Shown here: positions 1 through 36,178 of the stretch, piece by piece
How the letters are laid out: each line of letters starts with the position of its first letter
Position numbering within the stretch: the stretch's first letter is position 1
NCBI GenBank assembly: GCA_043381765.1
Contig: JBHJMP010000844.1
Span: 1-36,178, forward strand
Length of the DNA: 36,178 bases
DNA from: Collodictyon triciliatum
Lineage: Eukaryota
Direction of reading: 5' to 3'
The notes under the pieces: generated by a model
What the model saw: the letters and a program-made list of their open reading frames with translations, nothing else
Told to the model about the DNA's origin: nothing
Database searches by the model: none
Program-made: the position numbers and the translations under genes

Positions 1-1457
1 GGAACCAACTCATGCTATCGACCCTCATCCACAACATGAAGGGCTCTCACCTACCACAAAAGCATCTCGACACACTGGAGAGCATATGCCGCACCTTCAC
101 CACAACAAAGAGACAGCAATACAAAATCAAAACACTTATTAAGCCACCCACAGAAGGAGGCGTTGGACTCATCACACCCAAAACCGCATGGATATCACTG
201 ACCATGAAGTGGTGGGCGGACATGTTCATGCAGCCGAAAGGGTTTTGGCAAACTGGGATGTGGAAACTCATCACCAAACTGTGTGCTGACTTCAAAACAC
301 AGCTGCAACAAAGTACAATCCCACGACCACCTCCAAACACACCAGAGCCTTTGCTCTCGTGTTGGCAGATTCTGTATACTCACTGCGAAATGAAAATACC
401 CCTGAGCGAGCCATTGGCAGCAGGGCAAATATGCTGGGACAACCAGAAAGGCTTCTGCATCATCAAACAGATTCACGAAGGCAACGTGGCCACCATCAGA
501 GAAATCTCATTCAAAGAAGACAGCTCGTACATCACAACGCCCGACCTCCACCGCATTCCGCACACAAGATGCACAGCCAACCACAGCCGTCCTGAATAAC
601 AAAGGAAAATAGCGCTCACGCAGACCAATCTCATACAACATCCCGTCGCCATTTTTTTTCCGCCTAAAGAACGAACGCTCGTCTAACGGTGCACAGTCTA
701 TGCAGTTCTCGATGGCTATGGCCTACTCCAAATTCTTTCGATACAAAATATCGCCGTCGACACCTACAAAAAGTCAAAACATCAACGGTGGGGAGAAACC
801 CTGGGCATCACCCACACCCCGCTCACCGCGAGCTGGAGACAAGCACGAACCCCGCAAATCCTTCCAAATCACCGCTCTCTAATGCTTAATATCACCAATA
901 GGGAGCTATGGATAGGCACACGCGCGGCAAAAGCTGGCAAAGTCTCCCAACAATGCACACTTTGCAGCAACGGTGATGAATCCATTGAGCACACATTTGT
1001 GCAATGTCCCTTCGCTCAAAACCTGCGCGAAACAGCCGGCGAGATTCTTCGGCTGACACTCAAGACGGCTGCGGCTGTTTGCCCAAGCCAGGCGATATTT
1101 GGGCCTCTGAAACAGTTGCGCCCAGATGCAAAAACATTATGGGCAGTGACGCGAGGCCATTTGCTATGGACTATGTGGATAGCGCGCATATACTCACGCA
1201 AAGCAAGATTCAACAACCAACCACCCATTCCTGATAATAGACTGGATGACATCATACAAATCTCTTTCCTCAATAGCTTCCTTCGCCACCTGCACGCTCT
1301 ATACTACTCCGACCCCGTGAGAAAAGACATGTGGAAAGAAGCCATGAAAGAGATTAAACCTCGCCTTGCCTCTCTCGCGCAATCACAAGACTCAGGCTAT
1401 ATAAAAAATTGGTGTGCAATTGAATCCATCACACTTTCTGGTCATTCATTTATATGA
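1..1457 (+). mobile_element. Degenerate 3' part of an L1/Tx1-clade non-LTR retrotransposon ORF2 (post-RT region and zf-RVT zinc finger), cut by the window edge
   Basis: Motifs TLIKPPTEGGVGL...SLTMKWW (typical L1/Tx1 'P..EGGLG...L..KW'), FSMAMAY (start of zf-RVT), CTLCSNGDESIEHTFVQC (CCHC finger) and LWTMWIAR. The frame is broken between about 580 and 770 (stops at 597-599 and 684-686, with the FSMAMAY segment in another frame). The sense strand is A/C-rich, as in LINEs. The 3' UTR probably runs to about 1600. Confidence 0.9.
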
Positions 1458-1670
1458 ATTATGTTGTCTTACAAGCATCTTGAAATTATATACCTAAGCA
1501 TGCTCGCCACAAGCACTCGTTTTTGGAGAGTAAATGAGATCTTTCATTACAATTTTTAATGTATACTCGGTACAATACAAAAATACGCATTTTAATGAAA
1601 AAATACCATCGCTTTTCTTTTTTTTGAAAAATTTATTTTAATTTTGACTATGGCTTATTTATCTTCATGA

Positions 1671-4600
1671 TTAAGCATTCGAAGGAACCGTCTGCGGGTG
1701 CTTTACCAATCTCTCCACAAAAAACATTTCAATAACATTTTCGCCATACATCAATATTTCATCTCTTGATGTAAAGTTGAATTCTCCATCTCCTAGTCGC
1801 TCTCGACAATCCTTTGAAATGTTCAAAAACCCTGGTTTTCCGTTGGATTCCATCTTAGATGCAATGTTAACGCTCATTCCCCAAACATCAAAGACCTATT
1901 ATTGCAAAAAAATCCTTTAAAAAATTGAAAAAGCTCTCGCATGTATGATTTTTTAATCGACATGACTTCAATTCTAACCCCATAGTCATACCATTTTACT
2001 CAGCCCGACGATGCCACCAACAACTGGTCCGCAATGGACACCAAGTCGTAGGTTCACCCGCATGCCTTCAATTTCTGGTAAGGATTTTATCACATCTATC
2101 ATCTCTAGGCCCATATCCACCATGTTCTGTTCGTTACCGCACACCAAATTCATTACAATTAAAATCCGATCATTTTAAATAACATCACATTATTGAAAAT
2201 AAAGCCTATTTGCTATCAAACACCTGAACATGCTCTGTGTTAGAGTTTGGAATTCCTCCGACAACCATGTAAGCATCACCTATGCAGAGTCAATCATGAT
2301 TTTCAAAAATAAAAATACTTAAAAAAATTAGAAAGGGTATGATGCCTTTTTTACCGATAGTTTTAATCTTCTCCAAGCCCTTCTGAGCTGCTATGTCATC
2401 AAACTATTGAACCATACATATTGGTTACCCGAGAAATTAAAATGTATTACTAATGTTAATCTATTAAAAAATCAAGCTTTCTTACTTGGGTAAACAGTCC
2501 ATTCAGCATCTCCACAATTTTATCTGCCGAAAGTTTCGAAGACAAAACGGTGAAGCTAATTGAATTGAAATATTTCAACTCTTTTTTTTTGAATTTTTAT
2601 TTGTTATACCACTTAATAAACAGAAATACTGACTCACCCGACAATATCTGCAAAAAGTATAGTGGCGTCATTGTATGTCTCTATCATTTTCCCATCGTTT
2701 TCTTTCATCTTCGAAATAATGGACCCTGGGAGGATGTTGTCTATGTAATTATCAATATTAAAAAACGAATTGGTCTGTTTTTATCAATTTTATTTTGAAA
2801 TTTTACACAAAAGCCTTTCAGATTCTTCTCTCTGCTTCATTACGCGTAACCTTTCGTTGCTTGCATACTGCGAGAGCAAAAACTCCTTTCTATTTTGCTA
2901 TGTATTTTAATAATAGTATGATGCAGATAGATATGAAATTCTCATCATCAGGATCTTTTTTAAAAGGCAATGCGACCTAACGGTTTTTTCTACTTGAAAT
3001 GAAGTCACAAGCGCAAACATAAGCAAACTTGAGTACATCATGAAGGAAAGCATGTCGAAGGAATATTCTGGTCTCAAAATAAGCTGCAAAATCTACAAAA
3101 AAAATCATTATTAGTTCATATTAAACGTTGAGACAACTATTGAAATTATTCTTGATTAGCTTATATTTATAAAATACCATCAGCTCTTACCAAAAATGCC
3201 AAGCAAATGGGCTGAATGACAAGAAATGAATGGCGGTAAGATAACTGAGAGGTCATACAAGAGAAGACCTGAATAGTCAACAATGCCTGAAAGATAAATC
3301 TTGTTCCGATTGGTTGGGTCATTCTTTTTTTAAATTATGTTAATGACTTTAATCAATCATCGATATTTGCAAATATGTTTTTCGATTATTTGGTTACCTG
3401 TAATAAGCAAAGAGTGTTATGAAGCACAAATGAATCGCACTAATGTTAATCGTCATCAATAGAATAGCTCTTTCTGGCCTCCATTTATTCAGCAAGATTG
3501 TGATGGCCTGATTAAAAACAAAATTAAATAATATATTAGAATGTAATAGGACCTTGTCTGAAGATTGCTATACCTGAATTCCAATACATGTAAACACACT
3601 AAGGAAGTAAGATTGGAAAAGTTTGAATTCGAATTGAATCGAATGTACACCAATTAAAAACTCCAAGACAACCAGTTGGCAGACAATTCGAGTAAAGTTG
3701 TCATGCAAATGCTTCAAAACCATTTCGCTGAATTGTGTCTCCAGGTTGAAGTCTAAAAACTTCAATAGGCCATATTTCATGGATATAGCAGATGATATAT
3801 TTTTTTCAAGCTCCAAAACCTTTCTCGAAACAGCCTCATTTGTTTTCCTGTCTTTTCTGTTTAATTGCATTTCATTTGTTGCCTTTCTTTCTTGAGGAGA
3901 TAAAGTTAGCTCATTCAATTGATTATTTGATATATTTCTTTCCAGCCCATTTGCAGTATTCCGAGATTGCATGATTTCAAACTTTGTGGCTGGACTGCAT
4001 TCATCGTTACTCTGTCTTCTATTTGATTATAAAGAAAAAGAATATTTTGGAGAAGCTGTATCCAAAGTGCTTGTTTATTTTCCTATTATATATAGATGCA
4101 AAAGAAAGTCACTAACCTTTTTTCAAGGAAATATGTCTGCATGTCTCCTTTTCCTTTGACATAGATGACTGGTCTTTTTTCAAAATCAAATTTATTACAG
4201 AGCAAGTAATATACTTGCTCTGTTACATGAATCCGACCAGGAGCTCCATGAGATTGCATTCTACTGGCTATGGGTTACAAAACAATTTAAACAACATGCA
4301 CTTCACCAGCTATTTTCTGAATGGATTCATTACAACTTGATTTTATTATCACATTGGCATTTTTGAATAAATTGAACATTATAATGCATGAAATTCGGTG
4401 GAATAAATGAAACTATACAAAACACTTTGAGTGAAAAATCAGAAATAATTATATTTATATGAAACCTAAGTTAACAGAGTCTCCCCAAAGATCGTATAGA
4501 AACTTTGATTTTCCTTTAAAGATGAAAAAAGTCCGGCCAGTAATTAGAGGAAACGAATTGTAAAATGGCATTATAATCTGGAGATGGATATATGCTGCAT

Positions 4601-6832
4601 TCTCATTTACAATTACCAATAACCCCTGCCACAATAGGACCAGTATGCATTCCAATCGCTATATCTAAATTCTTTCTTTTTGTTGTCGCGATAGCATTGA
4701 CCTTAATAAAATACAAATATCTTTTCATTCAATTGAAAAACCAACGGAGCATACCCATAAAGATATGGTACACAATAGGATTAATTGAACTGACGGCATG
4801 AATCACTTCCAGTGCAAAGTCGGCCATCATTTCGCTGCACTTTTCCGGATCCATTTCATCGGGAAGCCCGCATGCAGCCAAGTATCCTGTTAGAGATTAT
4901 TATTTTTTAAGAAACATCCGGGAAAACTTAGGCTTCAATGTGGAAATTAATACAAAATTAATTGCATGTTAAAAATCAATTATGATATGAATGGTTTCTT
5001 ATATTTTTACCGTCTCCAATCGTTTTAATCTTCTCCACCTTGAATGCAGACGCAATTCTGTCAAAAGTACACACGATGTCATTCAGTAGGTTGATTGCAT
5101 CGGTTGGAGTCATCGAATTGGAAGTCTTTGTCCATTCAACAAGGTCGGCAAATAACACCGTGACATTTGGGTACCCGTCTGATATTGTCTATAAATTAGG
5201 ATTTGATTAAAATTTTAATATAGGTATATTTTCATGTCCTGAGTCTTCTCACTTCCTCTCCATCAATCAATCTCCTAGCTATCTTTCGCGGTAGTATGTT
5301 TAATAGGAGCTTTTCCTGCATAGTATGAATGGTACCATAATTACGTTTAGTGAAAACAAAGTGTGTCAATTTTCATGAATTTTCAATAGGTTTACTGTTA
5401 TCATTTTTTCTTTGGCCACTTCTTCGGTGTGCATAAGGATTTCAGCACATTGAGTCTGTGGTATTGAATATTCAAATACAATTGCTTATTAAAATAAAAA
5501 TATATACGAATTCATGGTTATATATCTTTTTTTAAAAAAATTAAGAATAAGAATATTCTAATATCGGAGATTTATTACATCCTGTATGCGTTGACGCTTC
5601 TCTGAATTATAACACACCGGCAGTAACAAAACAGATATTATGAAAAAGTAAATGTTGTTTTCGATGTAATCTTCAATGGTGACCCCCAAAGTCAATGTTA
5701 TCCCAATATTGTATATAACTTGAATAATGCAAGCGTTGAAAATAGCCATCTAAATCACATATGCATTGTTATTAAAAAGCATAAATATCGTGCAATTAAC
5801 ATGTTTCCCACAAATATGAGGAAAAATGATAGGGAGGCATGATTCAAATATAAAGGGTCTAGGGATGGCGATTCCAACTCACCGGCAAAGGAAATCGCAA
5901 CGTTGTATAAGTGGCATACAAACCAAATATAAATAAAACGATTATTCCTCGGGGATTATCCGGGACCCATATGAGGCCATAATCAGGCAGCGTAATTATA
6001 TAATAGTAACCAATCAGGGAAATACTGCATATTTCTATCCAAAGGTCAAGAGTCACAATGTACAATTGGATGATTCTAAATTTCCTATTATTCAAATTTT
6101 GTTAAATATATATATATTTATCTTCCTTGTCTCAAATGAAGGAAATGTATATTACAAAACATATGAATTCCTATAATACTTACTTGTGAAAGGAAACTAA
6201 AAATGTAACTGCTGTTAAAGCCGACATGACAAAATGAACAACAAAAAGAGGCCACGATGTAAATTGAGAGATTTCGATGACAAAGAAGCCTAAATGAATG
6301 ATTGATAGAACAATGCATATAACTCGAATGAGAGCAATAGAGCCGTAAAAGTACTTTTCCACGAAATCTTTTTCAGCCTCTGGGTCCTATTTAAATGATT
6401 TGTAATGAGTGAGTGAAGAGAAAACAAAAAACTATCGATTATCAGTTATCAAAATAACTCAAATCATCAAATTTATGGAAAAGGGCAATAATGGGCCAAA
6501 AGTCAAATAAAAAGGATAAATGATAAACTATAATGAATTCAATCTTATGATAAGGTTTTGAGGAGCTGCGTTCATGAATATATCAGAACAAGAACCTTGA
6601 ATCTCAGCCACTGGTCCATGCTGTATTTCTGTGTAACTTGGTTGTGAATTCTTTCATCTACTTGCTCTATATTTTCCTTACGGTTCCAAACTGTCGACAG
6701 GTCTGCAGCGTCCAACATGTTACTTGACATCGTAGATGACAAAGACATTCTACTTGTACGACGTCGGTTGTACTTTTCGTAGGAAAATCCATCCTTCTCT
6801 GCTGGACCTTCTTCACTTTTATTTTGCTCCAT
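1671..6832 (-). CDS. Multi-pass membrane class III nucleotide cyclase, predicted adenylyl cyclase (TM block - C1 - TM block - C2), about 22 exons
   Basis: The exons checked by hand join in frame at GT-AG sites. C1: LLNILP...VLFADLV...EKIKTIGDGY...[35 protein letters not shown]...VKGKGDMQTYFL (about 5320-4117). C2: NILP...ILFADIVGFT...EKIKTIGDAYM...RLGVHCGPVVGGIVGLSKMVFDVWGMSVNIASKMES (about 2740-1671). Hydrophobic exons lie at about 5580-6390 and 2980-3700. The start codon at 6832 is the best guess. Confidence 0.93.
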
Positions 6833-7486
6833 GTTCTTCTACTCAAAAAAGTGCAAGGTTTCAACTATTGGCAAGATGGACAAAGGGCTTGGCTATTGTG
6901 TGTTTGCTCATAGTTTTATCGCAGTAATCGATGTGCTTGTTGCTAGTAGTTGATCAATTTACAGAATGTTCTAAAGGAACCCGACTCCTCTCCTTGTGCG
7001 TTTGTGCTTTCTTTTTAGTTTGAGCAACGAACTTTCCATCTTCAATGAAAAAAATCAGGACGATGAGCAGTGATGACAGGTGTCTCACTTGCTAATCTGG
7101 ATATTTTCAACGTCATCTTTCGTAAAAGTTTGGAATTTATACCATCCCTTAGATACCAGTTTGAATATTTAGATCATGTTCAACTTTACTATGAATTCAG
7201 TCAATACAAATAAGATATTCAAGTTTGTAGAAATATATGGACAATATTTTGTTTATCTTGATTGTAGTTGAATGAATATTATTATGTTGGGTCAATATTA
7301 CCCATGCATGTCGTTATGAAAAAAAGCCAGTTTTCTGCTCGTGGGCTCAATCATCCAAAAAAAGGATTTTGCAGCTAGCTTTATTCCAGGATAATCAAAG
7401 TGTGAATTGTCACTTGTTCAAGCAGGCTCCATTTCCATAAGATATTAAAATGTACATATAGGCCTATTAACTTCATATCTAGCCGT

Positions 7487-7502
7487 GCGCTCATTATAAT
7501 TT
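7487..7502 (+). repeat. Target-site duplication, left copy (gcgctcattataattt)
   Basis: An identical 16-mer lies at 7927-7942; the terminal Ts merge with the element's A tail. Confidence 0.9.
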
Positions 7503-7926
7503 TTTTCCTTTATTCGATTCAAAGCGCAGCGAGGTTATGCCATACAAAGGGGCGGGATGGGAGCGCGTGGTAGAGAGCAAACGTGAGTAGGGGAAGACAC
7601 TACCGTGGAGAGGCTAGCACTGGAAAGAAATCAGTGATAGCGAGTTGTTCAGGTGGGCTTCCCAACTGATTGATTGGTTGCGTGGGTAGCAGGGGTTGGA
7701 TGTGCTGTGGGAGATATCTTTCGACACACTACCATATCTCTCTTCGCTTGCGGTCATAGTAGCGAAGAATGCGAGCGTGTTTCAGCAGGCTGTTCAGGAA
7801 GCTGTATTGCACGAGGCTTTCAAGCCTGGCTACATTGATTTCTCGTTCGGGTGAATCGTTAGAGCGAGAGAATGCACGCACACTCCATAAGGACCACAGC
7901 ATATGTCCCCTTGTGACTGTCGAGAG
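7503..7926 (-). mobile_element. 5'-truncated L1/Tx1-type LINE insertion (ORF2 C-terminus, 3' end, AATAAA and short A tail)
   Basis: GC-rich island. The minus strand translates STVTRGHMLWSLWSVRAFSR...RLESLVQYSFLNSLLKHARILRYYDRKRREIW, which aligns by eye with WAVTRGHLLWTMWIARIYSR...RLDDIIQISFLNSFLRHLHALYYSDPVRKDMW of the ORF at 882-1457. It ends in gaataaaggaaaaa and is flanked by 16-bp direct repeats. Confidence 0.92.
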
Positions 7927-7942
7927 GCGCTCATTATAATTT
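7927..7942 (+). repeat. Target-site duplication, right copy (gcgctcattataattt)
   Basis: An identical 16-mer lies at 7487-7502. Confidence 0.9.
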
Positions 7943-10900
7943 AAAACAAGGCGTTCAGTCCTGGATTCACCCTTTAAAAATCAAGCCTCTTTCGTGTTGT
8001 ATTATCGATTGTATTCACTATTTACTTTTTTTTATGTCTAGGATTTTTGAAAATAAGTGGACCATTTATTTGGGCTTACAAGGCATCATACACGAAATTT
8101 AGCCTGTTCTTTTCATATAATTCATAACCCACAAACTCACAATTATATTCTAACAAAATTTTATTTGTAAGTATGAATACCCTTGTGATTAATTATTCAC
8201 TCAGTATTAGCAACTCAGACTCGCTTACGAGTACGTCGAAACGAAATCTTAATTCCACAGATATCCCTGAGAGGATTCAGAGATGCGAGCTTATTGGGAA
8301 GAGCTTTGCAAATTTGTAATAAGCCATCACTAATCTGCCAAAGCTACTTTTAATTTTGATATACTATCTAGATGGAATAAACCAAAATATGAAGAGAAAT
8401 TCTTTTTGTTCTCAATTTCGCATAAACTGATGTGTATAGATTCGATAAAAATTTATGCTCATCTATTTTACACTTTGGTTCTCCATGCAATTTGTGCTAT
8501 CATTGAAACTCAAAAATCTAGAATCCTTTGGCATTTACTTGTCCAGAAAATCTCACACATCTAATGTTCTAAATGGAGCTTCAGAGACTTCCATCAATTT
8601 GCATGCTTTTTGGCTACATCTGGTCTTAAAATATATATATCGCCTGCATACATTTCCTCCTCAATTTTTCATTCAATTTGCGACAATAAACGTATAGCTA
8701 CTTTAGAATGTCCTATTTATGATTATGAAACATTATTGCTGTCGAACGCCTATATTAAACAATATGATGAACAATTTTGATACAATGACGCCAATGATGC
8801 ATGATTTTGTGCAAAAGGATAAGGCCACTAGGATGAGTGATTGAGCATATTGAGAATACTCCTTATAAAAAACCTGTGTAAGTCATGGTCGAGGTTCCTG
8901 CTAGGCATGAAGGATGTGCCAATAACATTTGTTTCTTTTTTTAATGAGTAGTTTATAAACACAACTAATAAATTTGGTGGATAGTGCATTTTAAAATCAT
9001 TGGATTCATTGAAGTTAATTTACAAACATTTTATCTAAAATTTCCTTCTTCAAACTTTTTATCTTTATTTTTGTGATGACGTGCCTTCAGTCATTGCATA
9101 AGATAAGATACTGAGCTTCGAGGTTTTTTTGGTGATTTTTAAATAAAAATAAACATAAAGTAGATATGAACAACATCCTGGACGAACTTAATTGAAATAT
9201 CAAGTAATTATCAAGTAATAAGTCCTGGATGAACAACATCATGCGAAAATCAAATTATTATTAAAGTTAGAAGAGTCAATCTGGTTTTTAGTGAGCTATA
9301 TTTTGTGCTTATTTGAAATTTGGAAGCCTTACGTAGAGATTCTGATTCGCTTTTACTGATTTGTATATATGGAAACATGATAACAATCTATTTGCACCTG
9401 GACGATATGGACGAAATGGAAGAAGCTCCTGTTGAATATAAAACCTTTGAAAAATCGCGGTCTTTTGGTATTATTTAATGTTTTATTGTATATTCGATGC
9501 ATTTTTTGTGACATCGAGTTTTCATTTGTTGACAAAAATTGTCCATGCTTTCATATATAGAACTTTTCTTGGATATCCATGAAATATAATATAATATAAA
9601 AGCTTTTTTATTTTTTTTGTATGGATATCTTTGTAATATGTAATTGCACTGTAACTTTCACTGTTTTTTGCTCATTTTCAAAATCATTGACGACAAGAAG
9701 GTTTCATCAGCTAGCATTCAATGAACTCACAATTTTCATGTATATCCGAAACATTGTGTGCATTTTTTCATGAATGTCTAGGTGTATTCAACTTGTATTT
9801 GCTCATTTATGAATTTTATGCACTTATAGTAGCAAAATATTATCACAAAGAGAGGGCAACTATAACCCAATTACATAAAATGATTGTGAGATGAATCAGT
9901 TTCTTGGAGAAGCAGAAAGTCCTGTCTGCTGATTAATCATACCATTGAAGCTAATATAATATATATTCAACACCATTATCTGTACATTCATATGTTAAAA
10001 TCCTTTATGGTGCAATCAACCTTGTTCCATATTACTACTCTATTCAAATAAAAATCCAAAATATGTTTATTGATTTTACTATTGCTTTTAACTAAATATC
10101 ATAGAATAATGGGGAATGTTGAGGATGAAAAATCATTCAAAGTTCCAAGATATGGTAGATTAATTGGCTCGGCATGTATGCTATTTATTTCATTGAACAT
10201 AAAAATCAAAGATTATGTCGAAACAATTTGAGCAAAAGAGGACACTTGAGAAGCAATCTAGCTCATTAATAAATACAGAGTATCAAATTGTTCACTATCC
10301 AAAAGACTAATATTTGATTGCATCGCCCATTTAATGTGCAAAAGTTTTTATCCAGCCGTCATAATGGCCGAAATCATAATTGAAACTCATCCATGAAATT
10401 AAAAGGATAACCAACAAACCTTCACTTGAAATCGCATGAATTCCAGAAAATATTTGCCAAATTTTAACACTGGACTGAATACAATTCAATTCTTGAATGA
10501 ATATCATATATCCAAGCCAAAAAGAAAAGAAGTATGTCGGTTAATTAATTCAAAAAGGCTAAATAATTCGCTAGTAAAAAAGTGGCAATTAGGCAAAAAC
10601 AGTTTCGAAAATTTATACTTAAAGAGGAATAGTATACAATAAAAAAAACTAAATTTAATCTTTTCTACACTCGTGATGCACTTGGGATGAATAATGAAAT
10701 ATCCAGCTTCAATTATAACAAAATAATTACCTTCTCGAGTGTATCAACTTGCTGTCAAATATATTTAAAAAATGTAAAAAAAAAAAAACATGAAAAGTAA
10801 AAATTTCTTCTATGAGCACAGCACATGTCGACCGAGACGTCGAGAAGGGATGGATAAATATCTCTTCATTGAATAAATGCACTGATATTGTTTGCAAGAG

Positions 10901-13900
10901 AAATGACATAATATCTCATTTATAGTATACATAAGACCAAGTGAAGTATGATTTTGAACAAATTCGTCTATGAATAAATTTGATAAGAAAAATTGAATCA
11001 AATAGCTGTTCAATTCTATCAAAAAAGAAGGAACCCGCCAAAAAGATAAAAGATGAATTCCATCCATAGCTGCTTCATTACATATCACATAAACATATCC
11101 AGGTGTTTATTCATTTTCCTATTCTTTGTTTGCATTAGGTCATAAGAGATTTTATTATTTCAATTTTGCTCATCTAATATTATTTTGATTCTCCATTTGT
11201 ACAAGTTTCTTAACGATGGTGGTACAGAATCATAAAAATGTATTTCATAAACCCACCGCCATCGAGATATGAGTTTTGAGGGATGGAATAACACAAAATT
11301 TTGTCAAAGTGAGTGAATAAGGAAGGATTTATATACTTTCGCTTTTCTGTATATTTTTATGTCCGTATAGATCTGTTTCTTTCCTTATCATTTCAAGAAT
11401 TCTGCTCTCTGAAGATAAATATGGATTCTACAATTCTGTAGCTGTGTATTGGTTGGATATATTTCCATGGCTGCTTTGGATGAGAATGATTGCAAACGCA
11501 GCAAAGACATCGCTTAACTGAATGTTTTTTCCATCAAAATATTTTTTCTTTTTTGACAGATAATCTGATTCTCTTTTCATAAAAAAGAATAAGTATAAAC
11601 TCGAATAACAATTGAAGCTCTTTAGCCTAATTTTTCATATTTTTTTTGCATTTCATTTTTATTAGCGGAAAAGGCATGGACATGTAATCATAAAAAAATG
11701 TCATTTGAATGGAATTAGATCAATTTAGTCCGAGAGTACAGGGTTGAGATTGCTATGATAAATCAAAAAAAATAAAAAAAAATCGCGAGTGATTATAGCA
11801 ATATTATCCGTGCACAGATATATCCAAGTTTATTCTGGTAAAAAGAAATCAAAAGCAGAATTATTCTTACGTTGACATATTTTGTGTGTATGTGTTTTTT
11901 TTTCCGATTTTGTTAAGTGTGTCGTTCTCAGATAATTACTCTACACATCTCCCTTTTATTTTAGCCTTGGTCTTATACGGATGTGATTTTTATATTTTCA
12001 TCTTTTATCTTTCTCCAAAACATGTCCCAAGCGACCTGCTGAGATTTCCTGACCTTGCAACATGTAGTAATTGTTTATGTTCGCTGCTGATAAAGGTAAA
12101 AGAACGGAATTTATTGTGAGAAATACACACAGATAAAGGTATTGACAACCTGTATAAAAGCTACGATATAATGAATATTTTCTAGTGAATAACTTTATCG
12201 TTATGCGAAAAAAATGGTGATAATTGGGGAAAATCTGACATCGTTGAAAAAAGAACCATTTGATTTCGTAGGGGCAGGAAATTGAATCTACAAACATCAT
12301 TTGGAGCACATGCAGAGTTGGGTGCCTCATATCAGTCCGTTTAAAAAAAACCGCTGGTTTATCGCTTTGCTTTTTCTTTCTTTTTTGTGATGAAATTAAT
12401 AGTGCATTTATTTATTAAACAAGAAAGAGCAAATATTGAAAACTAGAGTCATATGAAATGAAAAGAAATAGCGACCCTTATTCGTAAATCTTGTTTTGAG
12501 GAATGGGATTTGATATGTATTCATGGTTTTTGAAATCGATTTTGTGAAGCAAGTGATTCTAAAAATAACGGTATATAATCCTAAAACCGTCATATTCAGC
12601 ATTCAAATAGTCGTGGTGTTTTACTTTATTTTATTGTACTGCTTATCAACTTCATAATCAACATTTTTTCATACTGTATATTCTCTTTTTGAAATGAAAA
12701 TACTTTGGTCTTACGGTTTTTTCTGGGTGACATACATCACCATTCAGAATTTTGCAATCATTCTAATGAAGTGAGTATCATGGGACGCTCCATTCACTTC
12801 TCTGTGTGCAGTTTAAGCGCTCGTATGAATAAATGTGCTAGGTATAACATAAAAATATTAAACATAACAATTGCATAATCCCTTGATAATACTGTTTGAA
12901 TATTTGACGCATCTAGTTAATAAAAGCTCAAACTAGCCAATTTTTTGCATTAAATAAGAGATATAATGTTCTATTTCTATAAAAGAGAGCGATTGGATAT
13001 ATATTGAAGAGAATATCAAGAAATGAAAAAAAAAGTGGCTCTCAACTTGCGTTTCTTTAGACAATCAGGTTTTCTGTCAAGACAGCTACTTGTATTATTG
13101 ACTCGAATCGACTTCAATTTTGAATTTCAAAGCGCTGGTGCTCATTGAGTGACTCAAGGCAGGCATCACAATCTAACTACAGTGTTTGATTCAAAAGTAT
13201 CCATCAGAATTCACAGATTTAAGAACGCATTTAAAAAATCGACTATTCAATATTTTTAAAAAGCATGGCATAAGATGAAAGTCGTTGTATGGTGTGTGTT
13301 TGTTTGCTTGGTCATCGTGATATAAAAAAGGTTGTCATTTTTCGGTTACAGCTTCTTTTTTTTTTTTAAGCTGCGGCTGTCTGTGTTCTAGAGTTCACTT
13401 TAAAGATAACAATAAAATGAGTTAAGCTGAAGATACAATCAGTTGCATATTTTTCATTAGAGTCTGATTCATGCATATTTTGGAGTCGTTCAGTCTTCAA
13501 AACCTTCAAACTCTCAGAGAATTGCGCTGATTTTCGGCTGGCTCTTTATTGAGTTATGAAGGCATGCAAGATTTAAGCCCTGGCTTCTTGAGAAGATGCT
13601 ATGAATTTTTTTGAAAATTAACAGCTTTACAGAACTCTCATAATTACTACTAAGAGCGTAAACCTTATAAACGCATTCTTTGGTGCATACTCTGCAAGAA
13701 AGGTAAAAATTATAATAGTAAAATAGAGTTTTTTTTGAAACTATACACTGGTTGGATTTGATTGATTGAATTTACCTGTACATATTCTGCTATTCAGAGC
13801 ATTTCTTTGAAACTAATATGTAAACATCATTTGGTTCGGACTCATGATGACTTATAAATCAATAAGCCTTAAAAAAAATGGAATATGAAGGAGAAAAAAT

Positions 13901-16900
13901 CGTGGCTCGGGAGATAGCCGAGAAGCCAAAGATGTGGATATGAGGCACTCAACTGACCAAGCAGGAACGAGAGGTGTGTCTGGAGACAAACAACTCAGTA
14001 TCAGGGAAGAGAGGAATCGTAGTGAGCAGAGACAAAAATTAAGATATGCTATAGAGCAGGATGGTGTATTATTTGACACAAAAAATGGTTCATAAGTAAA
14101 TATAAAAGATTCCAAGAAGTGACAAAAACAAAGCATAAATAGAAAAAGGAAAAGAAAAAAACTAATCCTAATGAGCTCAGGCATTGGAACAAAACATACC
14201 TTCAGTTTATTTGATATCTTTTTTTCGGCCGGGTTCAAAGATGAGTCGGAAATGTCTAATGATTTAATTTCAAGGCATGTGACAACCTGCATAGAAAATT
14301 ATAAGAAAAGAGGGGAGCGCAACACATAGTCGCAGGTGTCAACATTTTCCATCTTCACTCTTTTAGCAAACAAAAAGAAAAGTGGCATATAATTAGCAAG
14401 CTCACAAGCTCGCAAGTTTTTAGGGTAATTTGATTTACCATAAAGTATAAACATAAAGCTTAAATGCGAACATACAACACTAAAAGACCGAATGACAACA
14501 TATGATCTTACAGAAAAAGAAAACCCATATCAATCACACATATCATTCTCTTGATGGAAGCACTTTAAAAAGCTTGGCATGAATCTTTCTTTAATTGCCT
14601 CGAGGCATGTATGTTACTGGAAACAATACCGAGTAAGACAGCTGCAACTTAGCTTTGTGTCTGTCGGGGAACTTAATGCACTCTTTCAGGAATCATACCT
14701 GTCCCACGAACCTTGCTGTCTATATTTATTGATGCATACATAGGCAAGGCTCGGATGGAATACACAGGTGGATTATATCAAATGAAAAAGCATGTGAAAT
14801 AAAAACATAGATGAAAACAGTAAAAGAAATGGGGTTTGAAAGAGGAATTTCTTCGTAATATTTCAAAAGGAAAGTATAAGTAAAAACCTTGTTTGAGTGG
14901 GTGTTCACTCAAATTTGTGAGAAATAAGATATTATTTCACTTCTATGCGTGAGTATACATCACAAAGTGGTCGCCATCTAGACTGCTCATTGTCATCGAG
15001 AGCCCATGCGTAATACAAACAGTCTTTGTGCACGACATTAACGAATAATCAAGAGTAATATTCGTAACATTTTAAATTTCAGCATTATTTACATTCAAAC
15101 AATGGCAAAATTTGTAGGAGCGTAGCCTTTTTATTTTTTTTCAAAGTATGCAAATAGCATGTTAAAAAACACTGGACAGTCGACTTTTTCATCCTCCCGG
15201 CTATCGCTGCTGCCTCGACAAACACAGTCTTTTCGGGTAAAGGAATAATGGGTTACCATGGCGATATCAAAATATATTCAAAAGTAAAAATACTTTGCTG
15301 CATCATTAGCCGCCTGTTTAGTCTTACTTATTAATACGAACTGGTGTTGATTCTTACAATTTGAACACTCGCAGGCCAGGCGAAATGCGCTAGTAGAGAA
15401 CTGCTCATGCAAAGACTCCACCGACTCTTGCTCGTACCGCAGGAACAACAGTCTGGTTTCATAGCTCATCTGGGATTGCCATTATGAGAAGAATAAGAAA
15501 CTGATAATACCTGCAGCATAAACCATTGGTATATTTATCAGTGAGGTTTCACAATTAAATAATACATGATACTTATATCAAACACATGACACTCACACGG
15601 CTGAGGGCTGCGTTGTTGTTCCAGACTATCTTTCCAGCGGGGGCGGATTATCGTCTCATATCAAACAAATGGCGGCTGAATGATTCAAAAAGCTACTGTT
15701 GCTGTTGCTCAGTCGTAATTATATGCTTACTATGCGGTAAAGGAAAGAGTTTTTGCTGTGAAGTTGGCGTGGAGAAAATAAGAAAAAAAAAGCTTTTATG
15801 ATGTGCAAATGTAAAGAAAAAAGCGCACGTTGTGCTTAAAGATAGAGGGAAACGTTGTTTTAGGTTGGGAACGAAAAAAAAAGTGAAACTGTAAAACTTC
15901 GTTTGCATATGTATTGCGTGTGCCTAACCTGCGCCGACATGTCCGACACTGAGCGGGATGAGTACAACTGTGCAGCAGAGTTGGTCGCTCATGATTTGCT
16001 GCGAATCTGACGTATTTTCATGCTGTGTTATGCTGAGAGCTGGATAAGACTGCTCTTTGTGCTTCGCTCTGTCTATGTTCGGCTTGATCGTCTCTGCATT
16101 CTTTCTTTTGGAAAATGTATTCGCAACTTCTGATGTACACAATAACTCAATGCATGTATTTCATTTATAAATGATGCATAGCATCTATTCACACAGCAGC
16201 CATTCTTCTGCAAAATATGAAAGATAGAAAGAGCCAACGAGAAGATAGAATAGAAAAAAGGCTGGTTTTGCAAGAAATCCTGCTGTGAGTGGCCTGTCGC
16301 CCAACTTTTGCCTGTTTATGACACCATCAGATAAAAGTATTGAAGTGTCTCATTGAACCAGTCAGCTATTGAGTCGACAAGAACATATATATGAAACTGG
16401 CGATAAAAGAAAATGTATCAAGCGGAAAAGGTTCGCCATAAAACTGCAAGTATTATGAATTCAGTTAACCAATAAGAGATAAAAAATGAGATTGTTACTT
16501 TCCAAAATATAAACCCGAGCAATATGGCCTTTTTTTTCACAACATCCTTAATCATCCAGATAGAATGCGCCAAACTTCACATAAAGCTGGGAAGAAATGT
16601 CAGGAATCCTGTAAATAAGACTATTGGAAAGATGTGGGTATGAGTTTTCGAGGTGGAAATCAGTCATTAAACAGCGTGAATAGATGGTGGTGTCCTCATT
16701 TGTATTTAAGTAGATACGGAAATGTTTTGACGCAAATAGATATGAAACCACACTTGTGCACATCAGTGAATCAAAAATGTAGCTAAAAAGATATTGAGAG
16801 ACAATGCATAATTTTGCGTACAAACAAAGAATCTAAAAACGTGTGACTCTAAGTATGTGTGAATAGCATCAGTAAAACACAAACTACCCAAAAAAATCAA

Positions 16901-18649
16901 TTTATGGACAAAGAATGTCTTCATCTCTGTTTTATTTTTTACCGGCAAAATTGTGAGGGACACCAAGAAACTGACATATCCATAAAACTGGCAAAACAGT
17001 TAAAGATACTTGCAAAGATACCAACCTTTGAAGACATGCACTTTATATTTTTGAAAGTATTCTGAAAGTAGACCCATATTATAAGACTTCGCCGAACCCG
17101 CTGCAATTTTCAGCACCAACACAATTACTATCAATCAAATATATTCAAGCTACATATAAACGGAACTTGAGACAAATATTTGTAACGACGAAGCGATGCA
17201 AAAGAGGTTTGCAAGAATTAGTTTTCACATGAATGTATTTCAGCTTTTGTTTTTTACATACTTTCATTAAACAATCATGTTCTTTCATGTAAACCAACCT
17301 GAGGCCTGACGACTTGGACGAATTGTGACTGAAAAATCTGGAGACATGTGCCGGTGATTCTGGTTCGAAGCAAAAAAAAAGCCTTCTTTTTATATATTTG
17401 CATATTTCGCGCCTTCATTATAAAAATTAATCACTAATTGGATATTGTAGGTATCTAGTTAATAAAATTAAGTGTTTATGATAATGACACTTCTCAAGGC
17501 TTGTGGCGAACCAGGATTTTCAGAAGGAAATTTAAAAAAAGTTAATATGTTGTGTTTCCAAGTAACAGTGAAACAGCTGGCGGACACATCTGAATGCAGT
17601 TACCTTCATGGATTTCGTTTCAAAAAAAATGTGCGCTTCAATCCAATTGCGTTATTGCATTCGCATCGTTACACAGAGACCCCTCTGAAAAACGGTTATT
17701 TGTTGCAGATGCAAAATGATTAAAATATCTATGATATCTGAATTCTGCTAGAAAAAGCCAAAATCAAAAAATCAAAAAAAGAAAAACTTACCGCTTTACC
17801 ACAACATCACTTCACTCAAGAAATTTTGAAGTAATTTTTTACTATGTTATACGCAAATTCCTGATAGTTAAAGAAGATTTTATTTGTTTTTTGAATATTC
17901 AAAGCAATAAAATAATGATAAAAACGGAAAAAAGCAAGGCCTCCAAGTTTTTCGAATGATTGGATAAAACCCTAAGCCATGTCTCCAGACCCCTCTGGTT
18001 GTAATTTTTTTAAAAGGAAATCTCCAGCGCAGGCAGAGGAAGGAGACTCCATAGAAATTATTAGGATGGAATATGGAATGTCTCAAAGTAATGGTATCCC
18101 AAACCTCTTCATCTGTTTACTGCCATATTTCTGGGCTAGGCTCAAGTGAAAGAATGAATAATAGAGCGGTTCGTTCTGACTCAATTAAATCGCCTTATGT
18201 GCAAAGAAATATGATATATCGTTGAAACAGAAAACTTATTTTGGATTGGCTTTTAAAATTATTATTATTATATCACCTTGCAACATAGGTATGTGACTTC
18301 ATCTCAACCAACGAACATGCTCTTGGATATGAATCTGAACCTGTTGAACTAACTATTTTTTTGGTATTAAATATAGACATTAGCAAACTTTGAGCTGCCG
18401 ATAGGCGACCAACCCAGTGGCGCATTTCTCTGTGCGTGCAATATTGTCTTCAGCGCCTTCACAAGAATAAGATCGATCATACACTATGTGGTATATTTTG
18501 ATGTTTGGGTTTTTTTAACTCGTTTTTTTGTCCTGGACACGGCACCTCTTTCTGCTCGCCTTTACTTGCAACGCCGAAAGCCTTTCACAAAAGTCATCAC
18601 GTCCTTTCAAAAGACACACTTCATCTTTTCAGTTTCACTTCAAAATAAA

Positions 18650-18721
18650 ATGCAAATACACAGCCCCTACCTACAGATAATCATCATCACATGGAATCAC
18701 AGCAAGCGCTTGATTAACTGA
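18650..18721 (+). pseudogene. Possible N-terminal fragment of a LINE ORF2 APE endonuclease
   Basis: Reads MQIHSPYLQIIIITWNHSKRLIN*, resembling the 'L.IITWNV.GL' start of APE domains. It is A/C-rich and followed by an A-rich tract. The match is very short. Confidence 0.2.
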
Positions 18722-19340
18722 TGAACAAAAAAAAAATGGAAATAAATTCAAAAAAAAAGGAAAAAGGTGAAAAAAACCGAAAGAAAGACGAAAGCTGATT
18801 ATCTTTTACATATCTGGAATATATAATACAAAGCCACTTATTTCGTCACGTGACCACAAAACACGATAAAGTAGACAGAAAATGCAACCAATCTACTACA
18901 ATATGAGATCATGTTGGTATAACCTCCCGCATTTTTTCTACGTTTCGAATAATGTTTTTCTTATTCAGATCACACTTTGTGTCGCATACAGCTATTCGAT
19001 TTGTATAGATGGGGTTTCTCTTCAAAGAGTAAATCGTTCGTTTGCTTGTGACTTGAGAACGCCTCCAGCCTTCAAAGCTGCCTTGACGGTCAGGTCAGTC
19101 GGCTACATCGGCCTCGGGGTTGTTTTTTTTTATGCTTTCCTTAGCCAAAGTTAGTTGAAGTGTTTTCGGTGTTTTTCTTTCTTTTGATAATTTATTTTTG
19201 TTTTACTTTTCTAGTCTGTTTTAGTTTTCGGGTGCGTGTCATAGTCTGGGTCAGGACGGCAACTGAAAGCCTTGTTTGAATTACTTTCAGAGCAATGCTT
19301 GAGTTATTATAAAGGTTGCGAAAAAAACTCTTAAACTTTA

Positions 19341-20178
19341 GGCTTCGCAAGTTGCGGCTAATTCATCTGGTTCCAACGCTGGCGCAGGAAAATCCCGAGT
19401 TTCACGTAAGTCTAAGAAGACCCGTGTATGGAAGCCGCCTGCAAGTCTGTCTGAGCGGACGGTATTTTTGAACGGGTCGAGCGAGTCGTTTACAACAAGA
19501 ATAAGGCTCGCAGACTCACAAATGCGCTCGCCTCCCTCTTGAAAGCGAACAAACTTTGGAAGAGTCCATCCAATTGCGCTTACTGGACAGCGAAGGCCTT
19601 TGCCTGATTGCCTTTCGCACTGCAGAGAACGCCCGAAAGCTTCTGGAACTGAAGCAGGTAAGTTTGATAGATATTACGATCGGCTTCAGCAGAAAAGCTA
19701 ACAAAGACCTCGGTGATGCTCTACCAACTACTGCTGGACGTGTGGCTGCAACTCCTTCGTGAAAAGCTGAAGCCGTTCAGACCGACCCACGTGGAGATCA
19801 AAAATGAGAAAGGTTTATTTACAGACGCGGCCTTGGTAAAGCTTCTTTGTCACAAGAACCAGCTCCCTGCAAAGTTTACGGTCATGAGTAAAAAGTGTCC
19901 GAAGCGCATCCCCAAAGAGCGTCCGCCAGCCGCGAACAACGAAGATAAGTAAAAACCCCGCAAAATAGAATACACCTGCCAAGCAGATAAGCAGCGATGG
20001 GGTCAAGGAAGCCAAGGCCAGGCAACAACAGAGTCTACAAGACTCACAGCAGATACGCGTATTCAGCGACAGCGACGATGACATGGAAGGAAATCTCGGT
20101 TCCTCTTCAGCATCTTAGCACTCGACCACTTCACCGCCAACATCGGGCAAGCCCACACATCGCAAGACACAAGAGCTG
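19341..20178 (+). mobile_element. Degenerate LINE ORF1-like relic, copy A
   Basis: Homologous throughout to the reverse complement of 34449-35287. Joining frames gives LCLIAFRTAENARKLLELKQVSLIDITIGF...TSVMLYQL.LDVWLQLLREKLKPFRPTHVEIKNEKGLFTDAALVKLLCHKNQLPAKFTVM, which fits the tandem RRM-like pattern of L1/Tx1 ORF1 proteins. It has no introns and several frameshifts. The repeat itself is certain; the ORF1 assignment is by pattern only. Confidence 0.7.
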
Positions 20179-20646
20179 CGCATCTCCTCAACTATCAGTC
20201 TTGAATACAGATAGCAGGCGCTACAGTGTTCGACGCTCATTTATAGTTTTTTTTTGTTGGGGAACATGTATCTCTCCTTGCCATCCAAACATGCACTTTC
20301 TTTTAATATCATTTATCCTCAATATTTCCACTTGCGAAGCACAAATAATCCAGGCATCTAAAAAATTCCCACTGTTCCATCTAATGCTCACATATTTTCT
20401 TGTGGGTTGCGATGCTGTATCACTTTTTTTTTTAACAATAGAATGCCGCAAAGCTAAGCAATTAAACAGAAAGTAATAGAAAACAACCAAATACTATTCT
20501 GCATTTTTTTCCTGTGCTCATGTTGTGCCCAAGAGGAAAAAAATGAAAACAAACGGCCCATATTATAATGTTTGGGTAGTGGATTACTTCTGAAGAAGTA
20601 GAAATAGGTTCTTCCTTTCATCAAGTGCTTTACTATCATTTGTAAT

Positions 20647-20674
20647 CAAAACAAAACAAAACAAAAACAAAAAC
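20647..20674 (+). repeat. Short (CAAAA/CAAAAA)n microsatellite downstream of the receptor stop codon
   Basis: The sequence caaaacaaaacaaaacaaaaacaaaaac is directly visible. Confidence 0.8.
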
Positions 20675-20804
20675 ACAGAAACTGTGAGTTCTTGGCTTCT
20701 AACCCCAAGACAGCAGTGAAAAGATTCTGTTTTATTCCAATCTCGGTGTCCATTGAGCACGTATTCATTCACCGCAACGCAAAGACCTTTGGCTGTGGCG
20801 CATC

Positions 20805-23800
20805 CTACGCAGACAGCTCATCCTCCACCATCGAAAATGACGGCCTCTTTTCTGGGTCAGCATCCCAACAACGCTTCATCAGCGCAGAGGGTGATGCGTT
20901 CATGTGCTTCGGTATTGCTGGGCGCAATCCGTTTGTCACCTCGAAAGCCAGCTTGAGCGGGTCCACATCGGTGTAAGGCTTTTGTCGAGAGGCAACTTCC
21001 CAGGTGAGGATAGCGAAGCTGTAGACATCCTCTTTTTCGTTGTATTTGATGCCTTTCAATATCTGATAAGAATCGGAATGATTAAGGAGATGGTTATGTT
21101 CGGCGGGTATGCTTGTTTAATTGCCAGTTTTCAATCACACATACCGATACAATCGCTATGGAATAAATGAAAAGATGAAAAGGAATTGTCACTTCGTATA
21201 AATTTGTTATATGGTAACAACAAAAAGAAAAAAAGAAAAAAAGGAAGAGTTTCATATATTCTTTGGTCTCAGTCATCATCGATAAACTTTCAAATAAAAA
21301 CGAAGCAGGTTATTTTACTGATATTACCTCCGGAGCAATCCAGGCCTTTGTTCCACACTTTGTCATTGTTTGGTTATTGGCCTTCACACGAGCAAGTCCA
21401 AAGTCCCCGATTTTCGCAATGATGGGGTCGGTTTGGATAATCTGTTCGGATTGGCGTAGTGTGTACACAAAAGAATCAAAAGAATATACTTTCACTCTTC
21501 TTTATCATAGGCCTGAATTATAACGCTCCGAGAGCCCATCATAATATGATTTGTGGAAAAATATAAAGAGAAAAAACAATGTTATGTGTGATAACTTACC
21601 AAGACATTTTCACTTTTGAGGTCTCTGTGGTAAATAGGCGGTTGATGGTTATGCAAGTATCTCATCGCTCCAGCGATTTGGTGCAGGATTGATTTTTGGG
21701 TGTCATATGTAATTATATTCTATTTGTTTTCATGATATGATTATTTTAAATAAATGATGCATCGTGCACATTTTTGATTTTATAAACTGTTTGTTAGCTA
21801 TTATGGTTTCAAGTAATAAAAGATGAATATAAAAATATACGCTTGGTTCCATCAAGTGCTTCTTCAGGCTTCCAAAAGGTGCATATTCAATGACAAGGCA
21901 CAGATTCGGTTGCTCAAGACAGGCACCGTGGAATCGAAGGATATTGGGATGTTGAATTTCCCTGTAAAAAACGAATAAATTAAAAACTAGGGCACGATGA
22001 AAGAAAAAGAGCTGGAAATAGCCACATGTTTGATTAAATATCATAGTGTTCTTTCATATTATAAAAAATAATACCTCATCAGAATCACTTCAGACATAAG
22101 AGAATAGAGTTGTTTCTCAGCCATCTTTTGTCTAATAAACTTCTTGACTGCGACTTGGGTACCCGAGACTTCTCCCAAAAAGACGACTCCATAAGAGCCA
22201 GAACCAAGCTCGGTGGTGCTGATTTTGATATCCTCATGTCGCAACTGCCACGATACGGCCTTGAAAAGAAAAAAAAAGAGGAATACATACCGTCACACCT
22301 TTCTTGTACTGAATATGACATCTCACTTTGCTAATCTGATTGAATATCACGAGGCGCATGAAGTTGGACTAAAAATTAAGATATTCTAATACACATACCT
22401 CATTGTTAGAGGCATCTTCGGCTGAAGCTGTCTCCACAACTCCCAATAAATTTTGACTGGAACTGGATGCAAAGTATTCAGAACGGTCTCGCAGAATGTC
22501 CGAAGTTACCTACACCATTTTTTCCCCCAAAAAACGAAAGAGATTTAGAAATGTATTTTCTTCTTATTATGCCATATTAACAAATGTATCTATTAAGAAT
22601 ACAATTGATGTGTGAACCTCAAACAAGTGCATATGCGCTGGTAGTCCTTTCATCTCATGATACCCAAGGTCACGAATAATAGGGTTATTGACTAGTTCCA
22701 AGTCGTTGGATATAGCCTGAAAAGTGTTTGAATTAAATCCTTTTCTCCATTCCAAAAAAAAAAGACAAAGAAAATGACTTAACCGATTGAATGTAAACAT
22801 CAATGATTTCGTAACCCTAATTAATTTTACTAAAATATCTACATTATAAACATCTTCTCCGATGACAACTTGTCCTCCTTTAGGATGAGAGCCAATGCGC
22901 GCTGCAGTATTCACAACAGGTCCGTAGTAGTCCATGCGCCCAGTGATGGGGTCTTCACGGCAAAAAGGGTCTCCGATATGTATTCCCTTCATCATTATAA
23001 AGCATCGTTAGTTTTCTATAAAGTACCAACGTTTCATTCTCTATGTATCTTTTTTTTTTTTTTTGATATCGAATAAGTAGTTATAGTATACAAAAAAAAA
23101 TGTCCCACGATACCATTCGCACACGTATGCCTCGGAACAACATTCCTTTTGGAGTCCTTATAACTCCAGCTGAAGGGTGAGAAAATATTTTGTTTGGCCA
23201 ATCAACAAGCAAGAGCAATTCTTGAGCTTGAAGAGCAAAGTTCACAGCGTTGGTGACCTTCTCGAAGGCAATCATGAATGCATCTCCTTCCGTCTTCACC
23301 TCATATCCCTGGTTACGAAATTGGATTTATTTGAATGAATGGATAAAAAAATAGTTAAATACATTGCACATTGAGAGATATACTAGCGAAATAACCCATC
23401 AATCTAATTTTGACAGATGAGCACATAATCATGTATCTCCTTACCTTGTTTCTTTTGATAGCTTCTCGTATTATATCATTGTGGAGATTCAAGACCGTCA
23501 ACATGTCTTCAGGGTATTTATCCCAAAGGGAGGTAGAACTTTGAATGTCTGTGAAAATGAGAACCACAGTGCCTGTGGGTGCAACATCGTTCTGGACTCT
23601 GGACTTCCTCATAGAAGTGGAAAATGTAGTCGAAGACGCAGATTCTGGGCTCTTGCCTGCAATTTGCTTCAATACCTCACCAAAGTTTGGCCTGTCCATT
23701 GGATTCTGTGCCCAGCACCTCTCAGCAAGAAGGCGAAGAACAGGGATAAGCTCGTAAGTAGCCAGGAATTCAGGGCGCAACGAACCATCCGCCACACGCA

Positions 23801-26800
23801 AAGCCACAGACTCGGCAAGCTCACCCTAGGAGATGAAAAAAATCATTCGTTTTAAAAGAATTTGGTTCCATTTTTTTTATTAATACAAACATTTCAACTA
23901 CCAGCTAATCTCAAAGAAATAGTTGTTAAATGAAGAAATGATTGATTAAAATATACCGCATACGGCTCCTCTCTACTCAAGACTTCCCAAATGATGATAC
24001 CGAAGCTAAATATGTCGGATTTGTCGATGTATTCTCCTCCTTTGATAACCTCTGGGGCCATCCATAGGAGCGTCCCAGGTGGCGCAGCGTCCTTTTCACG
24101 GGTAGATTGCACGCCAGTAAGACCAAAGTCGCTGAATTTTTTTAATCAATATGAATAATACCGAAAATTACAAAATAATTTTCTTCTCTTTATAACAAAA
24201 AAAAAAAAACATCTCCGAATTCATCTTTTCAGATATCATATTAAACCTGATTTTACAGTTCCACTTATCGTCCAACTGCGATAAGATTCGAAATCGGTGC
24301 ATGATTAAGTGGTTTGTATGTTAGTGATTGATTGGAATGTCTACATACAATGAGCATAACATTGCAAAAGAAATCACCAGCAAGTTAGGACTTTTTAAAT
24401 CCTTGTGCAAGATTGGAGGGTTGGACATGTGCAGGTATTGAAGCCCTTTTTTTAAATATGTATTAATGATTATATGAAATGTTTGCAGAGCCACCCAGGC
24501 CACTATACTTTTATAAATCATTAATATTGAAGTACCTTTCGCAGCATCTGTGATGAAGGAAAACCTCATGTCCTCATCAATATCAATAGTAGTGTTGTGC
24601 AGAATCTGATAAAAAAATTCGAGTGAATGGTAACCCAAATTATAATATATTGTTACGAGGCAAATTAAAGTAGGATTGGAATCACCCAACATTTTACATA
24701 TTAACCCACATCATATAAACTTCCTCGGGTCATCAATTCGGATACGATACACAAGTTCTCCGGTTCTACACAAGCAGCCATGTACAAGACAATATTGGGA
24801 TGGCGAAGTTCCCTTATTATTTTTTTTTTTAAAAAAAACAAACAAGAATCACTTTGTCGCAAAATTGGACTAATATCACACGTATTTATGCATATGATAA
24901 AAGATCAGAAGACGAAGCAAGTATCAAATAGAAATATATCTAGATAGGAAGTCAGAAAAGATTACTCACACCATGATTCCAACTTCGGCCTCAAATTCTC
25001 GAATCGCTGCTTTTGTCAGCTTCTTTGAAATTAGTTTTTTCATAGCTACATCTGAGCCTCTCCACTTGCCTATGAATACCTACAAAAATTATAGATTACT
25101 ACCAATTTGTGTTTACTAAAAGACATATTAATGAACTAAAAAAAATTGTAATCAAAGATTATGCGATATATCTCACCTCTCCAAAGCTTCCTGTTCCAAG
25201 CAGTTTTCCAAGCTCAAGATCTTTGTAGTCGACATGCATGAATAGTTGCTTTTGTTTCGAATCTATAGCGTCCATCTTTTCTTTGTATTTCTTGTAGCCA
25301 AATAGCACTAAAAAGAGTACAACAGCTCCTGGTACACCAACAGCCAAGCCAATCACCAATGGAGAGCCTATTGAGTAGTACAAATGAATATACAATGAAA
25401 GAAAGAAGTAAAAATATACCCACATGTACGATACGAAAGAAAGAAAATATAAACATTCTCTTTAGTTCCATTATTACCCTTTTTCGATGATTTGGGGCAT
25501 GAAGTCTATTGATGTGATGCAGGGTTATTACATTATAATTATTTTTTTTTAAGGATTAACGTGGGTATATTAGTCACACAAGTATATGTAATTATGACTA
25601 GTGTAAAATATATTCTGAATAAGCTATTTAAAAAAATAAGCCTTACATCTGATGAAGAGCTAGTGCATTTCAGACACTCGTTCGATGTTGTATCCTCAAA
25701 ATAGTTTGTTGGGCAAGCACACAGACTATTTTCAAATTTTGAGCCAGTGGGACAGTCTAAAACAAACATTTAATAGTTGAAGCCATCAAAAAACAGCCAA
25801 AATATAAGCCATTAGAAGTTAAAAGATGAGAAAAAGAAAATGAAGCTGGCATATTTTTATGAGACGAAATATTGATGAATTACTTATGTGTTTGATATCT
25901 ATTCCGTCTCCTCTCAGACCATCGATTATCTTCCCTGGCGACTTCAAAACTATCAATGTGTTTCTCTTCAGATTTGAAACATCGTAATGACCCGGCTTTG
26001 TTATTTCTGTAATTAACTGATTCGGAGAACTATCTCGAAACTCATACACGAGTACACTGTATGATATGATGCGTATTAAAAAAAAAAGGCACATATCTTT
26101 ATATTCTAATTTGTATAACCTGAAAAGAGAATATAAATGATGACCTAAGATGTCATGGAATAGTTTCTATTTTTCTAAATATGAACATTTTAACAGTTTA
26201 CAAACCTATCTCCTTCACTTATGGACGCATTGATGGAAAAGAAATTGCCGGTCTTGAAAAGATACTGGCAATGAGTCCCCGCTGGGTATCGACCTGGCCC
26301 AGAGCCATCTTCGAAGTGATTCACTTCTCGCGCGCTCATGACCTCTTGATGCAGGGTCTCAGCACACATACTTGGAGATGAACAATAAATATTTTATATC
26401 ACATCTTGATTAACGGAAACTGAGACAATAATACTTATCAAATGGTCATACTAGAGCGATTTAGAAATAAAGATAACAGGCTGCTTACTCGGCTCCATAA
26501 CGAAAACAGAGTTCAACGAGTATGTTTCTGTGCTTCCACCGAAAGTGTACATTTTTTCCTCGGAAAAGACACCACCATGTTCTCCAACTTGAGCAGGATT
26601 TTCTTCCTTTGAAGTATACTTCAGCTCAACCCACTGCTTCACCCCTGTTTCAATACAGTTAAAAAAATGCAGCGTGAATAATAATAGAAAAAACAGAAAA
26701 GAAAACTAAATTTTGTAGACAATTGAATTACCTATTTGATACTGGAAGACGGCGCTTGTTCTCCTGGATGCCTGGTCAAATCCTCCATACACAATTAAAT

Positions 26801-29800
26801 CGTCTCTGAAGGTGCCTACAAAGGCCCCATAACGATAGACTTGGGTGGTGTCTTTGAATGATGTCATAACGCTCCATATGCGAGTAGCTGCAGTTTTTTA
26901 ATTATGTTTTTGTTATTTTTTTTTTAAAAAAAAAGTACTTTTGTTGTTAATATTTATTTATTAAATTGGGAAAAGGCTATGTGAAGGAAGAAAAAGTAAA
27001 AAGGGAATACGAAAAAAAGCAAAGAAGCAAAAAAGAAAGTTGATAGTTAGCGTACCAGCATCAAAGCACCACAGATCGCTCAAGACTCGATTTTTGAAGT
27101 CGCGTCCACCGTGAATGCAAAACCCAGAGGCGGTGGAAGCGGCTCCGTGGTCTCTTCGGGGATTCTACTCATAATAAAACCATCAAACACAGTCCAATAA
27201 TCTCACAAGTTTGTGTCTGACTTTTGAATGCCCAAGAATATCTTTTACAGGAGATGTGGAGAGCGCTTCGAAAGTATCCAGAGTCAAGGTCGACGGATTA
27301 AAGACGAATATAGCTCTGTAGTCCTCAATGACACCGGTTCTTACAGACAACTTGTGTATTTTTATGTTAAATGATGAATAAAGATCGAGTGAAAGCATTA
27401 ACCAAGATAAACTAAAGACGTTCGTATCATAGCTGTTATTACAATGCCGCCCCAAGCCCAGACAGAACCGTCATATGATATTGCAGAGAATCCTGTTCTT
27501 TCAAGAAAGTGCTGGTCTGTCGAAAGAATGTTCTCCAACCCAACCAATTCCCATCTGAGCGGGACTGTAATAATGGGACAAGGTCAATCAACATGACTGA
27601 TATGATGAGAACACAACAATCTTTTACTTTTTATTTTGTTATAATTACATACTGTCTCGTAGTACATCGATGATATCCTGAATTCTGATTCTCCACATAT
27701 TTCCTGCGTCACTTGCAAGACTTTGAGTACCTCCATATGCATAAACGTGCCCATCATAATACGTTATGCATCCATAAACACGGGGCGAAATAGAATCCGA
27801 TGTTGTGTACTTGACGATGAGCGCCCACTTGCTTGTGGCTATGTGAATAATAGCTCAGTATTATTGAAATCTGGGTGAAATACGATTAAAACATGATGCT
27901 TGTTCTCTTAATGTAATATGTGTTGGTGTTTGGCTACCCACTTATATTATAAAGCCACATGTCATTCGTGGCATATTCATCTCCAACAGAGACCACACCA
28001 CCAAAGACAGCAAATCCATCTTCCATCACTCTTTCAACCGCATGTCCGTATCTTTCGAGAGGTTTCTGAACACTTGTAGAGCTTAGCCAAGTATCTCGGT
28101 CTATTGTAAATTAAAGAGAAGAAAAAGAAGTGGTGTTATACTTGCTTTGTTTTGTTTTATTCTTAGGTATTGAAAATTGATTTCATAGGTCCTTAAACAT
28201 ACTCTTTACAATAACTTAATAAAATTGGTTCTTAAACATTCAAAACACGAAGCGATTAAAAAAAAATTCAATTGAATGACGAATAAATACCAGGGTCATG
28301 CGTCCACAAGTAATTTCCGGGTATATTTGACGAGTATCCTATACCACCAAAAAGCAAAATAAATCCATCTAAAGGAGCCATCGCAGCCATGAATACTTGT
28401 GGCGGTGCGCTCTCTGGCAAAGGGGGATTATTTCCATAGTTATTTCGGAGGCTGAACACTAGGATATCTATTTTTTGATACAAAAGTTTTTTTTATTCAA
28501 ATGTACAAAAAATAAAGAACCCATGCATCTGTATAACTCTGTTCATTCTTGAGCAAAACAAAAGGTTTTACCTTTATCAAATACTAATATGTCACGAAGG
28601 GATGTCTCTGTTTGAATTCCACCGTAAATGAAGATATATCCACCGGACTCAGAGTACGACATCATTTGGCGTGGCAGTTGGCAATCGATTATAGATTTTG
28701 CAGCGCATCCGAGACAATTATCTGGTGTAACATGCTGAGGTGATAAAAACTTCCTCGAAGCTGTTATGAACGGGAAAAAACAGCTTTTAGATTTGGTTAT
28801 CTAATGAAACTTTTATTGACTATATGCACATATATCTTGTATTGAATTCGAAAAAGTGAGTACCATTAAACGTCATTATTAAGTTTTTTTTTTTTTGCTT
28901 TAAGACTTACGTAAATGTCCTTTGTAGATAAAGTCAAGCTCTTGTGTTCCGTCATATCCCCGAATAAAACAAAATAGCACCCACTTGCCCAGCCGATGTG
29001 GTACGAAAGGGAAGGGGATAAATCAAAGTCTCTGCTTTCCCATGTATCAGAGTCTATATGTTGGTGGGGTCATGTTGGTTAGATGTCCATGCTCACCAAA
29101 ATAATGCCAAATTTTATGTTTTAAACGATTTCAAAGTACCGAGGTTGTACTCGAATACTGATGAAACGCCGTTTCCGACTGTCTATTGAATATCAACATC
29201 TGAGCTCTTTTTTCTTTTCGTGATTATAGATAATAGTTTTTTTTTATAAAAAAGGAGGTCATTTTGGTTCCTTACATTTTCCCCGCCATGAATATAAACG
29301 ATCGAATCTTTCCTTGCATATGCGAATCCAGACAAGTCGAACGGGGAGGCACTTTTCCTCACCCATGAGTTGCTTTCCAGGGAGATGACATACGTGCAAA
29401 GGTCAGTTTTTGACGGGCTCCTACCACCAATATAGTAAATCTCGTCATCATAGTAAATTGCGCATGCGCCTTTCCTGCTTGGAGGTGGGTTGCTTGTACT
29501 CAAAAGTTCGAATGAGAGAGATACTGTAAAAAGGAGTTGGAGATTAACAACCTATGTGTCGCTCTACCTCTTGAAATACGTATTGCCAGTCTTTCACATA
29601 TGTTTAACAAGTATGAATGCAAGGGAAATTTAAAAAATTGTTGCACACTTGGAGATTTCACATCGATGGCGACAATCAATGCTGTCTGCGTTTGGTCAAT
29701 TATAGGAGTACTGTACATACATATGATGTATACATCGCTTCTTGTGGATGCCGATGCTGAGTAGAGGCAGCTGGGAGCGATGGCGAAATGTTCTCCCAAT

Positions 29801-29815
29801 TTCCTGTGGGTCCAT
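20805..29815 (-). CDS. Single-pass receptor: kelch repeats - CUB - Cys-rich - TM - TKL kinase - class III cyclase - TKL kinase; one 1-nt frameshift at 28958-28961; 5' end unresolved
   Basis: About 30 exons joined by hand at GT-AG sites give a continuous frame from about 28955 to the TAG at 20805-20807. Domains are listed as separate features below. Confidence 0.88.
20820..22232 (-). other. C-terminal protein kinase domain (TKL-like, RD type) of the receptor
   Basis: Motifs [56 protein letters not shown] and [13 protein letters not shown]. Confidence 0.93.
22618..23580 (-). other. Class III cyclase domain between the two kinases (fungal/trypanosome AC-like subtype)
   Basis: Motifs [38 protein letters not shown] and [14 protein letters not shown]. 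Both metal-binding Asp, the adenine-specifying Lys/Asp and the Asn/Arg pair are present. Confidence 0.93.
23670..25220 (-). other. Juxtamembrane protein kinase domain (TKL-like, HKD catalytic loop)
   Basis: Motifs [55 protein letters not shown] and [13 protein letters not shown]. Confidence 0.93.
25294..25359 (-). other. Transmembrane helix of the receptor
   Basis: [22 protein letters not shown] is followed by KKYKEK (positive-inside rule). Confidence 0.9.
25478..26370 (-). other. CUB-like domain followed by a Cys-rich (EGF/furin-like) juxtamembrane segment
   Basis: C...[20 protein letters not shown]...DSVLVYE resembles the attractin-type CUB 'DG.G.Y...C.W.I' motif. It is followed by [30 protein letters not shown]...SCP. 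Confidence 0.7.
26488..29815 (-). other. Extracellular kelch-repeat region, about 12 blades
   Basis: Eleven hydrophobic-GG motifs (YYIGG, YIHGG, LFGG after frameshift repair, FIYGG, LLFGG, AVFGG, YAYGG, WAWGG, CIHGG, IVYGG, YTFGG) plus a degenerate first blade, with PR.GH-like and downstream Trp motifs. Confidence 0.88.
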
Positions 29816-29989
29816 CTACAGCTATTTACAATCAATCAATTCATTTTGAAACTGCAATATTGTCAAATCATACAGAGTTAAGTACGCTTATGCATGCAAT
29901 AGTGCCACAATTCCAAAATATGACAACCCGATCCATTTATACGAAATATGAACAATGCCGATAAAACCGTCCACTAAAATGAAATAAAC

Positions 29990-32900
29990 CTTATTGATGT
30001 CGTTCTAGTAAAACCCTTCCTCGCACGGAAAGCACTCTCCACTTGGCGTGATGTACTTGTTTATCTGGCAGACGCATAATAGGCCCCGAATACGAATGCA
30101 TTTGGACAGGCTATAAATAATTGAATGTTTTTGATAAATGAGCTTTCGTGTTGAATTTAAACCCATATGTACTTATTATACCCCTCAAAGAGACTTAGAA
30201 TCAGAATAACATACAGAAGAGTTGAGCGAGAATCCTCCCATCGAGACCAGCATCCTGATGTAATGTCATGAGAAGCGATGAACCAGGTGTCTTGACCCAC
30301 ACACCAGGACCCCAGAGATGAAATTTTCACCTTATTAACAATAAACAGCATGTTAATACAATAATGAATAAAGTCAGGATATGAATGAATTGGTGTTTAA
30401 ATTTTTTCAAATAAATAAATCGGCGCCGCTATCGACTTCATTCACATATATGATTTGGTCTCCACACTTATTCAGTGAATCAACTTCACGACAGAAAAAA
30501 TATCCGTATCCATCGCGGATATCTGATAATTACGAGCGTTCAACTCTTTTGTTTGCATACTAAATTTTTTACTATCGTATATTGTACTTTCTCGAAAAAA
30601 GCGCACATACCATCAAATTGCTTGTGTGTGATACCCTCCACAAATATTTTGCAAAAGACATACAAATGAACCACTGCCGTCGGTTATGCTTTGTACTCTA
30701 TCTCTACATTACTAGTCACTTCTTCACAGCAAGACATTTTGCCTGTAATATTGGAATGAAAACACTTATGAAAATCATTCCATTATTTTAATACAGAAGA
30801 CATAAAACGTTAACGAGGTAATTAAAGCCTATTTGAGGCCTTGAAAAGAAACCATTCATCGACTATCGATATTTCCATTCATAAGAGCTTATCCATGTCG
30901 TATCCAAATATCCAAAAATATATGAGTCATTTGATGTTTCATTACCCTAACCTCAAATCAATCCGATTATCGTAAGTGATTGTTCTGTGCGTTTTGAATG
31001 GAGTGGTGATTCGGGGCAGTCTCTCATCCCCATATTTCTGCATCTACATCCCGTACATACAAAAAAAGCTCATTCATTAAATTTTATGCTACAAATTTTA
31101 GGTCACTGTCAGATTGTTGACCGAATGGAAATAATTGATTCAAAATATTGTTGAAAATACCATAGATGTAAATCCATATGTTTAGTGAAAACGTGTTTGT
31201 CAAGTCCTCGCCTCCGATGAGCAGGCCAGCTCCAACATCGATGAAATATGAGTACAAATAGCTTTCTATGTTCGAATATGAATTTGTGAGCTAATTACGT
31301 ACTTGAAAACTTATAATGGAACACTTGATATTTTAACATGTTCTCAAAATAATCAGATGTCAAAAAAAAAGAAACTTGATTTCTTTGAAGAGCAAATGTC
31401 CGTTATTGGGTTTTAATCAAAACACCCCTTGAATAATATTTTTTTTGTTAAAAAATTACAGGCGCTTGAATCCTTTTCTTTAATCCTGGGAATCCGCCAT
31501 TAACCTCAGCAGTATTCGTTTCCATGTCATAGTATATTAATGTCGTTTCGTTAACACAACCTGTGCATACAGATTCATAAATTCCTCACCAAAAATATAG
31601 TTTGGAGCAAATGGTGGATAGAGTCTGTTGTGTCATGAAACCAAAATGTGAGACACTCAGATTGATTTCAAGCTATTCTTATGTAATGAAATATTCCGTG
31701 TTTTCTTCTCTTTTTATGCCAAAATGAGTTTATAATATAATGATAACAATTAACGGATTCAAAAATATGTTTTTACAGAAAAGGCACCAGTAGGAGTGTA
31801 GTCTTTGAAGCTAGATGGGTCATATACTTACCGTTCAAACAGACGGGTCCGCATCCTTGAGCATACAATTTGGAGTCTGGTATTTGAGAAGAATGCCATT
31901 ATCACATGTATTTATTTAGAATTTTAATAATATGCCATTCTTATGCAAATCAATCTACAAACAATACCTGTAAAATACATTCAAACACTGAGCGAAATCC
32001 TCCATAGAATGCAAAACCAACTCTGATGGTTTCAAAATGGACAAGTCGAGTAGAATGTAGCAGAGCAGAATAAAGAAATATGCCTAACCTGTATGATTAT
32101 GTTACCTTTTAAGCAGATTGTTAAGACTAAGGTTTTAACAGTCGTTTTGATAAAAGTAAGCAGTAAATCAGATTTTTTGGCTAATATAACCCCAATATAT
32201 AATCTGGTGATGTATTGAACATGTTCATATCCAACAGTGTGTATTGAGCTCTGCTATTTTTATTTCATTAGATTATAAATCTCCAACATATATCCAATCT
32301 TCAGCCTGAATCATCGGCACGAGCAGCTCCACTGCGCAGCTGAAACATGCACTCACCGAGCTTTGATGCAAAAAAGAAAGAACAGAGCGTTGGGCAGGTT
32401 ACACTGTATGGCTTGGGTTTGATTTCACAAGTGTATTCTGAAAATGTGTAATTTCAATCTGTGTTCATAATTTTACACGGCTACATATGAACTTACAAAA
32501 TCCCATGCTCTGGTTTATTATGAATTATGTACAGATATTTTACAGCTTATCATATATAATCGGAAAAGAAGTATCAATTAAGTGCCTCATTGACGTGTAT
32601 CCCAACCGCAAAGAGTGGTGCTCTTTGGTCCGTGAACGAATATTATTTCTTAAAAAAGTAACAAAAATTGACGATGAACGTGCAAGCAGGCTTATACACT
32701 CTAGGCAAGTAACTAGATAGTGAATGGTCCAATTTTCGTTTTACTCAGAAAAACGCACCTGAAGATAGAATTTTATTAATCATTAGTTGGGATGCCAATA
32801 AACACGAACAAATGAAAACGCCTCAATACTACCAAAAAAAAACAAACCAATAATCCAGCAGACACCCTAACCGGATGAATACAATCGCGTATACCAAATT

Positions 32901-33843
32901 TAAATCCCCAGAAGCCATTCATATCAAAATTATATAACCCAGCTGCAATCATTCTCACTACGCGTGTAAATTATTCTATAAAGCAAATATTTAGTATCAC
33001 TCAAGTGAGTTTTACACATTTGTACGACAACCAGCATCATTTTTCTTTAAAGCAGTTTAAAAAGGGGTCTTAAAATAAAAAATATCGCAGAAAACCAACT
33101 CAAATTCACAAAGCCAAAGCGTGTTAGATTAAACCATCCAGCACCTCAAAATATATGAGCATTCTGATAGATACTTTATATATCAAGAGAACAGAGAAGA
33201 ACAAAGACAGCATCGCCAGGACATGTTTCCACATATCCATTCGGACTGTCAAATGAACCGGAGCTGCTGTGTGCATGGAAGAACCCATCTACTTGAAACA
33301 AAACAGAATTACAAGCAAAAGCCAGGCTGGTGAGGAGTGAGTGAATGTCGTCCATCAAAAACAGAGAATAACGATGACATAAAGGTCATTCATACATGTG
33401 CCAGTGATTCTGCCAAATAGTTAAGCCTAAAATTTACAATATGTTTGATGTCATTGATTGCATGATATAAGAAATAAAAAAATCGTCAAAAATATCAATC
33501 ATTCATTCATCCTTGTCTCCCTTTTTTATTCGAATGTTTGAAAAAAATTGGTCGTGGTCATTAATTATCTTATTCTCTGGAGAGTGTGTATGATTGCATT
33601 TTTGTACGATTAATTTTAATAACCAAAACTTGTGATACGAAAAAAAGAAAAAAAGTAAAGTCCTACCATGTGTTCAAAGGGCAGTTGTGCCGTAGTCGTC
33701 ACGAACCAGGATTGCACCAACACATCCACGGTCTCACTTGAAGTCGTTGAGTAAGGATTATTTTGCAATCTACTAATATTACTGAGTGTATTTAATGACA
33801 TATCTTCCTCTCTATAATAAGATAACATCATCTGATAAAACAA
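29990..33843 (-). pseudogene. Decayed paralogous kelch/CUB/Cys-rich ectodomain module upstream of the receptor gene
   Basis: Exon-like pieces: ITDGSGSF (about 30664-30687, CUB start), GVWVKTPGSSLLMTLHQDAGLDG (about 30240-30305, CUB end) and SCPNAFVF/GLLCVCQINKY...CFPCEEGFY* (about 30005-30110). Weaker kelch-like echoes lie at 32.3-33.3 kb (FDMNGF versus FDLSGF; DAVFVLLC versus SDVYIIC). There are many frameshifts and stops, and the upstream limit is uncertain. Confidence 0.55.
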
Positions 33844-34448
33844 TATTGTTAAAAATATCCTTAAACGTGGATTTCTTTAGGTCTTTTTCATATTTGGAGA
33901 GTGGTTTATGTGAAACATAAATTCAAAATATGGCGACATATTATGATTTCTTTCAATGAACAGGCACCAACTTTTTAAGCCTAATTTCGTATCAAATATG
34001 TACTCGAGTTACAAAGAACGTATATCCTGACGGTAATGCGCGCATGTTAGTCTGGTTCATCGATTGGTCTGAAGGAGAAAAGTTATTTAAAAGAGAGAAA
34101 TTAGAGAAAAAGTCGCCACTCCATGACTAACAGACGAATGAAAGTAAAATATGAAAAAAATATTGGGAAAATATACAATATTGTGGGTTAAAAGACAGAG
34201 TATCCACAATTATTTTTCAAAAAAACTAATAATTGTACATGAAATAGCCTTACAGATAATAAATAGATTATGGACGAAACCATACCGTCTCCTAGAATTA
34301 TGTGGTTTTTTTTGGGATTTCGAGATGAAAAATATAAAAAGCAGTGATGTATTAATGCGAGACATACACTCATATAAAGAGAATTCAACCTGAGAAGTGA
34401 ACAGTAACACAGCCCCTGTTTGTATATGAGAGAGAAGAAATTCAGATA

Positions 34449-35287
34449 CAGTTATTGGGTCTTGCGATGTGCGAGCGTGTCCAGCGTTGGCGGTGGAGGG
34501 CTCGAGTGCGAGGATTCTGAAGAGGGGCCGAGATTTCCTCCCATGCCATCGTCGCTATCGCTTTATGTGTGTATATGCTGTGAGTCTTGCGGAGTCTGAT
34601 GTTGCCTGTCCTTGGCTTCCTTGACCCCGTTGCTGCTTGTCTGCTTGGCAGGTGTATTCTTTTGCGGGGCTTTTACTTGTCGTTCGTTGTTCGCGGCTGG
34701 CGGACGCTCTTTGATGATGTGCTTTGAACACTTTTTATCCATGACCGTAAACTTTGCAGGGAGTTGGTTCTTGTGACAAAGAAGCTTTACCACGGCCTTG
34801 TCTGTAAAGAAGGCTTTCTCCTTTTTTACGTCCATGTAAGTTAATCTGAAAGGCTTCAGCATCTTGCGAAGGAGTTGCAGCCACACGTCCAGTGGTAGTT
34901 GGTAGAGCACCACCGAGGTCTCTGTTGGTTTAATTCTATCGAATCTGATTATAATATCAACCAACATGCCTGCTTCAGATTCAGAAGCTTTCGGTCGGTT
35001 TCTGCACTGCGGAAGGCAATCAGGCATAGGCCTTCGCTGTCTGGTAAGAGCAGTTGGATGAACTCTTCGTAGAGTTTGTTCGCTTTCAAGAAAGAGGCGA
35101 GCACATCTGTAAGTGCGCAGATTTGTTCCTGTTGTAAACGACGTGCTCGACACTGTGTAAAAATACTTTCCGCTCAGACAGACTTGTAGGCAGCTTCCTT
35201 GCGCGAGTCTGCCTGGACTTGCGTACAAGTTGAAGGTCTTCTGCAACAGTGCTGGAACTGAAAGAACTTAACATACCTCGCAAAGTC
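34449..35287 (-). mobile_element. Degenerate LINE ORF1-like relic, copy B (inverted relative to copy A)
   Basis: Encodes TSVVLYQLPLDVWLQLLRKMLKPFRLTYMDVKKEKAFFTDKAVVKLLCHKNQLPAKFTVMDKKC. In the best segment I counted 100 of 108 nt identical to copy A; the 5' part is more diverged. Its frameshifts and stops fall at different places from those of copy A. Confidence 0.7.
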
Positions 35288-35633
35288 TTCGGGTAACACA
35301 TTAACACAATCTTCACCATGTTTTCATTTCCATCGAACGTGGAGACTTTATTGCGAAGAAATGTGAAATGCACGAGACTTTCATAATATATCACATGAAA
35401 CATCTGAATACATCATAAAATAAGCTGTGATAAACGCAGGATAAAAAAAAGGGGAATATTCTTCGGAACAGAAAAGATCCTTTATAAAGATATCGTCTAA
35501 TGTAAAGCACAGGCTTGCCGTGGCTGACCTGTGGAATGGGAAAATAAAAGGGTATTTCAACTAATTGTAGAGACAATATAGGTTTAGTCTCGCAGTTATA
35601 TTTGAATAAAAGTTTATACTGAAAACCATTCTC

Positions 35634-36178: not shown

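Follow-up and report, generated by a model that had tools for sequence, protein, structure and literature searches.

Gene structure and transcription

Here we report a protist gene with many introns that encodes a membrane protein crossing the bilayer once and lies on the minus strand of a 36,178-nt stretch of Collodictyon triciliatum DNA (contig JBHJMP010000844.1, hereafter the window). GT-AG joining linked 34 minus-strand exons (29821..20805) into one stop-free frame of about 1,630–1,650 codons (1,628 aa for the sequence as it stands). All 33 introns are GT-AG with lengths of 81–265 nt, and the phases of all 33 agree with a single frame. The encoded chain consists, in order, of 12 kelch blades, a CUB-like module, a Cys-rich segment, a transmembrane (TM) helix, a first protein kinase, a nucleotidyl cyclase and a second protein kinase. 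A previous interpretation made from the letters only (the sequence-only reading) had proposed one spliced frame linking the ectodomain to the tail, which the 34 exons and canonical introns confirm, and the same domain order, which the spliced model, Pfam matches and motifs reproduce. The gene start at the 5′ end of its range, the ATG at 29815, was misplaced; that ATG is out of frame with the coding exon, which opens at the acceptor at 29821 and requires an exon further upstream.

The Pfam scan of 31 stop-to-stop minus-strand exon pieces (E ≤ 0.1) recovered kelch-type families on nine pieces, protein-kinase families on eight (three in kinase 1 and five in kinase 2) and Guanylate_cyc on three. 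Acceptors at 28734, 28458 and 27323 were given up for those at 28760, 28467 and 27350 on the basis of the alignment to P0255, a homologue from Diphylleia rotans. The TM helix and the glycine loop of kinase 1 share exon 25367-25177, and exon 23825-23445 runs from kinase 1 into the cyclase, so that these domain fusions rest on more than splice guesses. Rfam and tRNA scans across the whole window gave no match.

RNA joints back six of the 33 introns, all within the part encoding the cyclase and kinase 2. Introns 21063-21327, 21720-21840 and 21961-22074 appear as such joints, two of these three kinase 2 introns occur in a 100%-identical metatranscriptome contig, and exon 23825-23445 is matched exactly by one RNA contig. 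The 3′ third of the gene is transcribed and spliced. Among the RNA contigs listed, none correctly bridges ectodomain exons. One RNA contig (X1) covering 27213-28990 was unusable for the model; the joined window segments give no long open reading frame on either strand, and of the six skips in this contig, two have plus-strand GT..AG borders and the other four are non-canonical. Positions 29800-33000 are without RNA cover in X1-X3, which cannot count as absence of exons.

Ectodomain and intracellular tail

The kelch region (26452..29821, minus strand) spans exons 1–13 (29821-29649, 29523-29276, 29182-29140, 29053-28911, 28760-28572; 28467-28291, 28100-27942, 27838-27653, 27564-27443; 27350-27249, 27164-27056, 26887-26732 and 26644-26452) and holds about 12 blades, equivalent to two six-bladed propellers. 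The kelch exons show hhhhGG blade signatures, which together with the Pfam matches uphold the blade count of the sequence-only reading. The region is 43% identical to residues 664-1305 of P0255. The best matches of a kelch exon among solved structures are generic kelch proteins (KLHL7, KLHDC2/10, LZTR1). Matches of the exon pieces to the Pfam family Beta-prop_ATRN-LZTR1 stay below its cut-off (best 33.1 bits vs. 50), which the D. rotans homologues exceed, and this family is outscored by the generic kelch family PF24681.

The CUB-like beta-sandwich module (25884..26370, minus strand; exons 26370-26206 and 26056-25884) is 41% identical to that of P0255. None of the 31 exon pieces matched a CUB profile (Pfam, E ≤ 0.1), one of ten aligned CUB-like modules had a weak match to PF23062 (E 0.011), and a profile of the module had five matches among PDB sequences, all at E ≥ 0.32 and no CUB among them. 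The predicted fold of the orthologous D. rotans module, which stands in for the split exons of the window (39%, 23% and 36% identical to it), had a pLDDT of 82.8. Foldseek retrieved 31 PDB matches for the D. rotans module at E ≤ 0.001, and all rows listed up to rank 31 were CUB-containing proteins, headed by enteropeptidase, MASP, C1s/C1r, TSG-6, neuropilin and cubilin, with target-normalised TM scores of up to 0.64. The CUB-like domain of the sequence-only reading thus finds no support in sequence profiles, but is supported by the confidently predicted fold of the orthologue.

The stalk (25478..25756, minus strand) consists of a Cys-rich EGF-like exon (25756-25647) and a 28-nt micro-exon (25505-25478), which has to be included for the exon phases to fit. 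It is 55% identical to P0255, and its match to EGF_4 is weak (E 0.023 in the window piece, E 0.0026 in the best member). The single TM helix (25294..25365, minus strand), followed by KKYKEK, lies inside exon 25367-25177 and forms one hydropathy peak (2.75; model residues 808-826, the highest 19-residue Kyte-Doolittle window).

Protein kinase 1 (23660..25230, minus strand), delimited by PK_Tyr_Ser-Thr/Pkinase matches and motifs, is encoded by exons 25367-25177, 25079-24970, 24812-24710, 24605-24536, 24445-24378, 24275-24247, 24131-23957 and the first part of 23825-23445. The second part of the latter exon and exons 23308-23114, 22986-22843 and 22716-22618 encode the class III nucleotidyl cyclase of adenylyl type (22618..23590, minus strand; Guanylate_cyc on three exons). 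A linker exon (22509-22399) opens the remaining region (20805..22509, minus strand), which contains the five exons of protein kinase 2 (22259-22075, 21961-21841, 21719-21600, 21441-21328 and 21062-20808), all with kinase matches in Pfam, and the stop codon (20807-20805). Kinase 1, cyclase and kinase 2 are 78%, 73% and 72% identical to P0255, respectively, and their motifs occupy model positions 862-1020, 1144-1275 and 1382-1541.

All catalytic motifs of both kinases and of the cyclase are retained, as the sequence-only reading had held. Both kinases have all five of the inspected elements (Gly loop, VAxK, HxD, DFG and APE); those of kinase 1 read GTGSFG, VAMK, HKD, DFG and APE, with HKD replacing HRD. 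The cyclase contains FTDI, KTEGDA and DYYG..N..AR and, when aligned with 1FX2/1FX4, keeps both metal aspartates, the Lys/Asp specificity pair and the transition-state Asn and Arg, the roles of these positions being those usual in class III cyclases. Among solved structures, each of the three cyclase exons comes closest to GRESAG 4.1/4.3 of Trypanosoma brucei (1FX2/1FX4), with colinear matches at residues 8-51, 55-93 and 137-180.

Relatives of the receptor and its chassis

The intact chain aligns end to end with P0255 (about 56–57% identity over 1,641 columns) and is 42% identical to P0152 over 1,658 columns; both belong to the D. rotans set of EukProt (EP00002), as do P0159 and P0171. In the D. 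rotans transcripts, kelch region, CUB-like module, TM helix and kinase-cyclase-kinase tail lie within one open reading frame; since these sequences derive from RNA, ectodomain and tail are one reading frame in that species. The full combination is therefore not unique to this gene, a point that the sequence-only reading overstated. Clusters of kelch plus kinase numbered at least 15 among 83 matches, and the kelch/CUB-like/EGF sensor is common to this gene and a large D. rotans gene family. The D. rotans proteins (2,200–2,530 residues) differ from the intact chain in having a signal peptide, with hydrophobic N-termini of this kind in four homologues, and a second, N-terminal kelch/CUB-like/EGF unit, which among the D. 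rotans paralogues is as conserved as the C-terminal one (38–43% vs. 34–40%).

Beyond D. rotans, homologues with the kinase-cyclase-kinase order occur in Mastigamoeba, Pelomyxa and Balamuthia, and the same chassis was also found in proteins of Fabomonas; the retrieved proteins included no Acanthamoeba or Physarum sequence. The kinase/cyclase exon had 1,213 matches in an exhaustive HMMER protein search, and a word-index search of longer proteins gave none at E ≤ 0.001. By local BLAST, kinase-cyclase-kinase order was present in 30 of 164 collected proteins, and Pfam identified ANF_receptor, SBP_bac_1, 5′-nucleotidase C, peroxidase plus DOMON, Laminin_G_3 and Sod_Cu as other sensors on the chassis. 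The sensor of this gene (kelch propellers, CUB-like and EGF-like modules) differs from the domains of the scanned relatives from other lineages.

In the published accounts, receptor nucleotidyl cyclases set between two Ser/Thr kinases are described as having an outer domain, a single TM helix and a kinase-cyclase-kinase tail, with 66–67 genes in Acanthamoeba castellanii and 43 in Physarum polycephalum; among cells, the chassis was termed unique to Acanthamoeba in 2013 and 2016, and Physarum was added later (PMC4053784; PMC4758236; PMC5804921; PMC5203793). The order of outer domain, single TM helix and tail, compared by published description, is the same in our gene. Two of these sources also place the chassis in giant viruses that infect amoebae, which bears out the link to Acanthamoeba and giant-virus receptors drawn by the sequence-only reading (PMC4053784; PMC5203793). 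Outside the supplementary figures on Acanthamoeba ectodomains, we found no mention in the literature of a kelch sensor on this chassis. The gene adds an uncharacterised variant to a family of receptor cyclases that is already known; we know of no enzymatic activity, ligand or dimer shown for any kinase-flanked receptor cyclase, and the earlier remark that characterised examples are lacking holds for the whole family.

Upstream remnant and interpretation

Upstream of the intact frame lies a region (29978..32940, minus strand) with kelch blades, a CUB-like piece containing DGSG and an EGF-like piece (30094-29984), colinear with residues 23-637 of P0255. Protein-to-genome dynamic programming with P0255 residues 1-663 yielded a score of 325 (42–50 for shuffled controls) and aligned 561 residues with 10 frameshifts and 4 in-frame stops. 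Scored in the same way, the intact unit reached 1571 with no stop and a single frameshift, at the G4 run described below. A looser scoring, under which shuffled controls reached 280–340, had been discarded and the analysis rerun with stricter penalties. These 3 kb are most likely a fossil, decayed but colinear, of an additional ectodomain unit that the ancestor possessed and that the D. rotans proteins keep as their N-terminal unit, and the difference between 14 disruptions per 561 aligned residues and 1 per 779 implies selection on the intact part.

The single break of the frame conserved with the relatives falls in a G4 run (28958-28961, minus strand) in blade 3, where the alignment to P0255 shows one base to be missing. 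Reading through it with an X raises the identity to P0255 to 57.0% and reduces the gap columns from 47 to 26; as written, the open frame survives only via the acceptor at 28734 in place of 28760. The RNA contig X1, from a close relative, has one extra base at this run (G5; depth 33.9/33.9), a base that the DNA-type run X4 lacks, as does the window. Either the assembly is in error here or the gene carries an early lesion. A search for 5′ exons that begin with ATG and end in a phase-2 donor provided the intact frame with neither a start codon nor a signal peptide; its best candidate (30778-30720, starting with MIFISVFIPILQAK) is a guess from hydropathy and phase.

The gene is probably a receptor-type kinase-flanked cyclase that carries a kelch/CUB-like/EGF-like sensor, works as a homodimer and survives here as a shortened copy. 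Its outer sensor comprises a pair of kelch propellers, followed by a CUB-like sandwich and a stalk of EGF type. Class III cyclases build their active sites across the dimer interface, and because the chain has a single cyclase domain with a complete residue set, it would make cAMP only as a homodimer. The receptor adenylate cyclases of T. brucei (GRESAG 4.1/4.3), the closest solved cyclase relatives, are likewise type I receptors with one catalytic domain and must dimerise; they lack flanking kinases, and their ectodomain is periplasmic-binding-protein-like. An outside ligand bound by the propeller/CUB part may set the dimer geometry, and the flanking kinases might cross-phosphorylate the partner chain or substrates and so tune the cyclase. 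Ligand-driven dimerisation, as proposed by the sequence-only reading, is a reasonable expectation. The copy at this locus would be a shortened derivative, the first ancestral ectodomain unit having decayed upstream.

It is possible, though unlikely, that the whole locus is a dying pseudogene, which has lost its N-terminal half together with the signal peptide and acquired its first lesion in the rest at the G run. The frameshifts and stops of the upstream unit agree with such decay, as do the fruitless search for a signal peptide and the one-base loss on which X4 and the window concur, and no more than 5 of the 11 frameshifts occur close to a homopolymer (34% background), which suggests more than assembly errors. 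However, about 1,650 codons in 34 exons are open, with canonical splice sites and a single lesion beside a fossil full of them, and neutral decay would not have spared 4.9 kb of coding sequence. Moreover, the catalytic motifs are intact, identity to the D. rotans protein is 72–78% in the kinases and the cyclase, and the 100%-identical RNA contig shows that the 3′ exons are transcribed and properly spliced. As for the G run, the relative's RNA has all five bases (G5), and the acceptor at 28734 offers an in-frame alternative.

We consider it improbable that the enzyme makes cGMP or is a regulatory pseudo-enzyme instead of a cAMP producer. The Pfam family that it matches spans adenylate and guanylate cyclases, but Lys (KTEGDA) and Asp (DYYG) occupy the specificity positions as in adenylate cyclases, neither the metal aspartates nor the Asn/Arg pair is missing, and the closest solved relatives are adenylate cyclases. 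Less probable still is a two-unit receptor of 2,300 residues, of the D. rotans kind, whose first half is encoded in working form by the upstream 3 kb, with disruptions that are assembly errors. The colinearity with P0255, a length of about 3.2 kb that suits a 660-residue unit plus introns, and three inspected frameshifts in G4/T4 runs, each cured by one added base, are in line with a functional unit; against it, the adjoining unit of the same assembly has a far lower rate of disruption, six of the ten upstream frameshifts lie away from homopolymers, the stops sit within conserved blocks (including the GG motif of a blade), and default tblastn recovers only three blocks although the N-terminal unit of D. 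rotans is conserved like the C-terminal one. That the ectodomain and tail exons form two adjacent genes is hardly credible: no RNA contig among those listed spans the junction, but a single exon encodes the TM helix together with the glycine loop of kinase 1, 33 of 33 intron phases fit one frame, and the D. rotans mRNAs carry the same colinear chain as one reading frame.

The gene also invites comparison with the animal proteins attractin and MEGF8, which combine EGF-CUB-EGF modules, one kelch propeller (of six or seven blades in attractin), PSI, C-type lectin and laminin-EGF domains with a short non-catalytic tail. Common to all of them is a membrane protein with a single TM pass whose ectodomain combines a kelch propeller with CUB and EGF-type modules. 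In our gene, however, the CUB-like module comes after the propellers, the reverse of the animal order, each unit has twelve blades instead of six or seven, and the tail is catalytic; Pfam gave no match to PSI, C-type lectin (window and four homologues) or laminin-EGF. Of the attractin/MEGF8 likeness proposed by the sequence-only reading, domain composition stands, whereas module order, the missing PSI and C-type lectin domains and the generic kelch matches speak against it; the resemblance is thus one of composition only. We tentatively suggest that kelch/CUB-like/EGF sensors on this chassis constitute a distinct, expanded class of receptors in collodictyonid-like protists, that the chassis is an old, modular sensor platform present in several deep lineages of eukaryotes, being no peculiarity of Acanthamoeba and giant viruses, as the literature presents it, in view of its Fabomonas, archamoebal and D. 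rotans members, and that the attractin/MEGF8-like cassette may be pre-animal.

The finding extends the sensor repertoire and the taxonomic spread of kinase-flanked receptor cyclases and introduces no new principle. Such receptors are encoded by dozens of genes in some protists, yet none is known to have been studied at the bench; a chain with a ligand-binding propeller, a cAMP synthase that depends on dimerisation and two kinases that look active would offer a compact model of one receptor with two kinds of signal. Animal membrane guanylyl cyclases such as the ANP receptor likewise combine ectodomain, TM helix, kinase-homology domain and cyclase in a dimer, but they have one inactive kinase-like domain, no second kinase, guanylyl specificity and an ectodomain of ANF_receptor type. 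ANP receptor 1 was among the PDB matches of the kinase-cyclase exon (E 0.005).

Gene model and signalling domains

The window is eukaryotic, AT-rich DNA (G + C content about 0.30-0.46), and its minus strand carries short coding pieces between 29835 and 20805. A Pfam scan (E ≤ 0.1) of 31 stop-to-stop minus-strand pieces recovered kelch-type families in nine (29551-26454), protein-kinase families in eight, forming two groups (24904-23897 and 22292-20808), and Guanylate_cyc in three (23825-22570) between both kinase groups. Frame-keeping GT..AG pairs were enumerated between neighbouring pieces and introns then picked by eye; three small exons absent from the ORF list (29182-29140, 25505-25478, 24275-24247) were added. 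The resulting model 1 had 34 exons, 33 canonical introns (81-265 nt) and 1,628 open codons, with the stop at 20807-20805. This open frame and an end-to-end alignment with Diphylleia rotans proteins bear out the sequence-only reading that ectodomain and tail share one spliced frame. The kinase 1-cyclase and transmembrane (TM)-kinase 1 fusions are independent of any splice choice: exon 23825-23445 runs from the final helices of kinase 1 through a Ser-rich linker into the first cyclase strand, and in exon 25367-25177 the TM helix and a basic stop-transfer stretch are joined to the kinase 1 glycine loop. One RNA contig from a related organism (record 4) extends exactly over 23444-23825, matching the former exon.

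Four public sequencing runs (X1-X4) contain parts of the window, and their contigs were aligned over 17000-36178. RNA joints confirmed intron 21063-21327 (X1, X2), a metatranscriptome contig (record 16) confirmed introns 21720-21840 and 21961-22074 with zero mismatches, and joints with few unaligned letters confirmed introns ~21442-21599, ~22260-22398 and 22510-22617; the RNA-supported introns (6 of 33) all lie in the 3' third of the gene. The sole multi-piece contig over the ectodomain (X1, 27213-28990, record 5), an RNA-type contig from a related organism, skips 27336-27431, 27599-27788, 27895-27988, 28131-28291, 28463-28651 and 28856-28927. None of these skips fits the exons; four are non-canonical, the other two have plus-strand GT..AG ends, and two of the joints recur in X2. 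The joined segments of this contig contained no ORF on either strand, and it may represent antisense or aberrant transcription.

The best solved relatives of all three cyclase exons were the Trypanosoma brucei receptor adenylate cyclases 1FX2/1FX4, which are colinear with the exons (residues 8-51, 55-93 and 137-180), with the catalytic motif residues aligned. Catalytic residues had been described as retained throughout the tail, and model 1 agrees: it contains the motifs of kinase 1 and kinase 2 (24 residues each), FTDI and KTEGDA of the cyclase, which supply both metal aspartates and the lysine, and a 12-residue cyclase motif with the aspartate, asparagine and arginine. We take the Lys/Asp pair to be adenine-specifying, as in class III cyclases, whose active site needs a dimer to form. 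A likely, inferred mechanism is one in which a ligand would set the geometry of a receptor homodimer, the two cyclase domains would complete each other's active sites and produce cAMP, and the flanking kinases would phosphorylate in trans.

Relatives and the kinase-flanked cyclase family

The best match of model 1 was P0255, a D. rotans transcript-derived protein (55.9% over 1,641 columns); P0152, from the same organism, aligned in a single HSP (42% over 1,658 columns). Searched exhaustively with HMMER, the kinase/cyclase exon retrieved 1,213 proteins (E ≤ 0.001). Pfam scans of 23 relatives among the best 150 of these identified 15 as cyclase-only, 2 as kinase-only and 6 with kinases and cyclase; kelch was present in two of the six (P0014, P0019), and the rest had ANF_receptor, SBP_bac_1 or Cu/Zn-SOD. 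Cluster look-ups assigned the kelch-bearing relatives to D. rotans transcripts and others to Mastigamoeba, Fabomonas and Pelomyxa. When residues 865-2505 of P0152 were searched against a 5.8-billion collection, 83 matches were obtained (E ≤ 1e-10), 15 of them combining kelch with kinase families, and a cyclase match is also recorded for 10 of these 15; all ten kelch and kinase clusters looked up were from D. rotans (P0179 and P0181-P0183 lay outside the look-up). The full combination, for which no characterised example had been known to the earlier reading, is found in D. rotans proteins that align to the receptor.

Local BLAST with parts of the model detected the kinase-cyclase-kinase order in 30 of 164 collected proteins, and Pfam on 15 of the 30 also found 5'-nucleotidase C, animal haem peroxidase with DOMON, and Laminin_G_3. 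The unexpected outer domains on this chassis (outer sensor, one TM helix, kinase-cyclase-kinase tail) in the set P0022, P0056, P0039 and P0109 were Cu/Zn superoxide dismutase (D. rotans), animal haem peroxidase with DOMON, 5'-nucleotidase C and Laminin_G_3 (Mastigamoeba).

PMC4053784 describes 67 nucleotidyl cyclases in Acanthamoeba, each combining an extracellular receptor domain with one TM helix and a cyclase between two Ser/Thr kinases, and the same layout in giant viruses, in line with the link to these receptors drawn previously. Other papers give 43 kinase-flanked receptor cyclases for Physarum and none for Protostelium (PMC4758236, PMC5804921), and discuss such cyclases as amoeba-virus gene exchange (PMC5203793); no biochemical test of them is reported in the passages on the family in these four papers. 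The receptor gene belongs to this family, to which the Acanthamoeba genome paper first drew attention, and its chassis is already known. The literature searched makes no mention of the kelch/CUB-like sensor on it or of its presence in D. rotans, Fabomonas and the present organism, and supplementary ectodomain-class figures for Acanthamoeba and Physarum may bear on this point.

Ectodomain

Model 1 has 12 kelch blades, matching the approximate count made earlier: ten have hhhhGG signatures, the signature of one in exon 29053-28911 is broken, and the first blade is degenerate. Identity to P0255 was 43% for kelch, 41% for the CUB-like module, 55% for the EGF-like region, 78% for kinase 1, 73% for the cyclase and 72% for kinase 2 (model 1). 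The alignment was gapped at three junctions and changed frame within exon 29053-28911, where the conserved reading shifts to the next frame past a G4 run (28958-28961) and continues with a 14-residue stretch as in P0255. A revised model, with X read through the G4 run and acceptors 28760, 28467 and 27350, has 1,649 residues, 57.0% identity to P0255 and 26 gap columns (47 before). The X1 RNA contig, from a close relative, has one extra base at 28958-28961 (depth 33.9/33.9); X4, which is DNA-type and may be the assembly's own source, matches the window there, its contig ending a few bases away. Either the assembly is in error at this base or the lesion is real; in the latter case, acceptor 28734 of model 1 still keeps the frame open. 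At 26489-26370, the strong donor GTAAGC (26488) is one base out of phase with the sole good acceptor (26371); the weaker model donor (26451) adds 12 residues not in P0255, and these may reflect an insertion specific to this lineage or another small error.

Pfam (E ≤ 0.1) matched CUB in none of the 31 window pieces, a PDB profile search with the CUB-like module found no CUB, and one of ten aligned modules matched a CUB family weakly (E 0.011). Homologous modules have the pattern C...G.I.DGSG..Y.....C.W ... GF....C, followed by the stalk C.C....(F/Y)....G.C..C. Because an intron splits the window's module, the orthologous stretch of the D. rotans protein P0159 was folded, using a 10-row alignment that included the window's three exons. 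The model was all-beta (mean pLDDT 82.8, pTM 0.76) and gave 31 Foldseek matches in the PDB (E ≤ 0.001), every listed one to rank 31 containing CUB (enteropeptidase, MASP-1/2, C1r/C1s, TSG-6, neuropilins, PCPE-1, Neto2, cubilin, spermadhesins, Kremen), with target-normalised TM-scores up to 0.64 for single CUB domains. The label CUB-like, which fails in the family and profile searches, is right for the predicted fold of the D. rotans orthologue, and the window's module would share that fold. The proposed likeness to attractin/MEGF8 holds for the kinds of module, but module order and accessory domains differ, and the best kelch matches of the receptor were generic kelch proteins.

Upstream unit and neighbourhood

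The first identified coding exon starts at acceptor 29821 in phase 2 with an in-frame TGA five codons upstream, so an upstream exon is required. ATG 29815, where the range had earlier been ended, was rejected as the start, as it opens a 39-codon ORF in a different frame. The search upstream yielded no convincing 5' exon, with 30778-30720 ranking highest on hydropathy and phase; the N-termini of the D. rotans proteins are hydrophobic and signal-peptide-like.

Upstream of the receptor, colinear stretches match the N-terminal ectodomain unit seen in the D. rotans proteins, and both units were aligned with our own protein-to-genome procedure allowing introns and frameshifts. The intact unit (P0255 664-1465; 29900-25600) scored 1571 (shuffled 61, 68), with 779 of 802 residues aligned, one frameshift (at 28957) and no in-frame stops. 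The N-terminal unit (P0255 1-663; 33200-29822) scored 325 (shuffled 42, 50), with 561 of 663 residues aligned, ten frameshifts and four in-frame stops, one within a blade's GG motif. A homopolymer of at least 4 is present within 8 nt at only five of the 11 frameshift sites (background 34%), and in D. rotans paralogues conservation of the N-unit is no lower than that of the C-unit. We conclude that an ancestral first unit has decayed to the remnant at 32940-29978, and that the intact gene is derived by shortening. The difference in lesion density between the two units speaks for continued selection on the intact part once the first unit had been lost.

A further spliced transcript lies upstream on the minus strand (33156-34400). 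Its joints 33425/33666, 34068/34254 and 34290/34389 are CT..AC on the plus strand, and joint 33820/33940, where 10 letters are unaligned, is GA..AT; the transcript's 3' end is given by a poly(T) loose end before 33154, which also delimits the receptor locus. The locus is flanked at 19559-20178 and 34449-35068 by three pairs of inverted repeats (106-249 nt, 82-86% complementary), ~14.3-15.3 kb apart, that encode paralogous ORFs with no Pfam family. RNA contigs reach depths of 300-1,400 at these repeats, compared with 1-30 across the receptor gene, and 19977 and 34660 are linked, on opposite strands, within one X2 contig; the repeats are probably a dispersed, highly expressed family. A zf-RVT domain (E 6e-9) is encoded by a 256-codon plus-strand ORF (687-1457), before which an open 198-codon ORF lies in a GC-richer stretch (3-599); this arrangement resembles a non-LTR retrotransposon tail. 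Imperfect (T5-8 G)n repeats fill the last ~560 nt of the window (35620-36178).
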